Shown: piece after piece, positions 1-64,000 of the stretch
Layout: each line of letters begins with the position of its first letter
Position numbering within the stretch: position 1 is the stretch's first letter
Source of the DNA: Dehalococcoidales bacterium
GTDB lineage: Bacteria; Chloroflexota; Dehalococcoidia; Dehalococcoidales; UBA2162
Length of the DNA: 64,000 nt
Assembly: GCA_034416335.1 (NCBI GenBank)
Contig: DAOULV010000019.1
Coordinates: 7,765 to 71,764, forward strand
Reading direction: 5' to 3'
Made by a program: the position numbers and the translations under genes
Notes under the pieces: generated by a model
The model's input: only the letters and a program-made list of their open reading frames with translations
Databases searched by the model: none
Told to the model about the DNA's origin: nothing

Positions 1-1
1 T

Positions 2-376
2 GAACGCGGTGATATAATCGTCTTCCATCCTCCTCCGGAAATCGACGAAGACGATTATATCAAACGTATTATCGGACTGCCGGGTGAAAAAGTTGTTCTT
101 CACAACGGTAAGGTCGCCATTCATAAAGCTGACGGTTCATTAATCGAGCTCGACGAACCTTACGTTACCAGACCATCCATGAAAGATTATGAAGGGAATA
201 TAATACCGGAAGGTGAATACTTCGTGATGGGTGACAATCGGGTTAACAGCAGCGATTCAAGAACCGGCTGGACTCTCAGGGAAGAAGATATTATCGGCAA
301 AGCCTGGTTGTCTATCTGGCCCCCCGAAGACTGGGGAGTCATCGCCGACAACGAATACGAGCAGGAAAAAGGGTAA
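2..376 (+). CDS. lepB: Signal peptidase I, C-terminal part (5' end lies outside the window)
   Basis: Frame 2 is open from nt 2 and reads ERGDIIVFHPP..YIKRIIGLPGEKV..GEYFVMGDNRVNSSDSR, the S26 peptidase boxes. Track ORF 179..376 is the tail of this frame. Confidence 0.9.
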   Translation, partial: ERGDIIVFHPPPEIDEDDYIKRIIGLPGEKVVLHNGKVAIHKADGSLIELDEPYVTRPSMKDYEGNIIPEGEYFVMGDNRVNSSDSRTGWTLREEDIIGKAWLSIWPPEDWGVIADNEYEQEKG

Positions 377-392
377 CACCGCGGTGTTACCC
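371..392. terminator. Perfect 22-nt palindrome between convergent genes, likely a bidirectional terminator
   Basis: gggtaacaccg/cggtgttaccc overlaps the lepB stop codon. It is flanked by an A-run upstream and a T-rich stretch downstream. Confidence 0.5.
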
Positions 393-432
393 TTAATGTA
401 TTTATCAATTGAATTCCTGTCAGGTATACCGT

Positions 433-1446
433 TTATTCTTCCTTCTTCAAAGGTTTTTTAGGAACCACACCTCTGTTGATTACGTTTCGAGGCCAGTACC
501 CTTTCAGTACTCTGGCTACTTCACGCGCCGGGTTAAGCGGCTGGGTATCCAGGGCAGTATCCGAATATGAAGCCGAATGGGGGATCGCTATAACATTATC
601 CATTTTTAATAGTGGATTATCCGGGTCTATGGGTTCTTTCTCGAATACATCCAGCCCGGCACCGGCAATCCGCTTCTCCTGGAGTGCCTTTATCAGGTAT
701 TTTTCATCCGTCACCGGACCGCGGGCAGTATTGATATAATAGGCAGTCGGTTTCATCAGGCTGAATTCCTTTTCGCTGACCAGGTGACGGGTTTCATCTG
801 TCAGCGGAGTATGAACGGATATATAGTCGGAATTTTTCATCACCGCCGACAGGTCTGCCAGTTCGATGTTATACTCGTCGGCAACCGATTTATCAAGGTA
901 CGGGTCGAACCCGATTACTTTCAGGCCGAAGCACTGGGCTTTCCTGGCCACCATTCGGGCGATTGCCCCGCAGCCTACTAGACCCAGGACTTCATCATTA
1001 ATACCGCCCATCGGCGGCAGCGCCTGTTTGGCCTCAACCCATTTACCCTGCTTGACCAGTGTATCCTGAATAACCAGTTTCTTGGCGCAGGCAAGAATCA
1101 ATGCTATCGCCTGGTTGGAAACCTCTTCCACGCACCATTCGGAGGCGGGATTGTTACAGATAATCAGGTGGTTATCCGTAGCAGCTTCAATGTCAATTCC
1201 GTCGTATCCGACCGAGTAAGTAGCAACCACCTGGCACTTCGGTAAAGCCTCGATAACGCTGCGGTTAAACATGTGGCCGCCCAGAATGGCATCGGCATCC
1301 CTGGCTTTCTCAATAAATTCATTTCTATCGGTAATTCTCAGTTCTGTAATTTCCACGTCCACACCGGCTTTCTTAAATTCACCGATCTCGGGATCCACCG
1401 AACCGGGTTTGAGTTTAGCGAATCCAACAACTTTATACTCTGCCAT
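433..1446 (-). CDS. D-isomer-specific 2-hydroxyacid dehydrogenase family protein (NAD-binding)
   Basis: 337 aa. It has the GLVGCGAIARMVA Rossmann motif and C-terminal DVFEKEP..NVIAIPHSA, typical of the PGDH/CtBP-like family. Confidence 0.85.
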   Translation of the reverse strand: MAEYKVVGFAKLKPGSVDPEIGEFKKAGVDVEITELRITDRNEFIEKARDADAILGGHMFNRSVIEALPKCQVVATYSVGYDGIDIEAATDNHLIICNNPASEWCVEEVSNQAIALILACAKKLVIQDTLVKQGKWVEAKQALPPMGGINDEVLGLVGCGAIARMVARKAQCFGLKVIGFDPYLDKSVADEYNIELADLSAVMKNSDYISVHTPLTDETRHLVSEKEFSLMKPTAYYINTARGPVTDEKYLIKALQEKRIAGAGLDVFEKEPIDPDNPLLKMDNVIAIPHSASYSDTALDTQPLNPAREVARVLKGYWPRNVINRGVVPKKPLKKEE

Positions 1447-1474
1447 CGAAATACCTCCTTTAAGACTTTTTTAG

Positions 1475-2518
1475 CTACAGATCGTATTCCACGCCCATCT
1501 CGCCGGCTATTTCCTCGAGTGATTTGATAACAGCCGGATGCAGCGGAATGCCCTCCGCTTTCCTCTTTTTCTCTATTTCCTGTTCAACCTCGCCCGACAC
1601 ATATATCCTCTCGATACCCGGAGCTTTCGGCAGCGCCCGGTATTCCTGTATCATACCATCCATTGCATTCTTGAATTTGTCGGCAGGCATGAATCCGTCG
1701 ATTTTCAATGCTCCGAAGAAATGGCTGCCGCCGAACTGCTGGTCAGGCAGCGCACCGGAAAGAATCCGGCACAGGATATCCACGGCTACCGCCAGGCCAA
1801 ATCCCTTGTAACTTCCGGTCTGAGGACTGCCGCCGATGGGAAGCAGAGCGCCTTCCTCGTAGAATTTCTTCGGATCCGTTATCGGTTTACCTTCTCTATC
1901 CACTGCCCAGCCTTCAGGCAACGGCTTCCCTTCCCGCGCCGCGATTTCTACCTTACCGGCAGCCACCACGGTAGTTGCCATGTCCAGAACGAAAGGAGCT
2001 TCCCGGTTCGATGGTGCGGCTACGCTTAACACGTTGATAGTTACATCCTGGCCTACAGCACCGGGTGCGACCATTCCCTTTCCGCCAATCGTCATCGAGA
2101 TGCCTATCATATCCATCGGCAGCGCCATCATTGCATAATTGCCGCCGGCGCCGAAGTGGGAGGAGTTACGCACGCTGACGAAACCGGCGCCGGTTTCACC
2201 TGCTCTCCGTATCGCTTCCGACATCGCCCGGTGACCTACCACCAGGCCGAATCCGCGATCGCCGTCCATAATCGCCGTAGCTGCGGCGTTACTGATGATT
2301 TCAGTCTTCGGATTAGGATTGATCCGTCCCGCTTTCAGGCCCCTGGCATACATTGCCAGGTGACCGACACCGTGTGAATCGATGCCGCGCAGGTCGGTAG
2401 CCACCAGTATCCTGGCAGCTATACCGGCGTCATCTTTCGGAAGACCTGCTTTACAGAGAATCCTGATGGTAAAATCTGTCAGCTTTTCGGGATTTATACC
2501 TTTTCTTCCTGAAGTCAT
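1475..2518 (-). CDS. Ldh_2 family oxidoreductase (malate/L-lactate/sulfolactate dehydrogenase type 2)
   Basis: 347 aa. It has GIDSHGVGHL and NSSHFGAGGNYA motifs characteristic of the Ldh_2 family. Confidence 0.8.
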   Translation of the reverse strand: MTSGRKGINPEKLTDFTIRILCKAGLPKDDAGIAARILVATDLRGIDSHGVGHLAMYARGLKAGRINPNPKTEIISNAAATAIMDGDRGFGLVVGHRAMSEAIRRAGETGAGFVSVRNSSHFGAGGNYAMMALPMDMIGISMTIGGKGMVAPGAVGQDVTINVLSVAAPSNREAPFVLDMATTVVAAGKVEIAAREGKPLPEGWAVDREGKPITDPKKFYEEGALLPIGGSPQTGSYKGFGLAVAVDILCRILSGALPDQQFGGSHFFGALKIDGFMPADKFKNAMDGMIQEYRALPKAPGIERIYVSGEVEQEIEKKRKAEGIPLHPAVIKSLEEIAGEMGVEYDL

Positions 2519-2793
2519 AAGCCCTCCCTGACTGCCGGATTGGTGAAGAAAAGAGGTTTTACGGCACTGAATATCATCGGAACACCGTGTCTGGAGTATA
2601 CTAAAACAGACCCGCTATTTCAACTATTCGGAAGTATTATATCTGTATGAATATCGATATTGTTCGCCACCTCTTTTGCCTTTCATCCAGTATACGAGCA
2701 ACGCAAAAAAGGAATGCAGGAAACGAAAGAAGATGAGATAAATACTGATACAGGAGACACTGATAATAGTGGCGGATTCGTTTTGCCCGAGTG

Positions 2794-4761
2794 TTAACTC
2801 TGAACCACGTCCGGTTCAACGGGACCTGTTTCAAACTGGCTGTTATAAAGTGAAGCATAGAAACCTTCGGCAGCCAGTAAATCATTGTGATTACCCTGTT
2901 CGACGATATCTCCGTCTCTCATCACGAAGATAATATCGGCATCACGGATTGTGGACAATCGATGAGCAATAACGAAACTGGTGCGCCCTTTCATAAGGTC
3001 TTCCATGGCTTTTTGTATCAGGACCTCGGTCCTGGTATCCACCGAACTGGTTGCTTCGTCCAGTATCAGTATCCTGGGATCGGCGAGAAATGCCCGTGCA
3101 ATTGTCAGAAGCTGTTTCTGCCCTTCCGAGATGTTGCTGGTTTCTTCGTTAATTTCCATATCGTAACCGTGCGGCAGCGTCCGTATAAAGTGGTCGGCGT
3201 TCGCCAGCCTTGCCGCTTCGATTACCTGATCATCGGTCGCTTCGAGGTTGCCGTATCTGATATTCTCCCGGATAGTACCGTTGAAAAGCCAGGTATCCTG
3301 CAGTACCATCCCGAACATATCCCGCAATTCCTGTCGCCTGAGTCGTTTGATATCTATCCCGTCGACTGATATTACTCCCGAATCTATATCATAGAAACGC
3401 ATCAAAAGTTTTACGATGGTCGTTTTACCGGCGCCGGTAGGTCCGACGATAGCCACTTTCTGGCCCGGATTAACTTCGGCAGAGAAATTATGAATGATAA
3501 CTTCTTCCGGGTCATAGCCGAAACGGACATTCTCGAACGAAACGTTTCCATTGACTGCTGCTAACTTAACCGCATCGGCGGTATCCGGGATTTCTTCTTC
3601 TTCCTCGAGGAATTCGAATACCCGTTCGGCTGCGGCAGCCGTCGCCTGTAATATGTTGGCGATATTCGCCACCTGAGCAATTGGCTGGGTAAAATTCCTG
3701 ACGTACGCGATAAATGCCAGTATATCACCGACTCCGATCGTACCCCGTACCGCCAGGTATCCGCCGAGAATGCTTACCACAACATAGGACAGATTTCCTA
3801 TGAAGGTCATAATCGGCATCATCATTCCCGAGAGGAACTGTGATTTCCACCCGGCTTTGTAGAGTTCATCGTTCAGGTGGTCGAATTTACTGATAGATTT
3901 CTCTTCACCATTAAACGCCTTCATTATGATGTGGCCGCCGTACATCTCCTCTACATGCCCGTTTACATGTCCCAGGTATGCCTGCTGGCTTCGGAAATAA
4001 CGCTGGGATTTTCTGACCACAATACTCACCAGTCCCGCTGAAAGGGGAAGGATTACCAGGGCGACCAGAGTCATCAGCCAGCTTATCGTCAGCATCATGA
4101 CGAGGATTCCGACGATTGTCGTTACCGAGGTAACTATCTGAGTCATATTCTGTGTCAACGTCATACTGACCGTATCCACATCATTGGCTACACGACTCTG
4201 TACTTCGCCGTGAGTTTTGGTATCGAAATATTTCAGGGGCAGCCGTTTTATCTTTTCGGCAATATTTCTCCGGAACATATATGTTATCTTCATGGCGATG
4301 CCGGACATTATCCAGCCCTGAATGTAATTAAAGATGGCACTGGCTACATAGAGACCGACCAGTAAAACGGCAATACGACCGATATACTCGAAATCTATTG
4401 CCGCCCCGGGAACGTGCATTGCCTTGGCAACAACACCCTCGAACAACCTGGTAGTAGCGTTTCCAAGTAATTTCGGCCCGATAATAGCAAAGACGGTGCT
4501 GGCAATAGCGAACAGGAGTACTATAGCCAGTGAAAAACGGTACGGTTTTAAATATTTCAGCAGGGTCCTGAAGGTGTTCTTGAAACTCTTTGGTTTGTCA
4601 CCGGACATCATCCCGGCAGCCATCGGGCCTCCGCCCATCGGCCCACCGCCCATAGGTCTTCCACCCATCGAACCGCCGCCGGGTCCACGCATCGGCATGG
4701 AACCCGTCGACCCCTCGCGTGGAGGACTGCCGCCCATCGGTCCGTTACCTCTCTGCATCAT
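2794..4761 (-). CDS. ABC exporter, fused permease/ATPase subunit, with a Gly/Pro/Met-rich N-terminal extension
   Basis: 655 aa. It has six TM segments, Walker A GPTGAGKTT, signature SEGQKQ and Walker B ILILDEATS. Its start overlaps the upstream stop as ATGA. Confidence 0.9.
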   Translation of the reverse strand: MMQRGNGPMGGSPPREGSTGSMPMRGPGGGSMGGRPMGGGPMGGGPMAAGMMSGDKPKSFKNTFRTLLKYLKPYRFSLAIVLLFAIASTVFAIIGPKLLGNATTRLFEGVVAKAMHVPGAAIDFEYIGRIAVLLVGLYVASAIFNYIQGWIMSGIAMKITYMFRRNIAEKIKRLPLKYFDTKTHGEVQSRVANDVDTVSMTLTQNMTQIVTSVTTIVGILVMMLTISWLMTLVALVILPLSAGLVSIVVRKSQRYFRSQQAYLGHVNGHVEEMYGGHIIMKAFNGEEKSISKFDHLNDELYKAGWKSQFLSGMMMPIMTFIGNLSYVVVSILGGYLAVRGTIGVGDILAFIAYVRNFTQPIAQVANIANILQATAAAAERVFEFLEEEEEIPDTADAVKLAAVNGNVSFENVRFGYDPEEVIIHNFSAEVNPGQKVAIVGPTGAGKTTIVKLLMRFYDIDSGVISVDGIDIKRLRRQELRDMFGMVLQDTWLFNGTIRENIRYGNLEATDDQVIEAARLANADHFIRTLPHGYDMEINEETSNISEGQKQLLTIARAFLADPRILILDEATSSVDTRTEVLIQKAMEDLMKGRTSFVIAHRLSTIRDADIIFVMRDGDIVEQGNHNDLLAAEGFYASLYNSQFETGPVEPDVVQS

Positions 4762-6983
4762 AGAGATAACTCCTCCACGGAAAGCTGTGACAGCGCAATC
4801 TCCTGGTAAACGCTGCAGTTCTCCAGCAGTTCCCTGTGCGTACCGATACCCGCCACCACCCCGTTATCAAGCACCATAATCTGGTCAGCACCCATGATGG
4901 TACTGACCCGCTGTGTAACGATTAGAACGGTCGCGTCACCGGTTTCTTTCCTTAGAGCTCTTCTTACGGCCTTATCGGTCTTATAGTCCAGGGCGGAGAG
5001 ACTGTCATCGAAAATATATATCTCCGGCTTTTTAGCTATGGCACGGGCAATAGCCAGTCGCTGTTTTTGCCCGCCCGAGAGGTTTGTCCCTCCCTGGGCT
5101 ATCGTTACTTTATTACCATTCCCTTTTTCCTTGATAAAGTCTTGTGCCTGGGCGATTTTTATGTATTGAGCCACTTCTTCATCGGTAGCATCTTCATTGG
5201 CATATCTGATATTGCTGTCTATTGTCCCGGAGAACAATACTGCTCTCTGTGACACGTATCCGATTTTCTCCCGGAGGTCATGCTGCGTTACGTCTTTTAC
5301 ATCAATACCGTCAACCATAACCCTGCCGTTGGAAACGTCATAAAAACGTGGTATCAGGTTTACCAGCGTGGACTTGCCGCTGCCCGTACTTCCGATAAAC
5401 GCCGTTGTCTGACCCGGTTTTGCCGTAAAACTGATATTCTTCAGTACGTCATCCTCGGCTCCGGGATAACGGAATGATACGTCCTTAAATTCAACTGTTC
5501 CCCTTGTGCCAGTATCGTATTTCCGCGGTTCCACCGGGTCGTTTACCACCGGTTCGGTTTCGAGTACCTCGCTTACCCTCACGGTAGACACAATCGCCCT
5601 GGGCAGCATCACGAACACGATCGATACCATAAGGAAAGCCATGATAATCTGCATTGCATATTGCATGAATGCCATCATGTCTCCGACCTGCATCGAACCC
5701 ATATCAATCTGATGCGAGCCGACCCACACGATTAGCAGCATAACGCCGTTCATTATCAACATCATGGCCGGCATGAGAAACACCAGGACGCGGTTGATAA
5801 ACAGGCTGGTTTTAGTCAGGTCGATATTCGCCAGGTCGAATCGTTTTTCTTCGTGTTCCTGAGTGTTGAATGCCCGGATAACCATGAGACCGGATAGAAT
5901 CTCGCGCGTCACCAGGTTCAGCTTGTCGACAAGGTTTTGTATCGATTTGAATTTAGGAATGGCAACTGCAACCACTATGATTATCAGTGTCAATACCAGT
6001 CCCACCGCCGCAGCGATAATCCAGAGCATTGATCTATCAGCCCCAATGACCTTTACGACTCCTCCGACACCAAGGATAGGAGCGTAAAATACTATCCTGA
6101 AAAGCATTACCATCAGCATCTGTATCTGCGTGATATCATTCGTCGACCGCGTAATCAGCGAAGCCGTGGAGAATTTATCGAACTCGGCACTCGAGAAGCT
6201 TTCGACTCTCTCGAACAACTGTTTACGCATGTTTCGACCGAGTCCTGCGGCAACTCTGGCTGCTATAAAACCCACCGTTACCGAACATACCGCGCTGCCG
6301 AGAGTGATAAGGAGCATCAGCAAGCCGATCCTCAGCATGTAACCGGTCTGCATTCCCCCGGTATCTACCCCCAGAGCTTCGTACTGGGCTGAAATATAAG
6401 CTGTGGAATACTGTGTCAGCATATCCCCGGGCAGTGAATTAATCTGTGCTTCCGCCGCATCAAGCATTGCCGAAAGTTGTTCGGGCGATAACTCCGATAT
6501 CACCGTGAAAGGGTCTACGCCTTCGGGAATCTGAACGGCACCTCCGGAATATGCGGAAAACCCATTGTTTTCGATGCCGTAAACTATCGGAATGGACTTA
6601 CTAAAGATATTATTTAGTTGCTCAATTTCGGCACTTTTTTCTGTATCAAGTATGTATATCGACGTAGTCTCTAATCCCGGATACGTTTCCAGATATTCCT
6701 TATATTCTTCTTCTGAAAGAGACTGCTTTTCGAGCAGGATATAGTCTGAAATAACCAACGATTTTTCATCTTCACTCATAAAGTAGGTGAGTTTGTTAAA
6801 TTCCTCTGAACTGATAGCCTGCGGTACGGCATTTTCAACGCCGTTCTGCTGAATACCGATATTCACGATATCGGCCATATAGCCCGGCAACGACAGATCA
6901 GCCATTGCCTGGACATAGAGCAGGCCAAATATAATAACTATCCATATCGTAAATGGTTTCAGATGTTTGATAAGTTTAAGCAT
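4758..6983 (-). CDS. ABC exporter, fused permease/ATPase subunit, with a large extracytoplasmic insert after TM1
   Basis: 741 aa. It has Walker A GSTGSGKST, signature LSGGQKQR and Walker B IYIFDDSLS. A soluble insert of about 190 aa sits between TM1 and TM2. Confidence 0.9.
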   Translation of the reverse strand: MLKLIKHLKPFTIWIVIIFGLLYVQAMADLSLPGYMADIVNIGIQQNGVENAVPQAISSEEFNKLTYFMSEDEKSLVISDYILLEKQSLSEEEYKEYLETYPGLETTSIYILDTEKSAEIEQLNNIFSKSIPIVYGIENNGFSAYSGGAVQIPEGVDPFTVISELSPEQLSAMLDAAEAQINSLPGDMLTQYSTAYISAQYEALGVDTGGMQTGYMLRIGLLMLLITLGSAVCSVTVGFIAARVAAGLGRNMRKQLFERVESFSSAEFDKFSTASLITRSTNDITQIQMLMVMLFRIVFYAPILGVGGVVKVIGADRSMLWIIAAAVGLVLTLIIIVVAVAIPKFKSIQNLVDKLNLVTREILSGLMVIRAFNTQEHEEKRFDLANIDLTKTSLFINRVLVFLMPAMMLIMNGVMLLIVWVGSHQIDMGSMQVGDMMAFMQYAMQIIMAFLMVSIVFVMLPRAIVSTVRVSEVLETEPVVNDPVEPRKYDTGTRGTVEFKDVSFRYPGAEDDVLKNISFTAKPGQTTAFIGSTGSGKSTLVNLIPRFYDVSNGRVMVDGIDVKDVTQHDLREKIGYVSQRAVLFSGTIDSNIRYANEDATDEEVAQYIKIAQAQDFIKEKGNGNKVTIAQGGTNLSGGQKQRLAIARAIAKKPEIYIFDDSLSALDYKTDKAVRRALRKETGDATVLIVTQRVSTIMGADQIMVLDNGVVAGIGTHRELLENCSVYQEIALSQLSVEELSL

Positions 6984-7068
6984 CTATCAATATGTATCCC
7001 TTGCATCCGCACGCGCACACACGCGACGGCAGAAAAAACTATGATTGATTTCCGGTGCTGTCTTCAGG

Positions 7069-7506
7069 TTAAAGTTTCTCGCCTATCTCTCTGAGTGTTT
7101 CCAGTGCATCCGACATGTCTGAAAGTTCTTCCGGTGTCAGACATGATAGTTTCTCTTTAATGTTCTGTTTTACTTTGTTTCTTACGTCTTCCAGTAAAGT
7201 GCCACCGTATTTCGTCAGTACTATATTGATAACTCGCCTGTCTTTTTCATCAGGGTGCCTTTCCACCACCCCCAGCTCGACCAGTTTATCGATCAGGGAC
7301 GTTATCTGCGACTTGCTTATCGACGTTATCCTGGCAATCTCGGAAACCGTCATACTCTGATGGCTGACTATCTCCATGATTGAGAAATGAAGGCGGGTAA
7401 GATCGCCGGTAACACCCCCGAGGTCCATCCTGAGTAAATTCCTGTGAAAAACAGGAAGAACCTTCGCCATACTGCTTAAAATATTGTCTATACTTCCGTT
7501 TTCCAT
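7069..7506 (-). CDS. MarR family transcriptional regulator
   Basis: 145 aa. A winged-HTH core (MTVSEIARITSISKSQITSLIDKLVELGVVERHPDEKDRR) lies directly upstream of the ABC pair on the same strand. Confidence 0.85.
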   Translation of the reverse strand: MENGSIDNILSSMAKVLPVFHRNLLRMDLGGVTGDLTRLHFSIMEIVSHQSMTVSEIARITSISKSQITSLIDKLVELGVVERHPDEKDRRVINIVLTKYGGTLLEDVRNKVKQNIKEKLSCLTPEELSDMSDALETLREIGEKL

Positions 7507-7554
7507 CTTCAGTCCTGGACCTGAAATCGGTACCGATTATAATATATCATTGAC

Positions 7555-7605
7555 TGAACTGTTCACTTAATGAACTATTATAACCCATCAGGCATTAATA
7601 ATCAA
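7555..7605 (-). promoter_or_regulatory. Putative promoter (TTGATT-17-TATAAT) with an adjacent repeat/palindrome operator for the marR-ABC operon
   Basis: On the minus strand, -35 is at 7605..7600 and -10 at 7582..7577. TGAACT-GTTCACTTAA-TGAACT at 7555..7576 contains GTTCA/TGAAC inverted arms. Confidence 0.4.
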
Positions 7606-7664
7606 CACTTTGTATTGTGGTAAATAAAAAAGTTACCATTCGGTTCTGATTGTGATTTTCGGTT

Positions 7665-7729
7665 CACCCCCTTAATCCCCCTCAAACAGTTGCCGTATTC
7701 AGCAGAAGTATTCCGATCGTTTGATGGGG
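7665..7729 (+). repeat. 65-bp hairpin repeat (family R3), copy 1
   Basis: Its reverse complement matches 25569..25633 at 60/65 positions (hand alignment). Internal arms are CCCCCTCAAAC / GTTTGATGGGG. Confidence 0.7.
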
Positions 7730-7770
7730 AAAGAGTTTGAGAGAGGGGCTTCGCCCCTCTCTCTTATTTA

Positions 7771-7848
7771 CTCCCCTTTCTGGCCAGGAAAGTCGTTCGG
7801 TCACCATCAATGGTGCTGGCCGGAAAGGGGGCAGGGGGTAAGGTGAGG
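7771..7848 (-). repeat. CCCCT-rich hairpin repeat (family R2), minus orientation
   Basis: The reverse complement reads CCTCACCTTACCCCCTGCCCCCTTTCCGGCCAGCACCATTGAT...CTGGCCAGAAAGGGGAG. This is the same architecture as 11399..11482. Confidence 0.5.
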
Positions 7849-7991
7849 ATAAACAACCAGATGTAAACGGAATTGATAAAATGTCGGTTGATAATAATTA
7901 CAGCGTTCAGTTTATTAACTGTTTCTCTCTGTTTCCTGTCACATCGTACGATACTTAACATTTTACCTTCTCCTATGTATACTTTAGCCAT

Positions 7992-9353
7992 ATGAATGAG
8001 TCCGGAATTGTTAAGAACAGGGACGAACTGGCAACCAGTGAGGAGCGAATACTCGCTCTGGACATCATCGAAGCCGGGATATCCCGCGTTCTTCCGTCAA
8101 ACATTATGAAATCGGCGGTAAGATACGATAAAAACACCGGTACCCTGACGATAAACCGTGATTCATATTCTCTTTCTGGAGGAAAGATATTCGTTATCGG
8201 CGGCGGCAAGGCCTCCAGACAGATGGCTGAAACCCTGGAGACTATAATCCCGCCGGGAAAAATCACCGCCGGTGTTGTCAACTGCAAGACCAACAGCAGC
8301 GTTTTCGATACTCAAAAAATCGAACCTATCGAAGCCGGACATCCCGTGCCGGACAGCCGCGGGATGAGTGGTGTGCGGAAAATGCTTGCTCTCAAGGAAA
8401 CTTACGACATCAGTGAAGGCGACCTGGTAATCTGTCTGATTTCAGGTGGAGGTTCGGCTCTTATGCCCTGCCCTGTCGATGGAGTAACACTTGAAGACAA
8501 GCAGGCAGTTACCTCCCTGCTGCTTGAATGCGGAGCCGATATCCACGAGATAAACACGGTCCGTAAGCACCTTTCAAAGACCAAGGGCGGCGGTCTGGGG
8601 AAATACTTCGAACCTGCAACGGTCGTCTCCCTTATTATCTCCGATGTTACGGGAAACGACCTGGATGTAATAGCGTCTGGACCGACTGCACCGGACCTGT
8701 CTACGTTCGACGAAGCGTTCGTAGTACTTGAAAAATATAAGCTGGTATCGAGGACTCCGCCGGGTGTCCTGGACTACCTGGAACGGGGCAGGCAGAGCAA
8801 AGTTCCGGAAACGCCGAAAACGCTGGTTAATTGCCGGAATTACATCATAGGCAACAACAGGCTCGCACTCGAAGCGATGGAAGGAAAAGCAAAAGAACTC
8901 GGCCTTAAGTCACATATCGTCACTTCGGAACAGAAAGGAAATACCGCTGCCACGGCGCAGCTCAGGACGGAAGAAATCATCGAAGGGAAATATGCCGGCT
9001 ACGACGTAATAATACTCGGCGGTGAAACAACTCCCGCATTACCGGAAAATCACGGTAAGGGCGGCAGAAATCAGCACTATGCCGCGGTATCGATGCAGGC
9101 TATGAAGGACTACTCCGGTGAGTGGACGCTTGCCAGCGTCGGCAGCGACGGTTCGGATTACCTGCCTGACGCAGCCGGGGCTATCGTAGACAACCATTCG
9201 CTGGAGAACGCTGTAAATAAAGGGATCGACGTACCCCGATACATAGACAGGTTCGACAGCAACACCCTGTTTTCAGAAACGGGAAACTCTCTTATCGTTA
9301 CCGGCAGCACCGGCACCAATGTAGGCGATGTCATCGTCTATATACTGAAATAA
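7992..9353 (+). CDS. Glycerate 2-kinase / hydroxypyruvate reductase-like protein (DUF4147 + MOFRL family)
   Basis: 453 aa. Motifs are VIGGGKAS, LISGGGSAL and ILGGETTP..GKGGRNQHYA, typical of MOFRL glycerate kinases. Confidence 0.8.
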   Translation: MNESGIVKNRDELATSEERILALDIIEAGISRVLPSNIMKSAVRYDKNTGTLTINRDSYSLSGGKIFVIGGGKASRQMAETLETIIPPGKITAGVVNCKTNSSVFDTQKIEPIEAGHPVPDSRGMSGVRKMLALKETYDISEGDLVICLISGGGSALMPCPVDGVTLEDKQAVTSLLLECGADIHEINTVRKHLSKTKGGGLGKYFEPATVVSLIISDVTGNDLDVIASGPTAPDLSTFDEAFVVLEKYKLVSRTPPGVLDYLERGRQSKVPETPKTLVNCRNYIIGNNRLALEAMEGKAKELGLKSHIVTSEQKGNTAATAQLRTEEIIEGKYAGYDVIILGGETTPALPENHGKGGRNQHYAAVSMQAMKDYSGEWTLASVGSDGSDYLPDAAGAIVDNHSLENAVNKGIDVPRYIDRFDSNTLFSETGNSLIVTGSTGTNVGDVIVYILK

Positions 9354-9362
9354 ACGTACACT

Positions 9363-9448
9363 GTCACTGCGAGCCCCGATTTCATCGGGACGTGGCATTC
9401 TTTTTTTGGACACACGGATTGCTTCGTCATTTCACTCCTCGCAATGAC
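9363..9448. repeat. GTCATTGCGAG-type palindromic element (family R1), short copy
   Basis: GTCACTGCGAG ... CTCGCAATGAC termini enclose the hairpin CCCGATTTCATCGGG and GGATTGCTTCG. Confidence 0.7.
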
Positions 9449-9496
9449 ACATATCTTTAGTCATCCAGCACCCATCCTGTTATTCCCATAACCCTT

Positions 9497-9524
9497 CTGT
9501 CATTCCAGCGAAGGCCGGAATCCA
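9497..9524 (+). repeat. Short hairpin repeat CTGTCATYCC..GGRATCCA (family R4)
   Basis: The sequence is ctgtcattccagcgaaggccggaatcca. Related copies are at 19530..19559 and, reversed, at 16358..16385. Confidence 0.6.
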
Positions 9525-9637
9525 TCACCCGGCACACTGAACATCCCGGTAGTCGGTACTAACCCGAACTATGAAATACGGAAAATAATAGTCCGTGCCT
9601 GAACAGGCACGGACTAGATATAAACAATAATTCTATC

Positions 9638-11266
9638 TTACTGGTAAAGTGAAAAGGCAGGTTCTTCCGCAGTAATAATCTCAAGAAGCGCAGCCTGTCC
9701 ACCGTCAACCTTTTCTTTTGCTCTCTTTATCGCGGGGATAACATCCTCCGGTTTTTCTACTTTCTCGCCGTAGCCGCCCAGGCTCTTGGCTACTCCGGCG
9801 TACTCGCCCGACTGCTTGTTGAGGTTGAATTTCTCGGAAGCGGATGCATGCATCCGGCTGTAGCCGCCGAGGACCGAGTTGTTGATAACAACTACGAGTA
9901 TGGGGATATTCTCCCTGACGGCCGTTTCGAAGTCCATTCCCACCATACCGAAAGCAGCGTTGCCCATAAAGGCGACTGTCGTCTTGTCCGGCCTGGCAAG
10001 TTTCGCTCCCATTGCAAAGCCCAGCGAGCCACCAAGGGTAGTCGATTTACCCCACCCTATATATCCGCCCGGAATCAGCGTCTCCCAGAACGGGACCAGC
10101 TGGTCGCGGGGATTGCCGGAATCGTGGGTGATTATGGTTTCATTCCTGTCCAGCGCCTGCATCAGGTCGAATATAACCCGGTACGGGTTGATGGGTACTT
10201 CATCGGAGGTAAGTTTCGGCAGCCACTCTTCCAGCCAGTCGTCTTTTACCCTGGCTATATCGGCGGCAATATCGTCTTCTACTTTCTTACCGCCCTGCGC
10301 TTTTATCTCATCGATAAGCTGACGCAAAACCAGCTTGGCATCGCCGATGATAGCATTTTCGACGTTATAGTCCTTGTTGATATCCTTGTCGTCTATCGTC
10401 GATTGAATAACTCTCTTGTCATCGGGTATCGGCGTAGTGAAACCTTCCTTGGTACAACTCGAACCTATGGCAAATACAAGGTCGGCTTTATTAAGAAACT
10501 GGATAACCATCTTCGGCCGCGTTCTGCCACCGGCGCCGAGAGAAAGCGGATGATTTTCCGGGAAAGCACTCTTGCCGCACATCGTGGTAAAGACCGGTAT
10601 CTGGATCAGTTCGGCCAGTTCCACCAGTTCGTCGGAGGCGTTGGCAAAAAGCACTCCCTGCCCGGCCCGGATAACGGGACTTTTAGCTTCTATCAGAGCC
10701 TTAGCCACTTCTTTGACCGCAGTGGGGTCACCGCTCGACTTGAATCCCTTCACCGGAGTGTACTTAAACTGTGCATCGTCGAATTCTTCGAAGTTGACGT
10801 CCATCGGTATCTCCAGCAGTACAGGCCCCGGCCGCCCGGTCCTGAGGTAAGTAAAAGCTCGCCTCATCATTTCCTGGACCTGGTCGGCGAAAAGCACGGT
10901 ATCCGCCCACTTGGTTATCGGTCCGTAGCTCTTCGGGGCAATGAAATTCGGCGGGACCATCCGTCTTCTGGGACTTCCGCTGGGCAATACAAGAATCGGT
11001 ACCGACTCGCTGTATGCCTGGGCAACGCCTGAAAAAGCATTCTCGACACCGGGCCCGTTCTGCATGGCGCAGACACCGTTTTTTTGACCGAGTGAAGCCC
11101 GGGTATAGCCATCTGCTATTCCGACCCCCACCCTTTCAGTCCTCGGGATAATGGTCCTGATACCTTCTTGCGCGGCTGCGTCGAACAGGAAATTCTGCGG
11201 AAATCCGCTGACAAATTCCACTCCCTCCGCTTTCAGAATTTTGGCTACGGCATTAATACCCTGCAT
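9638..11266 (-). CDS. Thiamine pyrophosphate-dependent enzyme (acetolactate synthase / sulfoacetaldehyde acetyltransferase-like superfamily)
   Basis: 542 aa. It has the N-terminal TPP-pyrimidine domain (GVEFVSGFP..RTERVGVGIADGYTRA) and a C-terminal TPP-binding GNAAFGM..NN motif. Confidence 0.85.
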   Translation of the reverse strand: MQGINAVAKILKAEGVEFVSGFPQNFLFDAAAQEGIRTIIPRTERVGVGIADGYTRASLGQKNGVCAMQNGPGVENAFSGVAQAYSESVPILVLPSGSPRRRMVPPNFIAPKSYGPITKWADTVLFADQVQEMMRRAFTYLRTGRPGPVLLEIPMDVNFEEFDDAQFKYTPVKGFKSSGDPTAVKEVAKALIEAKSPVIRAGQGVLFANASDELVELAELIQIPVFTTMCGKSAFPENHPLSLGAGGRTRPKMVIQFLNKADLVFAIGSSCTKEGFTTPIPDDKRVIQSTIDDKDINKDYNVENAIIGDAKLVLRQLIDEIKAQGGKKVEDDIAADIARVKDDWLEEWLPKLTSDEVPINPYRVIFDLMQALDRNETIITHDSGNPRDQLVPFWETLIPGGYIGWGKSTTLGGSLGFAMGAKLARPDKTTVAFMGNAAFGMVGMDFETAVRENIPILVVVINNSVLGGYSRMHASASEKFNLNKQSGEYAGVAKSLGGYGEKVEKPEDVIPAIKRAKEKVDGGQAALLEIITAEEPAFSLYQ

Positions 11267-11398
11267 GTTTTAATCTCCTTTCTCCGGGAATCGGAACGGC
11301 AGGTTGATATTCGGTGCTAAAAAAGCATATCGCAGCAGAAATGGCATGTCAACTTCTTTAATTCCCGGTGCTGTTTACATTTCACTGTCAATATTCAC

Positions 11399-11482
11399 CT
11401 CACCCCTTACCCCTCTCCAGTCGGAACCATTGATAATTATTGTTAGTCCTTACCGACTGGAGAGGGGGAGCAAGGGGGTGAG
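11399..11482 (+). repeat. CCCCTCTCC hairpin repeat (family R2), copy downstream of the GTPase gene
   Basis: CTCACCCCTTACCCCTCTCCAGTCGG, then a 29-nt AT-rich loop, then CCGACTGGAGAGGGGGAGCAAGGGGGTGAG. Confidence 0.75.
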
Positions 11483-11537
11483 TATAAATACAAGCAATGC
11501 CGAATAAAGTCTATTTGGTTCCAGCATTAGACTCCGG

Positions 11538-12476
11538 TCAGGAAGAAATTATCTCCACCGTATCACCATCGGCAAGTTTATACTCCAGGCCTGCCGACTG
11601 TACATCGGGAATCGAAGCATCGTTATGGCTTATTTTTACCCTCTTAAACCTCTTTAAAAGTCGTTTATCAAGGCTGTTAATGAAATCATACACCGTTACT
11701 TCCTGTTCGGCGGGAAACACCTGCGGTTTTTCCTGGACTTCCCCATTAAGTAACAGGTAAATGCTCTGCAGATTAAACAGTTCGAAAATACATTTCGAGA
11801 CAGAACCGATATCATTGATATCCACGACGGTCAGATTCTCCACTTCAGTATCCGGTTTCCATCCGGCCACAACCGCCGGTTTCTCTATAATATCCTCACT
11901 GGATGTATTCTTTATCTTTTCGACTGATAAAGGTTCATTCACCATCAAGACAGAATTTTCCGCCAGCTGTCGCACTGCGGAATCGTAGTCTTTACCGGTT
12001 TTCACGCATAAACACACGACATCCGCGTTCCGGATGAACCTGTACTTGGCTGTATCTGTATCACCGGGAAACAATGCCGGTACTTCGATCGCCTGTATCG
12101 ATACGCCGTGATAGTTCATCATCTGTACTTCAGGCTTATGTGTCGTATAAGGAGAATCCTTGACTTCGGCATCGCCGCCGGCCAGCCGGTTGAGCAATGT
12201 GCTCTTCCCCGTGTTCGCCACACCTATAATCGCAACCTGTCTTTTATAGTGAATACCGTCGTAAGGAGACATCACCACCCGCTTTTTAGATGCCTTTTTC
12301 AGTCGCAGGGTTTCCATTTCATCCCTGTACCTTCTTCTTAAAGCCAGGTTCCTCGGATTTCTAGGTTGTAGAGACACCAGACGTTCAAGCAAAGCGATTT
12401 TCTCTTCTATATTTCCGGTATTTTTCAGCTTCTTCCTTAATACCGTAAATTCAATATCATGGTGGATCTTTTTCAT
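11538..12476 (-). CDS. DRG/Obg-like GTP-binding protein with a C-terminal TGS domain (degenerate G3/G4 motifs)
   Basis: 312 aa. G1 is GVANTGKS and there is a G2-like YTTHKP. The expected DxxG position reads EVPA, and no NKxD is present. The C-terminus LADGDTVEII is TGS-like. Confidence 0.7.
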   Translation of the reverse strand: MKKIHHDIEFTVLRKKLKNTGNIEEKIALLERLVSLQPRNPRNLALRRRYRDEMETLRLKKASKKRVVMSPYDGIHYKRQVAIIGVANTGKSTLLNRLAGGDAEVKDSPYTTHKPEVQMMNYHGVSIQAIEVPALFPGDTDTAKYRFIRNADVVCLCVKTGKDYDSAVRQLAENSVLMVNEPLSVEKIKNTSSEDIIEKPAVVAGWKPDTEVENLTVVDINDIGSVSKCIFELFNLQSIYLLLNGEVQEKPQVFPAEQEVTVYDFINSLDKRLLKRFKRVKISHNDASIPDVQSAGLEYKLADGDTVEIISS

Positions 12477-12506
12477 TTATTTCCCCCCTTTCCGTGGTAA
12501 TAAAAA

Positions 12507-12530
12507 ACCCGGGAGCTTTACTTCCCGGGT
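12507..12530 (-). terminator. Orphan terminator-like hairpin (minus strand) in a divergent intergenic region
   Basis: An 8-bp stem ACCCGGGA/TCCCGGGT is followed on the minus strand by TTTTTTA. No minus-strand gene lies upstream of it. Confidence 0.3.
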
Positions 12531-12747
12531 CCGGTATCTTTCCTGTTTCTATCTGTATTCTTACATTATGTAAAATTAATGGAAATACACCAACCCCCTG
12601 GCTTCTGCAGTTACCGGCAGAATCACTATTATCAGATTATGATTTCTCCAGTGTACCACCCGTATCTCCATTACCTGTCGGTTACAGAAACGGATTATAT
12701 AGATTGTTTATTAAAGTGTCAATAGTAATATGTATAATTTGATCTTA

Positions 12748-12819
12748 CTTCACCCCTGCCCCCTCTCCAGCCGGAACCATTGATAATTATTGTTAGTCTT
12801 TACAGGCTGGAGAGGGGAG
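12748..12819 (+). repeat. CCCCTCTCC hairpin repeat (family R2), copy upstream of the GTPase gene
   Basis: The core matches 11411..11466 at about 52/56 positions, in the same orientation, and includes a compensatory T-A to C-G stem change. Confidence 0.75.
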
Positions 12820-12885
12820 TATATACACACCAGCACTCAACTACAATCAAGTATTCATATAATATATAATCAAGAGAAGAGAAAA

Positions 12886-13650
12886 ATGGATAAAATCGAC
12901 GAAGTAGCCGTGATAATAAATCAGTCGAAAAAGATAGTGGTTTTTACCGGTGCCGGCATCAGCACCGAATCGGGCATCCCCGATTTCCGCAGTCCCGGCG
13001 GCATCTGGGACCAGTACGACCCCAATGAACTCACCTACCAGAAATTCCTGACTGTACAAGCAAGCCGGGAAAAGTACTGGGAAAGGCAGAGACACCTATG
13101 GCCGCTGATATCGAAGGCAGAACCAAACGCCGGTCACCACGCTATAGACGAACTGCACCGGATGGGAAAACTCGACTGTATAATCACACAGGACGGTGAC
13201 AGCCTGCACCAGAAATCAGGCATCCCCGATGAAATGGTAATCGAACTGCACGGCACCTGGACGCGGGCTTTATGCCTGGAATGCGGCAGCAGGTATCCGA
13301 TGGATGATATATATCTCAGACTTGAAGCCGGAGAAAAAGTACCCCTGTGCGAAAAATGCGGTGGGATAATGAAACCCGATGTCATCCAGTTCGGCCAGGC
13401 ACTCCCGGAAAGAGAAATACGCGAAGCCCAGAGAAGGGCTGCCGAATGTGACCTGTTGATGGCCTGCGGTTCGTCGCTGGTGGTCTACCCTGCTGCCGAG
13501 ATGCCGCTGATGGCAAAAGAACGCGGGGCGAAACTCGTGATTATCAACCTGATGCCGACACCCCATGACAGGTATGCCGACGTAGTGATAAACGAAAAAC
13601 TAGGTGTGACACTTACCGCGATAATCGATAAAGTAAAATCGACGCAGTGA
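12886..13650 (+). CDS. cobB: NAD-dependent protein deacylase (sirtuin, Sir2 family)
   Basis: Motifs are GAGISTESGIPDFRSPGG and the Zn ribbon CLECG..CEKCGG. The start is moved to the ATG at 12886 because track start 12790 lies inside a repeat element. Confidence 0.9.
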   Translation: MDKIDEVAVIINQSKKIVVFTGAGISTESGIPDFRSPGGIWDQYDPNELTYQKFLTVQASREKYWERQRHLWPLISKAEPNAGHHAIDELHRMGKLDCIITQDGDSLHQKSGIPDEMVIELHGTWTRALCLECGSRYPMDDIYLRLEAGEKVPLCEKCGGIMKPDVIQFGQALPEREIREAQRRAAECDLLMACGSSLVVYPAAEMPLMAKERGAKLVIINLMPTPHDRYADVVINEKLGVTLTAIIDKVKSTQ

Positions 13651-13651
13651 T

Positions 13652-14155
13652 TCAAGAGCCGAATGCAGCCTTGACTCTCCTGGAAAAGAGAATGAACAGC
13701 GCCAGGAGAATAACGCCGCAAATCATCGAGGAATCTGCCACGTTAAAAGTAGGCCACGGACCTATATCTATAAAGTCGGTGACGTAGCCGCGTGACAACC
13801 TGTCGATAAGATTACCCGCCGTACCACCTAGAATCAGTCCGAGAGTGAATTTACTGAACCATGTATCCAGCAGAGGATAACGGAAGGTAATGAGTACGGC
13901 GAAGCCCAGGACAAGCACTATACCGGTTATCGCGACAATGGTCAGGATGAAATTATGGTCCTGGAAAAGCCCGAAAGAAGAGCCGGTATTATGGACATCG
14001 ATTATACGGAATATTCCCGCCTTAAAGATAGGAAATTCACCGGTGTAGGTTCTTATCCAGTTTTTAGTCAACTGGTCGGCGGTAATAATTACAGCAGCGG
14101 TAAGGACAAAGACAACACTCCACCACCAACGTATGCTAGACCCTTCCCTTTTCAT
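13652..14155 (-). CDS. lspA: Lipoprotein signal peptidase (signal peptidase II)
   Basis: 167 aa with 4 TM segments. Conserved motifs are NTGSSFG and FNVADS. Confidence 0.9.
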   Translation of the reverse strand: MKREGSSIRWWWSVVFVLTAAVIITADQLTKNWIRTYTGEFPIFKAGIFRIIDVHNTGSSFGLFQDHNFILTIVAITGIVLVLGFAVLITFRYPLLDTWFSKFTLGLILGGTAGNLIDRLSRGYVTDFIDIGPWPTFNVADSSMICGVILLALFILFSRRVKAAFGS

Positions 14156-14498
14156 TCTTTGCCTTGCAGTCTATGCACAAACTCGCCTGCGGCAGCGCTT
14201 CCAGCCGGTTTTCTGCTATCGGTTTACCGCAGCTGTCACACATACCGTAGGTACCGTCTTCTATCTTCTGTAAAGCATGCTCAAAGTCAACAAGCTGTTC
14301 CCTTAACTGCTTTTCCAGAGCAAGCCGTTTTTCGAGTTCCAGGCTTTCCGTAGCCTCCTCTTCCCTCTTACCGAACGGACTCCCCTCGCGCCTTACATCA
14401 TTCGACTGGGAGTCAATGCCTAACTGCGTTATTTCATCCTCAATACGTTTCTTTTCACCCTCCAGAAAAGTGCGGGCTTGTTCGGTTTTTTTACTCAC
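14136..14498 (-). CDS. DksA/TraR family C4-type zinc-finger protein
   Basis: 120 aa. It has a coiled-coil N-terminus and CDSCGKPI..CIDCK. It starts at GTG with a GGAGGA RBS and overlaps lspA by 20 nt. Confidence 0.85.
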   Translation of the reverse strand: MSKKTEQARTFLEGEKKRIEDEITQLGIDSQSNDVRREGSPFGKREEEATESLELEKRLALEKQLREQLVDFEHALQKIEDGTYGMCDSCGKPIAENRLEALPQASLCIDCKAKNEKGRV

Positions 14499-14973
14499 TT
14501 CATCTTCCTCCTGCTTATCTGCCAGCCCGGATTCTTTTCACGTACAAACAGGTATCAGCAGGTAAGCTATTATCGTTGAGTGCAATCCCGGAAAATTGCC
14601 AGTGCGGTTTCAGTCCAGTCCGGTCTTACGCGAAACAAATTGACGGCACCGACCACCTGTTCGTCTTGCAGGCTGTTATTGAAAACAGCCGGTGCGTCGT
14701 CTTCCGGTATAAGGAGTACATCCCGGAGAGTATCGAAAGAATTGTGTTTCGCTGGACCATAAATTAGTCTGCCTTACTATTACTATAATATGCCGGCGTA
14801 TTTCCGGCATATTATGCGAGAGAAAGAAGTATATCACAATCGTTAAATCAAAGCAATATATGATATTTACTCTTTTATATCTGTTTTGTCAAACTTTCAA
14901 TGCTTTTTATTAGTCAAATCAATCCGTAAAAGGTATGATGAAATAGAGCAATGATTACTCGCAAGAGGCAATA

Positions 14974-15291
14974 ATGATGAAAGATTCAGTGATAGCGGAA
15001 ATAAAGGTGTACCCTTTCGGCTCCGGGACAGCCAGTGTAAGTCACATCGTCGCAACCTGCGTCAGTGTTCTCGAAAAAGCTTCCGACATCAAATACCAGG
15101 TAACACCGATGGCAACGATTATCGAAGGTCCGCTGGAAAGGATACTCGAACTCGTAAAGGAGATGCACGAACTCCCCTTCTCACAGGGCATCAATCGCGT
15201 TGTAACCAGCATCAGCATAGACGACCGCCGCGACAAGCAGATAACTATGGACGGCAAGGTTAAAGCCGTAAGGGATAAGGTAAAGAGTTAA
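14974..15291 (+). CDS. MTH1187/YkoF-like (DUF77) thiamine-binding family protein
   Basis: 105 aa. The N-terminal VIAEIKVYPFG..ASVSHIV and ..TPMATIIEG pattern is typical of UPF0045/DUF77. Confidence 0.65.
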   Translation: MMKDSVIAEIKVYPFGSGTASVSHIVATCVSVLEKASDIKYQVTPMATIIEGPLERILELVKEMHELPFSQGINRVVTSISIDDRRDKQITMDGKVKAVRDKVKS

Positions 15292-15300
15292 CGAGGAGGA

Positions 15301-16077
15301 TCAGCCTTTCTTCAGGCCAGATACGATTACTATCTCCGGCACACTCTCAGTATCGTTATTTAGTTTATGGTCCCCATAAGACTTGACTGAGTCAAAACCG
15401 CAGTAAGACATCAGCAGGCGTACTTCGTCTTCAAAGAATATCCTCAGGTCCTCTTCGGCAAACACGGTCTTCACCTGTCCGTTATGCTCATCTATCAGGT
15501 ACTGAAATTCCACGTGTTTTACACGCCTTTTCCTGTCCAGGGTCGCCTGCTCAGACAAAAATATCGTCGCATCATCGAATTTGTAGGTGGCTTTATCCTT
15601 GTGCCACTCATCGGATATCGACCACCCGTTGATAAAGTCAACGATAAAAACTCCCCCGGGCGCCAGCATCCTGTTTACTGCGTTCAGAAAATTTATAGCC
15701 TTCTGATGTGTAGTCATATACAGGAACGTATATCCCAGGCAGTAAGCTGCCTCGAACTTATCAGGCGGTTCAAAACTATTAACGTCCCCGCATATAAAAT
15801 CGATTGACAGGCCTGCTTTACCGGCCTTATCAGCAGCAATAGCAAGCATATCCTCCGACAAATCGATTCCGGTAATATCATAACCGAGCCCGGTCATTTT
15901 AATAGCATGTTCACCGGTACCACAGCACAAATCCAGCACCCGTTTCGTCCCGGGACTGCATTTCTTTATCAGAGTATCAGCGAACCTGGCTTCCTTACCG
16001 TAATCACGGAACTGCCTCATGGCGTCGTAATACTTAGCCAGTTCCCTGGTAAACATCGTATCGCTGTACACTCTCAT
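15301..16077 (-). CDS. Class I SAM-dependent methyltransferase
   Basis: 258 aa. Motif I is VLDLCCGTGEH, with post-I ITGIDLSEDML. Confidence 0.8.
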   Translation of the reverse strand: MRVYSDTMFTRELAKYYDAMRQFRDYGKEARFADTLIKKCSPGTKRVLDLCCGTGEHAIKMTGLGYDITGIDLSEDMLAIAADKAGKAGLSIDFICGDVNSFEPPDKFEAAYCLGYTFLYMTTHQKAINFLNAVNRMLAPGGVFIVDFINGWSISDEWHKDKATYKFDDATIFLSEQATLDRKRRVKHVEFQYLIDEHNGQVKTVFAEEDLRIFFEDEVRLLMSYCGFDSVKSYGDHKLNNDTESVPEIVIVSGLKKG

Positions 16078-16157
16078 TAATCCCTCACGGGTAAAGATAC
16101 TACCGATAGATTGCCAATATCTTGTTGATTATACATTTATGAAAAAGCTGAGTCCAT

Positions 16158-16302
16158 CCAAATTTCCCTCCCTCGACTCCCTTATTCACTCAAGCAACTG
16201 CTCCGTGCCATTTAATAGGTGATTTTTGAAAGAAAACGGTCCTATTTTCGAAAATCACCTCTCTTTTTAAGGAGAGGGGATTATTCGTAACAGGGGTGAG
16301 GT
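16158..16302 (-). repeat. Composite C-rich/hairpin repeat region (R2-like)
   Basis: It contains the inverted repeat AGGTGATTTTTGAAA..TTTCGAAAATCACCT and, on the reverse complement, CCTCACCCCTG..CCCCTCTCC ends. Confidence 0.4.
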
Positions 16303-16357
16303 AAAAAAAGATAATAGTATCAGTTTAAAATACCGGAATTTTGCCTTATGCAAAAAA

Positions 16358-16385
16358 CAGATCCCCGCCTGCGCGGGGATGACAG
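16358..16385 (-). repeat. Short hairpin repeat (family R4), reverse orientation
   Basis: The reverse complement reads ctgtcatccccgcgcaggcggggatctg, with an 8-bp stem ATCCCCGC/GCGGGGAT. Confidence 0.6.
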
Positions 16386-16395
16386 AGAATATTAC

Positions 16396-16442
16396 TTGAC
16401 ATTTTTACACATTTTTACTATCCTAATTGAAAACTATTTTCA
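16396..16442 (+). promoter_or_regulatory. Promoter TTGACA-17-TATCCT with an overlapping Fur-family 7-1-7 box
   Basis: -35 is at 16396..16401 and -10 at 16419..16424. TGAAAAC-T-ATTTTCA at 16428..16442 lies just upstream of the fur-family ATG at 16452. Confidence 0.5.
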
Positions 16443-16451
16443 TTTATAGCT

Positions 16452-16883
16452 ATGAAACTTTCAGAGAAGAAAATCAACTCAATTCTAAAACAGCACGGCT
16501 ACAAACTCACTCCCCAGCGCCGGGCCGTTATCCGGGTGGTCACCTCCACCAACGACCACCTGACCCCCACGGACATCCATGAGAAGATACGGGACGTATA
16601 CCCGGGCACCGGTCTTGTGACCATTTACCGCACCCTGGAGATACTCTCCGAACTCGGCCTTATCTGCGAGGTTCATTCCGGGGGAAGCTGCCGCAGCTAC
16701 ACCATGGGCTCCCGGCAGCACCACCATCATCTGATATGCTCTGGCTGCGGGACGGTCGTGGACTTCACCGGACACTATCTCGATAACCTGGAGAAAAATC
16801 TCTCGGACGAAAGCGGTTTCAGGATAGACGGGCACCTCCTGGAATTCATCGGTCTCTGCCGTAACTGCCAGAATTTTTCATAG
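16452..16883 (+). CDS. Fur family transcriptional repressor (Fur/Zur/PerR type not resolved)
   Basis: 143 aa. It has a DNA-binding N-terminus (LTPQRRAVIRVV), an HHHH..CSGCG metal site and a C-terminal CRNC. Confidence 0.9.
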   Translation: MKLSEKKINSILKQHGYKLTPQRRAVIRVVTSTNDHLTPTDIHEKIRDVYPGTGLVTIYRTLEILSELGLICEVHSGGSCRSYTMGSRQHHHHLICSGCGTVVDFTGHYLDNLEKNLSDESGFRIDGHLLEFIGLCRNCQNFS

Positions 16884-16924
16884 TTGTGACAAATCAGCCA
16901 GCCCGTTCATAACCGGAGATTGGA

Positions 16925-17569
16925 ATGTTTAAAAACATCATCAGAGAACTGAAGGAACACGTCCCTTTTACCGCTATAGGAGCGGTTACGGGGATCATCA
17001 TAATGGTGATAGTCGTCGTGACCGACCTCCCGTCCATTGTTTCTAACGACGTATTCCATATCCTGCACCCCCTCCACGTTATTCTCAGCGCCCTGACTAC
17101 TACGGCAATGTACCGTAAATACGGGCATAAATCTATCTGGAAAGCCGTACTGATAGGATATTGCGGCTCAATCGGTATTGCCAGTATCAGTGACGCCTTT
17201 ATCCCCTACCTGGGCGGCGTCCTGCTCGATATTAATATAGAATTTCATATACCTTTTATCGAAACGGAGGAAATGCACCTTCTAGGAATACCCACCTGGA
17301 TGGTGATCAACGGGGCCGCTTTCATTGGAATTGCTATCGGCTATATCAAACCAACCACCAAGTTCCCGCACCTGGGTCACATGTTTCTCAGCACCTGGGC
17401 ATCACTCTTCTACTTTATCGCCTACAGTATTGCGGAGTGGCTGCCCCTTCTTCCGCTTATCTTCGTCTTCCTGTTCGTGGCCGTCTGGCTGCCCTGCTGT
17501 GTCAGCGATATTATCTTCCCGCTGCTTTTCTCCGGGAAAAAGGAAATAGTTCCTCATCACCAGCACTAG
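16925..17569 (+). CDS. Integral membrane protein with His-rich motifs, possible metal transporter
   Basis: 214 aa with about 6 TM segments. It has HILHPLHV and a C-terminal HHQH, a GGAG RBS, and lies directly downstream of the Fur-family gene. Confidence 0.55.
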   Translation: MFKNIIRELKEHVPFTAIGAVTGIIIMVIVVVTDLPSIVSNDVFHILHPLHVILSALTTTAMYRKYGHKSIWKAVLIGYCGSIGIASISDAFIPYLGGVLLDINIEFHIPFIETEEMHLLGIPTWMVINGAAFIGIAIGYIKPTTKFPHLGHMFLSTWASLFYFIAYSIAEWLPLLPLIFVFLFVAVWLPCCVSDIIFPLLFSGKKEIVPHHQH

Positions 17570-17599
17570 CGATTGAATTCACCAGTCAGGAGGGAAAAA

Positions 17600-18436
17600 G
17601 TGACTGTAAAAATAACCACCCTCAGTGAAAATACCGCGGCTTTTGCCGGTCTCCTCGCCGAACACGGTCTGAGCGTACTGATAGAGACCGAAGAAGCGAA
17701 CGTCCTGCTCGATACGGGACTGAGCATCTCTGTCCCTCATAACGTCGAAGCTCTGGGAGTCGACCTCAAAACGGTCGATAAGATAGTAATAAGTCACGGC
17801 CACCACGACCACACCGGGGGGTTGCGTGACGTGCTGCGAAAAATGCGAAAAAAGGTAGATATCATCGGTCATCCGGATATAATGGCTTCCAAATACGCCA
17901 AGCGTGAGGGACATCCGGCAGGATATATAGGAATACCTTTCGACCTGCGTGAACTCGAAAACCTCGGCGCCGATTTCGTTCTTACCCCCGAACCGGTACA
18001 GATATCGGAGAATATCACGACTTCCGGAGAAATCCCGATGAAGACCGATTACGAGGATATCGACCCCTTCCTCAAGGAAATGAAAGGGACCGAACTTGTA
18101 CCGGACAAGCTCCTGGACGACCGTGCCCTGTTCATCAGAACGGATAAAGGTCTCGTCGTAATACTGGGCTGTGCCCACCGTGGGATTATCAACACCCTCT
18201 ATCATGCGCAGGAACTGACCGGAGAACAGCGGATTGAGATGGTTATCGGCGGCTGTCACCTGATGAATTCGGAAGAAGAACGCGTCTGGCGGACCATCGC
18301 CGCCCTGAAAGAACTCGAAGTTAAGAAGATAGGTGTTTCCCACTGTACCAGTTTGCCGGCGGCAGCTATGATGGCGCACGAGTTCGGTGAAGACTTTTTC
18401 TTCAACAACACCGGCACCCGTATTGAACTGGAGTGA
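17600..18436 (+). CDS. MBL-fold metallo-hydrolase
   Basis: The motif is ISHGHHDHTGG. The start is set at the GTG at 17600, 5 nt after AGGAGGG (track ORF starts at TTG 17573). Confidence 0.8.
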   Translation: MTVKITTLSENTAAFAGLLAEHGLSVLIETEEANVLLDTGLSISVPHNVEALGVDLKTVDKIVISHGHHDHTGGLRDVLRKMRKKVDIIGHPDIMASKYAKREGHPAGYIGIPFDLRELENLGADFVLTPEPVQISENITTSGEIPMKTDYEDIDPFLKEMKGTELVPDKLLDDRALFIRTDKGLVVILGCAHRGIINTLYHAQELTGEQRIEMVIGGCHLMNSEEERVWRTIAALKELEVKKIGVSHCTSLPAAAMMAHEFGEDFFFNNTGTRIELE

Positions 18437-18483
18437 CGATAAGTCGTATCATTGGGAGAACGAACATAAATTCCTGAAAAGGA

Positions 18484-19413
18484 GTGAATGTGGATCTTTC
18501 CGTCCGGATAGCGCCGAACAATCCCCGGGGACTTATCCTGAAAAACCCTGTAATGACTGCTTCGGGGACCTTCGGCTATGGCACCGAGAACAGCCACCTC
18601 TTCGACATTCAGAAGCTGGGAGCGATAGTCTGTAAGGGGACATTTCTCGAATCCAGAAATGGCAATCCGCAACCGAGAATCACCGAGACGCCTTCCGGTA
18701 TGCTCAACGCCATCGGGATGGAAGGCATAGGAGTCGAAGCCCTGATAAAGGAGAAAGCTCCAGTATGGTCCGGCTGGGACGTTCCTGTCATCGTAAACAT
18801 CGCCGGTGAAACCGTGGAAGAGTACTCTGAAATTGCCACGCGACTGGATAAAGTCGATGGTGTCAGCGGAATCGAAGTCAATATTAGCTGTCCCAATATT
18901 CAGGCCGGCGGCGCAGAATTCGGCATCAGTCCCGATATGGCCGCAGCCGTTATCGCGGCCGTGAGAAAAGCCACCTCTCTTCCCGTCCTGGTAAAACTCA
19001 CTCCCAACACGTCCGAAATAACAGCCGTCGCCGAAGCCGCTGCCGGAGAAGGAGCCGACGCCCTGACGCTGATTAATACGCTCAAGGGGATGGCGATAGA
19101 TATATACTCGCGTAAGCCTGTCCTCGGCAACGTAACCGGCGGACTGTCCGGTCCGGCGATAAAGCCGGTGGCCCTCTACATGGTCTATGAAACCTCACGG
19201 GTTGTCGACATACCGGTTATCGGCTGCGGGGGAATATCGAATGCTGCCGACGCGCTGGAATTCATCATGGCGGGAGCCACCGCCGTCCAGGTCGGTACGG
19301 CCGGTTTCAGTAACCCCCTGTCCCCGCTGGAAATCCTCGAAAGTATCGAGGATTTCATGACGAAAAAACAGATAAACAGTATCGACGAAATTACCGGTGC
19401 TGCAAGGCAGTAA
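18484..19413 (+). CDS. pyrD: Dihydroorotate dehydrogenase, class 1B catalytic subunit
   Basis: 309 aa. Motifs are LKNPVMTASGTFG, NISCPN and GGISNAADALEF. The true start may be the GTG at 18490. No pyrK gene is adjacent. Confidence 0.9.
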   Translation: MNVDLSVRIAPNNPRGLILKNPVMTASGTFGYGTENSHLFDIQKLGAIVCKGTFLESRNGNPQPRITETPSGMLNAIGMEGIGVEALIKEKAPVWSGWDVPVIVNIAGETVEEYSEIATRLDKVDGVSGIEVNISCPNIQAGGAEFGISPDMAAAVIAAVRKATSLPVLVKLTPNTSEITAVAEAAAGEGADALTLINTLKGMAIDIYSRKPVLGNVTGGLSGPAIKPVALYMVYETSRVVDIPVIGCGGISNAADALEFIMAGATAVQVGTAGFSNPLSPLEILESIEDFMTKKQINSIDEITGAARQ

Positions 19414-19421
19414 CCCACTCA

Positions 19422-19458
19422 GTCATTGCGAGTCCGCCGCAGGCGGATGAAGCAATCC
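19422..19458 (+). repeat. R1 half-unit (GTCATTGCGAG-hairpin-GAAGCAATCC)
   Basis: The sequence is gtcattgcgagtccgccgcaggcggatgaagcaatcc. Confidence 0.65.
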
Positions 19459-19529
19459 GTATTCTGCCTGCTCTCCGAAGCTTTAGCACAGGAGGGTCGG
19501 TGCCCCTTTTTGTCATCTCGTGCTCCTTT

Positions 19530-19559
19530 CTGTCATCCCGTGCTTGACACGGGATCCAG
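19530..19559 (+). repeat. Short hairpin repeat (family R4)
   Basis: The sequence is ctgtcatcccgtgcttgacacgggatccag, with a perfect 8-bp stem. Confidence 0.6.
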
Positions 19560-19661
19560 TAAACTCACGACAAGCAGGATTTTCCTGTCTGAGCAGAAGT
19601 TTATAACATCGCATTAAACTCTGGATACCGACTTCCGCCGGTATGGTATACAAATTGGAAT

Positions 19662-19707
19662 GTCATTGCGAGGAGTCCCGATGAAATCGGGGCGACGTGG
19701 TAATCTC
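19662..19707 (+). repeat. R1 half-unit (GTCATTGCGAG-GA-hairpin-CGTGGTAATCTC)
   Basis: The sequence is gtcattgcgaggagtcccgatgaaatcggggcgacgtggtaatctc. Confidence 0.65.
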
Positions 19708-19774
19708 CATTAATCATCAACATTTACTCTACGCTATTGACTAACCGCCAGTTAAAGGCTACAATCCTGTTCAA

Positions 19775-21385
19775 ATGGACACAAATGTACTATATTACGG
19801 CGATAACCTCGATATACTCAGGAATCACATTCCCGACGAGTCAGTTGACCTGATTTACCTCGACCCTCCCTTCAACAGCAACGCTACCTACAACGTGCTT
19901 TTCAAGGAACCCGGCGGCGAGTCGTCGGAAGCCCAGATATCCGCTTTCGAGGACACCTGGCACTGGGGGCTTGAATCCGAACGCGCCCTCCAGGAGATAG
20001 GCCAGTCCGAAATCACTTCCGCCGAGGTCAAGGAATTTATGTCGGTCCTGCCGAAACTGGTCGGCAAACGTACCGATATGGCCGCTTACCTGACGATGAT
20101 GTGCGTCCGCCTGCTGGAATTACGCAGAGTGCTGAAAGACGCCGGCTCTATCTACCTGCACTGCGATCCAACTGCAAGTCACTACCTCAAACTGCTGATG
20201 GATACTATTTTCGGTGTGAAGAATTTTAGAAACGAGATAACCTGGCGGAGAACTAACGCTAAAGGACTAGCTTTCACAAGACTATCATCAAACCACGACA
20301 CGATTTTATGCTATACCAAATCCGATAATTGGATTTGGAACCCACAATACAAGGAACATAATGTAGAATATGTTCAAAAATTTTATCGTTTTATTGAATC
20401 TGATACGGGGCGTAGGTATCAATTAGCTGACTTAACAAACCCTAATAGAAACCGTCCAAACTTAACGTACGAATTCTTAGGGGTTACTCGTGTATGGCGA
20501 TGGACAAAAGAAAGAATGCAAGAAGCGTATGAAAAAGGTCTCGTTGTTCAAAACAAACCCGGATCTGTTCCTCGTTTAAAACGTTACCTTGACGAGCAAG
20601 AAGGATCACCTCTTGATGATTTATGGGAAGATATACCACCAATTCAATCACAAGCACAAGAACGCCTCGGATACCCTACCCAGAAACCGGAAGCGTTGCT
20701 TGAGCGTATCATCAACGCCAGTTCAAATGAGGGTGATGTTGTACTCGATCCCTTCTGCGGCTGCGGTACGGCGATAGTCGCCGCCCAGAAGCTAAACCGG
20801 AAGTGGATTGGAATAGACGTCACCTATCTTGCTATAGGCTTAATGGAATGGCGGCTGAAAAATCTTACTCCGCCGCCTAAGTACGAGGTAATCGGAGAAC
20901 CGGTCGACCTTACCGGCGCTCGTGCCCTGGCTGAAAAGGACAAGTACCAGTTCCAGTGGTGGGCAGTTACTCGCACCGGAGGTCAGCCCTACGGCGAGAA
21001 GAAGAAAGGCGCTGACACCGGCATAGACGGCTATATATACTACATGGATGAAAAGAACAAGATAAAGAAAGCCATCGTCTCGGTAAAAGGCGGTAAGACA
21101 GTGGGAGTAAGCATGATACGCGATTTGGGGCATGTTATTGAACGTGAAAAATCAGATATTGGAGTGTTTATCACGCTTGAACATCCGACTAAACCAATGG
21201 AGGAAGAAGCTGCGAAGAAAGGATTCTATCACTCACCATTGGGAAAGGACTATCCCCGCCTGCAGATACTGACTATAGAAGAAATACTACACGGGAAAAC
21301 GCCCGATATTCCGCCCTGGATCGCCCCTATCACAGCTCCATCCTCAAATAAAAAACGTAAAATGGACTCACCCAGACTGTTATAG
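19775..21385 (+). CDS. Beta-class N6A/N4C DNA methyltransferase fused to a C-terminal Mrr-cat (PD-(D/E)xK) restriction-endonuclease-like domain
   Basis: 536 aa. Motif IV is LIYLDPPFNSN near the N-terminus, and motif I is VLDPFCGCGTA later. The C-terminus reads GADTGIDGYIY..AIVSVKGG..DIGVFITL. Confidence 0.85.
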   Translation: MDTNVLYYGDNLDILRNHIPDESVDLIYLDPPFNSNATYNVLFKEPGGESSEAQISAFEDTWHWGLESERALQEIGQSEITSAEVKEFMSVLPKLVGKRTDMAAYLTMMCVRLLELRRVLKDAGSIYLHCDPTASHYLKLLMDTIFGVKNFRNEITWRRTNAKGLAFTRLSSNHDTILCYTKSDNWIWNPQYKEHNVEYVQKFYRFIESDTGRRYQLADLTNPNRNRPNLTYEFLGVTRVWRWTKERMQEAYEKGLVVQNKPGSVPRLKRYLDEQEGSPLDDLWEDIPPIQSQAQERLGYPTQKPEALLERIINASSNEGDVVLDPFCGCGTAIVAAQKLNRKWIGIDVTYLAIGLMEWRLKNLTPPPKYEVIGEPVDLTGARALAEKDKYQFQWWAVTRTGGQPYGEKKKGADTGIDGYIYYMDEKNKIKKAIVSVKGGKTVGVSMIRDLGHVIEREKSDIGVFITLEHPTKPMEEEAAKKGFYHSPLGKDYPRLQILTIEEILHGKTPDIPPWIAPITAPSSNKKRKMDSPRLL

Positions 21386-21390
21386 AATAC

Positions 21391-22053
21391 CTATTTCCCA
21401 GAACTTTCTTTATTATCACCCTTTTCTTTCTCATTCACCAGACCCGACGTCTGTAGCGGCACTCTGCCGGCTGATACGACAACCCTTATCGCTTCATCCA
21501 CGCTGATATTCGTCTTAATCAGTTCTTTTTCCCTGACTATTTCCATAAACCCCGACGTAGGATTGGGTGATGTCGGAATGAAAACGGTATAAATCTTCTC
21601 TTCCGATTCGTCACGCAGCTCGTTGGTGATGAAGCCGATCGAATGTATGCCTTTCCTGGGATACTCAACGAACACAACCTGCATGAAACCGGTCTGACGG
21701 GGCTCCGAAAAACTCTGGATAATCTGCCTGATACCTCTGTACAACTGCCCGAACAGAGGCAGCCTGTCAAGCAGACTCTCAATCCCCGAGATTATTCTCC
21801 GCCCCAGGATACTGCTGGCAATGATACCGGCGATATAGGCAAGTACTATAACGATAGCAAATCCTATCCCCGGGAACCTTATACCCCAGGTCGACCGGAT
21901 TATTGGTTGCAGGATGTTGTCAATACTGTTAAAAGCCCAGACCAATATCAATACAGTTGCGATTAAAGGTACCAGCACCAGAATACCCAGTAATAATTTG
22001 TTCCTCAGGTGTCTGATGGTGGCAAAAACCGGTGATAATAAATTGCGGCCCAT
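21391..22053 (-). CDS. DUF502 domain-containing membrane protein
   Basis: 220 aa with 2 N-terminal TM segments. It has the FIPTSPNPTSGF motif typical of DUF502. Confidence 0.8.
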   Translation of the reverse strand: MGRNLLSPVFATIRHLRNKLLLGILVLVPLIATVLILVWAFNSIDNILQPIIRSTWGIRFPGIGFAIVIVLAYIAGIIASSILGRRIISGIESLLDRLPLFGQLYRGIRQIIQSFSEPRQTGFMQVVFVEYPRKGIHSIGFITNELRDESEEKIYTVFIPTSPNPTSGFMEIVREKELIKTNISVDEAIRVVVSAGRVPLQTSGLVNEKEKGDNKESSGK

Positions 22054-22210
22054 TTTCCTGCTCCCCCTAGTGGAGATGTAATTTATATATCTTTGTATAG
22101 ATATGTTACACTAAAAACAGCAACAATTCCCACTCGAACAGCCACTGCTCTCCCGATAACATAAAAGAAAATCTTTTCTCAACCGGGGAATAAGGGGAAT
22201 TTATCTGGTC

Positions 22211-22915
22211 GTGTTTAGTCTGCTTAAAGAGGATATTCGGACTATCTTCGCCAAAGACCCGGCGGCAAGAAGTGTGCTTGAGGTCATTTTCTGTTATCCC
22301 GGCCTGCACGCTCTCAGGTTTCACCGCGCGTCCCACTTTCTCTGGAATCACCGGATGAAGTTTCTTGCCCGACTTTTATCGCATATCGCACGTTTCCTTA
22401 CGGCGATTGAAATCCATCCCGGTGCAATAATCGGCAGGCGCTTTTTTATCGACCACGGAGCCGGAGTAGTCATCGGCGAAACCGCAGAAGTGGGAAACGA
22501 CGTGCTGATGTACCAGAGTGTCGTTCTCGGGGGTACCTCGCTTAAAAAGGGGAAACGCCACCCGACGATAGGCAATAATGTGGTAATCGGTACCGGAGCT
22601 GTTATACTCGGTGCCATAACCGTTGGTGACAATGCCCGGATAGGAGCGGGGTCGGTAGTGGTTAAATCCGTCCCTCCCGATTCAACGGTGGTAGGCATAC
22701 CTGGAAGGGTAGTAGAGGATAAACACGAGCAGATAATAGACCTTGAACACGGGAAACTCCCCGACCCTATTGCCGAAGCGATAAGGGCAGTCCTCAGACA
22801 GCAGGAAAAACTTTCGGCACGACTTAACAAATTGGAAGGCTCGGTGACCGATTCCTACGTCACCGAAATAGAGGAAGAAATAAGCGAACTATCCAGGGAC
22901 TTCGACGGCGGATAG
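22211..22915 (+). CDS. cysE: Serine O-acetyltransferase
   Basis: 234 aa. It has the N-terminal KDPAARS..CYPGLHA SATase helix domain followed by hexapeptide repeats ([16 protein letters not shown]). It starts at GTG. Confidence 0.9.
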
Positions 22916-22936
22916 TCCGCTTATATTACCTGTTAT

Positions 22937-24631
22937 TTAATTAACCAGTACCAGTGTCAGAGGTGACCCTTCCCCGGGTGTCTCAGGCATATACAGCAGC
23001 CCGTCCGAAGCCGCCCTGATAAAGGCGTAAATTCCGTAATACCACAGGTCGAGATACGTTAAAAAGTCCACATATCCCCGGTTAATCTTCGGCATATTCT
23101 CAATGTGCATCCCGGAAATAACACCGGCCAGTTCATCTATCCCGGAAGAGATACCTTCGAGCAGCGGTCTGAAGACTTCATCCTGAAGCTTCATCAACTG
23201 TTTCTCCTTAAAGATAAGAAACTGTGGTTTGTATACTCCGTTTTCTTTCGACACAAATTTCTTTTGAACGGCGACTGTCAGCATCTCCTTTTCGTCCTCG
23301 GTCAGCCTGTCGATATCGAATCCAGGATCGGTGAGTCCGCAATACAGCCTGTGCCAGGCTTTCCTAACGTATGTGCTGCCGTTGATGATATCGGGATGAT
23401 ATTCCTGTGCCGTGAAGTTGTAAAGTCCCAGCCAGTAGTAGGAATCGTATTCGCCTTCCCCGGCACAGCTGCCGGATACTATACCGTAAAAGTCCTTCCA
23501 CTCTTTCGGCCTGAAATACCCGTCGGGGTCTACATCCTGACCGTCGGAAAGATCGTTACCGATAACGTAGTATTTTCCTCCGTCGGGGCGAATTTCCCGG
23601 CTATCGCGTTTCTTCAACCGTACCGCCATCTCGCTATTCCGGCTGAAATAGCTTAGGAAGAGCATCATTACCGGCCATAACAGCCTGTCCGTTGAGAAAT
23701 CAGAACCATAGAAGCCAATACTCCGAATCTCACTCTCCTTTTCACACAGTCCCTTAATCACCCTCTCTATCAGTTCTATCCCCTTCCCGTCAGTGTACAG
23801 CTCGCCGATTTTCTGCCGGTGTTTCAGCCCTATCACCGGGATAATTGTGGCATATTTCTTCGCTTCGCGTGCAAGAAACTCTCGCTTCGTCAGCCATTCG
23901 AGTTCCGATTCAAGGTATGGTTTCGGTATACCTGTGAGTTCAGCCAGTTCGTCGATGTTCCTGGGTGCCGTGTTACACAGCAGCAGGATATTCTGCCTGA
24001 TAAGGTTATCGTTTATTCTGGCTGTATCGGGCTCCTCGGGGGGCAGCCCCGAAATTCCGAGTACCAGTCTGCCCGGTCTGTAGACGTATGAAGTATCCGT
24101 TTTCATTTCATCCAGCTCCCTTTTCAGTCGATTCCGAGCTTCGAACAGGTGTTTCTTAACGGCGCTTTCCGTTATTGCCAGTTTTTCGGCGACTTGCCTG
24201 ACAGATAATCCGTCCAGGTAATGGAGGATCATTGCTTCTCTCCGGGTTTTACTCAGGTCGCCGATTCGCCTCCTCATCCGGGAAATTTCGGACTGCAGAA
24301 AGTCGTTTTCAGCCAGTTCGTCGATAACGCTGCGGTTGGCGGCCAGATTCTCATCCAGAGGTATAAGCTCATTTACCTGTTTGAGTTTTCTCAGGTAGTT
24401 GCACCAGCAATGATGGGCTACTTTCCAGATAAAGTTGTCCGTCTTCCGGATCTCGTTTCCCTTCGAAAGGTAAACAAAAACCTGTAGAAGCACTTCCTGG
24501 GCAAGGTCTTCGCCGTCCTGGCGGCTGCCCGTTTTCTTCACCGCCCACCTGAGAAGTATGCCGGCGTACTTCTCTGTCAGTGAGTTATAGATATCCGTAC
24601 CATCCGCCTGTTTCACCTGTTCGACCCTCAT
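22937..24631 (-). CDS. Sigma-70 family (ECF-like) RNA polymerase sigma factor with a C-terminal extension of about 380 aa
   Basis: 564 aa. Region 2 is EDLAQEVLLQVF and region 4 is the HTH LSVRQVAEKLAITESAVKKHLFEARNRL. A long uncharacterised domain follows. Confidence 0.75.
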   Translation of the reverse strand: MRVEQVKQADGTDIYNSLTEKYAGILLRWAVKKTGSRQDGEDLAQEVLLQVFVYLSKGNEIRKTDNFIWKVAHHCWCNYLRKLKQVNELIPLDENLAANRSVIDELAENDFLQSEISRMRRRIGDLSKTRREAMILHYLDGLSVRQVAEKLAITESAVKKHLFEARNRLKRELDEMKTDTSYVYRPGRLVLGISGLPPEEPDTARINDNLIRQNILLLCNTAPRNIDELAELTGIPKPYLESELEWLTKREFLAREAKKYATIIPVIGLKHRQKIGELYTDGKGIELIERVIKGLCEKESEIRSIGFYGSDFSTDRLLWPVMMLFLSYFSRNSEMAVRLKKRDSREIRPDGGKYYVIGNDLSDGQDVDPDGYFRPKEWKDFYGIVSGSCAGEGEYDSYYWLGLYNFTAQEYHPDIINGSTYVRKAWHRLYCGLTDPGFDIDRLTEDEKEMLTVAVQKKFVSKENGVYKPQFLIFKEKQLMKLQDEVFRPLLEGISSGIDELAGVISGMHIENMPKINRGYVDFLTYLDLWYYGIYAFIRAASDGLLYMPETPGEGSPLTLVLVN

Positions 24632-24661
24632 AACCTGATAGTAACGGGAGTTTCCATTCGG

Positions 24662-24877
24662 TTACTTTTTCGGCTGTTCGTATTGAAAAACTTCCTCGAG
24701 AGGTACACCGAACGCTCCGGCGATTTTGAAAGCCAGCTCAATAGACGGCACATATTTCCCCTGTTCCAGAGCGATGATGGTCTGCCTGGTGCAGCCGGCA
24801 CGGTTCGCCAGTTCCTCCTGGGTCATCTCATCGTTATCGAAACGAAGCCGCCTGATGCGATTTTTTACGCTAGCCAT
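24662..24877 (-). CDS. XRE family helix-turn-helix transcriptional regulator
   Basis: 71 aa. The sequence MTQEELANRAGCTRQTIIALEQGKYVPSIELAFKIA is a canonical HTH_3. Confidence 0.9.
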   Translation of the reverse strand: MASVKNRIRRLRFDNDEMTQEELANRAGCTRQTIIALEQGKYVPSIELAFKIAGAFGVPLEEVFQYEQPKK

Positions 24878-25340
24878 TGCGGTTCATACTCCAGTATCCC
24901 AGAATAATACCGAGAGACTGTGCAAGAGGACTGATTATCAATATAGACATGAAAATCAGGTTCAGGTATTCGACCGGAATCTGACCCTGGCCCTGATTGG
25001 CTTCTGTCAATCCGATAGTCCAGGCAGCCAGCGAAAATATCACGATAAGCCACTGGATGTTTCTCGACCTTTCAATTATTAGTTTATCTCTCTCGTCTAT
25101 CTGGGTCGGCTTTCTGAGAGAGATGTTGACCAGGATTAGATATATGAGTGGAGCGCCCACAACCGCTGCGTACATAATCATTCTGGAACCAAGGCTATCA
25201 TAAAACGCGGTTACGTCTCCCTGAATCAGCAGAACAATGACGACAGCCGCCGCCAGCGCTATCCCCACAGCCAGGCTGTACAACGCTCTTTTCTGTAATG
25301 GTGCCATTTCCCCACCTCCATAGTAATCAGTAACAGACAT
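24870..25340 (-). CDS. Four-TM membrane protein (DUF2178-like) co-transcribed with the XRE regulator
   Basis: 156 aa with 4 predicted TM helices. It overlaps the XRE gene by 8 nt. The DUF assignment is from memory of this common pairing. Confidence 0.55.
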   Translation of the reverse strand: MSVTDYYGGGEMAPLQKRALYSLAVGIALAAAVVIVLLIQGDVTAFYDSLGSRMIMYAAVVGAPLIYLILVNISLRKPTQIDERDKLIIERSRNIQWLIVIFSLAAWTIGLTEANQGQGQIPVEYLNLIFMSILIISPLAQSLGIILGYWSMNRNG

Positions 25341-25399
25341 ATTGTATGATATTTTTTACCTAATGTCAAGTACTCTTTACATTAGTTCTGTTTGCATAC

Positions 25400-25520
25400 G
25401 GTTGGTCTTGTTGTCATTGCGAGTCATCGACGTAGTCGAGACGAAGCAATCCCCAGATTCGATTATAGAGATTGCCACGTCTCCCGATTCACTTCGTTTA
25501 TTCGGGATCCTCGCAATGAC
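25400..25520 (+). repeat. Full R1 element with conserved 13-nt flank
   Basis: GGTTGGTCTTGTT, then GTCATTGCGAG, hairpin, CGAAGCAATCC, CCAGATTCGATTATAGAGATTGCCACG, hairpin, CTCGCAATGAC. Confidence 0.8.
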
Positions 25521-25568
25521 GGAGGAGGAACGTATAGCCAGGGACTTTGCCTCTCTCTCAAACTCTTT

Positions 25569-25633
25569 CCCCATCAAACAATCGAAACATTTCTGCTGAA
25601 TACGGCAACTGTTTGAGGGGGATAAAGGGGGTG
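25569..25633 (-). repeat. 65-bp hairpin repeat (family R3), copy 2, inverted relative to 7665..7729
   Basis: 60/65 identical to the reverse complement of 7665..7729 by hand alignment. Confidence 0.7.
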
Positions 25634-25676
25634 AGAATCTTACGTACCTGTTTCATAACAAATTATATAAAACCTC

Positions 25677-25706
25677 TTGACAATAGAACATAAGTTCTAT
25701 TATAAT
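25677..25706 (+). promoter_or_regulatory. Near-consensus promoter TTGACA-18-TATAAT whose spacer is a perfect palindrome (candidate operator)
   Basis: TTGACA is at 25677..25682 and TATAAT at 25701..25706. The spacer is ATAGAAC-ATAA-GTTCTAT at 25683..25700. Confidence 0.55.
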
Positions 25707-25945
25707 CGTATCACTGTCTTTTTTTGAGGCTCAAGATTGAAAATACTCCATATCCTGATGCTACATTTCCCGCTGAGACGCGAGACGGCGAGAACGCCGG
25801 AACTGGTAGAAGTGGATGAAGCCTCCTCCTTCAGCCTGCCGTTCGCGGTATGGACACCGCGGCGGCAGGCTGTTGTAAACATCGAAGACAGTGGAGGATA
25901 GATGACGAGTGGTGGCGACAAACATCCTAGAACAAAGGAGTAAGA

Positions 25946-26233
25946 ATGATGAGCGAAGTGATAATCGATACGAGGTGCGGTCTCAGCTGTGCTGTCTGCA
26001 CCTACAGGGAGAGCACGGGATGCGGCGGCTGCATCGCAACGAACGGACATCCGTTTCACGGTGAATGCCGGCTGGCCATATGCTGCCAGGATAAAGGTCA
26101 CCTTCACTGCGGTGAATGTCCTGATTTTCCCTGCCAGCTTTTGAAGGACTTCTCCTCGGACCCGGAGCATGGGGATAATCCACCCGGGGCGAGGATTGAG
26201 CAATGCCGGATATGGGCGGAACGGGGGAAATAG
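25946..26233 (+). CDS. DUF3795-like Cys-rich small protein
   Basis: 95 aa. The Cys pattern is CGLSCAVC..CGGC..CRLAICC..CGECPDFPC. The RBS is AAAGGAG. Confidence 0.7.
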   Translation: MMSEVIIDTRCGLSCAVCTYRESTGCGGCIATNGHPFHGECRLAICCQDKGHLHCGECPDFPCQLLKDFSSDPEHGDNPPGARIEQCRIWAERGK

Positions 26234-26268
26234 AACGTCATTTACTGACGAGTAGCCTTTGCGTACCT

Positions 26269-26363
26269 GTCATTGCGAGTCACGATGAAATCGGGACGTA
26301 GCAATCCATACAAATCTTAGAGATTACCACGCATCCCGACGTAATCGGGATACTCGTAATGAC
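26269..26363 (+). repeat. Full R1 element
   Basis: GTCATTGCGAG..GTAGCAATCC..TTAGAGATTACCACG..CTCGTAATGAC. Confidence 0.8.
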
Positions 26364-26418
26364 AGAAGATGACTATTAAGCTGAAAACCTGTCCCGCCCG
26401 AAAAATAATACTAAGGGT

Positions 26419-26769
26419 CTATTTTGCCGTCTGTACCGCCTGCCTGATCCTTTCCGCCCACTCCTTATTTCTGTCCGTTGTCAGTACTATCCGGCTGTAA
26501 TTCCACCCTTCCGTATCCAGTACAAGATAAGGTTTTCCAATAGTAGTCGACCAGAACTCCCTTCCGCTGCTGACGAGGAATGTCCCCATTTTCACCAGGA
26601 AAGGAATATGTATACCGGGAGCGCGGGCTCCCCATTTCCAGCCCGGTTTATCCGTCGAAACGTCTGAAATCCGTTCCAGCGGAATATTCAATGAACCGCG
26701 GAAAGAAAGTATCGTCTCCAGAAGATTCAATTTTACAGTCAATACTTCGTTATCTATATCTAATTTCAC
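26419..26769 (-). CDS. Hypothetical protein (possibly bacterial PH-domain-like)
   Basis: 116-aa ORF with backbone-like composition and no motif I can name. It lies directly upstream of the hydrolase gene on the same strand. Confidence 0.45.
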   Translation of the reverse strand: MKLDIDNEVLTVKLNLLETILSFRGSLNIPLERISDVSTDKPGWKWGARAPGIHIPFLVKMGTFLVSSGREFWSTTIGKPYLVLDTEGWNYSRIVLTTDRNKEWAERIRQAVQTAK

Positions 26770-26791
26770 ACAGGCACTCCTCTCATTACGG

Positions 26792-27853
26792 TTAAGAATT
26801 TTCGGTCAGCCAGTTGATTATTATGTCAAGAGTATCCGTGTCCAGTATGGTATCGGGGCCGTTATAATTCGGCGCAGCCAGGTTTATTTCATTTTTAGGC
26901 TTTTCTTCGTGTTTCAATACGTGATTGGCATTTTCAGGAAACGAAAAAGTAATATTATCCTTGCCTTCGGCGGCCGCCTGCAGTTTTACGCCGTCGTATT
27001 CCCAGTTTATTTGTATGTCTTTCTTACCTATTATCACCAGTACCGGAACATCGATTTCTTTCAGGTCCGGTGCGATATCCTTTTTCCACAGCTCCAGCGT
27101 AAAGGGCATATTTACCGGATTTGCCAGGCTCTGGAGAAACATTTTTATGCCTGCAGGCAATGAATCATCCGGTTCTATTGTCCCCGTTGCCAGGAAACCT
27201 TCGACCGCTTCATCGTACATCTTCATTATCTCTTCGGCACCCGGCATTCCCGCAAGCTGGGCTTCTATCTGCGTCCTCGCCAGGTCACCCATTGACTGTC
27301 CGGGAGGAGCGGCCAGGATTATACCCGCAAATTTTTTATCGGTGGCTTGAAGCTGGTAGTTAACGGCATGAATGCATCCCTCGCTGTTGGCCAGAGCGAA
27401 TATCCTGTCCCGGTCTACATCCGCTCTTTCGAGCAGGACATTCACCGCACCCCGCAGTTCCTCCTGGTGGCTCTCCATGCTGATTTTACCGATAAGCAGC
27501 GGCGTATTCTCGGCGGCATGTTCTCCGGCAAAACGTTTATCGTATCTGATAGTGACATACCCCCGCGAAGCCAGTTCCTCGGCAAGCAGGGCTGCGCTGC
27601 CGTTCTTACCCGGAAGCAGCGGTGAATTCCAGTCACGGTCTGTCGGGCCGCTTCCTGGAATAAAGACTACCGCCGGAAGATTTTCACCTGAATCCGGTCG
27701 CGTAATCGTTGCATAAACGGTCGTGTCCCCTATCGGCCAGCTTATTTCCTCCGAAACAACCTCGGTTGAAGCTGGTGCGGTATTACCGCATCCCGGAAAT
27801 ATTCCTGCAAACAGCATTAGCAGTCCCCCGATAAGTAGTATTTCCTTTTTCAT
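26792..27853 (-). CDS. Alpha/beta hydrolase, lipoprotein
   Basis: 353 aa. It has a signal peptide with lipobox FPGCG and a nucleophile elbow ANSEG in an alpha/beta hydrolase context. Confidence 0.7.
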   Translation of the reverse strand: MKKEILLIGGLLMLFAGIFPGCGNTAPASTEVVSEEISWPIGDTTVYATITRPDSGENLPAVVFIPGSGPTDRDWNSPLLPGKNGSAALLAEELASRGYVTIRYDKRFAGEHAAENTPLLIGKISMESHQEELRGAVNVLLERADVDRDRIFALANSEGCIHAVNYQLQATDKKFAGIILAAPPGQSMGDLARTQIEAQLAGMPGAEEIMKMYDEAVEGFLATGTIEPDDSLPAGIKMFLQSLANPVNMPFTLELWKKDIAPDLKEIDVPVLVIIGKKDIQINWEYDGVKLQAAAEGKDNITFSFPENANHVLKHEEKPKNEINLAAPNYNGPDTILDTDTLDIIINWLTENS

Positions 27854-27874
27854 TAATCCACTCCTTGAATGGTC

Positions 27875-28555
27875 TTATTCCTGTTTTATTCCGGTTCCGG
27901 CAGAATGGGCATCCGGGTCTCTTTTCCATACCAGGTATGAATATACGAACAGGAAAACGACAGATGCAGCTCCGATGCCGATCAGTATGTAGAACGCGAT
28001 TTTCTCCTGGAAGGGGGCTGCTATCACCATTCCCAGCCCGATTATCACGAACAGCCACCCGCCGAGACGGTGCGTCTTATTCCAGGACTCCTCGCTGGAT
28101 AGCGTCCATGGAGACCTTATGCCGACGAACCAGGTAGGCCGCAGTTTTCCCATATAGTTGCCGATTATTATCAGTAAAAAGCCGACAATCATAAACACGG
28201 CGATATTCATATTGACGTTTATTCCCATTATCCACAGGAATGTAATAGTTTTTATTGCTGTCAGCACCATGATTATGGCTGTCCGTATAAACAGGTATCT
28301 GTTCCAGAACCTCGGGTAATTTTCCCTCCTCGGGTCCAGTCGCGGCAGCACCAGGAATAGAATATACACCCCGAGCGCTATAAGCGGCGCGGCAAACAGT
28401 CCGACGAACTTACCGGCATAATTATCGGGTTCGCCGGAAATTCCCCAGTGTATCGGAATACTCTCGGGTGCATGCGGCCAGGCAATAACAGCCAGGGTGA
28501 ACATAGCTGCCATACAGGCAACAGGCAGAATTTCGGTCCTCCAGTTGAGCTTCAT
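27875..28555 (-). CDS. SdpI/YhfL family membrane protein (DUF1648 + SdpI)
   Basis: 226 aa. Motifs are IPIHWG..G.PD and GNYMGKLRPTWFVGIRSPWTLSSEESWNKTHR. Confidence 0.8.
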   Translation of the reverse strand: MKLNWRTEILPVACMAAMFTLAVIAWPHAPESIPIHWGISGEPDNYAGKFVGLFAAPLIALGVYILFLVLPRLDPRRENYPRFWNRYLFIRTAIIMVLTAIKTITFLWIMGINVNMNIAVFMIVGFLLIIIGNYMGKLRPTWFVGIRSPWTLSSEESWNKTHRLGGWLFVIIGLGMVIAAPFQEKIAFYILIGIGAASVVFLFVYSYLVWKRDPDAHSAGTGIKQE

Positions 28556-28845
28556 CTCTTCCCCCTTTTCCCAGTACCCGATTGGTCGATATCGAACAGG
28601 TTCATAACCGCCGCGGTCACTTCCTCGATTACCGAAAGGTTCAGGCTGTAATAGACGGTGGTACCGTTTTTCTCTTCCTGTATGAGGTCGGCTTTTTTAA
28701 GGATGTTAAAGTGGCTGGACAAAGTCGATTTCGCAATGGTGAAATGTGAAGCCACTTCCCCGGCACTCATGGTTCTTCTCCCGAGCAGCCGCAGTATCTC
28801 ACGTCTGTTGGGATCGGCCAGTGCCTTGAATATGCTCTCACTCAT
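28552..28845 (-). CDS. ArsR/SmtB family regulator (SdpR-like autorepressor)
   Basis: 97 aa. It reads ALADPNRREILRLL..MSAGEVASHF..STLSSHFNILKKADLI and overlaps the SdpI-like gene by 4 nt. Confidence 0.85.
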   Translation of the reverse strand: MSESIFKALADPNRREILRLLGRRTMSAGEVASHFTIAKSTLSSHFNILKKADLIQEEKNGTTVYYSLNLSVIEEVTAAVMNLFDIDQSGTGKRGKR

Positions 28846-28850
28846 TGCTA

Positions 28851-28882
28851 ATCATTATTTCGATGAATATCGAAATAATGAT
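28851..28882. promoter_or_regulatory. Perfect 14-4-14 palindrome, candidate ArsR/SdpR operator
   Basis: ATCATTATTTCGAT-GAAT-ATCGAAATAATGAT begins 6 nt upstream of the regulator start codon. Confidence 0.55.
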
Positions 28883-29012
28883 ACACCCGGAAACCGGAGG
28901 TGTCAATAATTGGACGTAATACAATTGGAATAAGCCGTATGGTGTTATTTCACGGACGACTCTTAGATGATGTTATATATGGGGAAAACATGTCTTCAAA
29001 GAAAGGATATAA

Positions 29013-29852
29013 CTAAATTTTTACCGGCTCTCCGGTCCCGTCCGGCCTGTCTTTACGCCGAACTGACCTCAGGATAAGGAAAGCCAGAATTCCCAGAGAC
29101 ACGGCAAGAACACCTATACCTACCAGCTGGGCCTGCTGCAGCCCGCCGGCAAACTGGTTTTCCAGCCTGACGAAAGTAAGCAGGAATCTGCCCAGTGAGT
29201 AGATTGAAAAGTAGCTGGCGAACAAAATCCCGCTGGTATGAAACTTTTTTCTGAGTTTAAGCAGGACGAACAAGGTCGCTAAATTCCAGAGCATTTCGTA
29301 TACGGGATAGGGATGGGTCGGCAGCCCTCTTAACTCTTGCGGTATTACGGCATTCGGATGAGTGTAAATGAATCCCCAGGGCAGTCCCGTTATTCCGCCG
29401 TAAGCGTCACCGTTGATAATACAGCCTATTCTTCCAATAATCTGCCCTGCCAGGAGAGCCGGCACCAGCGCATCCAGTACTGCACCTAAAGGTATCTTTT
29501 TAATGTACGAATGGATGACGATTGCCAGACCGCCTCCTAATAAAGCCCCCCATATTGCCAGACCGCCTTGCTGTATCTGAATTATTCTTGACGGATTTTC
29601 AATATAGAACTGCCAGTGGTCGACTACGTGAAACAGTCTTGCCCCGATAACACCGGCTCCAAACATCCAGGGGAGAAGTGACGTCAGTGCCGATGGAGGT
29701 AGTCCCTTTCTTTTATACTCACGGAAGGCAATATAGACCGCAGTAATCACTGCCGTGATTATCGCCAGCGTATACCACCTGAATTCGAACGAACCAATAC
29801 TGAAAATTACCGGATCTATATTTATTACGATTCCGTTCAAATGAAAATCCAC
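29013..29852 (-). CDS. lgt: Prolipoprotein diacylglyceryl transferase
   Basis: 279 aa, multi-TM. Motifs are [19 protein letters not shown] and [13 protein letters not shown]. The exact start is uncertain (GTG 29852 or a downstream TTG). Confidence 0.9.
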
Positions 29853-29968
29853 TCCTCAGCTTAATATAACCTCACTCGTCCGTAAAATAAGTGACTAAAA
29901 TCGCAATGCAGGGAGCGGGAATCGTTGGAACTGGAAAAATACTCGTCGATAGCAGGTTTTTTGTTTTG

Positions 29969-30472
29969 CTATTCCAGCGTTTTCAGATAATCTATCAGGT
30001 CGTCGAGGTCCCGTTCATCCATTCTCCAGCGCGGCATTTCCTCGTCGAGAGGTTCTCCGGCGGGATTTAGTCCTTTCGTTATTGCCTGTCTCACTGTCTC
30101 TTCCGTGTATGGAGGATGCTCTTCATGCTCCTCGTCACCGTTTCCTTCTTCGTGGTGCTCCTCGGATGTAAGGTGTTCCCAGGTGATGTCGGGAGTATTA
30201 AAACTCCACATCATCATGTTCACCCTGCCTCCCCTGCCGTCATCCCCATGGCAGTTGGCGCAGGCGATCGGGTGCATCATACTGATACTGCCGGTATAGG
30301 AAATAGGACTGCCTGACGAACTCTCAGCAGTGAAATAAATCCTCTCTCCGTTGGATTCGTATGATCTGCTGCATCCCGCCAGTATTAACAATATGCCTGA
30401 TAAAATTATTACCGGAATCAAGATATTTCGAAACCGTCTTTCCATCGATATCCTCCTGGTTATAGCTGTCAT
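29969..30472 (-). CDS. Lipoprotein c-type cytochrome with a His/Glu-rich insert
   Basis: 167 aa. It has lipobox LAGCS, heme motif CANCH, the insert [16 protein letters not shown] and a class I C-terminus [13 protein letters not shown]. Its ATG overlaps the copB stop as ATGA. Confidence 0.75.
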
Positions 30473-32556
30473 CCGTCTTTTTCCACCTTCAGGAATCTGG
30501 CATTTATCGCAACGATTATCGTACTGAGCGCCATTAATGCAGCTCCGACCGCAGGGTCCAGAATTATACCGACACTGTAAGCGACACCTGCCGCCAGCGG
30601 GATAGCTATGACGTTGTATCCCGTTGCCCAGATTAAATTCTGTATCATCTTTTTATAGGTAGCCCGTGACAGGCTGATAATTGAAGTAACATCCTGGGGA
30701 TTGCTCCTTACCAGGACCACATCTGCTGTCGCGACCGCGACATCGGTACCGGCCCCAATGGCAATACCCACGTCAGCCTGCGCCAGCGCAGGAGCGTCAT
30801 TGACGCCGTCGCCGGTCATTGCTACGACCAGTCCACGGGCCTGTACTTCTTTCACCTTTTCAGCTTTCTTGTCGGGTAACACTTCGGCAAAATATTCATC
30901 CAGTCCCGTTTCCTCGGCTACCCACTTTGCGACAGGCTCGTTATCGCCGGTTATCATCATACACCGAACGCCCATCTCTTTTAGTCGGCTTATCGCCTCC
31001 CTGGATTCCTCCCTGATGATATCGGCCAGGGCAATCGCACCGGACAGTTCTCCATCGATTAATACGAATATTACCGTCTTCCCCTGTGAGATAAGGCTGT
31101 TTATCCTGTCGTCATTGACCTCTATCCCGTTTTCCTGGAGATATCCCGGGCTGACCGCCTTTACATCCTTCCCGTTTACCTTGCCCCGGGTGCCTTTACC
31201 CGGTATCGACATAAACTCTTCTACCCTGAAGGTTTCATCGGCGGAAGATACGATACCTTTTGCTATCGGGTGTTCGGAATGTGTTTCCACGGAGGCTGCA
31301 TATTTGAGGATTTCTTTATCGTCGAGTTTATCGTTCAGGGCAATAATATCGGTTACCCCGAATTCCCCCTTTGTAAGCGTACCGGTTTTATCGAACAGTA
31401 CGGCCTGGACTTTTCTGGCCTGCTCGAAACCGTCGCGGTTCTTTATCAGGAGACCGGCTTTCGCGGAAACCGAGGTGGAAACGGATACCACCAGTGGGAT
31501 AGCTAAACCGAGGGCGTGAGGGCAGGTAATGACCATTACCGTCACCATCCTTGATAGAGCGAAGACAAATTCTCTCCGGGCGACTCCCAGCCATACCACC
31601 AGAGTTATCAGTCCCACGCTTATTGCAATGATGGTCAACCAGAGCGCTGCCCGGTCCGCCAGGCCCTGAGTTCTCGATTTACTTTCCTGCGCCTGGCGTA
31701 CTAATTCAGTCATCTGGGAAAGATAAGAGTCTTCCCCGGTCTTTTTAACCTCGACGGTTATGGAACCTTCGCCATTTACCGAACCGCCGATTACACTTGC
31801 CCCCTGCCGTTTTTGAACCGGCACGGACTCGCCGGTCAACATCGCCTCGTTTACCGACGTATCTCCTTCGACAACGTCTCCGTCGACGGGTATCTTTTCA
31901 CCCGGTTTTACCAGTACGATGTCTCCGATTCTTAGTTCATTGAGAGGAACTTCCATCGTATTACCGTCCGGCATCACTTTATGCGCTTCGGAAGGCATCA
32001 GTCTGGCCAGTTCTTCCAGAGCGGATGAAGCGGCCATTATGGACCTCATCTCCAGCCAGTGCCCCAGCAGCATCACATCGATAAGGGTGGCCAACTCCCA
32101 GAAAAATACGCTGCCGCTCAATCCAAATGTAACAGCGCTGCTGTATACGTAAGCTACCGTTACGGCCAGTGCTATCAGCGTCATCATCCCGGGAGCTTTC
32201 GACTTTATTTCATCATAAAAACCCTTGAGGAAAGGATAGCCTCCGTAAAAGAAAATAGCTGAGGAAAGAGCGAATAAAACATACTCATCACCGGTAAAAC
32301 TGATGATTCCTTCCAGGTTGAGAAATCGCTGGATCAGCGGAGAAAGGAGTAAAACCGGGATAGTGATAATGAGTGATATCCAGAACCGTTTCTTAAAATC
32401 AGCTACCATCATCGCGTGATGACTGCCATGCCCGCTGTGATCACCGTGCCCTGTCATCCCTTCATGTCCCGAATGGCCGCTCATATCATGCATATGTTCA
32501 TGCCCGGTCGTCTCGCCTGCCTGTCCGTTATTATGGTGCTGCATATGTTCGTCCAT
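30469..32556 (-). CDS. copB: Heavy-metal (copper) P1B-type ATPase, CopB-like, with a His-rich N-terminus
   Basis: 695 aa. The N-terminus is [29 protein letters not shown]. It has a TM CPH motif ([10 protein letters not shown]), DKTGTLT and GDGVNDAP. Confidence 0.9.
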
Positions 32557-32578
32557 CAGTCTTTACCTTCTTAATCCT

Positions 32579-33214
32579 TTATACATCCGTCTTTCTAGCC
32601 TCGATGAGCTTGAATATTCCGGCTGCGAGGTCCGTAATATGTTCTATTTTCAGCCCGCTGCGCGTGACATTTTCAACGGTGCGCCGGTTAATGTTCGGCC
32701 CCATAGTGCGTACGACTATCGGATTTACCAGGTTCATCAACCCGGCAATAATCCGGTTGGCACTCAGAACGTGCTCAAGCAGTACCACCTTGCCGCCGGT
32801 TTTTACGACACGCCGGACCTCCTGCAGTCCCCGTACCGGATCGGGTACCGAACAGAAGACGAATGAACCCGCGACCGTATCGAAGGTATTATCCTCAAAC
32901 TCCATGTTCTGCACATCCATCTGGAGTAAATCGACATTTACCTTATCTCTGGCGGCCTTCCTCCCGGCACGCTCAAGCATCTTCTCGCTGAAATCTACTG
33001 CCGTAATCTTTACGTCCTGCGGATAATATGGAAAATTCTTCCCTGTACCGGCTCCGATTTCAAGTATGGTATCTCCCTCGACCTTATTCCAGAGCAGGTT
33101 TCGCCAGCTGCTGTACGCGGAGCGTTCGATAATCCCTTCCAGCAGGTCGTAAATTACTGCCAACCTATCGTATCGTTTTCTGGCATCGGAGTTTACTTTA
33201 ATATCAACCGGCAT
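32579..33214 (-). CDS. Class I SAM-dependent methyltransferase (Methyltransf_11 type)
   Basis: 211 aa. Motif I is ILEIGAGTGKN. It lies upstream of copB on the same strand. Confidence 0.8.
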   Translation of the reverse strand: MPVDIKVNSDARKRYDRLAVIYDLLEGIIERSAYSSWRNLLWNKVEGDTILEIGAGTGKNFPYYPQDVKITAVDFSEKMLERAGRKAARDKVNVDLLQMDVQNMEFEDNTFDTVAGSFVFCSVPDPVRGLQEVRRVVKTGGKVVLLEHVLSANRIIAGLMNLVNPIVVRTMGPNINRRTVENVTRSGLKIEHITDLAAGIFKLIEARKTDV

Positions 33215-33377
33215 TTGTCATCCCTGATTTATCATTTTATCTGTTATTTATATTTATCCCGCTCTGTTTCCTGTCTCGATAATGCCTCTATCAGTTCATT
33301 ATACAATGAGAAAGTATCATATAAGAAAAAATTGATACTAATATCCTGTCTCACAAGTTCGCTGATAAGTCATATGG

Positions 33378-33469
33378 GTTCTGCCGGACTCGCTCATGGT
33401 TCGACAAACTCACCATGAGCGGACAGAACAGCATGATACCGCTCGTCCTGAGCCTGTCGAAGGACGAGC
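33378..33469. repeat. Two adjacent GC-rich hairpins of the FDKL..MSG / LSLSKDE spurious-peptide repeat type
   Basis: GTTCTGCC..CGCTCATGGT-loop-ACCATGAGCG..GACAGAAC is at 33378..33429. GCTCGTCC-loop-GGACGAGC is at 33441..33469. Confidence 0.4.
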
Positions 33470-33541
33470 AGATTATTCAATGTATTTCTGAGACAGATAT
33501 TAAATGATAATTGACAAAGTGATGAGTTGCGAGTTCCAGAC

Positions 33542-34105
33542 CTAATAATATTTTTCTATCCCGCCGAAACCGATCAATTTATTCTGTTCCGATTTCTTAA
33601 TAAAGTTGTCCAGCCGCCTCCTGAATTCGTCGGGCCGGTTGCGGGCGCCTTCGATATACGCCACCCGGATTCTCTTATATGACGGAGAGAAATTTTGATA
33701 GTTCTCCCAGGCTTTTTTGTTATTCTTGATTGTTCGGAGAATATCCGGTGGAAATATAAACTCTTCCTTCAGAACGTTCTCGACAGATTCAAGTATGGAC
33801 GGATGGACCCTTCCTTCTTCGACCAACCGGGCCAGTCTCTCCCTGTTGGATTGAGAATATCCGGAACCGGGTTTCCTCGGAGAAAATCGCTGGGCGGTCG
33901 AGTGTTCATCGACCCGTTTAACGGTACTATCTATCCAGCCGAATGACAAAGCCTCCTCGACGGCGTCATTATAAGGAATACGTGTTTTACCGGACCCTCT
34001 GGACGGATAAATCAACCATATTTCCTTCTCGGTATCGAAGTTGGCCTCAAGCCAGTCATGCCATTCTTTACTGTTACCGACGTAGAGCGTTTTTCCGATA
34101 TCCAT
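33542..34105 (-). CDS. YdeI/OmpD-associated family protein
   Basis: 187 aa. The pattern W..WL..N......W......G...I.Y..AV.EAL.FGWID matches the YdeI-like family as I remember it. Confidence 0.65.
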   Translation of the reverse strand: MDIGKTLYVGNSKEWHDWLEANFDTEKEIWLIYPSRGSGKTRIPYNDAVEEALSFGWIDSTVKRVDEHSTAQRFSPRKPGSGYSQSNRERLARLVEEGRVHPSILESVENVLKEEFIFPPDILRTIKNNKKAWENYQNFSPSYKRIRVAYIEGARNRPDEFRRRLDNFIKKSEQNKLIGFGGIEKYY

Positions 34106-34175
34106 AATTATCTATAGTATTCTTGTTGTTTACCCTATATTGCAAGCCCGGATGACATCCTGAAAAACAGAAAAT

Positions 34176-34219
34176 CCACATCCCTTCCACATAATTTCTC
34201 CACATTCTCCTTTCATAAT
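34176..34219 (+). promoter_or_regulatory. Three direct CCACAT repeats (11- and 13-bp spacing) overlapping a putative promoter; candidate OmpR-family binding sites
   Basis: CCACAT occurs at 34176, 34187 and 34200. CATAAT is at 34214..34219, about 55 nt upstream of the ATG at 34274. Confidence 0.3.
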
Positions 34220-34273
34220 ACACATAAAGGCCGGAAAAACTGACCGGTCAATAAAGAGAAAGGAGAAATCAAG

Positions 34274-34858
34274 ATGAAGAAAAGGACCAAAATCCTGGGC
34301 ATAGCACTGGTACTGGCAGCAATACTGACATTAACTCTGGGGAGTACGGTGTTTGCCGACGCGCCGGACGACGCCGATACATCTGCATACTGCGGCGGTC
34401 AGGGCTGGCATGGATTTATGGGGAATGGAGGAGCCTGTTCGGAGGCCGTCAGCGACCTGCTCGGGTTAACTCAGGAGGAACTGCACGAACTTCGACTGGA
34501 AGGCAATTCTCTTGCCGACATCGCTGCCGCGAACGGTATCACCGAGGATGAACTGGTGGCGACAATCACGGCGGAGAAGACCGAAGCGGTAGAAGCAAGA
34601 GTCGCCGACGGAACCCTTACCCGTGAACAGGCCGACCTGATGATCCAGCGAATGACCGAGCGGACTATCGAAGCCGTCAACAGGACATCAAACGGTCCGG
34701 CGGAATGGCACGGAGGTGGAATGAACGGCAATGGTGAATGTGCCGGTTATGCGAATCACCAGGGCGGTCAAGATTGCGACAATGCCGGGAACAGCTTCGG
34801 TTACGGAATGCACGGCTCCGGTTTTGGTGGTGGAATGCACGGTATGGGCAGACACTAA
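34274..34858 (+). CDS. Secreted protein with a His/Met/Gly-rich C-terminal tail
   Basis: 194 aa. It has a signal peptide (ILGIALVLAAILTLTLGSTVFA), a helical middle and the tail HGGGMNGNGE..GYGMHGSGFGGGMHGMGRH. The RBS is AAAGGAG. Confidence 0.6.
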   Translation: MKKRTKILGIALVLAAILTLTLGSTVFADAPDDADTSAYCGGQGWHGFMGNGGACSEAVSDLLGLTQEELHELRLEGNSLADIAAANGITEDELVATITAEKTEAVEARVADGTLTREQADLMIQRMTERTIEAVNRTSNGPAEWHGGGMNGNGECAGYANHQGGQDCDNAGNSFGYGMHGSGFGGGMHGMGRH

Positions 34859-34902
34859 TACGCCGTAACATCAAAACTACCCGAAGCTAAGCCTGCACCA
34901 GT

Positions 34903-34962
34903 CCCTTCCCCCTTGACGGGGAAGGTCAGGATGAGGGTGAATCCTCTCCCGTCAAGGGGAGG
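34903..34962. repeat. R2-like C-rich hairpin repeat
   Basis: CCCCTTGACGGG pairs with CCCGTCAAGGGG across GAAGGTCAGGATGAGGGTGAATCCTCT. Confidence 0.4.
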
Positions 34963-34989
34963 AAATAAAAAGAATTTTGTTCCGGGTAC

Positions 34990-35024
34990 GGCAAAAAAGG
35001 GGAGGTTCTCTCCCCTTTTTTGCC
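34990..35024 (+). terminator. Rho-independent terminator (15-bp stem containing A/T runs; could act bidirectionally)
   Basis: GGCAAAAAAGGGGAG-gttct-CTCCCCTTTTTTGCC lies downstream of the secreted-protein gene. Confidence 0.6.
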
Positions 35025-35073
35025 GGTTGAAAATATAATGGTACAATCAGATAATCACGACAGAGAAAATACG

Positions 35074-35757
35074 ATGGCAAAGAAAATTCTGGTCGTCGAC
35101 GACGAGAAACAGATTGTCGATATCCTGAGAGCTTACCTGGAAAAGGAAGGATACGGCGTTATCACCGCCTATGACGGGCGGGAAGCGCTGGACTCGGCAC
35201 GGAGAGACCTGCCCGACCTGATAATTCTGGACCTGATGCTTCCCGAAATCTCGGGCTGGGATGTCTGCCGTGAGCTGCGTAAAGAGTCCAACGTCCCGGT
35301 AATAATGCTTACCGCACGCGACGATACCACCGATAAGATTATCGGCCTCGAACTCGGAGCCGACGATTACGTTACCAAGCCGTTCGACCCCAAGGAAATA
35401 GTGTCCAGGGTAAGGGCCGTCCTGCGCCGTTCCGATGGTATATCTCAGCCGAAATCGATACTTAAAGTGGGCGATATCGTTGTCGATCCGGATAAACACT
35501 CGGTCCACCGGGGCGATAAAAATATCGAACTTACCGCTATCGAGTTCGAGATTTACCGGGCGCTGGCGGAGAATCCCGGCAGAGTTTACAGCCGCGCTCA
35601 GCTCCTCGACCAGGTCCAGGGTGATGCTTACGAGGGCTATGAACGCACCATCGATACCCACATCAAGAACCTGCGTAAAAAACTGGATATCCACCGGGAA
35701 CATCCCGGATACATTGTCACCGTTTACGGAGTGGGGTATAAACTTGGAGAGGTTTAA
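35074..35757 (+). CDS. OmpR/PhoB family response regulator
   Basis: It has the receiver KILVVDDE..DLIILDLMLP and a winged-helix C-terminus (TVYGVGYKL). The start is set at MAKKILVV (ATG 35074) rather than track start 35020. Confidence 0.9.
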   Translation: MAKKILVVDDEKQIVDILRAYLEKEGYGVITAYDGREALDSARRDLPDLIILDLMLPEISGWDVCRELRKESNVPVIMLTARDDTTDKIIGLELGADDYVTKPFDPKEIVSRVRAVLRRSDGISQPKSILKVGDIVVDPDKHSVHRGDKNIELTAIEFEIYRALAENPGRVYSRAQLLDQVQGDAYEGYERTIDTHIKNLRKKLDIHREHPGYIVTVYGVGYKLGEV

Positions 35758-35758
35758 C

Positions 35759-37153
35759 GTGCGGAGTCTAAACTGGAAGCTGAGCGGGGCACTGCTGCTC
35801 ATCGTCATCGTATCAGTCGGATTGATGGCGTACCTGACCAATCTCAGCACGACCAGTGAATTCCGGCAGTATGTTTCATCCGGCAATATGATGTATACCC
35901 GGTCGCTGGCTGAAAATCTCGGCGAATTCTATGCGGAACAGGGGTCATGGGAAGGACTGCAGGAGATGCTCGAAAATCTCCCTGTGCCTGGTTCTCAGAG
36001 TATTGTCGTGGTCGACAGCAGCGGAACGATTATCGGAGACTCTGCCGATGAACTGCTGGACAAAGAAGCGGCAGACATCGGTCTGAGCGGCGGCACCGCG
36101 ATAACCGTATCGGGCAGTAATATCGCGGCTCTGTACCTGCTTACTTCGAGACAAACGATGGGCATGGGTGGTATGGGCGGCATGGGCAGGCAGAACAGCC
36201 GGACAATGATGACGACAGCGGAAACCACCGAGGAAGATTTCCTCGACAGGGTCAATAATTCACTCTGGAAAGTCGGACTCATCGCCGCGGCGGCAGCCCT
36301 GGTTATCGGACTTATACTAACCCGCCAGATAACCCGTCCGGTGAAGGCGCTTATCACGGGCGTACGTCACCTGTCCGGAGGTGAACTGAGCTACCGGGTG
36401 AAAACGAAGTCGAATGATGAAATCGGCGAACTGGCGGACTCGTTTAATACGATGGCATCGACGCTTGAAAAAGTCGAGCAGTCGCGGCGGCAGCTAACCG
36501 CCGATATAGCCCACGAGCTTCGTACTCCCCTGACCATCATCGAAGGTACCGTGGACGGTATCATAGACGGGGTATTCGAAGCGGACGGCGAACACCTTAA
36601 CTCGATTAAAGAACAGACGGCGCTCCTGACCCACCTGATAAGCGACCTGCGCGATATATCCCTGGCCGAATCGGGCCAGTTGAAACTGAATCTGGTAACG
36701 ACCGATATAATCGACCTCATAAAACGTTCGATATCGGGATACGAACTCAACGCAGGTGAAAAGAATATCCGGCTGGAACTGGATACAGCGGTCGAGTCGG
36801 TCGGGATGGAAATCGACTCCGTCAGGATAGAGCAGGTTATCTCCAATCTCCTGGTAAACGCGATTCGCCACACTCCACCGGAAGGCCGTATCACCGTCGG
36901 TATCGGGAAAGACGAGAGCGGTATCAGGATATCGGTCGCCGATACCGGCGAGGGGATATCGCCGGAAGACTTACCCCACGTATTCGAGAGGTTTTACCGC
37001 TCCGGTACTTCACGCGCTCGAAAAGAAGGCGGCACGGGGCTCGGCCTTGCTATAGTGAAACAGATGGTCGAAGCCCACGGCGGTAACGTCACCGCCGAAA
37101 GTGAGGAAGGCAAGGGGACCACCTTCCGGATATTCCTGCCTTTCAAATCTTAA
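35759..37153 (+). CDS. Sensor histidine kinase (2 TM, HAMP, HisKA, HATPase_c) with a Met/Gly-rich periplasmic segment
   Basis: The start is the GTG at 35759, 2 nt after the RR stop. H-box is IAHELRTPL, N-box is LLVNAIRHT, and G-boxes are DTGEGI/GGTGLGLAIV. Track ORF 35435 over-extends upstream. Confidence 0.9.
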   Translation: MRSLNWKLSGALLLIVIVSVGLMAYLTNLSTTSEFRQYVSSGNMMYTRSLAENLGEFYAEQGSWEGLQEMLENLPVPGSQSIVVVDSSGTIIGDSADELLDKEAADIGLSGGTAITVSGSNIAALYLLTSRQTMGMGGMGGMGRQNSRTMMTTAETTEEDFLDRVNNSLWKVGLIAAAAALVIGLILTRQITRPVKALITGVRHLSGGELSYRVKTKSNDEIGELADSFNTMASTLEKVEQSRRQLTADIAHELRTPLTIIEGTVDGIIDGVFEADGEHLNSIKEQTALLTHLISDLRDISLAESGQLKLNLVTTDIIDLIKRSISGYELNAGEKNIRLELDTAVESVGMEIDSVRIEQVISNLLVNAIRHTPPEGRITVGIGKDESGIRISVADTGEGISPEDLPHVFERFYRSGTSRARKEGGTGLGLAIVKQMVEAHGGNVTAESEEGKGTTFRIFLPFKS

Positions 37154-37320
37154 TCAGGCTATTCCCGTATTGCGGACGTACATTCAGAAATATATATTAA
37201 GGAATCTATATAACAGTTGTTTTTATCGATTAACTAAAATCGAGATTAATCCCAGACATATTCACCTTTTTATACAAGTAAAGGTATAAGCATCTTTCGA
37301 GTAACTAATCAAAGGTTAAC

Positions 37321-37740
37321 TCAGTTGTGGCTAGTGTCTACGTTTACTTCTTCTTTATCACTCTCAGCTAAATACGTCCGATTCATGAGTAAATAATAGA
37401 AGTTCACAAACTTGAAGTAATCATCTGTCAGAATATCATACTTCTTTGCAGTTAAGTACATTTTTGTTAGGCTTTTTACATTCTCAGTATCAGCTTTGTT
37501 TCTTATGATCAAACGATTAATTTGATAATCAATGTCTGCAAAATTAGTTAGAGTGTTTGCTAGTTCTTTCTTAGCTGTTAACGAACTAAAATAACTAGAG
37601 ATTATGGCTATTGCTATGAACTGCAATAGTAAAACAAGCACCAAAAGTAATGTCTTATTGTTAATAGGTAAAAATAATGAACGTGTTGCGATTAGAGACC
37701 AAATAGGAAGAAATATAATTCGGGATTGTATACTTGACAC
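37321..37740 (-). CDS. Hypothetical 2-TM membrane protein (island gene)
   Basis: 139 aa starting at GTG. It has two N-terminal hydrophobic helices and then a soluble region of about 85 aa. The DNA is AT-rich and I recognise no motif. Confidence 0.45.
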   Translation of the reverse strand: MSSIQSRIIFLPIWSLIATRSLFLPINNKTLLLVLVLLLQFIAIAIISSYFSSLTAKKELANTLTNFADIDYQINRLIIRNKADTENVKSLTKMYLTAKKYDILTDDYFKFVNFYYLLMNRTYLAESDKEEVNVDTSHN

Positions 37741-37906
37741 AAGGTTGAGTTAGTGCTATACTATAGGAAATGAAGCTAAGTTTTGTCTTTTTCGGTGATA
37801 ACTTCCTTAACTTTTTCTACTACTTTTTTAGGAAAAAGTTTCTTGATAGTTTCATCGGTTGTTTTCTCGGTTAGCTTCTGTTTCTTATCCAAAGGGGGAT
37901 ACCTCC

Positions 37907-38818
37907 ATGAGTAGCACTAAATCAGATATAAACCTCGTTAGTCTCATTGAACGCTTCAACAGTGAAGACAGGTGTATCGAATACCTTGAAGAACTCAGAT
38001 GGGATGGTAACGTTACCTGTCCTCGCTGTGGTTCGACCAGCGTTTCTACTATTAAAGAACGACATCAATACGATTGTAACACGTGCCGTTATCAGTTTTC
38101 CGTAACTGCGGGTACTATCTTTCACGATACCCACCTTCCACTCTGGAAATGGTTTCTCGCTGTATACATGATGTGCGAAGCTAAAAAGGGCGTGTCCGCT
38201 AATCAGATAAAACGCACGATTAACGTATCCTATAAGACAGCCTGGTATCTCTGCCATCGTATCAGAAACGCCATGACAGAATCCAAACCACGCCCTCTTA
38301 GCGGTATCGTAGAAGTTGACGAGACGTGGATTGGGGGTAAGACAGTCGGCAAGGGACACGGATACAAGGGAAACAAGGTTGCTATCGCCGGAGTGATTGA
38401 ACGTGGTGGCGATGTCCGTACTCAGGTTATCAGTGCGCGGGATCGTAAAACGCTTCACGCTTTTATCGACAAGTTCACCGCCGATGATACCGAAGCTATC
38501 TATACCGATGACTGGCCTGCCTATAACGGTATCGAGGACGAGAACACGAGACATGAGAGCGTCAACCACAGTAAAGAGGAATGGGTTAGGGGAGACGTTC
38601 ACACTAACAACGTTGAGAACATCTGGAGTCTCTTTAAGCGGTCTGTTATAGGTTCGTATCATAAAGTCTCTCATAAACATCTTGACGCTTACCTTGATGA
38701 ACTGGAATGGCGGTTCAACAACCGTAACAATCCTTATCTATTCCGCGATACCCTCCGTAAACTTATTGATTCTGAGAATCTTGAGTATAAGGAGTTGACT
38801 CAGAAAGATACTTTTTAG
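37907..38818 (+). CDS. IS1595 family (ISXO2-like) transposase
   Basis: It has the N-terminal zinc ribbon CPRCGS..CNTCRY and an ISXO2-like DDE domain (VEVDETWIGG..IYTDDWPAYNG..H.SVNH). The start ATG 37907 follows AAGGGGGA. Confidence 0.85.
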   Translation: MSSTKSDINLVSLIERFNSEDRCIEYLEELRWDGNVTCPRCGSTSVSTIKERHQYDCNTCRYQFSVTAGTIFHDTHLPLWKWFLAVYMMCEAKKGVSANQIKRTINVSYKTAWYLCHRIRNAMTESKPRPLSGIVEVDETWIGGKTVGKGHGYKGNKVAIAGVIERGGDVRTQVISARDRKTLHAFIDKFTADDTEAIYTDDWPAYNGIEDENTRHESVNHSKEEWVRGDVHTNNVENIWSLFKRSVIGSYHKVSHKHLDAYLDELEWRFNNRNNPYLFRDTLRKLIDSENLEYKELTQKDTF

Positions 38819-39404
38819 TAATAGTTACCATTCCGATATTAGTAAACACGATTTGTTTAGCAAAAGCATCAACTGCTTCTTTTGATAAATTTGTATCTAT
38901 TGGCAAAATCTGCTCTATTAAATTCTTGTCATCTAGAGGCCATTTTATACTTTCATAAGATGTGTTTTTCCCTGCAAGAAATAGTCTTAACTCGTTGATA
39001 AGATTATCCTGCTCGGTATTAGTTAAGCCACTTGAGTTAATATCATTAACTAAATCCTTTGGTAGTGTCATATGGAATATCAGTACATCACCATTCTTTT
39101 TACTTCTTCTCACTGATACTCTATGCTGTTGCTTATTTTCAATAACAAAGGCAAAATGGTTATCTTTGTACTTATTACCCTCAAGAATGTATATTCCCCA
39201 ACCTCTACTAATTAGCCATTTTTTCAATAGTAGCTTAAGGAAAAGATGCTGTTTAAGATAAATCTCATAAAAACCATGTAGGATTAATAATCCGCCTATC
39301 CCCACTAATAGCCAATTAACAACATTATTCTGTAAAACTCCAAAACCACCCATCGCACTCACCACAAACCCCGAGCCAATTTCAATAGTTGGTAGTTTTG
39401 CCAT
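38763..39404 (-). CDS. Hypothetical 2-TM protein with a soluble C-terminal domain; the 3' end runs into the IS
   Basis: 213 aa. The last 18 or so codons overlap the transposase ORF convergently, which suggests an IS-truncated C-terminus. Confidence 0.45.
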   Translation of the reverse strand: MAKLPTIEIGSGFVVSAMGGFGVLQNNVVNWLLVGIGGLLILHGFYEIYLKQHLFLKLLLKKWLISRGWGIYILEGNKYKDNHFAFVIENKQQHRVSVRRSKKNGDVLIFHMTLPKDLVNDINSSGLTNTEQDNLINELRLFLAGKNTSYESIKWPLDDKNLIEQILPIDTNLSKEAVDAFAKQIVFTNIGMVTITKKYLSESTPYTQDSQNQ

Positions 39405-39928
39405 ACTCCCTCACACAGACATGATATAATTTGGTTACACATTATACCACCATCCCTGTATGAAGTATATAAGCCCGTAAATATTAATACCGTGAAGGTA
39501 ATCGCATAAATTACTCCGATCGCTTTTATTAGAGAGGAAACATTGGCAAAAAACCACTCAAATCCAATATTAGTTTTTTCCTTTCCAAGTTTTTGAAGAG
39601 AATCAGAAGTTTTCTCTAAATCACTTACTTTTGGTCTTTTTGCTCTGAAAAAGGAATATAAGCCCCAAAGGTACATAAGTAAGAATGAACTAGATACCCA
39701 ATATGTAAGTATCTCAAAAAGAACAGATACACCGAGAGCAACCACCACGGCTATAATTGAGCTAATTAGTAAGTTTAACTGACTAGATTCTATACTCTGT
39801 AGTTGTCTGTGAGTATGTCCAGCACTATTTTCAACTAACTCACTTAATTGTCTTAGCTTCTCCATTGATTCTGATAACATATCTGACTTCTCAACAATCT
39901 TATCTTTATGTTTAATCCTCCTCACCAC
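39359..39928 (-). CDS. Hypothetical 3-TM membrane protein (island operon)
   Basis: 189 aa, or 173 aa if translation starts at ATG 39880. It has a helical N-terminus followed by three hydrophobic helices, and overlaps both neighbouring ORFs. Confidence 0.45.
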   Translation of the reverse strand: MVRRIKHKDKIVEKSDMLSESMEKLRQLSELVENSAGHTHRQLQSIESSQLNLLISSIIAVVVALGVSVLFEILTYWVSSSFLLMYLWGLYSFFRAKRPKVSDLEKTSDSLQKLGKEKTNIGFEWFFANVSSLIKAIGVIYAITFTVLIFTGLYTSYRDGGIMCNQIISCLCEGVWQNYQLLKLARGLW

Positions 39929-41051
39929 TTTCTAACTGATACGTTAATGAAAGTGATTCTATCTGAGGCAAAGATGTTCCAGCTATAGCTTCAAGATCAC
40001 CATACATCCCGAATGTTCCTTTTTCAACAAGCTGCAACTGTTTCTCCTGACGACTCCAGATTCTTTCCATAGCTGCTCTTTCTTGAGCTAGTTGTTTTCT
40101 CATTTTCGTAAATGCCCCGACTATACCTTCAATCCTCTGCTTGAACTGTGGACCTGTTAAGTAATCATAAAGTATCTCCATTTTTTGATCTTTGGCTTGA
40201 TTAGCTACCTTGCTTCTATAGAGTTCGGTAAGTACCATTCTCATTGCACTAGCAACTTGAGTTGCTAAAGGCCAGTGGGTTACCCATACACCGTCAATAT
40301 TATCAAAGTGCTTGATGTTCTCTGGTAGAACAGCTGTAGCTATAATAGCAATGTCGGCCTTTTCTTCTTGTTGGTTCTCTTTTAACTTGTCAATCCACTG
40401 CTTGTTCCAACTTCTAGTGTTCTTGGATTCCCAAATAATTGTCCCGCAACATGTTCCTAAATTACCATTAACCTTCTGAATCAAATCAGCACCTCTAACA
40501 CCTTTAGGAACTGGCACTATCTGATCTTCAGGAAAGTATTGTTTAAGTAATTCCTCTAGGGTAATTTCCAAAACTTCTCCCTGGGCTTGTTGAGAACCAA
40601 TTTCAATCTTTTTCTGAAGCTCATCAATCTTCTTGGATAAGCCTTCAATCATTTGATCTTTCTCAGCAACTTTTAATTTATTCTTCTCCTCATACTCTGT
40701 TTTGAATTGATCTATTCCACGTTGAATTTTTAAGTCAAGTTGCTCTTTTTCCTCTTCCCACTTCCTTCTTTCTCTTCTAAATGCTGTTTCCTTATCTCTT
40801 AATTCTTTCAATTCTTTCTCGGATTCTTGCACTTGTTCGTTAAGATCAGAGATATCTTTGGAAGCTTTTTCTTCTGCCTTATTTTGTGCTATTCTTTCAA
40901 TCTCACTTCTTTCCTTTTCAATCCGAGTCTGGTACTGTTCTTCTAACTCTGTAGTAATCTGTGATCGTAGCGGACCTAAAATCACGTCAGTAATCGGAAA
41001 ATAATAACCACATTTTGGGCACTGTACTTTATTCTCAATAGCCTCTGACAT
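39912..41051 (-). CDS. DUF2130-like protein: zinc ribbon + coiled coil + PD-(D/E)xK nuclease-like C-terminal domain
   Basis: 379 aa from ATG 41051, preceded by a GGAGGAGG RBS. It has CPKCG, an E/K/Q-rich coil of about 130 aa, and GAD-x18-ESK (GADLIQ..IIWESKNT). Confidence 0.75.
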   Translation of the reverse strand: MSEAIENKVQCPKCGYYFPITDVILGPLRSQITTELEEQYQTRIEKERSEIERIAQNKAEEKASKDISDLNEQVQESEKELKELRDKETAFRRERRKWEEEKEQLDLKIQRGIDQFKTEYEEKNKLKVAEKDQMIEGLSKKIDELQKKIEIGSQQAQGEVLEITLEELLKQYFPEDQIVPVPKGVRGADLIQKVNGNLGTCCGTIIWESKNTRSWNKQWIDKLKENQQEEKADIAIIATAVLPENIKHFDNIDGVWVTHWPLATQVASAMRMVLTELYRSKVANQAKDQKMEILYDYLTGPQFKQRIEGIVGAFTKMRKQLAQERAAMERIWSRQEKQLQLVEKGTFGMYGDLEAIAGTSLPQIESLSLTYQLESGEED

Positions 41052-41082
41052 TACTAACCTCCTCCACTTCGAGTGTCCTTTC

Positions 41083-41110
41083 ATTATTGTCATCTATGAA
41101 CTTTTGTCAA
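41083..41110 (-). promoter_or_regulatory. Putative promoter TTGACA-16-AATAAT for the DUF2130 operon
   Basis: On the minus strand, -35 is at 41110..41105 and -10 at 41088..41083, about 30 nt upstream of the start codon. Confidence 0.4.
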
Positions 41111-41268
41111 GTTTTATACGGAACAGAGCGTACTGTTAAAACGAAATATTCATTCTATAGCTTTGCTCAAGAGACGCGTTACAATATTGAAAGAAAAGAA
41201 GGTTAATAATTAACAGTGGGGTATTAGAACTGTCACTTACCTGCGACTTACCGCCCAGGTTCGTTCAC

Positions 41269-41353
41269 TGGTGGGGAAGGAGGGACTCGAACCCTCACGC
41301 ATTGCTGCACCAGATCCTAAGTCTGGCCCGTCTGCCAGTTCCGGCACTCCCCC
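41269..41353 (-). tRNA. tRNA-Leu (anticodon TAG), CCA-encoded, long variable arm
   Basis: The reverse complement folds with acceptor GGGGGAG/CTTCCCC, anticodon stem CCAGA/TCTGG with loop CTTAGGA, and T-arm GAGGG-TTCGAGT-CCCTC. It ends in ACCA. Confidence 0.9.
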
Positions 41354-41415
41354 GCGATGTGTAGAAAAATGTTACCAGATACAGGCTGAAGTGTCTACGG
41401 CGTCCGGTCGATCCT

Positions 41416-42483
41416 TCACCTTTCCCGGGGGTTAGGTTCCTTCCAGATTTCACCATTCCACGCCCTGAGATAGACCGCGTCGTCTTCCCGCCTGACTATC
41501 GTCTCCGGGTTCATCGGGATTTTCCCGTAGGGCGTATCCAGCAGGTAGACCGGTACGGCGAGGCCGGAGGTAAATCCCCTCAGGGACTGTATTATTTCTA
41601 TGCCCTTTTCTATCGGGGTGATGAAGTGGGAAGTACCTTTCAATGTCTGCGCCTGGTAGATGTAATAAGGCCTGACCCTGAACCGCAGCAGTCCCCGCAC
41701 CAGTTCCTTCATTACTTCGGGGTCGTCGTTTATCCCCCTGAGCAGTACCGACTGGTTGCCGAGGGGAATTCCGGCGTCCGCCAGCCTGGCGCAGGCGGCA
41801 AAAGCTTCATCGGTTAACTCGACCGGATGATTAAACTGTGTATTAAAGTACAGGGGATGGTACTTGCTCAGAATCCGGCACAGGTCGTCGGTGATTCTCT
41901 GGGGCATCGTACAGGGAGTGCGGGAACCGATTCTGACTATCTCAACATGTTTTATCTCGCGCAGTCTTCCAAGTATTTCGTCTATCAGCTCGTCGGAGTG
42001 CATCAGGGGGTCCCCGCCGGTTATCAGCACGTCCCTTATCTCCGGCGTGCGTGAAATATAGTCCAGGGCTTCGTTCATCGCCTCCCGTGAAAAATTAAAG
42101 TCCTCGTGCCCCACCATCCGCTTCCTCAGGCAGTGGCGGCAGAGCACCGGGCAGGTGTTGGAAACCGTCCAGGCTATCCTGTCGGGGTAGACCTTGATAA
42201 CATAAGGAGCGGGGTCATGCTTCTCTTCGTCGAGGGGGTCTATCATCCCGGTATCGTCGTGGAGTTCGATTTCCTGCGGGACAGCCTGCATCCTTATCGG
42301 ACAGTCACTGTCCTCCCTGTCCATCAGACCCGCGTAATAAGGGGTGATATGCCAGCTGAACTCCTCTTCCGCCCGGCGTATTCCTTCTTTTTCGTCATCA
42401 TCCAGCGATATGTAGTCGCCGAGCTTTTCGACCGAGTGAATCATATTCCTGACCTGCCACTTCCAGCTATTCGTATCATCCAT
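41416..42483 (-). CDS. KamA family radical SAM protein (lysine 2,3-aminomutase-like, short form)
   Basis: 355 aa. It has the radical SAM cluster CPVLCRHC and the motifs LITGGDPL and NQSVLLRGIND. Confidence 0.9.
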   Translation of the reverse strand: MDDTNSWKWQVRNMIHSVEKLGDYISLDDDEKEGIRRAEEEFSWHITPYYAGLMDREDSDCPIRMQAVPQEIELHDDTGMIDPLDEEKHDPAPYVIKVYPDRIAWTVSNTCPVLCRHCLRKRMVGHEDFNFSREAMNEALDYISRTPEIRDVLITGGDPLMHSDELIDEILGRLREIKHVEIVRIGSRTPCTMPQRITDDLCRILSKYHPLYFNTQFNHPVELTDEAFAACARLADAGIPLGNQSVLLRGINDDPEVMKELVRGLLRFRVRPYYIYQAQTLKGTSHFITPIEKGIEIIQSLRGFTSGLAVPVYLLDTPYGKIPMNPETIVRREDDAVYLRAWNGEIWKEPNPRER

Positions 42484-42506
42484 AATAGCTCTCCACCAAC
42501 CTGTAT

Positions 42507-43505
42507 TTATTTCCTCGCCAGTGCGTTCTGCACCAGAATTTCAATTATTTTTTCAGGCTTAATTCCGCCTGCTTCCGCCTGTATGGTAAATATACTGTAA
42601 TAAGGGGAAAGTCCCGGCAGTGGATTGATTTCCAGGAAATAAGGAATACCGTCCTGTCCCAGCCTGAAATCTACCCTGGCGAAGTCGCGGCACCCCAGCG
42701 CGTGAAAAACAGCGACGGCGTATTCTTCCAGGATCCGTAACATATCCGGAGAAATATCAACCGGACATATGACTTCTTTACGGTGAGTACTCTTCAGGTC
42801 GAACGAATAGAAAGCGTCCGGATCGCCGTCTTCGAGCCGCAGCTCGGCAGCGGGAAGGCATTTCAGACCGCCGTCCTCAAGCAGGCCCACGCAGAACTCT
42901 CTGCCGCTGATAAATTTCTCTATCAATACCGAATCGCTGCAGTTTTCAAGTATCCACTCGGATTCAGCTTTGAGCGAGTCCGGGGATTCCACCTTCGCCG
43001 TTCGCCTGATACCCTGGCTGGAACCGCCCGTAACCGGTTTTACGAAAAGCGGATAGCCGATATTCTCTATTTCACCAGTCTTTTTATTGATTTCAGAGAT
43101 ATTGTCTATCCTGAGGAACGGAGGAGTAGGGATGCCTTCATATGAGGCGATTACTTTCGACAGGTATTTATCGAGCGACAGCCCCAGTCCGACTGCGTCC
43201 GTGCCGGTGTATGGAATTCCGAGGGCTTCCGCTATAGCGGGTACCAGGGATTCACGGTTGCGGCCTTCCGCCGCTTCGGTGATATTGAAAATGACATCCG
43301 GCTGCGCTTCTATAATTAGAGACAGGATATCCTTACTCCAGGGCAGTCTGACAACATCGCCGAGACGTGAGAGACATTGGTAGATCCAGTCTACTGTTCT
43401 CGAGTCTTCGTATTCGCAGGAGACGGACCCGGCGGTATCGGAACCGTCATCGACCGGGATATCATAAGCAAAGCCTATCTCAGGCTTATCAGAAATTTTT
43501 ACCAC
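42507..43505 (-). CDS. ATP-grasp ligase, D-alanine--D-alanine ligase family
   Basis: 332 aa. Motifs are YPLFVKPVTGGSSQGI, LIEKFISGREF and FLEINPLPGLS. Confidence 0.85.
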   Translation of the reverse strand: MVKISDKPEIGFAYDIPVDDGSDTAGSVSCEYEDSRTVDWIYQCLSRLGDVVRLPWSKDILSLIIEAQPDVIFNITEAAEGRNRESLVPAIAEALGIPYTGTDAVGLGLSLDKYLSKVIASYEGIPTPPFLRIDNISEINKKTGEIENIGYPLFVKPVTGGSSQGIRRTAKVESPDSLKAESEWILENCSDSVLIEKFISGREFCVGLLEDGGLKCLPAAELRLEDGDPDAFYSFDLKSTHRKEVICPVDISPDMLRILEEYAVAVFHALGCRDFARVDFRLGQDGIPYFLEINPLPGLSPYYSIFTIQAEAGGIKPEKIIEILVQNALARK

Positions 43506-43525
43506 AGCTCTATATATTTCTCCGG

Positions 43526-44710
43526 CTAGTCGATGACTTTTTCCTTTACCAGACGATCGAACTCATCGTCGGCGACCCCGAGCAGTTCCTTGAATACATA
43601 CTCGTTATGCTCGCCCAGAAGCGGAGACCGTTTTATTTCCGGATCGTATTTGGACATTTTAAAGTGATATCCTGTTTGACTTCTGTATATACCCTGGTCG
43701 GGATGTTCGATCTCCCTAAAAGTATTTCTGTGCTTTAACTGGGGGTCTTTATCCATCAAGTCTTCACCGGTCTCTACGATTCCCGCCGCTACGCCTGCCT
43801 TCTGCATCAGGTCCATTACCTCTTCAGCGGTGCGTATCGAAGTCCACTCATTGACTATGGCATCCAGTTCTTCCTCGTTTTCTTTCCTGGCCGCAAACGA
43901 AGCGTATTTCGGATCGTTTTTCATTTCAGGTTTCCCGATTACTTCGCAGAAACTTCCCCATTCGTCTTCGGTAAATACCGCGACAGCGCACCACCTGTCT
44001 TTACCCTGGCATCGGTAGGCGTTATGAGGTGCAGCGTAATCACTCTTGTTCCCCATGCGGTCCTCTATCCGGTTGTTGACCGTGTAATCGAGAATCGTGG
44101 GCGCCATAAACTGGAGACCGCCTTCATACTGCGACATATCCAGGTACTGTCCCTTACCGGTACGTCTGCGGTACTCGAGGGCAGCCATAATCGCGAGTAT
44201 GTTATATCGAGGGGCGATAAAATCGGTATATGCGCCTATCCAGCCCGGCCCCCTGTCGGGCCAGCCGAGTATGTGGTTGAATCCCACCAGGGCCGTCAGC
44301 TTGTGCCCGGAGCCCGGGTGCTTGGCATATGGACCGGTCTGTCCCTGCATGCAGGAGCTGCACATTATAATATCGGGCTTGATTTCCTTTACCACATCGT
44401 ATCCCAACCCCATTCTCTCTATCGCGCCGCCGGCAAAATTCTCGACCATGACATCGCAGAGCGCTATCAGCCGTTTGCACAGGTCGAGCCCTTCGGGTGT
44501 TGCCAGGTTAAGCGTTATTGCCTTTTTACCGGTACAGTACTGGCCGAAACTGCCGAGATGCTGTCCCATGCGCTGAATATCCATTCTTCTCCGGCTTTCG
44601 ACCCTGATTACCTCTGCTCCCAGGTCCGAAAGGTGCTTGGTGGTAAGCGGTCCCGTGAGGTGCCAGGTAAAATCGATAACTCTTATTCCTTCAAGCAATT
44701 GTTTATTCAT
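43526..44710 (-). CDS. Family III CoA-transferase (CaiB/BaiF)
   Basis: 394 aa. It has the N-terminal GIRVIDFTWHLTGPLTTKHLSDLGAEVIRVE and the MVENF..G..ERMGLGY pattern. Confidence 0.9.
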   Translation of the reverse strand: MNKQLLEGIRVIDFTWHLTGPLTTKHLSDLGAEVIRVESRRRMDIQRMGQHLGSFGQYCTGKKAITLNLATPEGLDLCKRLIALCDVMVENFAGGAIERMGLGYDVVKEIKPDIIMCSSCMQGQTGPYAKHPGSGHKLTALVGFNHILGWPDRGPGWIGAYTDFIAPRYNILAIMAALEYRRRTGKGQYLDMSQYEGGLQFMAPTILDYTVNNRIEDRMGNKSDYAAPHNAYRCQGKDRWCAVAVFTEDEWGSFCEVIGKPEMKNDPKYASFAARKENEEELDAIVNEWTSIRTAEEVMDLMQKAGVAAGIVETGEDLMDKDPQLKHRNTFREIEHPDQGIYRSQTGYHFKMSKYDPEIKRSPLLGEHNEYVFKELLGVADDEFDRLVKEKVID

Positions 44711-44732
44711 CTATCTCAAACCTCTCCGTTTC

Positions 44733-45980
44733 CTATATAGTCCCGGTCCGGGCGAGTTCATCCAGTTCTTCTCCGGTAATACCGAGTTCTTCATACACTT
44801 CTTTGTTGTGCTCACCGATAAGCGGGGCACGGCGATAAAGCCTGGGAGGCGCCACTTCCGTGCCGGAAAAAGAGCCGGGATAGGTGATTGTGTCGTTCAA
44901 CTCTGGATGTTCCAGCTCGACCCAGAAGTTACGGGCTTCAAGCTGCGGACTCGAAATCATGTCCGCCGGAGTGGAGACCGGGTATAACTGGACGCCGTAT
45001 TTAAGCGCGCCGGCAAACAGTTCGGCTTTGGTACGGGAGAGGAAGAATTTAGCCGTGGGCTCTTCGATCCGTGCCAGAACTTCGGGGTCTACATTCATCA
45101 TCCCGAAATTCGCCCAGTCGTAATTCAAGAGAAATTCATCAGCTTCGCCTTCTGCTTCCATCCATTTAACCATCGGCACGTTGGTCCGCAGCGACATCAC
45201 GCCGCCCCAGTAAAACCATGATACGTGCCCGTCTTTACAGGGCCATATCTGCGTCAGTCGTTTTCCCTTTTCATTGGTCGGCATAACCCTTTCCTGGATC
45301 CGGTGTCCCTGGTCCCAGCCCGAGGTTATGTGCTCGGTACACTGAACGATGGCTTCCTGGGTGGAAACATCGACCTGCTGCCCTTCGCCGGTTTCATGAC
45401 GATAATACAGGGCGGTAAGTGCGCCCTGGGCGCCGTCGCAGCCGGCATTCAGATAAGCCTGCGAGTGGTGGCTGAAGTGATATGGAGGACGGTCCGCGTC
45501 GCCGTATCCCGCCATGTTTCCTCCCGTCGCCCAGGCGACTATATCTGAGGTCTTATAGTCACGGTACGGCCCCGTCTGGCCGAAGGGACTGATAGAGACC
45601 ATGATTATCCCCGGATTTATTTTCTCAAGGTCTGAATAACCCAGTCCAAGGCTGTCCATGTAACCCGGTGGAAAGGACTCTATGACGAAATCGGTTGTCT
45701 TGACCAGCTTTCTGAATATATTCCGCCCTTCTTCCTTCTCGATATCGAGGGTAATCCCCCTCTTGCTGGTGTTCAGGGCGAACCAGAAGAGGCTCTTTTC
45801 CAGGTCGACTTCATCGTGATAAAAAGGTCCCAGGTTACGGGCAGCATCACCGCCCGGTTTTTCTATCTTGATAACATCCGCTCCGAGATCTCCGAGTATC
45901 TTACCGCACAACAGCCCTTTTTCATCGGCCAGGTCCAGGACCCGGTAAGGTCCCAGAACACTGTCTGTATTATCCTGCAT
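44733..45980 (-). CDS. Family III CoA-transferase (CaiB/BaiF), second paralog
   Basis: The start is moved to ATG 45980 (AAGGAG RBS), giving MQDNTDSVLGPYRVLDLADEKGLLCGKILGDLGADVIKIE. Confidence 0.9.
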   Translation of the reverse strand: MQDNTDSVLGPYRVLDLADEKGLLCGKILGDLGADVIKIEKPGGDAARNLGPFYHDEVDLEKSLFWFALNTSKRGITLDIEKEEGRNIFRKLVKTTDFVIESFPPGYMDSLGLGYSDLEKINPGIIMVSISPFGQTGPYRDYKTSDIVAWATGGNMAGYGDADRPPYHFSHHSQAYLNAGCDGAQGALTALYYRHETGEGQQVDVSTQEAIVQCTEHITSGWDQGHRIQERVMPTNEKGKRLTQIWPCKDGHVSWFYWGGVMSLRTNVPMVKWMEAEGEADEFLLNYDWANFGMMNVDPEVLARIEEPTAKFFLSRTKAELFAGALKYGVQLYPVSTPADMISSPQLEARNFWVELEHPELNDTITYPGSFSGTEVAPPRLYRRAPLIGEHNKEVYEELGITGEELDELARTGTI

Positions 45981-46085
45981 ACGCTGACTCCTTTCACAGT
46001 TGACCGGTAAACCCTGTCGAAACAAAAGAATACAGAATACCCTGTCTGATGTCAAACCGGATTAATGCAGGTTTTGTTTGTATCT

Positions 46086-46192
46086 GGTTGGTCTTGTTGT
46101 CATTGCGAGGAGTTCGCCGAAGGCGAATGGCAATCTCTATAATCGGACCTGGGGATTGCTTCGTCTCGACTACGTCTAGGACTCGCAATGAC
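46086..46192 (-). repeat. Full R1 element with the same left flank as 25400 but an inverted interior
   Basis: GGTTGGTCTTGTT then GTCATTGCGAG-GA-hairpin-TGGCAATCTCTATAATCGGACCTGGGGATTGCTTCG-hairpin-CTCGCAATGAC. The reverse complement of the interior aligns with 25413..25520. Confidence 0.8.
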
Positions 46193-46290
46193 AACAGGAT
46201 ACAAACAGAATTTTAATATATAGAAATACTCAAACAGGCATAAAAGTGCTAAAATAATCTGTCATACCGGAATGCGGAAGGAAACGGAAT

Positions 46291-46662
46291 ATGCACACCA
46301 CCGGAGTAGATATAATAGAGATTTCGCGTATTACCAGAATGGTAGAACGCTGGGGAAACCGTTTCCTGTACAGAATATACACCGAATCGGAACTCAGCCT
46401 ATGCCGTGAAAGACCGGAAAGACTGGCCTCCAGGTTTGCCGGAAAAGAAGCGGTAATGAAAGCCTTGGGGACCGGGGTAAGAGGTATAAGCTGGAGGGAG
46501 ATTGAGATAATTTCGGAAACCAGCGGCAAACCGGTAGTCAAATTGTATGGAAAAGCCCGGGCAAAAGCCGAAAGCCTGGGTCTCGAAGACCTGGCGATAA
46601 GTCTCTCAGACTCGAAAGAGCACTCCGTAGCTTTCGTGGTAGGCGAAATTAAGCCGAACTAG
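46291..46662 (+). CDS. acpS: Holo-[acyl-carrier-protein] synthase
   Basis: 123 aa. It has GVDIIEISRI and RFAGKEAVMKALGTG. Confidence 0.9.
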   Translation: MHTTGVDIIEISRITRMVERWGNRFLYRIYTESELSLCRERPERLASRFAGKEAVMKALGTGVRGISWREIEIISETSGKPVVKLYGKARAKAESLGLEDLAISLSDSKEHSVAFVVGEIKPN

Positions 46663-46687
46663 ATTCTCCCGTAAACACGATAATTGT

Positions 46688-47227
46688 CTACTTCCAGCAG
46701 CCCCGCAAAAACCTTTTATCGATGGTAATGATTCTATCCGCCACTTCTCTCAAGGGGCGTGATGTTTTCTCCTTGCCGAAGAGCGCGACTTCGATGTTCT
46801 TGCCGTTATCTTTAACCGCCTGGAGAGCTCCTACATAATCGCTGTCGCCAGCGACCAGTACACCTACGTCGTAATTATTCTTAAAACTGTGGGTAAGAAG
46901 ATCGGTTGTCAGCTGGATATCGACTCCTTTTTCATAAGGCGGAGAATTCGGCCAGTTCTGATAGACCAGCCTGCCGAGACGCAGCTCGCAGTACGGAATA
47001 GCACTGACGCTGGCAAAAAACGCCTGCTGGTGGCGATAGCGTTCCGGTTCTTCTCTGCGCCCTACGCTGGCATTATAATAATAAATTCTTACCAGGCGCT
47101 TTTTCTCTATGATCTTTTTAACGAATTTTCCGATATCGACATCGGTCCTGTTGAAGTGTCCTTTCAGAGAATGGTACAGGTTGCTTCCGTCTATAAACAC
47201 CATCACTCTTTCTGATTGAGTCGTCAT
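46688..47227 (-). CDS. NYN domain-containing protein (LabA-like)
   Basis: 179 aa. It has VFIDGSNLYH and VLVAGDSDYVGAL, typical of the LabA/NYN PIN-like fold. Confidence 0.85.
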   Translation of the reverse strand: MTTQSERVMVFIDGSNLYHSLKGHFNRTDVDIGKFVKKIIEKKRLVRIYYYNASVGRREEPERYRHQQAFFASVSAIPYCELRLGRLVYQNWPNSPPYEKGVDIQLTTDLLTHSFKNNYDVGVLVAGDSDYVGALQAVKDNGKNIEVALFGKEKTSRPLREVADRIITIDKRFLRGCWK

Positions 47228-47419
47228 TAGAATACCTGCTTTATAATAATCATTAATTCCCGTTATTTATTATATATCCAAAGTGATAATTGTGCGAGTT
47301 TTATGGAATAATTCGTACGTATTCAGGCAGTAAAAAGCTTCATCTTATACCATATTTTTTTATACATTCCACCTGCACACCGTTGCACAAACTGACTCAA
47401 TATCATCCCAGCCTAAACC

Positions 47420-47449
47420 TTGACATCGGGTCTTTTTCTTTACTAAAAT
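47420..47449 (+). promoter_or_regulatory. Promoter TTGACA-18-TAAAAT for the sRNA/mini-ORF unit
   Basis: -35 is at 47420..47425 and -10 at 47444..47449. Confidence 0.5.
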
Positions 47450-47455
47450 AATATA

Positions 47456-47707
47456 AGGAGCTACATGCTACCACTCGAATTTGCTTCGGGAGGTGTCCCA
47501 TGAGGCTTCATGCTCTACTCGGAGTATGGCAGGTTGATTTTTAATGCCCTGCCTGAGGGCAGGGCGGCCGGAAATCGAGCTTGACTCGTTCGAGTAAGTT
47601 GAGGACCGGTATCGATTTCGATGGTCCATTGCGGTTCTATTTACCGCAGGTGAGTTGAGTTCGAGAGAATTGACTGGAATGGAGGGCATTTAACCGTGCC
47701 CTCCATT
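47456..47707 (+). ncRNA. Candidate structured sRNA of about 250 nt, unclassified, possibly dual-function with two mini-ORFs
   Basis: It has its own promoter and an 11-bp-stem terminator at 47678..47707. Internal perfect hairpins lie at 47488..47499 and 47546..47565. SD-preceded ORFs of 12 and 14 codons lie at 47465..47503 and 47500..47544. Confidence 0.4.
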
Positions 47708-47735
47708 ATTTATACACCTGTCTTTTTTCCTGAAT

Positions 47736-47765
47736 TTGAACACACTCGCACCTACCCGGTATAAT
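47736..47765 (+). promoter_or_regulatory. Putative promoter TTGAAC-18-TATAAT for the DUF1893/AKR/MBL operon
   Basis: -35 is at 47736..47741 and -10 at 47760..47765. It lies downstream of the sRNA terminator. Confidence 0.4.
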
Positions 47766-47798
47766 TTAATTATCCGGACATTCCCTGATAAGAGCTGT

Positions 47799-48206
47799 AT
47801 GATTATGTACGAAAATTTATATGACGATTTCCTCACCAGCAACCACACCCTCAGAGTATATGAAGACGGCAGCCTGCTGTTTTCATCCGAAAAAGACGGA
47901 CTGCTTCCGCTTGTCGAATACCTTAAATCAGGCAGCCGTCCCGAAAGGATAGTTATCTTCGATAATGTAACCGGCAACGCTGCCGCGCTTCTGTCAGCTC
48001 TCGCCGGCTGTACCGAGGTATTCAGCCCGCTGGGAAGCGAGTTAGCTGTCAAAACACTGGAAAAACACTCAATTAATTACCATATCAGCGAAACAGTAGC
48101 CTATATTCAAAAACCGAACAGTGAAGAAATGTGCCCCATGGAGAAACTTTCTCTTGAAAAAGAGCCGGATGAATTTTATAAAGCACTTATGGAGATCTTA
48201 AGTTAG
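47799..48206 (+). CDS. DUF1893 (TM1506-like) domain protein
   Basis: The start is set at ATG 47799 (MIMYENLYDD..). The pattern LRVYEDGSLLFSS..GLLPL..D.V.G.AAALL matches the family from memory. Track ORF uses TTG 47736. Confidence 0.65.
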   Translation: MIMYENLYDDFLTSNHTLRVYEDGSLLFSSEKDGLLPLVEYLKSGSRPERIVIFDNVTGNAAALLSALAGCTEVFSPLGSELAVKTLEKHSINYHISETVAYIQKPNSEEMCPMEKLSLEKEPDEFYKALMEILS

Positions 48207-48210
48207 GAGG

Positions 48211-49257
48211 ATGGATTTGGAAAAGTTAAGACTGGGTAAGACAGAGCTTATGGTAACAAAGGTAGGATTCGGGGGAATTCCTATTCAGAGACTGACCGAA
48301 GACGGAGCGGTCGAAGTGGTACGAAGGTGCATCGATCTCGGTATCAACTACCTAGATACTGCCAACGGTTATACCACCAGCGAGGAAAGAATAGGCAAAG
48401 CTGTCAAGGGGCAGCGGGAAAATCTGATAATCGCCACGAAAACAGGCGCCCGCGACCGTAAAGGAGCAGAAGAGCACCTGGAACTGAGTCTGAAGAGGTT
48501 ACAGACGGATTATATAGACCTTTATCAATTCCATGGCGTCAGTACTGCCGATCATCTGAAAAAGGTGCTGGAAGATGGACCTTATGCAGTTGCGGAAGAA
48601 GCGAAGAAAGCCGGGAAAATCAGGCATATCGCCATTACATCACACTCCAGGGAAATCGCCATGGAAGCGGTAAAAACGGATATGTTCGAATCGTGTATGT
48701 TCCCCTTCAACTTCATCGTGAATGAACCGCTGGACGACCTTATACCGCTGTGCCGCGAGCACGACGTTGGATTTATCGCGATGAAACCGATGGCCGGAGG
48801 AATGCTGGAAAATGCGACCATCGCCTTCAAGTATCTGTTTACCATCCCGGATATTGTGCCGCTTGTCGGTATCGAGAAGGTCGAAGAGATAGAAGAAATC
48901 GTCGGACTGGTCGAAGGGCCACAGGAGATGACGGAAGCCGAGAAAGCCGATATGCAGAGACTTATCGATGAACTCGGGACCAGGTTCTGCCGTCGTTGCG
49001 ATTACTGCCAGCCCTGTACCGTGGGAATTCCGATTTCACTGGTAATGACAAGTCGCAGTTTCTTCAAGCGAATGCCGCCGGAGAGATTCTTCGGGGGTAT
49101 GGTGGACGGCGCCATGGAAAAAGCTTCCGAATGTACCGAATGCGGCGAGTGCGAAACACGATGCCCGTACAATCTGCCCATCAGGGAAATGCTTGCCGAA
49201 CACGTAAAATGGTTCTTCGACGAGAAAGAAAAATACGAAACACAGGCAGCAGCATAG
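48211..49257 (+). CDS. Aldo/keto reductase with a C-terminal Fe-S (ferredoxin-like) cysteine domain
   Basis: 348 aa. It has the AKR core (GFGGIPIQR, LDTANGY, DLYQFH) plus C-terminal CRRCDYCQPC..CTECGECETRCP. Confidence 0.85.
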   Translation: MDLEKLRLGKTELMVTKVGFGGIPIQRLTEDGAVEVVRRCIDLGINYLDTANGYTTSEERIGKAVKGQRENLIIATKTGARDRKGAEEHLELSLKRLQTDYIDLYQFHGVSTADHLKKVLEDGPYAVAEEAKKAGKIRHIAITSHSREIAMEAVKTDMFESCMFPFNFIVNEPLDDLIPLCREHDVGFIAMKPMAGGMLENATIAFKYLFTIPDIVPLVGIEKVEEIEEIVGLVEGPQEMTEAEKADMQRLIDELGTRFCRRCDYCQPCTVGIPISLVMTSRSFFKRMPPERFFGGMVDGAMEKASECTECGECETRCPYNLPIREMLAEHVKWFFDEKEKYETQAAA

Positions 49258-49331
49258 AGAAATAATCCTGTCGTCCGTGATACAATACGCTTTCCAGACC
49301 CGATACTTAGAGGTATGAAAGGAGTCCTGAT

Positions 49332-50144
49332 ATGCAGAAGGTTACCGATAATGTATACGTGGAAACCGGGTTCGGCGGCAGCAACAATACCTTCGTCGTG
49401 ACCGGTGAAGGTATTGTTATGATAGACACTCCCCAGTCGCCCGACGACGCTGCGAAGTGGCAGGAAGAAATAGCCAAACATGGCACGGTAAAATACATCA
49501 TAAACTCGGAACCGCACGGCGACCATTTTACCGGTAATTACTTCTTCGAAGGCACCGTGGTAGGCCACGAGGGCGTAAGAAAAGCGGTACTGGCTGCCGA
49601 TCCCGACCAGCTCAGACAGCAGATGAAGCAGATGGCGCCCGATGCGGCTCCTATACCGGATGACTTCTGCTATAGACCTCCGGAAATAACCTTTTCGCAG
49701 AAACTTTCCCTTCATCTCGGTAACCACACCTTCGAACTCACCAACCTGCCGGGACATACTCCCTACCAGACAGCAGTCTACATACCTGAGGAAAAGGTTG
49801 TCTGCACATCCGATAACGTTGTCAACAACGTGCAGCCTTTCCTTCACCAGGCGGTGCCGTATGACTGGCTGGAATCGCTGAAGCGTTATCAGGAATACGA
49901 TGCCAACTATCTGGTACCCGGGCACGGCGAAGTCTGCACGCCGGATTACCTGCCGGAAATGAGTAAAATGGTTCAGGCATGGATAGACGCCGCGAAAGAA
50001 GCCATCGAAAAGGGAATGACCGTCGAGCAGGTCCAGGAAGACACCTCTTTACTGGAAAAACACGGTATCAGTGTAGGAAACGAACCGTTTGCCAGACGTG
50101 TAGTGGGCATCAGTATGACGCGGCTGCTTGAAGTACTGAAATAA
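49332..50144 (+). CDS. MBL-fold metallo-hydrolase
   Basis: 270 aa. It has the NSEPHGDHFTGN metal motif and LPGHTP. Confidence 0.8.
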   Translation: MQKVTDNVYVETGFGGSNNTFVVTGEGIVMIDTPQSPDDAAKWQEEIAKHGTVKYIINSEPHGDHFTGNYFFEGTVVGHEGVRKAVLAADPDQLRQQMKQMAPDAAPIPDDFCYRPPEITFSQKLSLHLGNHTFELTNLPGHTPYQTAVYIPEEKVVCTSDNVVNNVQPFLHQAVPYDWLESLKRYQEYDANYLVPGHGEVCTPDYLPEMSKMVQAWIDAAKEAIEKGMTVEQVQEDTSLLEKHGISVGNEPFARRVVGISMTRLLEVLK

Positions 50145-50230
50145 AAACTTTAAGCCGGAACAGGCCATTCATTCCGTTTCGATGGTGAATTTCAGGAAAT
50201 CAAGCAGTATATAACCATTTAAAAAGATAA

Positions 50231-50872
50231 TTACGGGTTGAAAATCCCGGCGAAGAATCCCGCTACAATACCGCCGACCTCTTCCTCATATCCGAAGAGA
50301 GTGTGGTCTCCGCCGGCTATAATACGGTACTGTCCCGGACCGGACCCTTTCTCCATCTGCTTCCTGAACAGGTCCATCGGTACCATATCGTCGTTTTCCC
50401 CGACAACTACCAGGTGAGGTTTTTCGTACCTGCCCAGCCTTTCCCAGTTGTCTCCGGACAGCGGCGCCGATGCCAGTGCCAGGCAGCGGACACGCTCTTC
50501 CCTGAGTGCGACAGGTACCGACATCATAGCGCCGAACGAATACCCCGCCAGACCGACTCTGGCTGTATCGATACCATCGGTCGAGAAGGCCAGTTCAACG
50601 GCTGCTTTTACGTCGTCTCTCTCGCCGATACCGTCGTTAAAACTGCCTTCACTCTGCCCCACTCCCCTGAAATTGAACCTCAGGGCGGCTATACCTTTAG
50701 AAGCCAGCGCCTGCCATATCGCGGTAACGATGCTGTTTTGCATCGTCCCGCCCATCGGAGGAAAAGGATGAGCGACAACCACGGCCGGGAAAGGTTTTTC
50801 GACGTCGGGAATAAGCCACTCCCCTTCCAGGGTAATATCGCCGCAGGAAAATTTAGCCGGGGTTTGTATCAT
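50231..50872 (-). CDS. Alpha/beta hydrolase (short, dienelactone-hydrolase-like)
   Basis: 213 aa. It has the nucleophile elbow GYSFGA and C-terminal GGDHTLF. Confidence 0.75.
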   Translation of the reverse strand: MIQTPAKFSCGDITLEGEWLIPDVEKPFPAVVVAHPFPPMGGTMQNSIVTAIWQALASKGIAALRFNFRGVGQSEGSFNDGIGERDDVKAAVELAFSTDGIDTARVGLAGYSFGAMMSVPVALREERVRCLALASAPLSGDNWERLGRYEKPHLVVVGENDDMVPMDLFRKQMEKGSGPGQYRIIAGGDHTLFGYEEEVGGIVAGFFAGIFNP

Positions 50873-52244
50873 TCTTTTGTTTGCTTTCCGTATCGGACTG
50901 TCTTTTCGGGAGGTTAAATCTCGTCTTCGACTGCCACCAGTTCTTCAAACGGGCGACAACCTGTTTCTCATAGCCCTGTTCGCCCGGAGAGTAGTACTGC
51001 GTGCCCTGGAGAGAATCCGGCAGGTTCTGCTGTTCGACAAAGTTATCCGGATAATCGTGGGCATACTTGTACCCTTCACCGTAGCCCATTTGTTTCATCA
51101 GCGGAGTAACGGCGTTGCGGAGATGCATAGGTACTGCTTCCAGCGCGCCTTTCTTGATTTCTTCCTGGACACGACTGTAGGCTTCATAAAGAGAGTTACT
51201 CTTGGGAGCCGTCGCCAGGTACACGGTAGCCTCGGCAAGAGCAAGATTTCCCTCCGGCATACCGATAAAGTGTACCGCCTGCTGGGCGGCCATGGCGATT
51301 ACCAGTGCCTGCGGGTCTGCCATCCCCACGTCCTCGGAGGCAAATCGGACCAGCCGCCTTGCCACGTACAAAGGGTCCTCTCCGGCTTCCAGCATCCTTC
51401 CCAGCCAGTAAAGGGAAGCATCCGGGTCGGAACCACGCATCGATTTATGCAGCGCGCTTATCAGGTCGTAGTGCTGGTCACCTTTTTTATCGTAACGCAG
51501 GACGGGATGCTGCGCCGCGTCCTCTATCGTAGCCAGGGGAACTTTGCGCCTGCCTTCCTCGTCGGGAGGAGTACTCATAACCGCCAGTTCAAGGGCGTTC
51601 AGAGCAACCCGTGCGTCGCCCTTGGCCATGTTAATGAGATGGTCTATCGCTTCCGGTGCGATTACGACTTTTATTGAACCGAGTCCCTTCAACCTGTCCT
51701 TCAACGCCCGCATTATAATAACACGGATTTCGTCCTCGACGAGGGGGTTAAGAGTTAGTACCTGGGCGCGGGAAAGAAGGGGTGAAGTAACCTCGAAAGA
51801 CGGGTTTTCGGTGGTTGCCCCGATTAACGTTACGGTTCCGTCTTCCACGAAAGGAAGGATTGCGTCCTGCTGCGTCTTGTTAAAACGGTGAATCTCATCG
51901 ATAAACAGTATCGTATGCTGTCCGGAACTCCGGCGGCGTTCCCTGGCCTCTTCGATAACACGGCGTAACTCGGCCACACCGGCGCTTACGGCGCTGACCA
52001 TGGCAAAATAGGCGTCGGTAACGTTGGCGATAACGTTAGCCAGCGTGGTCTTGCCGCTTCCCGGGGGGCCCCACAGGACGATGGAAGGTATTCTTCCAGC
52101 TTCTATCGCCTTCCTGAGAACCCTCCCTTCGCCTATAATGTGTTCCTGGCCTACGAATTCATTGAAAGTAGTCGGTCTCATGCGGGTAGCAAGCGGTGCC
52201 TGCTGCCCCCTCTGTTCCTCTATCTGGCGTTCGAACATATCCAT
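50853..52244 (-). CDS. rarA: Replication-associated recombination protein A (AAA+ ATPase)
   Basis: 463 aa. It has Walker A GPPGSGKTT, Walker B LFIDEIHRFNK, and the MgsA C-terminal YAHDYP motif. It overlaps the hydrolase gene by 20 nt. Confidence 0.9.
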   Translation of the reverse strand: MDMFERQIEEQRGQQAPLATRMRPTTFNEFVGQEHIIGEGRVLRKAIEAGRIPSIVLWGPPGSGKTTLANVIANVTDAYFAMVSAVSAGVAELRRVIEEARERRRSSGQHTILFIDEIHRFNKTQQDAILPFVEDGTVTLIGATTENPSFEVTSPLLSRAQVLTLNPLVEDEIRVIIMRALKDRLKGLGSIKVVIAPEAIDHLINMAKGDARVALNALELAVMSTPPDEEGRRKVPLATIEDAAQHPVLRYDKKGDQHYDLISALHKSMRGSDPDASLYWLGRMLEAGEDPLYVARRLVRFASEDVGMADPQALVIAMAAQQAVHFIGMPEGNLALAEATVYLATAPKSNSLYEAYSRVQEEIKKGALEAVPMHLRNAVTPLMKQMGYGEGYKYAHDYPDNFVEQQNLPDSLQGTQYYSPGEQGYEKQVVARLKNWWQSKTRFNLPKRQSDTESKQKNDTNPG

Positions 52245-52354
52245 TGCTGCACACCCCCTGACTGAGCCACACCATATAATAGCACCGGGATGAAGGATTA
52301 TCTACCTATATTTTATCCTATTTACCCGGACTTTTCAGGAACGAACGGCTTTAT

Positions 52355-52924
52355 TCAACCTATTATTATCTCGCTTAGCGGTCGTTTCGGCACATGGTGA
52401 ACTCCGTTTTCGTCCCTGTAGTAGGCTATATCACCACCGGGCGCGGCGTTCTCAATCACTACTTCTTCTTTTGGCTTCCCCAGAGATATCACCAGGAGTA
52501 TTTCATAACGCGACGGGATGCCGAATAGTTCCATTACGGCTTCTTTCTTCACTCCTCCGTGCATGCAGCCTGCCAGGCCTGCTTCCCGGGCGCCAAGCAG
52601 TATGCTCTGTGCTGCGATACCGTGATCGCACCACGGATTCTTGCTTATCTCCGTGTCCAGCAGAATGATAATATATGCCGCCGGTCTTTCACCCTCGACC
52701 GGGCCCGGCCAGTTTGTCAACCTTCCGGCAAATCCCAATTGAGGGAACATCGCGGCGTTCTTTTCCGGGTCATTACACAGCATGTATTTCAGAGGCTGGT
52801 TGTTCGCAGCGGATGCGGAACACCTCGCCAGGTCAACCAGCTCTTCGAGTGTTTTTCGCTCTATCGGCACGTCCTGATAAAATCTCCTGCAGGTCCTGTT
52901 CTGTACTATCAGCTCTTTAATCAT
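52355..52924 (-). CDS. Nitroreductase family protein
   Basis: 189 aa. It has RTCRRF..P and RCSASAANNQP motifs. Confidence 0.85.
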   Translation of the reverse strand: MIKELIVQNRTCRRFYQDVPIERKTLEELVDLARCSASAANNQPLKYMLCNDPEKNAAMFPQLGFAGRLTNWPGPVEGERPAAYIIILLDTEISKNPWCDHGIAAQSILLGAREAGLAGCMHGGVKKEAVMELFGIPSRYEILLVISLGKPKEEVVIENAAPGGDIAYYRDENGVHHVPKRPLSEIIIG

Positions 52925-53024
52925 TTCTCTTCTCCAATATTTTAACCCGATGTGTCTTTGTATTATATATGAACCGCGAATTTAAGAGAAATCCCGTTCC
53001 CTATTGCGAATGACAGATGAGAGA

Positions 53025-53122
53025 GTCATTGCGAGTCTGCCGCAGGCGGACGAAGCAATCCCCAGGTTCGATAATAGAGATTACCACGCCGTCCCGATTT
53101 CATCGGAACTCCTCGTAATGAC
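53025..53122 (+). repeat. Full R1 element
   Basis: GTCATTGCGAG-TC-TGCCGCAGGCGGA-CGAAGCAATCC-CCAGGTTCGATAATAGAGATTACCACG-hairpin-CTCGTAATGAC. Confidence 0.8.
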
Positions 53123-53132
53123 AAAGATGGAA

Positions 53133-53188
53133 GTCATTGCGGGTTTCGCCACCAACCCGCCTGAAGTTCGCCGAGGCAAATGGCAATT
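53133..53188 (+). repeat. Degenerate R1 half-unit
   Basis: GTCATTGCGGG..GTTCGCCGAGGCAAATGGCAATTG. Confidence 0.5.
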
Positions 53189-53351
53189 GATACAAATCTA
53201 CCTTATCACTTCCCCCGGCTTCCTTTCCTCATTGGTAGAAGAATATAGTAAAATTCATTGATTCTCTAAAGGAATCTGTGTATATAATATAGGGGCTCAA
53301 ATTTCAATCCCTGCAGAATTCTCCCGCGTGGAAAGGAAGTGAAAACGGCTG

Positions 53352-55544
53352 ATGGATGCAATCACAATTACTATCGACGGCAGAGAAATAAAGACCACCG
53401 CAGGCACCACCGTTTTACGTGCCGCCCAGGAAGCCGGGATATATATCCCGGCCCTTTGTGCCCATCCGGACCTGGTACCGGGCGGATACTGCGGCTTATG
53501 CGTTGTAGAAATAGGTGAAGAAGGCGACCTACAGGCCTGTAAAACGGAAGTTCGCGAGGGTATGGTGATAACCACCGAGACGCTGACCGTTCGAAAAGCC
53601 CGCGAGGAAGCGCTGGAGAAAATCCTGACCGAACACCCCCATTCCTGCCTCGACTGCTGGCGTAAAGAAAGATGCAATCCCTTCGATATATGCCTCCGTA
53701 GCGAGTCGGTAAGCCAGCACTGTGTTACCTGCCCCAAAAACACCCACTGCGAACTCCAGCGGGTGGTCGATTACATCGGCATATCACCAGATATTCCCTA
53801 TCAGCCGAAAGAATATCCGGTCGAGACGGATAATCCGTTCTTCCTACGAGATTACAACCTCTGTATCGTCTGCGGTCGGTGCGTCCGCGTCTGCCGCGAT
53901 GTAAGGGGCGTGGGAGTATATGCCTTCGATGACGAAGAAAATCCGACAAAAATAATCACTGTAAAAGATGATTCGACAGTCGAGTCTGGCTGCCGGTTCT
54001 GCTTCGCCTGTGTGGAGGTGTGCCCTACCGGTGCGCTTATAGAGAGGGATGCCGAAAAACTTCACGAAGACAAGGAAGCTTACATCGTACCCTGCAGCAA
54101 CGCCTGTCCGGCACATATAAATATTCCCCGCTATATCGAGTATGTCCGACAGGAAAAATATACAGAAGCCCTCGCCGTTATCAGGGAGAAAGTGCCCTTC
54201 CCCGGCTCTCTCGGAAGAGTATGTTTCCATCCCTGCGAGCAGGCATGCCGGCGTAACACTATAAACGACCCAATCTCCGTGAAGGAATTAAAGCGTGTCG
54301 CCGCTGATAACGGCGCCGATAAATGGAAAGAGAATTCGGCAATCAAGCAGTCCACCGGTAAAAAAGTAGCTGTCGTCGGTGCCGGACCGGCCGGTCTTAC
54401 CGGAGCTTTTTACCTGGCGAAAGCCGGCCACGTCGTAACGGTGTTCGAAGAACTCCCCGAACCCGGCGGCATGATGAGATACGGCATACCCGAATACCGT
54501 CTTCCCAGAGATATACTCTCCGGAGAAGTCCAGTCCATAAAGGACACCGGAGTGGAAATCCTGACCAATACGAAGGTAGACTCTATCGATTCTCTCAAGG
54601 ATAAAGGATACGCCGCCATACTGCTGGCGATAGGCGCCCATCAGGGCACCAGACTCGGAGTGGAAGGCGAGGACCTGCCCGGTGTAATGGACGGCGCTTC
54701 TTTCCTCAGGGACGTTAATCTTGGCAAAAAAGTGAACCTTGGAGAAAAGGTGGCTGTACTCGGTGGTGGAAACTCCGCGGTGGACAGCGCCCGTGTAGCC
54801 CTGCGCTGCGGAGCAAAGAGCGTCACCATGATTTACCGACGCACCAGGGCGGAAATGCCGGCGGCTGAAGAAGAGATTGAAGACGCCCTCCAGGAAGGTA
54901 TCGAGATAAACTTCCTCCAGAATCCCACGAAATTTACGAAAAGCGGTGACGGCCTCGACGTCGAATGCATCCGTATGCAGCTTGGCGAGCCGGATGCCAG
55001 CGGCAGACGCAGGCCGGAACCGATTCCCGACAGCGAATTCGTTGTGCATTATGATGCCGTAATCGGGGCACTCGGACAGTCGCCCAGGGTACCGGAAGAC
55101 TTCAATATAAAGATAGGCCGCAGCAATACCTTACAGGTAGACACGCAGACTCTACAGACCAGCATGGAAGGCGTGTATGCCGCCGGCGATGCCACCACCG
55201 GACCAGCTTCCGTTATCGCGGCGATATCCGCCGGAAGGCTGGCTGCCGAATCCATAGACAGATATCTCGGCGGCAGCGGTATCATCGACGAAGAGCTTGC
55301 CCCTGCCGAGGATATGGGCAAGGAACTCGGTAAGGACGAGGGATTCGCCGACAAAACGAGGCTGGAACCCGACCTGATACCGGTTGAGAAAAGGCTTGCC
55401 GGATACGCCGAGGTAAAGAACGCCCTCGGTAAGGATGTCGCCTGCAAAGAAGCCGGACGCTGTTTCAGGTGCGACCTCCGTCTGACAATAACCCCGGCTA
55501 TGCAGCCGCCGGTGCGCAAGAAAGAGTCCGTGGCAGTAGAGTAA
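53352..55544 (+). CDS. Multi-cluster Fe-S flavoprotein: 2Fe-2S ferredoxin + 4Fe-4S domains fused to a GltD/NfnB-like NAD(P)H-FAD oxidoreductase
   Basis: 730 aa. It has the N-terminal ITIDGREI..CAHPDL..GYCGLCVVE, Cys clusters CIVCGRCVRVC and CRFCFACVEVCP, and the dinucleotide fold VAVVGAGPAGLTGA. Confidence 0.85.
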   Translation: MDAITITIDGREIKTTAGTTVLRAAQEAGIYIPALCAHPDLVPGGYCGLCVVEIGEEGDLQACKTEVREGMVITTETLTVRKAREEALEKILTEHPHSCLDCWRKERCNPFDICLRSESVSQHCVTCPKNTHCELQRVVDYIGISPDIPYQPKEYPVETDNPFFLRDYNLCIVCGRCVRVCRDVRGVGVYAFDDEENPTKIITVKDDSTVESGCRFCFACVEVCPTGALIERDAEKLHEDKEAYIVPCSNACPAHINIPRYIEYVRQEKYTEALAVIREKVPFPGSLGRVCFHPCEQACRRNTINDPISVKELKRVAADNGADKWKENSAIKQSTGKKVAVVGAGPAGLTGAFYLAKAGHVVTVFEELPEPGGMMRYGIPEYRLPRDILSGEVQSIKDTGVEILTNTKVDSIDSLKDKGYAAILLAIGAHQGTRLGVEGEDLPGVMDGASFLRDVNLGKKVNLGEKVAVLGGGNSAVDSARVALRCGAKSVTMIYRRTRAEMPAAEEEIEDALQEGIEINFLQNPTKFTKSGDGLDVECIRMQLGEPDASGRRRPEPIPDSEFVVHYDAVIGALGQSPRVPEDFNIKIGRSNTLQVDTQTLQTSMEGVYAAGDATTGPASVIAAISAGRLAAESIDRYLGGSGIIDEELAPAEDMGKELGKDEGFADKTRLEPDLIPVEKRLAGYAEVKNALGKDVACKEAGRCFRCDLRLTITPAMQPPVRKKESVAVE

Positions 55545-55639
55545 CCAGAGAGGGAAGCATACCGTACCGGCATTTAAGAAACCCAGGTCAATTCCTGACG
55601 TATGGTATCTTTTTGTCTTATTTCATAGATGATTAAATC

Positions 55640-56410
55640 ATGAAACGAAAACCAGAATACGGCAACTGGATAAGAAAAAGGGCAATCCTGATACTCGGTT
55701 TGATTACTCTATCATTGTTTGCGCTTGGATTCATTCCCTGGCACATTGCCTACAGGATAACGATGTTCGGGCTGTCCGGACTGGCATTACTCACGACAAT
55801 ATTTATAGTCGGCTTGTACTGGTCCTTCTCGCCCGTGGGCGGTAATTATCAAAGTAAAATTCATAGTCTGATAATTAAAAACTTGAATTGGGATGGTAAT
55901 GGTACAGTTCTGGACATAGGAGCCAGCAACGGAGCTTTGATAATAAGTATTGCCGGGAAACACCCCGGTGCAGATTGTATCGGTCTGGACTACTGGGGAA
56001 AAGACTGGGAGTATTCCCGGAAGGTATGTGAAAAAAACGCAGAAATAGAAGGAGTACAGGAGAGGGTAACTTTTGTAAAAGGCAGCGCTGCCGCGTTACC
56101 GTACGAAAACGAGCATTTTGATGCGGTTGTCAGCAATCTCACCTTTCATGAAGTCAGGGATGTAAAGAATAAAGCCATTCTCATTAATGAAGCGGTCAGG
56201 GTTTTAAAACCGGGCGGACATTTTTCTTTTATTGATCCGTTTTTTAATACGGACCATTACGGCAGTATAGAATCGTTGAGCGAAAACCTGGACAACCTGG
56301 GACTGTCGAACTACACACTGATAAGCTTAAGTAAAGTTATCAGACTAACCCTGATACTCAAGCACCGGAAGGTACTCGGTCTGGCAGGTGTACTTTACGG
56401 GACAAAATAG
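55640..56410 (+). CDS. Membrane-anchored class I SAM-dependent methyltransferase (lower-GC cassette)
   Basis: 256 aa. It has two N-terminal TM helices, then VLDIGASNGAL and DAVVSNLTFHEV. Confidence 0.75.
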   Translation: MKRKPEYGNWIRKRAILILGLITLSLFALGFIPWHIAYRITMFGLSGLALLTTIFIVGLYWSFSPVGGNYQSKIHSLIIKNLNWDGNGTVLDIGASNGALIISIAGKHPGADCIGLDYWGKDWEYSRKVCEKNAEIEGVQERVTFVKGSAAALPYENEHFDAVVSNLTFHEVRDVKNKAILINEAVRVLKPGGHFSFIDPFFNTDHYGSIESLSENLDNLGLSNYTLISLSKVIRLTLILKHRKVLGLAGVLYGTK

Positions 56411-56477
56411 ACATACAAGATATCCAATGCAATCTATACTCAGCAAGGATACCACATACAACCAAACTGGACTCTAC

Positions 56478-56555
56478 TTCAGGTGTGACCTCCGCCTGAC
56501 GATCACCCCGGCAATGCAGCCGCCGGTTCGCAGGAAAGCAACCGTAACGGTAGAG
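56478..56555 (+). pseudogene. Relic 3' end of a paralogous or ancestral Fe-S flavoprotein gene
   Basis: 65/78 nt identical to 55464..55541 by hand alignment. It encodes FRCDLRLTITPAMQPPVRRKATVTVE, against FRCDLRLTITPAMQPPVRKKESVAVE in the intact gene. Confidence 0.6.
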
Positions 56556-56691
56556 CAGGCTCTACAAAAGATTCCTGCTATCGGAGAGTCTGTAGGGTAG
56601 GAACATCGTAGCGAAATCCACCAGTAACCACACGGGCAGAAGCTGATATCCGGGAAACTCCTTTCTCTAAAAAACCTGTTCCGGATGCCGG

Positions 56692-56949
56692 TTATCGGTA
56701 CACATCTTTACGATGTCCTATTTTAACTATCCAGACGGATGGTTCCCTGTCCTGGACTGAATACACAATCCGGTAATTCCCCTGGCGCAGGCGATATCTG
56801 TTCTGCCCGGTCAACTTTTCAACCCCTGGTGGTCGGGGATCCGAAGCTAATAATTCTATGCGGTGGAGGATTTTAACAATATCTTTTCGGGGGATTGTCC
56901 TGAAATCTTTTTCAACCGATTCTCTAAAGTAAACTTTATATTCGGCCAT
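56692..56949 (-). CDS. Type II toxin, RelE/ParE family
   Basis: 85 aa. The RLRQGNYRIVYSV......V.IVKIGHRKDVY pattern is typical of RelE/ParE. Confidence 0.85.
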   Translation of the reverse strand: MAEYKVYFRESVEKDFRTIPRKDIVKILHRIELLASDPRPPGVEKLTGQNRYRLRQGNYRIVYSVQDREPSVWIVKIGHRKDVYR

Positions 56950-57169
56950 TTTTCTTCAGTTTTTTTACCATTTCATCATAACTGATCAATGGTTCTTGTA
57001 TCCTGTCATCGAAAGCCGTTATATCCTCGGCATCCTCGGCAAGACATTCTCTTACCGCATCGTTGACAAGATCCGATACTGAGCGGGAATTTTCAATAGC
57101 CTTCAAGCGTAACGCTTTATGTAAATCGGCATCCAGATATATTGTGGTTCGCCTGCTTTGAGTAGACAT
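56936..57169 (-). CDS. Ribbon-helix-helix antitoxin
   Basis: The start ATG 57169 follows GGAGG. TIYLDADLHKALRLKAIENSRSVSDLVNDAVRECL is an RHH fold pattern. It overlaps the toxin gene by 14 nt. Confidence 0.8.
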   Translation of the reverse strand: MSTQSRRTTIYLDADLHKALRLKAIENSRSVSDLVNDAVRECLAEDAEDITAFDDRIQEPLISYDEMVKKLKKNGRI

Positions 57170-57188
57170 GACAATACCTCCAGATATC

Positions 57189-57217
57189 AATATAGCACTA
57201 TAACGCTAAAACGTCAA
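57189..57217 (-). promoter_or_regulatory. Putative TA promoter TTGACG-17-TATATT with three CGTT(T/A)T direct repeats (candidate antitoxin operator)
   Basis: On the minus strand, -35 is at 57217..57212 and -10 at 57194..57189. The reverse complement reads CGTTTTGA-CGTTTTAG-CGTTATAG across the -35 and spacer. Confidence 0.45.
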
Positions 57218-57450
57218 AACGCCACATATACAAACAAGGCTTCGGGAACTGTCTTTGGTAGAACAAACTGTACAATAGAAAGAACTTTTAGGTTAGAATT
57301 CGCGTTACCTTATTAGCTTAATAAGTCAAATGATTTAACATTCTATTACTTCAATGCATTCGATTATGGTCTTGTCATACCATCAAAAATGCGTTTATCT
57401 GATGTATTAATGATATAATGTGCTAGCAGCGGAGAATAAGGACAACTGAG

Positions 57451-59199
57451 ATGGAAAACAAGCCTCAAAGCTGGTTCGAGATGCCGGAAATAAGGAAACG
57501 GTTTTTTGATAAAAGCGTTTGGATTCCGCTTAAAGAGCGATGTGTACTGCTTAGAAAAGGCAATTTCGGTTATCTTGGCTATATAGAAGAATATTTAGGC
57601 GTAAGTTCAATAGCCGTTCCATTAACCAAAAGAACAGAAGCAGAAAAACTCGGATGGACTGATATTGGGACAAGAGGTTCAAACAGAGGCTATGTTGAAA
57701 ATGGTGAATATTTAGCATCACACATATATCAAGGCTATGATAAAACGTTAAAAGCAGAATACCTTGTGCTTGAACGCGGTGGCAACCGTATAGAAGCTTC
57801 AGAATGGGATCTTAACCAAGACATAACATGTACTCTCACACTTAAAAGAGAAGGTGATCAATGGCTAGCAATTTCATATGGCTATGAAGAAGTGGCAAAA
57901 TTAGAACGAGACGCAGACGGTCAAGCAGTAGTAATTTCTATAAAGGCTTCCTATTTAAAGGATTACCTTTGTGCCAGAAATATGGCTCTTTATATGACCT
58001 CATATCGTTCAAGAAGGCAGATAGTTAAAGATAGCAGTCATATACAATGGGATAGTCCAGCAGCTGAAGAGACTGAATTTGATAAATGGGAAGGTCAAGT
58101 TATCGAAATTAGCGAAGGCGGGGATCCGTTCGGTTCAGGCTACTTGGTTACGCACATTTCACGCACTGATGTAGATTACGACGATGATATCCCAGAGCCT
58201 GGAATGCCGACTGATGATAATACCGAATACAAATCTTGGGAAGGCATATTTCAAGGAAAGAAGTTGTTTTATATCGATGGAGAACTTTGGCATAATGAAT
58301 GGATAGAACCATCACTAAAGAGTCATCTTATCTGCGACGAAGAGTTAGACCCAACAGTTTTCTTTATTACTGACAATGCTGGAAAATCCGAAAATCGGAT
58401 AACTTTGGTCGATGGTATTCGTTGGTTGTGGTTTAGTCCTTCTGTAATTGAAGCAATATTGAACATCCGTGGAAGCTCCTTAGGTTGGTATACTAAAGAT
58501 ACTGGTGTTATTGAGTGTTCACCAGGATATCCTTTACATTTCGGCATAAATAGTATTGGATTAGTTAACGTATTTGCCAAAGATATTGCTTTGTTGCCGG
58601 ATTGGCAACAAAAAGTTTGGGCTGGATATAATGTCGCTCCAGATGGAAAGGTATCTACGGAACTATTAATGTCCCAAATGGAAGCAAAGCCTGCTTCTTC
58701 CCAAGCCCCAGAAGAATATCTTCCCCTCGGATTTGAACTATTGAACAAACTAATCAAAGACAACTTTGGAGTATCCGCATTCAAAGAGCATGCTGATGCA
58801 AATAAAATTCTTATAAGAATCCATAGATTTCGAGCAGTAACCAAGCAAGGATTATTTGAATTAGCAAAAGATATTTACAGATTTGTAGGTGAGAGAATAA
58901 ATACTGAAGAAATAAAAAAAGTAGTTAATCCTAGAAAAGATGAAAAATGGGGTCAACTGAAATCTCTAGAAAAGTTACTTGCTTTAAAAGTTGGAGTAGA
59001 ATCAGCGTATACTCTTATGAGTCCTCTTTGGGGGATATATTCTTTAAGAATTGCAGACTCTCATTTACCTTCGGCCGATACTCGTGAGGCATATACTCTA
59101 TGTCGAATAGATACCGAACAACCTAATATAGTTCAAGGTTACCAATTGATAGCTACGTGCGTCAGTTGTATCTTTGACATTTGTAAAGCACTCAAGTAA
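57451..59199 (+). CDS. Hypothetical 582-aa protein (orphan; low-GC)
   Basis: This long ORF has no competing frame, and a hand count gives about 40% GC. I recognise no domain. A C-terminal helical region carries R-IADS-H (Rx4H) at 59047..59064. Confidence 0.6.
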   Translation: MENKPQSWFEMPEIRKRFFDKSVWIPLKERCVLLRKGNFGYLGYIEEYLGVSSIAVPLTKRTEAEKLGWTDIGTRGSNRGYVENGEYLASHIYQGYDKTLKAEYLVLERGGNRIEASEWDLNQDITCTLTLKREGDQWLAISYGYEEVAKLERDADGQAVVISIKASYLKDYLCARNMALYMTSYRSRRQIVKDSSHIQWDSPAAEETEFDKWEGQVIEISEGGDPFGSGYLVTHISRTDVDYDDDIPEPGMPTDDNTEYKSWEGIFQGKKLFYIDGELWHNEWIEPSLKSHLICDEELDPTVFFITDNAGKSENRITLVDGIRWLWFSPSVIEAILNIRGSSLGWYTKDTGVIECSPGYPLHFGINSIGLVNVFAKDIALLPDWQQKVWAGYNVAPDGKVSTELLMSQMEAKPASSQAPEEYLPLGFELLNKLIKDNFGVSAFKEHADANKILIRIHRFRAVTKQGLFELAKDIYRFVGERINTEEIKKVVNPRKDEKWGQLKSLEKLLALKVGVESAYTLMSPLWGIYSLRIADSHLPSADTREAYTLCRIDTEQPNIVQGYQLIATCVSCIFDICKALK

Positions 59200-59388
59200 A
59201 GAGCACATGCCACAATTTGCTCAAGTGTTATTTCCACACGAAACGAGAGGGTTTCGGATTTTATCTACCTATAGGTAAGATGCGTTCGTAAAATGTTGAC
59301 AAGAGTTCAATAAAAGTTCAAAAGAAAGTAGCCCAAACTGGATTCGAACTTGTAAATATTGGACAATATCAGTATTCCCTCTCCCGCC

Positions 59389-60708
59389 CTACTTATACCT
59401 CTTGACCTCGAACCGGTAAAGTTTGACCGGTTCGTCCGGGTGAATTCCCGCCTTCTGGCGGCAGATATCTATCTGCTGTTGAACGGAAGTGACTCCTTCC
59501 AGGTCAGGAAGCAGCAGCCCCCGGCGGTACCCCGCTTCCACGATAATACCGTATTTCTCGGGGTCGAGTTCGTCTTCATCCTCGACCGTTTCGGGTTCGG
59601 TAAGCACGTCCACGCTGTAATCCAGTAAATCCAGTTCCTCAGGGTCGACGGGAGAAAACCTGGGGTCCCTCGTCGCGGAGCTGATGGCATTAATGATGAT
59701 TTCACGGGCAACATTTTCCTCGGACGGCTCGAATGTACCGATGCAGCCGCGTAATGCACCTTTCTTATGAATGGAGACGAAGACCCCTGCCTTATTCTGC
59801 ATCTCCGGTGTGAGCGCAGCCGGAGGTTCGATGATCTCACCTCTCGTCGTATAGGCTTCGACTGTATCTTTCGCCAGCTTTACCAGCGGAGACATCCCCG
59901 TAATAATCACCCCGGCATATCCCACTACGCTTTCATAATCACCGGTGGTATCGCCGCTGGTGCGGTACATTACCAGTTCACCGTTCGAAGCTCCGAGTTC
60001 CTTAACGGCTGTAATCATACTCATCGCCGGGGCGACTCCGCACATTGTTATGTTAAATTCACGCACACGTGATATTAATTCATCCGCATCCAGGTCGAGC
60101 ACAGCCTCGATAGCCCGGCTGTCCTTATCCTTATTCGTCGCCTGGGACTCATAATGGTTCATATCGCTCGAAACCATAATAACCGCTTCACGCCCGGTCC
60201 TCTTCAGCGCCCTGGCTATACTTTTACCGATTCCCTTATAGTCCTCTGCACTGCCATAACCGAGGACAATTGGAACGATTTTCACGTCGGGTTTGAAATA
60301 CTGGAGGAATGGTATCTGGACCTCAATCGAGTGTTCGAAATTATGGGCACGCCGGTCATCCTCAAGTTTCTTGCTTTCGTCCAGAATGGCTCTAGCGAGT
60401 TCGGTATCCACTTCTACTTCTCCAAGGGGTGTCTCCCAGAGTCCCTCTGTCATAATGCTGAGAGATTTTCCCAGTCCGGTATGGCTCGGTCCTATGATAA
60501 TAAAGGTATCGGTGAACTCTATCCGTGACAGTGTAGCACCTACAACCTGTCCTGAATATATGTATCCGGCGTGAGGAACTACTACCCCCAGGGCTTTCTT
60601 TTTATCCGCTTCCTCTTCCACCATCTCTTGTATCATCGAAGTAAGCTCTTCCGGTGTTCCGGGGTAGAACTGTCCGGCTACTACAGCATTCCTGGTTTCC
60701 ATCTTCAC
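59389..60708 (-). CDS. AmmeMemoRadiSam system fusion protein: Memo-like (protein B) N-terminal domain + AMMECR1 (protein A) C-terminal domain
   Basis: 439 aa. The Memo part has AGQFYPG and [11 protein letters not shown], and the AMMECR1 part has [12 protein letters not shown] and RDPRFSPV. Confidence 0.9.
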
Positions 60709-60738
60709 CCCCTGTGATTCTGAATCAGTAATACAGCC

Positions 60739-61788
60739 TTAAACTTTGTTCGGATTACGGCTCCCGGCTCTGATATTAAGTTCCGCACCGCAGAAACGGC
60801 AGTGAGAGTCCTCGATCCCGGTTATATCCGTCCGGTAGCCGAATCTTTCTATTACGGTTTCCCCGCATGAATAACAGACTGTGTTTTCATTCCGGTGACC
60901 CGGAGCGTTTCCCACGTATATAAACTTCAGCCCTGCTTTCTCTCCTATTTCGCAGGCACGGTCGAGAGTTGAAAGAGGAGTCGGCGGAATATTCGTCAGG
61001 TTATAAGCGGGATGGAATCTCGTTACATGCCAGGGAGTCAATTCTCCAAGTTCGTCGCGAATCCACGCGGCTATCCCGCCAAGCTGTTCATCATCGTCGT
61101 TAAGAGTAGGGATAATATTGGTAACCACCTCGATATGCATATCCCACCCCGTTTTCGCCCGGATGGCTGTTTCCAGTATTCCCCTCCAGCGAGGTATACC
61201 GGCAACATTTCTGTAAAAAGAATCCGAAAAACCTTTGATATCCACGCGGTAGGCATCCATATACGGTCCCATAGCATCGATGGCAGCCGCTGAAGAATAC
61301 CCGTTGGTCACAAGGACCGTATACAGCCCGTTTTCTTTCGCCAGTCCGGCAGTATCGATTATATATTCCAGCCAGATACCCGGTTCGTTATAGGTCCAGG
61401 CAATGCCGCTGCAGCCGTTGTCTGTCGCCAGCTTGACGGCCGTTCCCGGCTGTATCTCCCGGCAGTCCTGTCTTCCAGTGACGATATCCGTCCTGGAAAT
61501 CTGCCAGTTCTGGCAGTGCTTGCAGTGGAAATTACAGCCCAATGAGCCCATCGAAAACACGGATGAGCCGGGGTAAAAATGGAAAAGCGGTTTTTTTTCG
61601 ATAGGGTCGACAGCCAGTGAAGATGCCATCCCATAGTCGAGTGTGTACAATACGCCGTCTGTGTTCTGGTAAGCACCACAGACTCCGTATTTCTCGACAT
61701 TTATCCGGCAGTGCCACTGGCAGGTGTGGCATTGTACCCTGGAATCAGGAAGCTTTTCATATAGAAGCGCTTCTCTCATTATAGGCAA
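60739..61788 (-). CDS. AmmeMemoRadiSam system radical SAM enzyme
   Basis: 349 aa. It has an N-terminal Cys-rich region CHTCQWHC..CGAY, the radical SAM CNFHCKHC, and C-terminal CYSCG..CRFCG. Confidence 0.9.
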   Translation of the reverse strand: MPIMREALLYEKLPDSRVQCHTCQWHCRINVEKYGVCGAYQNTDGVLYTLDYGMASSLAVDPIEKKPLFHFYPGSSVFSMGSLGCNFHCKHCQNWQISRTDIVTGRQDCREIQPGTAVKLATDNGCSGIAWTYNEPGIWLEYIIDTAGLAKENGLYTVLVTNGYSSAAAIDAMGPYMDAYRVDIKGFSDSFYRNVAGIPRWRGILETAIRAKTGWDMHIEVVTNIIPTLNDDDEQLGGIAAWIRDELGELTPWHVTRFHPAYNLTNIPPTPLSTLDRACEIGEKAGLKFIYVGNAPGHRNENTVCYSCGETVIERFGYRTDITGIEDSHCRFCGAELNIRAGSRNPNKV

Positions 61789-61836
61789 CTCAAGCTAATT
61801 ATAACATAAGGGCAGGTTGAAACTTCTTTGAGTATC

Positions 61837-62799
61837 CTACCGGGTAATATTCCTGGATACCTCATCCAGTTTCTTCATCTCATCGGCGGTCAATACAAGA
61901 TTCATCGAGTTTACATTCTGAGATATGTGTTCCGCTTTCGACGCGCCGGGAATTGCCGTGACCGTATCTCCGGCGTAGTTAATGACCCAGCTCAATGCTA
62001 CCTCGGAAGGAGTACAGCTGTATGAAGTCGCAATTTCTTCGAGTAAATTCACCAGTTGACGACTACTTTCCAGCATACGCTGCGTAGCCGATTTCCGAAG
62101 AATAGGAAGTTTCTTCACCAGAGTGGGGTCGTTGTGGAACTTCCCCGTAAGAAGTCCCTGTGCCAGCGGAGAGTAGGCTATGATAGTGATTCCCATCTCT
62201 TTTGCGGCGTCCAGCACTCCCTGCAGTTCGATACTGCGGTCAATCAGGTTGAACCTGACCTGGTTCGATGCCAGCGGTAAGTCGTGTTCTGCCAGAGCTT
62301 TGTATGCCTGCTTCATCTGCTCTACCGAGAAGTTACTGACTCCCACCGAACGTACCTTTCCCTGCTTAACCAGGCTCGCCATTGCGTTCATTTGAGCTTC
62401 GATAGAAGAAAATGAGAATGGCAAATGAATCTGGTAAAGATCGATATCGAAAGGAGAGAGAAATTTCTGACGATTGCCGATAGTCCTGATAATGTTTTTC
62501 GCCCGGCGTAAAAAGGGACGCCATTTGGTGGCAATTACCACATCTCCATTTCCTACACCGGCATTCTGCAGCGCCGTTGATAAGGCTTTCTCGGAACGAC
62601 CTCCTCCGTACATCTCGGCGGTGTCGAACCAGTTGATTCCGCCGTCAAGCGCTATTTTTACTATATTATTTACTTCATCCTGGGGAGGTGAATTCCAGAA
62701 CATACCCCCGAATCCTCCACCGCAGAATTGCCAGCAGCCGAGACCGATCGGCGTTATCTCGATACCCGTTTTCCCGAGAATCCTTTTTTCAGCAGCCAT
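61837..62799 (-). CDS. Aldo/keto reductase
   Basis: The start is moved to ATG 62799 (GGAGG RBS), giving MAAEKRILGKTGIEITPIGLGCWQF. It also has FDTAEMYG and DLYQIH. Confidence 0.85.
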   Translation of the reverse strand: MAAEKRILGKTGIEITPIGLGCWQFCGGGFGGMFWNSPPQDEVNNIVKIALDGGINWFDTAEMYGGGRSEKALSTALQNAGVGNGDVVIATKWRPFLRRAKNIIRTIGNRQKFLSPFDIDLYQIHLPFSFSSIEAQMNAMASLVKQGKVRSVGVSNFSVEQMKQAYKALAEHDLPLASNQVRFNLIDRSIELQGVLDAAKEMGITIIAYSPLAQGLLTGKFHNDPTLVKKLPILRKSATQRMLESSRQLVNLLEEIATSYSCTPSEVALSWVINYAGDTVTAIPGASKAEHISQNVNSMNLVLTADEMKKLDEVSRNITR

Positions 62800-62873
62800 A
62801 CTTTGTACCTCCGTCCGTATGAGAGATTCTAATTTAATCACCGTGCTAGCGAAAGGTCAAGGATGACAGGATG

Positions 62874-62900
62874 TAAAAAGAAAAGGGGCTATAAAGCCCC
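62874..62900 (-). terminator. Rho-independent terminator of the rpsU-yqeY unit
   Basis: The minus strand reads GGGGC-TTTATA-GCCCC followed by TTTTCTTTTT, 28 nt after the yqeY-like stop. Confidence 0.6.
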
Positions 62901-62927
62901 TTCCAGGTTGCGTTATTGTTTTTATTA

Positions 62928-63380
62928 TCAGGAACTCAGCAGCTCCGTCACAATTTCGTTAATCTCTTTACCGTCCGCCTGACCTTTCAGACTGGCAATA
63001 ATCTTCGGCATCACCTTGCCTTTATCACCCGGACCTTGAGCACCGGCTTCTTCTATCGCTTTTTTAGCTTCGGCGATTATTTCTTCACGGGTCAACTGCT
63101 TGGGGAGATACTCCTCAAGAATTACCAGCTCGGCCTGTTCTTTTTCCATCAGGTCGGCACGGTTGCCGTCTTTATAGGCCTGGATACTCTCCTGGTGCTG
63201 TTTTACTTCCTTGGATAAAATACCGAGTACATCTCCGTCGGATAACTCTCCACGTCTGGCAATCTCGGCATTTTTTACGGATGCAAGGACCATCCGCAGC
63301 ACACTGCGTCTCAGCGTATCCTTATCCTTCATCGCCTGTCTGAATTCCTCGTTCAGCTTCTCTTTCAACTCACTAGCCAA
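62928..63380 (-). CDS. GatB/YqeY domain-containing protein
   Basis: 150 aa. It has the N-terminal LKEKLNEEFRQAMKDKD..R..LRMVLASVKN and C-terminal GKVMP.I...KGQADGK. Confidence 0.85.
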   Translation of the reverse strand: MASELKEKLNEEFRQAMKDKDTLRRSVLRMVLASVKNAEIARRGELSDGDVLGILSKEVKQHQESIQAYKDGNRADLMEKEQAELVILEEYLPKQLTREEIIAEAKKAIEEAGAQGPGDKGKVMPKIIASLKGQADGKEINEIVTELLSS

Positions 63381-63404
63381 TTTTCTCTTCCACCTTATTT
63401 ATTT

Positions 63405-63602
63405 TTACCTGGATCTGCCTGCTGATGCCTTGGCAGATTTACGCTTCTTCGCTGCTTCTTTCCGTTTACGCTTTACGCTGGGTTTCTCGAAGTATTCACC
63501 GTGGCGGATTTCGGATAGAATACCTGCCTGCTGCACTCTCTTGTTGAACCGCTTTAACAGGCTTTCGAAGTTTTCGTTATCACCTGCGGTAACACCGGTC
63601 AC
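63405..63602 (-). CDS. rpsU: 30S ribosomal protein S21
   Basis: 65 aa starting at GTG with an AAGGAG RBS. It has [35 protein letters not shown]. Confidence 0.9.
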
Positions 63603-63670
63603 CTGACATCAACTCCTTTAACCACCCTTTTTATCTCTTGTCAGCTCCGGGTGGTAAAATAATCACAAAT

Positions 63671-63699
63671 ATTGTAGTCAGCCCATAATACTCTGTCAA
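63671..63699 (-). promoter_or_regulatory. Promoter TTGACA-17-TACAAT for rpsU
   Basis: On the minus strand, -35 is at 63699..63694 and -10 at 63676..63671. Confidence 0.55.
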
Positions 63700-63762
63700 G
63701 AACACTTTTAAAAGGTACTATTCGGTATTGGTAGGATTACCGATAAGCAATCTATTACATTG

Positions 63763-63793
63763 ATCATTGCAAGGATGAAGCCTGTGGCAATCC
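63763..63793 (+). repeat. Degenerate R1 half-unit
   Basis: ATCATTGCAAGG..GTGGCAATCC. Confidence 0.45.
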
Positions 63794-63804
63794 TTTCCCC
63801 CTTC

Positions 63805-63914
63805 GTCATTGCGAGGAGTCCGCCTCAGGCGGACGACGTGGCAATCTCTAACATTTATATAGATTACGAGCCTCGGCGTCAATAGCCGAGGCTCGTAATG
63901 ACAATTAGACCAAC
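63805..63914 (+). repeat. Full R1-type element with the conserved flank at its right end (reverse orientation)
   Basis: GTCATTGCGAG-GA-GTCCGCCTCAGGCGGAC-GACGTGGCAATCTC..hairpin CCTCGGC..GCCGAGG-CTCGTAATGAC, then AATTAGACCAACC, which is the reverse complement of GGTTGGTCTAATT. Confidence 0.75.
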
Positions 63915-64000
63915 CAAAAGCAAACGAATCCGTTCGAAAGGTTACACTTACACTCAAACGTCAAGATTTATCAACCTCCTTTCCTACCTTTTCCAGCTAA

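Follow-up and report, generated by a model that had tools for sequence, protein, structure and literature searches.

The locus analysed here raises the question of whether a nuclease gene lying next to small membrane-protein ORFs, in a low-GC segment beside a tRNA gene, belongs to a multi-gene defence operon. The window is a stretch of 64,000 nucleotides; an earlier reading, made from its letters alone, had placed in this segment a DUF2130-like coiled-coil nuclease gene followed on the minus strand by ORFs with transmembrane (TM) segments, and had named Kiwa and Zorya as loose analogies. The segment and its features are the following:

37154-41268: low-GC segment, bounded by the histidine-kinase stop and the 3′ end of tRNA-Leu
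37321-37710, minus strand: 3′ part (129 codons) of a 263-aa ORF, in-frame restoration
37711-37718: target-site duplication copy AAATATAA (plus-strand sequence), position fixed by the inverted-repeat tips
37719-39478: IS1595-family transporter-IS, 1,760 bp, terminal inverted repeats at its ends, flanked by an imperfect 8-bp target duplication
37907-38818, plus strand: IS1595-type DDE transposase, 303 aa (319 aa from TTG 37859); PF12762, 1.2e-38; PF12760, 3.2e-14
38763-39404, minus strand: IS passenger gene, 213 aa, with a pair of hydrophobic helices at the N-terminus followed by a DUF2299-like alpha/beta domain
39479-39486: target-site duplication copy AAATATTA (plus-strand sequence), position fixed by the inverted-repeat tips
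39479-39880, minus strand: 5′ part (134 codons) of the 263-aa ORF, counted from ATG 39880; alternative start GTG 39928
39912-41051, minus strand: DUF2130 protein, 379 aa; PF09903, E=1.9e-61, 208 bits
41058-41065, minus strand: ribosome binding site (RBS) GGAGGAGG, 6 nt before ATG 41051, by sequence reading
41083-41110, minus strand: sigma-70-like promoter TTGACA-16-AATAAT upstream of DUF2130, an 11/12 consensus match only
41269-41353, minus strand: tRNA-Leu(TAG); ARAGORN; Rfam tRNA, 52.9 bits

The G+C content was 0.315 over 37154-37826 and 0.362 over 38824-41268, compared with 0.492 in both flanks; an earlier hand count of 19 G+C in 60 nt for 37441-37500 proved correct when the sequence was recounted. 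GC3 was 0.26-0.32 in the island genes versus 0.64-0.69 in the histidine-kinase and aminomutase genes. By composition the segment is foreign, and it adjoins a tRNA gene, starting just 3′ of tRNA-Leu(TAG). Searches of 37154-41268 for an integrase and for a second copy of the tRNA-Leu 3′ end found neither, in agreement with the sequence-only reading. The idea of a horizontally acquired, tRNA-adjacent island stood as regards foreign composition and tRNA adjacency, but not as regards the multi-gene membrane/nuclease operon it was thought to contain.

The 379-aa ORF is a true DUF2130 member, and the promoter and RBS said to precede it lie where they had been placed. The zinc-ribbon-like N-terminus, charged coiled coil and GAD-x18-ESK block attributed to the protein were all present, in the order CPxC knuckle, helix of ∼130 aa, PD-(D/E)xK core and two long C-terminal helices. 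CPKC occupies residues 11-14 (knuckle cysteines C11 and C14), residues 20-149 make up a single long helix (57% E/K/Q/R/D), and the core comprises E159, D189, E208 and K210, the last three held in GAD-x18-ESK. These four residues and both cysteines were invariant in a 98-sequence alignment of DUF2130 homologues, and the CPxC, QGE, GAD and WESK motifs were common to the window protein and the 98 aligned homologues. No TM segment was found in the protein (maximum KD19 hydropathy, 0.81). The AF2 model had a pLDDT of 81.8; averaged in blocks of 10 residues, the values were 84-96 across approximately residues 161-280. Its Foldseek matches were BstEII, SPARDA DREN, DdmD, Bax1, MspJI, Mrr and VRR-NUC. 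The nuclease core is predicted at high confidence, its nearest folds being restriction-type PD-(D/E)xK nucleases, as the motifs had led the earlier reading to expect. Soluble and with its PD-(D/E)xK signature intact, this protein is the only islet component with a recognisable function.

The three small ORFs had been reported at 39359-39928 (189 aa), 38763-39404 and 37321-37740 (139 aa). These coordinates are correct, but the ORFs are not three genes of a DUF2130 operon. The transposase described among them is indeed of the IS1595 type (NCBIfam transpos_IS1595, 1.2e-63) and is flanked by imperfect inverted repeats (37715-37747 and 39451-39484) matching at 26 of 33 positions, a score reached by 11 of 2,000 shuffles. 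Each repeat bears an inward-facing promoter-like site (that at 37734-37762 is an 11/12 match), and the motif GGGATTATATACTTGACA-N17-TGnTAtAAT of the IS end recurs upstream of passenger homologues in loci L091, L092 and L110. The ends of the element, 37719 and 39478, were deduced from a single complete copy and from partial relatives, and the two AT-rich target-site duplication copies are identical at seven of eight positions. With the IS excised in silico, the 189-aa ORF reads on in frame into the 139-aa ORF, giving one 263-aa multi-TM ORF whose junction (...AITFTVLIF joined to LPIWSLIATRS...) runs through a hydrophobic helix; 263 open codons would arise by chance, at the given composition, with a probability of ∼1e-9. 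The remainder of the 189-aa ORF (39359-39478) is IS sequence, and the GTG start of the 139-aa ORF comes from the IS end. These two ORFs are one gene split by the IS1595 element. Its start is ambiguous (ATG 39880 or GTG 39928). In a word-indexed search of 5.8 billion proteins the query matched nothing but its own entry; Pfam, PADLOC and PHROG gave no match, and no homologue of the restored ORF was detected next to 87 other DUF2130 loci.

The 213-aa ORF has a different origin. It converges with the transposase gene, the 3′ ends overlapping by 56 nt. Exhaustive phmmer searching found 27 homologues, in which the C-terminal tail is conserved; the family abuts the 3′ end of an IS1595 transposase in five of its six independent contexts, and it never lies beside DUF2130. 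The identical 56-nt convergent overlap was seen in L092 with a 71%-identical transposase, and transposase C-terminal remnants adjoin the homologues in L091/L109, L093 and L110; apart from the window's, three contigs keep the passenger with a transposase remnant of only ∼50 codons. The passenger AF2 model (pLDDT 87.4) matched 3cxj in Foldseek (E=6e-6, TM 0.81). Because the family goes with an IS1595 transposase both in the window and in these other loci, the ORF is cargo of the IS and not part of a DUF2130 operon. The proposal of three small membrane genes was rejected, two being halves of the split ORF and one IS cargo. Since the IS supplies the 213-aa gene and its removal fuses the other two ORFs, the native islet measures ∼2.35 kb and holds two genes, DUF2130 and one ORF with no homologue found in the above searches.

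The genes around other DUF2130 loci were then compared. A conserved partner was sought across 83 non-redundant loci and none was found; the largest neighbour cluster covered 11 of 87 loci. TM proteins were not enriched downstream of DUF2130 (14/36 versus a background of 228/796, p=0.19), which speaks against an operon with small membrane proteins; that the homologues would lack conserved membrane-protein neighbours had been named beforehand as the outcome counting against it. The window protein is 66% identical to its nearest known sequence, and in its closest clade (46-66% identity) the neighbourhood differs in each relative, with defence or mobility genes in five of seven. An OLD nuclease gene lies directly downstream in L113/L114 (29-nt overlap), L098 and L009 (33-42-nt gaps; the PADLOC Old profile scores 1.4e-69 for the L009 gene), and a dGTPase gene overlaps the DUF2130 stop by 11 nt in L096. 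A tRNA-Lys and two integrases are found near DUF2130 in L003, Fic, rve and a DpnII restriction-modification system in L115, and 4-TM and 2-TM proteins downstream in L007 (52% identity). A TIR protein adjoins DUF2130 on a Bradyrhizobium plasmid, and GajB/UvrD, PtuA, CARF or Old-type first neighbours occur, as a raw share, at ∼10% of 80 genome loci. Judging by the genes beside its closest relatives, it is plausible that DUF2130 serves in defence or conflict.

Taken together, the locus is probably a small acquired islet in which a stand-alone DUF2130 nuclease gene sits beside an IS-split TM ORF. An integrase-less islet of ∼2.35 kb would have been acquired horizontally and lodged 3′ of tRNA-Leu, carrying two co-oriented genes: DUF2130, with its own promoter and a strong RBS, followed by the 263-aa multi-pass membrane ORF. 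The 1.76-kb IS would later have entered a TM segment of the downstream ORF, bringing along the transposase gene and a passenger gene of its own for a membrane-anchored, DUF2299-like protein; the insertion may be recent, since both ORF halves are still open. Such an insertion would account for the apparent three small membrane-protein genes, and, its neighbours being a split ORF and IS cargo, DUF2130 is not part of a conserved multi-gene defence operon here. DUF2130 itself may act alone as a Mg2+-dependent DNA endonuclease, probably oligomerising via its helical stalk, and may limit DNA that is foreign or aberrant much as Shield ShdA and other RmuC-domain nucleases do, with no need for the adjacent membrane ORF, which the IS has interrupted anyway.

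That DUF2130 is instead a housekeeping-type DNA recombination or repair nuclease like chromosomal RmuC, transferred by chance and with no conflict role, is possible but unlikely. It is encoded in at least 581 species genomes of many phyla, often in ordinary syntenic settings (an amino-acid kinase upstream in seven related deltaproteobacterial MAGs; metabolic genes elsewhere), and is scarce in phage and viral collections (seven Helicobacter prophages, 10 IMG/VR contigs). Its coiled-coil plus PD-(D/E)xK architecture also parallels RmuC, with QG(x)E and D-I-x-P-x-G aligning to E. coli RmuC in hhalign without statistical support. However, the gene is compositionally foreign in both the window and L007, the neighbourhood varies among close relatives as described above, and the distribution is patchy; Steczkiewicz et al. 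2012 (PMC3424549), who list PF09903 as a PD-(D/E)XK family of unknown function, noted horizontal transfer.

A modular two-gene system, in which a DUF2130 core works with a swappable downstream effector (OLD, dGTPase or a multi-TM membrane-disrupting protein) and the window copy is a variant with a TM effector that the IS has since inactivated, is rather improbable. Abortive-infection effectors are usually nucleases, dNTPases or TM proteins; several close relatives (L096, L113/L114, L098, L009) show tight coupling of DUF2130 to the gene that follows it, and so does the window with its TM ORF (an overlap of 17 nt or a gap of 32 nt); L007 offers TM proteins in that position, and in Shield too the nuclease is conserved while its downstream partners vary. 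Yet both OLD and dGTPase are known to work in defence on their own, so their adjacency to DUF2130 may be ordinary defence-island clustering; OLD lies upstream instead in L041 and L068, only 36 of 74 loci have a close same-strand downstream gene, and TM proteins are not enriched there. No homologue of the TM ORF was detected, and DUF2130 resembles an effector rather than a sensor because its catalytic site is complete. Finally, a loosely Kiwa/Zorya-like four-gene operon of DUF2130 with two or three small membrane proteins is hardly credible: the ORFs do share one strand and overlap at their ends in a low-GC tRNA-adjacent segment, but they reduce to IS cargo and one IS-cut gene, none is conserved beside DUF2130, and the KwaA/B and ZorA/B matches in PADLOC are coiled-coil noise only (E 0.25).

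Compared with known systems, the window protein matches the full-length PF09903/COG4487 HMM and is an ordinary member, distinctive in its genomic setting alone. PADLOC 2.0 holds no DUF2130 model and no named system for the DUF2130-OLD pairing, and the searched literature holds no functional study of, or experiment on, any DUF2130 protein, in keeping with the earlier statement that no named defence system is built on this family. The OLD-family nucleases include P2 Old as a stand-alone, Gabija GajA and the PARIS AriA-type ATPase; OLD genes directly follow close DUF2130 relatives, but the window has no OLD gene or remnant. IS1595-family transporter-IS are described as IS that carry passenger genes (Siguier, Gagnevin & Chandler 2009, as cited in PMC3129680), and the present element resembles them in its Zn-ribbon plus DDE_Tnp_IS1595 transposase, terminal inverted repeats, ∼8-bp duplication and extra non-transposition gene between the repeats; it differs in its passenger, which had no earlier annotation, combines two TM segments with a DUF2299-like domain and has a 3′ end overlapping that of the transposase. 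A precedent is ShdA, the RmuC-domain (PF02646) core protein of Shield, which degrades DNA in vitro, is enough by itself to protect against phage and reduces transformation (Macdonald et al. 2023, PMC10270631). DUF2130, like ShdA and RmuC, has a PD-(D/E)xK-clan nuclease domain after a long helical region and, like ShdA, is found either by itself or followed by differing genes, often close to integrases and defence genes. It has no RmuC HMM match (hhalign probability against E. coli RmuC, 0.3%), and unlike both it carries an N-terminal CPxC knuckle instead of a membrane anchor. By analogy with ShdA, a stand-alone role as a nuclease against mobile genetic elements is plausible for DUF2130; Shield is restricted to Pseudomonas, whereas DUF2130 extends across many phyla.

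The islet between the histidine-kinase stop codon and the tRNA-Leu(TAG) gene (37154–41268) has a G+C fraction of 0.31–0.36, against 0.49–0.55 outside it; it rises part of the way back, to 0.45, over the transposase gene alone. Third-codon-position values (GC3) are 0.26–0.32 for its ORFs and 0.64–0.69 for the histidine kinase and aminomutase genes on either side. The window sequence lies on contig CAYXFN010000001.1 of MAG GCA_964464295.1, and all window proteins looked up fell into unnamed singleton clusters. The abrupt drop reported in the sequence-only reading was therefore reproduced, as were the promoter and ribosome binding site (RBS) placed upstream of the 379-aa ORF. The features of the islet are as follows:

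37321–37740, minus strand: 139-aa ORF
37719–39478: putative mobile unit of the IS1595 family
37907–38818, plus strand: transposase gene
38763–39404, minus strand: 213-aa ORF, candidate passenger gene
39359–39928, minus strand: 189-aa ORF
39912–41051, minus strand: 379-aa ORF, DUF2130 protein
5′ of the DUF2130 ATG (41051), minus strand: RBS, GGAGGAGG
41110–41083, minus strand: promoter-like TTGACA-16-AATAAT (11/12 match to consensus)
41269–41353, minus strand: tRNA-Leu(TAG); Rfam found the tRNA only

As that reading had also stated, a search of the islet revealed no integrase and no tRNA-derived direct repeat; neither a repeat of the tRNA 3′-end nor an att site was found, and no remnant of an OLD gene was present. 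Across the family, tRNA genes lay within 8 kb of DUF2130 in 11 of 60 loci, a proportion not clearly above expectation. The islet is foreign DNA adjoining a tRNA gene, that is, a small HGT islet.

The transposase matched PF12760 (Zn-ribbon; E = 3.2e-14), PF12762 (DDE_Tnp_IS1595; 1.2e-38) and the NCBIfam model transpos_IS1595 (1.2e-63). Inverted repeats (IRs) at 37715–37747 and 39451–39484 agree at 26 of 33 positions, a score reached by 11 of 2,000 shuffles. An IR motif, GGGATTATATACTTGACA followed after 17 nt by TGnTAtAAT, is also found upstream of passenger homologues in three comparison loci (L091, L092 and L110). Together, the repeats and the shared motif point to a mobile unit spanning 37719–39478 (1,760 bp), in which the transposase gene and a passenger gene would converge, both being read inward from promoter-like sites that lie one in each IR. 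The flanks of this unit are AAATATAA and AAATATTA, AT-rich and identical at seven of eight positions; a target-site duplication of about 8 bp is expected for IS1595, and gains indirect support from the fact that removal of the IS with one repeat copy restores a 263-codon ORF. The window contains no second copy of the IS, and an exact-sequence look-up of the transposase matched this same locus only. According to PMC3129680, which cites Siguier et al. 2009, passenger-bearing members of the IS1595 family (‘transporter ISs’) have already been described. The window element resembles them in its Zn-ribbon and DDE_Tnp_IS1595 transposase, in the terminal IRs enclosing both genes, and in its passenger.

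Word-indexed homologue searches with the 213-aa ORF and with a 173-aa ORF returned only the queries themselves. An exhaustive phmmer search with the former yielded 27 relatives (best identity 55%), and in their alignment it is full length, C-terminal tail included, so the IS has not cut it short. A metagenome scan using the single 213-aa protein as query gave no match, and one using a four-sequence alignment (A4) gave three loci for the family. In five of six independent contexts (the exception being L111), the transposase gene or a 3′ remnant of it abuts the 3′-end of the passenger. In L092 (611–1808) the convergent transposase is 71% identical to that of the window and overlaps the passenger by 56 nt at the 3′-end, exactly as in the window, while in L091/L109, L093 (2015–2751) and L110 (4955–5745) some 45–50 codons of the transposase C-terminus are left beside it. 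This suggests that the passenger gene was kept after transposase loss on three other contigs. No DUF2130 gene is present on any of these comparison contigs. The 213-aa ORF thus appears to be IS cargo, a passenger travelling with the transposase. Its product has two transmembrane (TM) segments and a DUF2299-like domain (model pLDDT 87.4); by Foldseek, the soluble domain matched 3cxj, an uncharacterised protein of Methanothermobacter thermautotrophicus (E = 6e-6, TM-score 0.81), which agrees with a weak DUF2299 match in Pfam. This family of IS1595 passenger genes is a by-product worth keeping. IS ends at a weak IR (37828–37844 and 38805–38821), which would cut the 213-aa ORF, were also considered and dropped: the C-terminal tail is common to the homologues and, in other contigs too, is antisense to the transposase C-terminus.

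When the IS is removed with one repeat copy, ...AITFTVLIF is joined in frame to LPIWSLIATRS..., through a hydrophobic helix. The restored ORF has 263 aa from an ATG at 39880, or 279 aa from a GTG at 39928, and the chance of an open frame this long at this base composition is ∼1e-9. Both observations argue that the 189-aa and 139-aa ORFs probably derive from a single gene, of which each represents one half, lengthened by sequence from an IS end. The three small membrane genes attributed to a DUF2130 operon in the sequence-only reading are accounted for otherwise, one as IS cargo and two as a single IS-split gene; insertion of a transporter-IS has created the semblance of an operon. The restored ORF had no match in Pfam, PADLOC, PHROGs, plasmids or phages, and a search of every ORF in 87 DUF2130-encoding loci gave none at E ≤ 10. 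The structural re-annotation of the locus (a nuclease gene, an IS-split ORF and a transporter-IS with cargo) is considered highly probable.

The 379-aa protein had been described as DUF2130-like, and it does match PF09903 end to end (E = 1.9e-61; profile positions 2–254 of 255; 208 bits, the cutoff being 26.7). Conserved residues were read from alignments of 18 and 98 homologues. In the larger of these (A2), C11, C14, D189, E208 and K210 do not vary and E159 reaches a conservation of at least 90%; the window protein has every one of these residues, along with the family motifs CPxC, QGE, GAD and W-E-x-K. The AF2 model built from the 98 sequences (mean pLDDT 81.8; 10-residue block means of 84–96 across ∼161–280) shows a small N-terminal β-hairpin bearing CPxC, a single helix at residues 20–149 (57% E/K/Q/R/D), an α/β core at 156–259 and two long C-terminal helices. 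No TM segment was detected in the protein (maximum 19-residue Kyte-Doolittle mean, 0.81). Foldseek matched the core in the PDB to BstEII (3.2e-3), the DREN domain of SPARDA, DdmD, Bax1 and MspJI, most with probability ≥0.94, and in the viral library (BFVD) to Mrr-type and PD-(D/E)XK proteins (1e-5 to 1e-3); VRR-NUC was also among the matches. Although these E-values are modest overall (3e-3 down to 1e-5), the core is predicted to belong with the PD-(D/E)xK nucleases and to carry a complete D...(D/E)xK site, as anticipated from the GAD...ESK signature. PADLOC, PHROGs and a PDB sequence search returned coiled-coil noise or no match. In a census of PD-(D/E)XK proteins (PMC3424549), the entry for DUF2130 reads “Unknown”, mentions HGT and includes “One archeon M. 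paludicola”; no functional study of DUF2130 was found in the literature searched. The window protein has nothing unusual within its nuclease family, which is known but uncharacterised.

C11 and C14 (window 41010–41021) are the only invariant cysteines and lie at the tip of the ∼130-residue helix, making up half a zinc site. In the Rad50 zinc hook, such a site is completed between two subunits. The CPxC tip is reminiscent of that hook, a speculation drawn from the alignment and the model.

The neighbours of DUF2130 differ among the closest relatives (52–66% identity). The largest neighbour cluster comprises 11 of 83 non-redundant loci, all from related deltaproteobacterial MAGs, and a same-strand downstream gene within 150 bp is present in only 36 of 74 loci. 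The proposal that small TM genes are conserved neighbours of DUF2130 failed the test that the sequence-only reading had set for it, there being no enrichment: 14 of these 36 downstream genes encode at least one TM segment (background 228/796; Fisher p = 0.19) and five at least two (background 84/796; p = 0.58). The survey shows DUF2130 to be without a universal partner, and no evidence was found that the restored membrane ORF is a partner of it.

DUF2130 is present in at least 581 species genomes of many phyla, on 45 plasmids (31 of Bradyrhizobium), but in only seven Helicobacter prophage records and on only 10 IMG/VR contigs. The following loci, with identity to the window protein, give its surroundings in the clade nearest that protein:

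L009, L098: 64–65%; OLD-family ATPase-TOPRIM gene 33–42 nt downstream (PADLOC Old, 1.4e-69)
L113/L114: 51%; OLD gene with 29-nt overlap of the DUF2130 stop
L096 (569–2774): 66%, closest homologue; HD-domain gene with 11-nt overlap (PADLOC defence dGTPase model, 1.7e-48)
L003: 65%; tRNA-Lys upstream, two tyrosine integrases downstream
L115: 46%; Fic, rve fragment, DpnII RM pair
L007: 52%; DUF3800, NYN, two TM proteins, MutS

As a raw count, five of seven contexts of the closest clade contain defence or mobility genes; as a raw share, about 10% of first neighbours in 80 genome loci are such genes. In seven independent loci from several phyla, DUF2130 has an OLD gene as its immediate neighbour on the same strand (L009:1076–3979, L098:1199–2755, L113:1186–4078, L043:7734–11144, L041:4871–8061, L068:636–4035 and L088:7776–11238), either downstream or upstream; at the extremes of spacing, the two genes overlap by 29 nt or are separated by 275 nt. 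Identity among these OLD proteins is only 22–31%. Either an undescribed pair of genes or no more than clustering in defence islands could account for the arrangement. Defence association of DUF2130 is a lead, not established.

Other neighbours were seen along the way. Further out in the family, first neighbours include UvrD with PDDEXK, PtuA-like and CARF/Csm6 proteins. On plasmid p183_1 of Bradyrhizobium sp. 183 (L094:6971–10200), a gene for a TIR-domain protein lies ∼500 nt downstream of DUF2130, a pattern found on Bradyrhizobium plasmids. In MAGs of Planctomycetota and Verrucomicrobiota (L020, L024, L038, L059 and L060), ORFs of 700–780 aa start 4–19 nt downstream, in what looks like a lineage-specific conserved pair; five of 74 downstream first neighbours matched TPR Pfam families, and are probably these ORFs. 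Upstream of the DUF2130-OLD pair of L009, a partial gene on the minus strand (3–680) reads by eye as a restriction-endonuclease-type N-terminus followed by a P-loop (GEPASGKST), and would be another defence-like neighbour.

In the window, the DUF2130 gene is intact, is predicted to be independently expressed and has a complete PD-(D/E)xK site; its sole neighbour is the IS-broken ORF. The protein might work alone as a DNA endonuclease acting on incoming or aberrant DNA. Oligomerisation would take place through its long helices, and a zinc ion could link the two invariant cysteines across subunits. Such a conflict-nuclease function is given somewhat less than an even chance. Given the recurrent tight adjacency of OLD, together with the dGTPase, integrases and RM genes each seen at a single locus, DUF2130, alone or with OLD, is a reasonable candidate for phage or plasmid restriction.

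Many other DUF2130 loci look metabolic or syntenic. A housekeeping role in recombination or repair, like that of RmuC, is considered unlikely. Of the two families named in the DUF2130/RmuC resemblance seen at first, only DUF2130 was matched: no RmuC domain (PF02646) was matched in Pfam at E ≤ 0.1, and hhalign of A2 against Escherichia coli RmuC gave a probability of 0.3%. Given the translational coupling in several relatives, a modular system in which DUF2130 is joined by an effector that can be exchanged and is encoded downstream (OLD, dGTPase or TM protein) is an alternative, though a rather improbable one. The four-gene membrane/nuclease operon first proposed is effectively excluded.

The value of the locus lies in its corrected annotation: a nuclease gene of a known family, an IS-split ORF for which no homologue was detected, and a cargo-bearing transporter-IS. 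It also serves as a useful warning that ORF fragments generated by an IS can be mistaken for operon partners. DUF2130 is a large PD-(D/E)xK family without an assigned function, and its recurrent pairing with OLD is a further by-product worth keeping. A broader proposal, considered doubtful, is that DUF2130 is the conserved centre of a widespread anti-MGE system not described before. It would work by itself or with an interchangeable, translationally coupled partner encoded downstream (an OLD ATPase-TOPRIM nuclease, a dGTPase or, as in this window, a multi-TM protein), and the invariant N-terminal CxxC on the long coiled coil would be a Rad50-hook-like point of zinc-mediated dimerisation.

The loose analogies first drawn with Kiwa and Zorya did not hold when homologues of KwaA/KwaB and ZorA/ZorB were sought: the small ORFs had no PADLOC match, and DUF2130 matched ZorA only at the coiled-coil level (E = 0.25). 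The nearest characterised analogue is ShdA of the Shield system, an RmuC-domain nuclease that alone is enough for phage defence, lowers transformation efficiency and degrades DNA in vitro; its gene is found by itself or followed by partner genes that vary, in the vicinity of integrases and further defence genes (PMC10270631). No ShdA-type match was obtained in PADLOC at E ≤ 1. Unlike RmuC and ShdA, the window protein has no N-terminal TM anchor, its N-terminus being a β-hairpin CPxC knuckle. Since neither the RmuC domain nor the membrane anchor was found, the DUF2130 protein is not a member of the RmuC family; by analogy it may work like ShdA. Should restriction activity prove positive, DUF2130 would join Shield as the second defence family of coiled-coil PD-(D/E)xK type.

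Follow-up and report, generated by a model that had tools for sequence, protein, structure and literature searches.

A conserved mini-ORF fused to a structured, free-standing RNA in Dehalococcoidia: a new RNA family with a possible role in ribosome pausing

Results

A predicted transcription unit in a Dehalococcoidales genome

Here we report the analysis of a small transcription unit in a 64,000-nt stretch of DNA, referred to below as the window, from a Dehalococcoidales bacterium (assembly GCA_034416335.1, contig DAOULV010000019.1, forward-strand positions 7,765 to 71,764). The unit occupies approximately positions 47456-47712 of the plus strand and is predicted to give an RNA of ~255 nt from its own promoter and terminator. 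It is surrounded by genes for an NYN protein, a DUF1893/TM1506 protein, an aldo/keto reductase with an Fe-S tail and a metallo-beta-lactamase-fold protein, identities that agree with those given in an earlier, sequence-only reading of the same DNA. Each sequence feature listed in that reading was found at its position. The elements of the unit, as revised here, are as follows.

47420..47449, plus strand: sigma-70-type promoter, with -35 box TTGACA (47420-47425), an 18-nt spacer and -10 box TAAAAT (47444-47449)
47457..47509, plus strand: imperfect 5' hairpin over the translation start region, predicted from the fold and from compensatory changes
47465..47503, plus strand: first mini-ORF, MLPLEFASGGVP, not conserved and a by-product of a strand of the 5' hairpin
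47488..47495, plus strand: Shine-Dalgarno sequence GGGAGGTG, 4 nt ahead of the ATG of the conserved mini-ORF
47500..47544, plus strand: conserved (second) mini-ORF of 14 codons, MRLHALLGVWQVDF followed by a TAA stop, with the Asp13 codon at 47536-47538
47546..47565, plus strand: hairpin H2, GCCCUGCC-UGAG-GGCAGGGC, beginning 10 nt past the first base of the Asp13 codon
47574..47665, plus strand: three-way-junction domain of helices P3, P4 and P5, predicted from compensatory changes
47575-47587 with 47652-47664, plus strand: closing helix P3, with compensatory changes in 14 of 14 pairs (95 sequences)
47588-47603, plus strand: single-stranded junction of the three-way-junction domain
47604-47628, plus strand: hairpin P4, with compensatory changes in every pair (95 sequences)
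47631-47649, plus strand: hairpin P5, likewise with compensatory changes in every pair (95 sequences)
47650-47654, plus strand: conserved junction GUGAG
47678..47716, plus strand: intrinsic terminator, with a stem of 11-12 bp (47678-47707) and a T-rich tail

The promoter matches the consensus at 11 of 12 positions and is the top-scoring site of the region, placing the predicted transcript start at ~47455-47457. An upstream TTGAC is present in 88 of 93 copies of the family; in 75 of these it lies 29 to 32 nt ahead of the model start. At the other end, AATGGAGGGCA (47678-47688) pairs with TGCCCTCCATT (47697-47707) and is followed by ATTATTTAT; this terminator folds at -19.6 kcal/mol, and in 95 sequences all 11 of its 11 pairs have compensatory changes and 96% of the cells are paired. 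It was missed by the scan tool because the T-run is weak in the window copy; the terminators of relatives mostly have 5-6 T, and the longest T-run reaches at least 5 in 64 of 95 copies. Homology among relatives extends from the -10 box through the end of the terminator, and a second promoter-like site lies at 47736-47765, ahead of the downstream operon. The recurrent TTGAC and the covarying terminator thus bear out the proposal that the region forms an independent promoter-to-terminator unit.

Distribution and genomic context

Searches of related genomes showed that the unit belongs to a conserved family, which is present once in the window's own genome and was found in 144 of the 218 genomes of the order (69 of 106 genera) and in 81 of 401 genomes of a class sample. 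In other Chloroflexota classes its occurrence is patchy, covering at least 9 families. A pattern scan recovered the element in at least 119 species, all of them Chloroflexota MAGs and most labelled Dehalococcoidia or Dehalococcoidales; among the 119 loci, 113 are near-full-length, four lack the 3' domain, one is masked and one has a divergent domain. Two carriers are complete single-contig genomes of 3.7-3.9 Mb. In contrast, the order's complete single-contig genomes of 1.4-2.1 Mb lack the element; these may include Dehalococcoides and Dehalogenimonas, and on this ground we rejected a relationship with the three sRNAs known to be abundant in Dehalococcoides mccartyi CBDB1 (PMC12961961). An origin from phages or mobile elements was likewise set aside, given the lack of matches in viral contigs and the single copy in the genome.

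The genes downstream of the element fall into 45 families among 112 loci, and in 48 of these loci (43%) the downstream gene is convergent. Since the flanking genes vary in this way, the element is better described as a free-standing gene than as a leader of the DUF1893 operon, in agreement with the initial view that the unit is not tied to that operon. For the family as a whole we found no specific regulated downstream gene combined with an mRNA switch, the arrangement looked for in arrest-peptide systems. The four variant loci without the 3' domain keep the mini-ORF and the hairpin at the same offset and precede genes for signal-peptide proteins by 109-148 nt, measured from ATG to ATG; from this arrangement they look like cases of leader-like use, and inspection of these four for occlusion of the downstream ribosome-binding site gave no clear pattern. 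Taken together, the genomic comparisons indicate that the unit is very probably a free-standing gene, single-copy in most cases, that specifies an RNA of ~255 nt and represents a previously undescribed family with a wide distribution in Dehalococcoidia and a patchy one in the rest of the Chloroflexota.

A short peptide under amino-acid selection

The conserved mini-ORF has a clear coding signature: its entropy by codon position is 0.41/0.34/0.97, no indels occur, Val9 is encoded by all four GTN codons, and the G, V, Q, V and D residues of the core are encoded by synonymous codons across the phylum. This combination of free wobble positions, synonymous codons and intact length indicates that the peptide is under selection at the amino-acid level. 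The GGAGG of the Shine-Dalgarno sequence is invariant in 29 of 29 aligned relatives. The consensus of the peptide is M[RK]LHxx[LYF]GVWQVD-x, with 13-14 codons, and its core [LYF]GVWQ[VI]D is kept class- and phylum-wide, the GVWQ[VI]D part being invariant. A member of the same architecture described earlier from another genome and another gene neighbourhood encodes MRLHVLYGVWQVDE, which is nearly the same as MRLHALLGVWQVDF, and distant members retain GVWQVD behind an N-terminus that differs in sequence and length. Conservation stops at Asp13: codon 14 is free, and ~30% of the copies have no stop at codon 15 and continue for 5-26 further unconserved codons. All three stop codons are used (TGA 45, TAA 24, TAG 22; n=91). 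As in arrest peptides, the amino-acid conservation of this short ORF resides mainly in its C-terminal part. The mini-ORF is a gene missed by the genome annotation.

The sequence-only reading had proposed two translationally coupled mini-ORFs, and in the window copy the two are indeed joined by an ATGA overlap. Only the second of them is upheld by comparison with relatives. The window-like overlap occurs in 11 of 92 copies, and the upstream ATG is absent in 42 of 92. Because the first mini-ORF is not conserved, its ATG is part of the CAUG:CAUG pairing of the 5' hairpin, and its AAGGAG falls, as the same reading had cautioned, at the predicted 5' end of the transcript, we reject the coupling of two ORFs.

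Conserved RNA structure

The plus strand folds at -111.9 kcal/mol with z = -6.4 against shuffled sequences (z = -4.9 for the minus strand). In 95 model-fitted sequences compensatory changes were found in 60 of 68 pairs, and in a MAFFT alignment not fitted to the model 37 pairs are compensatory and 88.8% of the cells are paired, compared with 35-45% when the partners are slid. This covariation supports the 5' hairpin, the GC hairpin H2, the three-way-junction domain and the terminator, so that the initial description of the unit as structured held up.

The 5' hairpin alone folds at -22.1 kcal/mol, with 83-86% of its cells paired in the MAFFT alignment, and encloses the start of the conserved mini-ORF in three sub-helices. 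In its outer helix GGAGCU (47457-62) pairs with GGCUUC (47504-09), which covers codons 2-4, and 5 of 6 pairs have compensatory changes; CAUG (47464-67) pairs with the CAUG of the start codon (47499-502); and UACC-CUCGAA (47469-79) pairs with UUCGGG-GGUG (47485-95) at the ribosome-binding site. Across 95 sequences these three are paired in 91.6%, 66.1% and 79.1% of the cells, respectively. The hairpin GGGA-GGTG-TCCC described earlier at 47488-47499 is present in the window, but it is not conserved and makes use of the spacer that separates the ribosome-binding site from the ATG, which is itself variable.

The perfect hairpin noticed at 47546-47565 is conserved as H2. It folds at -16.3 kcal/mol, with 95.9% of the cells paired and compensatory changes in 6 of 8 pairs. 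In 86 of 92 copies H2 begins 10 nt past the first nucleotide of the Asp codon, irrespective of whether a stop follows. The GCCC/GGGC at the base of H2 is nearly invariant, which means that its sequence is kept and not its pairing alone, and hints at a further, unexplained role. Downstream of H2, the three-way-junction domain adopts the same shape when folded on its own (-38.3 kcal/mol). The suggestion that the distal segments CTCGAATTTG and TGAGTTCGAG close the molecule was wrong, since both have other, covarying partners: CTCGAA pairs with TTCGGG of the ribosome-binding-site region, and TGAGTTCGAG pairs with TCGAGCTTGACTC at 47575-47587.

Further pairings were examined. A helix between the ORF and the linker, seen in the minimum-energy fold of the window copy, was discarded, being unconserved and having duplex energies equal to those of shuffled sequences (p = 0.92). 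We detected no alternative pairing, conserved among relatives, through which a stall could be transmitted to the 3' domain or the terminator. The use of H2 or the terminator as an antiterminator switch was rejected as well, as the terminator arms vary independently of H2. A covariation scan for extra pseudoknot pairs was too noisy for a stacked signal to emerge.

Comparison with known RNA families and recoding signals

A scan of the whole window with Rfam 15 at the gathering score returned a tRNA at 41272-41353 and nothing else. In region 47200-47850 at E <= 10 the single hit was D12-methyl (14 bits, E = 7.2, gathering score 57), and eleven distant members at E <= 0.1 gave a lone sub-threshold ctRNA match, apparently to a terminator hairpin. 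The initial impression that the element matches none of 6S, SRP, tmRNA, RNase P, T-box or riboswitch consensus sequences was sustained by these scans of the window and of distant members, which assign it to no Rfam family. Literature searches on the peptide motif and on Dehalococcoidia sRNAs or small ORFs retrieved nothing relevant.

Individual candidates were also considered. ARAGORN finds no tRNA or tmRNA in 47300-47800, the tmRNA is located elsewhere in the genome, and the ORF has a ribosome-binding site and an AUG of its own, unlike the tag ORF of tmRNA, which has no start codon. 6S RNA is a rod of about 150-200 nt whose 5' and 3' ends pair in a closing stem around a central bubble, a shape that the fold here does not have, and the end-closing pairing is not conserved; the Rfam 6S model matches nothing anywhere in the genome, so 6S RNA is excluded by shape and by the ORF. 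With E. coli and B. subtilis queries, tblastn detected no CsrA or Hfq homologue at E <= 0.01 in this 94%-complete genome, and a sponge of the CsrB/RsmZ type was dismissed for want of a CsrA match and because the GGA motifs, on reading the sequence, are mostly in stems. An attenuator of the trpL/hisL type was rejected, as there are no runs of regulatory codons and no conserved competitor of the terminator, and the downstream genes are variable. Among recoding signals, a bypass of the T4 gene 60 type, which calls for matched take-off and landing codons, was rejected because at most 26% of the members match codon 13 or 14 at any downstream alignment column, a bacterial SECIS because of the mixed stop codons, and -1 frameshifting for lack of a conserved slippery heptamer.

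Discussion

The comparative data make it very likely that the ~255-nt RNA is a message and a structured RNA at once. As the best explanation we tentatively favour a mini-ORF that may serve as a ribosome-pausing module in cis, coupled to a structured sRNA. This explanation builds on the observed conservation, coding signature, hairpin spacing, covariation and independence from neighbouring genes, and would add to them a pause, its coupling to the 3' domain and an output. The 5' hairpin is predicted to sequester the AUG together with the strong ribosome-binding site. Once Asp13 is in the P site, the upper exit tunnel would be filled by the conserved nascent chain and H2 would be located at the mouth of the mRNA channel; the bacterial mRNA channel extends 11 nt downstream of the first P-site nucleotide, and the 10-nt offset of H2 is within ~1 nt of this length. 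The peptide and H2 could then jointly slow the decoding of codon 14, or translocation, and the 5' hairpin could re-form behind the paused ribosome, so that no more than one ribosome could load. Whether paused or finally terminating, this ribosome would set the state, stability or processing of the three-way-junction RNA, which would be the trans-acting part and may bind a protein, the ribosome or other RNAs. That the peptide acts in cis rather than in free form is the most likely reading of the end of conservation at Asp13, the extended tails and the variable N-termini.

Several observations count against pausing. The 10-nt offset falls slightly short of the 11-12 nt examined in published work, no conserved pairing was found that would relay a stall to the 3' domain or the terminator, the sequence conservation at the base of H2 hints at another role, and the resemblance to PepNL and ErmBL, discussed below, is an analogy of two residues only. 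Known arrest peptides control a specific downstream gene, and most copies of the family have none. Translation could be rare, because a hairpin of -22 kcal/mol encloses both the AUG and the ribosome-binding site. A more specific proposal, which is speculative and which we regard as doubtful, is a ribosome-capturing riboregulator, in which an arrest peptide ...[LYF]GVWQVD and the hairpin would park one ribosome, and this ribosome would switch, stabilise or deliver the three-way-junction domain. A property of translation, such as an exit-tunnel metabolite, the status of a tRNA or elongation factor, or temperature, would then be read out by way of a trans-acting RNA instead of a neighbouring gene.

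Other explanations have to be weighed against the favoured one. The element could be a dual-function sRNA in the sense of SgrS, SR1 or RNAIII, with a released 14-aa peptide acting in trans on a conserved partner and a separate three-way-junction RNA acting by base-pairing or protein binding. Amino-acid-level selection on the ORF, independent covariation of the RNA domain and the stand-alone promoter and terminator signals, which as judged from the nucleotide sequence alone delimit an independent transcription unit, all agree with this possibility. We nevertheless consider it rather doubtful, as a free peptide would be unlikely to tolerate unconserved tails of 5-26 residues in ~30% of the copies or variable N-termini, and a coding role alone leaves unexplained why the hairpin keeps a constant distance from the Asp codon rather than from the stop; the lack of Hfq and CsrA homologues by tblastn bears on chaperone-dependent pairing only. 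Less probable still is that the ORF serves the biogenesis or turnover of the RNA, so that translation, or stalling followed by rescue or cleavage, would set its half-life or free the H2-junction-terminator part as a mature sRNA. The base-paired 5' end, the terminator hairpin at the 3' end and the almost constant fusion of the mini-ORF to the 3' domain (113/119 near-full-length) would suit such a role, which draws on the same architecture as the pausing explanation but overlaps with it, differing in the output alone.

The remaining three alternatives are remote. A cis-acting leader or attenuator of the DUF1893, aldo/keto reductase and metallo-beta-lactamase-fold genes, whose leader peptide would govern terminator read-through, would account for the ~14 of 112 loci, mostly from close relatives, in which the next gene in the same orientation encodes DUF1893 or the reductase, and for the resemblance of the four 3'-domain-less variants to true upstream ORFs. 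It is very improbable in view of the 45 downstream families and 48 convergent loci, the separate promoter-like site of the downstream operon in the window and the lack of regulatory codon runs and of a conserved antiterminator pairing. The chance that a divergent housekeeping RNA (6S, tmRNA, SRP or RNase P RNA) escaped the Rfam models appears slighter yet. The genome has no Rfam 6S match, Rfam likewise misses the 6S-like RNA of Dehalococcoides mccartyi (PMC12961961), and the strong consensus promoter suggests an abundant RNA. Set against this are the lack of Rfam matches to the window element and its distant members, the tmRNA elsewhere in the genome and the missing tRNA-like part, a fold that is no rod with a central bubble and whose ends do not pair, the presence of a peptide-selected ORF with a ribosome-binding site and AUG, and the absence of the element from many complete genomes of the order. 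A recoding signal (gene 60-type bypass, -1 frameshifting or SECIS) is the least credible of all; the succession of nascent peptide, stop and hairpin recalls gene 60 and UGA is the commonest stop (45/91), but landing-codon matches stay at 26% or less at any column, no slippery heptamer is conserved, all three stop codons occur, and beyond H2 the sequence contains indels and shows covariation typical of RNA.

Chloroflexota, and notably the Dehalococcoidia, abound in sediments, aquifers and the deep ocean, and most of them have not been cultured; to our knowledge almost nothing is known about their RNA-based regulation. The element described here joins three rarely combined constraints, an invariant peptide core, a codon-fixed hairpin and a covarying RNA domain. 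If it is an arrest sequence, GVWQVD would be a new motif on the short list of ribosome-stalling peptides and, as far as we know, the first on a free-standing sRNA rather than on a regulated gene. Since both the exit tunnel and the mRNA channel are conserved, the stalling hypothesis lends itself to direct testing by reconstituted translation. At a minimum, the element constitutes a well-supported new RNA family fit for Rfam.

Comparison with known systems

Dual-function sRNAs, such as SgrS/SgrT, SR1/SR1P and RNAIII/hld, release free effector peptides of 26-43 aa, and their RNA part base-pairs with known mRNA targets. Like them, the element is a stand-alone gene with its own predicted promoter and terminator, a small ORF and a structured RNA; in contrast, its peptide has 13-14 aa with a free C-terminal tail, its hairpin is hard-wired, and its conservation spans a phylum. 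In frameshift-stimulating stem-loops of the dnaX type, an offset of 11-12 nt blocks A-site tRNA binding and translocation (PMC7282821). The element similarly places a stable GC stem-loop at the entrance of the mRNA channel relative to a defined P-site codon, here at 10 nt, whereas it has no slippery sequence or second frame and pairs the hairpin with a conserved nascent peptide.

Among arrest peptides, Arg7 and Val9-Asp10 of ErmBL are critical, with Lys11 in the A site, so that a beta-branched residue and Asp are held on the P-site tRNA (PMC4935803). ErmBL and other erm and cat leaders share with the element a short leader ORF, critical last residues near the peptidyl-transferase centre and a hairpin directly downstream. 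ErmBL, however, needs a macrolide and controls ermB by a hairpin switch that frees the ribosome-binding site, whereas the mini-ORF here comes without a resistance gene or a conserved switch, and its A-site codon is free.

A further parallel is PepNL, a 14-aa arrest peptide encoded upstream of E. coli pepN, which stalls at UGA after Ile13-Asp14 with tRNA-Asp in the P site (PMC11890864). PepNL has no sequence homology with the mini-ORF peptide; its Asp is the last residue before UGA, whereas the mini-ORF has a free codon after Asp and lacks the stop in ~30% of copies; and it regulates the adjacent pepN, whereas the present unit is free-standing and fused to a structured RNA. The length of 14 codons is similar to that of PepNL, and the whole peptide would therefore be inside the exit tunnel. 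A further similarity is that the important hydrophobic residues are spread over positions 3-9, and in both peptides a beta-branched hydrophobic residue followed by Asp is found towards the C-terminal end.

Conserved architecture of the element

The element, a free-standing unit of about 255 nt at about 47456-47712 on the plus strand, belongs to an undescribed RNA-plus-peptide gene family of Chloroflexota, a conclusion that is well supported. Every feature that a sequence-only reading of 47420-47707 had listed was found in its place, including both hairpins and both mini-ORFs; thus, its observation is confirmed, but its interpretation was right only in part. The promoter that it had proposed, TTGACA-18-TAAAAT at 47420-47449, was borne out, with a score of 11/12 that no other site reached over the 2 kb scanned, and the terminator stem pairs 47678-47688 with 47697-47707. 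Of 93 copies, 88 have a TTGAC box upstream, and in 75 of these it sits between -29 and -32 relative to the model start; the -35 consensus across copies is CTTGACA, and the -10 box is TG-extended in most of them. In relatives, homology detected by nhmmer spans from the -10 box to the terminator end, the predicted limits of the transcript. The folding energy of the plus strand is -111.9 kcal/mol (z = -6.4, versus -4.9 for the minus strand). The consensus features are as follows.

Consensus structure of the element (window positions, plus strand)
47457-47509, +: 5' hairpin, pairing the transcript's first bases with codons 2-4 and CAUG with the start codon
within 47457-47509, +: ribosome-binding-site part of the 5' hairpin, ACC-CUCGAA with UUCGGG-GGU
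47546-47565, +: consensus helix H2, a GC hairpin 3' of the second mini-ORF
47575-47587 with 47652-47664, +: closing helix of the three-way junction, 13-14 bp
47604-47628 and 47631-47649, +: inner hairpins of the three-way junction, with a conserved GUGAG at the junction
47678-47707, +: terminator, consensus helix

In a MAFFT alignment of 29 sequences analyzed by RNAalifold and pair counts, 88.8% of cells are paired, compared with 35-45% when partners are slid, and compensatory changes occur at 37 pairs. Among 95 model-aligned sequences the changes affect 60 of 68 pairs, in an alignment that is fitted to the model and leans towards it. The GCCC/GGGC base of H2 is conserved in these 95 sequences beyond the needs of pairing. 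Two structural proposals of the sequence-only reading did not hold: its GGGA/TCCC hairpin is built from variable spacer, and its end-closing helix is contradicted because each strand covaries with another partner. An ORF-to-linker helix in the minimum-energy fold of the window was also rejected, being without conservation. Purines dominate the 5' arm of the terminator, which looks like a ribosome-binding site (AUGGAGGGCA), and the 3' arm carries CCUCC, the complement of the mini-ORF's own ribosome-binding site; these GGAG-like and CUCC-like arms are kept in many relatives though the stem covaries.

Conservation of the second mini-ORF

The second mini-ORF (47500-47544) is conserved at the peptide level. 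Its sequence across 30 relatives is M[RK]LHxx[LFY][GR]VWQVDx without indels, with entropies of 0.41, 0.34, and 0.97 at the three codon positions, and all four GTN codons are used for Val9. Of 30 copies, 29 encode Leu3 by CTT, which is explained by the pairing of codons 2-4 with the start of the transcript. Members from other orders and classes differ at the N-terminus in sequence and length but keep the core [LYFW]GVWQ[VI][DE] (for example, MTDRIRFGVWQVDC, MAQILYGVWQVDK, and MILKNLRALYGVWQVDN), with synonymous codons used for each of G, V, Q, V, and D. Beyond Asp13 conservation ceases, leaving residue 14 free. In 64 of 91 copies codon 15 is a stop, with each of the three stop codons represented; the others mostly continue for 5-26 unconserved codons.

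Of the two coupled mini-ORFs proposed earlier, both are present and the second is conserved, but the first is not: 42 of 92 copies have no ATG upstream, and the ATGA overlap taken to couple them exists in only 11 of 92. The ATG of the first forms one strand of the CAUG:CAUG pairing, and its AAGGAG sits at the predicted 5' end.

Distribution of the family

The 276-nt query occurs once in its own genome, and BLAST finds a match for it in 34 of 61 relatives. A genome-collection scan with a pattern derived from the second mini-ORF matched at least 119 species, all Chloroflexota MAGs and, among the matches listed, mostly labeled Dehalococcoidia or Dehalococcoidales. Near-full-length family-profile matches were found in 113 of the 119 listed loci; four of the other six have no 3' domain, one is N-masked, and one has a divergent domain. 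Of 218 genomes of the order that are at least 85% complete, 144 have the element according to a covariance model of the family, R1 (268 positions, 68 pairs; E-values rough owing to short calibration); they represent 69 of 106 genera and mostly have one copy, some having 2-4. The model also found the element in 81 of 401 genomes of a class sample, and 16 genomes from other classes of Chloroflexota matched it more weakly. A strict mini-ORF-plus-hairpin pattern had exactly one match in each of 26 of 401 phylum-sampled genomes, including nine families outside the class, and the reversed control pattern had none in these 401. Since the strict filters used on large genome sets drop weak matches, the distribution figures are lower bounds. 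The element was not found in a family of complete, single-contig genomes of the order (1.4-2.1 Mb) or in the viral contigs searched. Among multi-copy Dehalococcoidia, four genomes (G085, G131, G499, and G520) have four copies each and five (G117, G213, G378, G463, and G530) have three.

Genomic context

The neighbors were as described earlier, namely NYN, DUF1893/TM1506, an aldo/keto reductase with an Fe-S tail, and an MBL-fold protein.

Co-directional genes in the window
47799-50144, +: DUF1893/TM1506, aldo/keto reductase with C-terminal 4Fe-4S dicluster, metallo-beta-lactamase-fold protein

At 112 distinct loci, genes of 45 families occupy the first downstream position, running in the element's direction at 64 loci and convergently at 48; upstream genes are equally mixed, and DUF1893 or the reductase as the next gene is confined to close relatives plus a few other cases. 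These varied neighbors argue that the element is a gene in its own right rather than a leader of the DUF1893 operon. The DUF1893-reductase pair itself recurs in related genomes. At 43526-46055 on the minus strand, two adjoining long ORFs (394 and 440 aa) resemble family III CoA-transferases by eye only. In one lineage from another order of the class (loci L180, L187, L188, and L189), linkage is tighter than elsewhere: a gene in the same orientation, about 210-218 aa long and with a type I phosphoribosyltransferase look by eye only, starts 2-10 nt 3' of the element.

In four variant loci the mini-ORF (MRLHxLxGVWQV[DE]) is retained, together with a hairpin close to the usual offset, and the three-way-junction domain and terminator are missing.

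Variant loci
L049: mini-ORF from locus position 3895, +
L091: mini-ORF from locus position 7141, +
L119 and L127: mini-ORF on the - strand

In these loci, 109-148 nt separate the mini-ORF ATG from that of a downstream gene that has a ribosome-binding site and encodes an N-terminal signal-peptide protein. In this arrangement the module may act as a leader, a true upstream ORF. One of the signal-peptide proteins carries a HEMGH zinc-protease motif.

Alternative explanations and proposed mechanism

No Rfam family matches the element at gathering score, and at E <= 10 there is a single 14-bit chance match; scanning the elements of distant members found no family there either. A divergent housekeeping RNA is disfavored and most improbable, and the 6S reading sits poorly with the fold, with the ORF, and with so patchy a distribution. 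Another 6S gene gives no ground for dismissal, because the Rfam 6S model finds nothing anywhere in the window's own genome, which is 94% complete. This absence agrees with Dehalococcoides mccartyi, whose 6S-like RNA escapes Rfam (PMC12961961). A cis attenuator is likewise disfavored, with a chance that is small though slightly better, and recoding signals, also disfavored, are hardly credible.

It is plausible that the element works by ribosome pausing, in which the nascent peptide and H2 would jointly pause the ribosome. A released micropeptide with a separately acting RNA is a lesser but real possibility; free C-terminal tails, variable N-termini, and an H2 spacing tied to the Asp codon rather than the stop argue instead for a nascent chain acting in cis, and conservation across the phylum would suit a receptor that varies as little as the ribosome does. 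A variant of the pausing reading, in which translation acts only in RNA processing or turnover, seems rather unlikely.

Regardless of whether a stop intervenes, H2 starts exactly 10 nt past the first base of the Asp13 codon (47536-47538) in 86 of 92 copies, and the four variants, with another hairpin sequence, show about 7-10 nt. Counted from the first P-site nucleotide, the bacterial mRNA channel holds 11 nt in the downstream direction (PMC7282821), so Asp13 in the P site would put H2 at the channel mouth, an offset that is within about 1 nt of the geometry tested in that work. The last conserved residue would then be on the P-site tRNA, with the free codon 14 in the A site. A conserved alternative pairing relaying the pause to the three-way junction or terminator was looked for, and none was found.

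Two known short arrest peptides offer a two-residue analogy for the proposed pause. PepNL is a 14-aa arrest peptide ending in Ile13-Asp14-UGA, with Asp on the P-site tRNA (PMC11890864), and ErmBL has Val9-Asp10 with Lys11 in the A site (PMC4935803). Both, like the mini-ORF, have a beta-branched residue followed by Asp, which they carry on the P-site tRNA.
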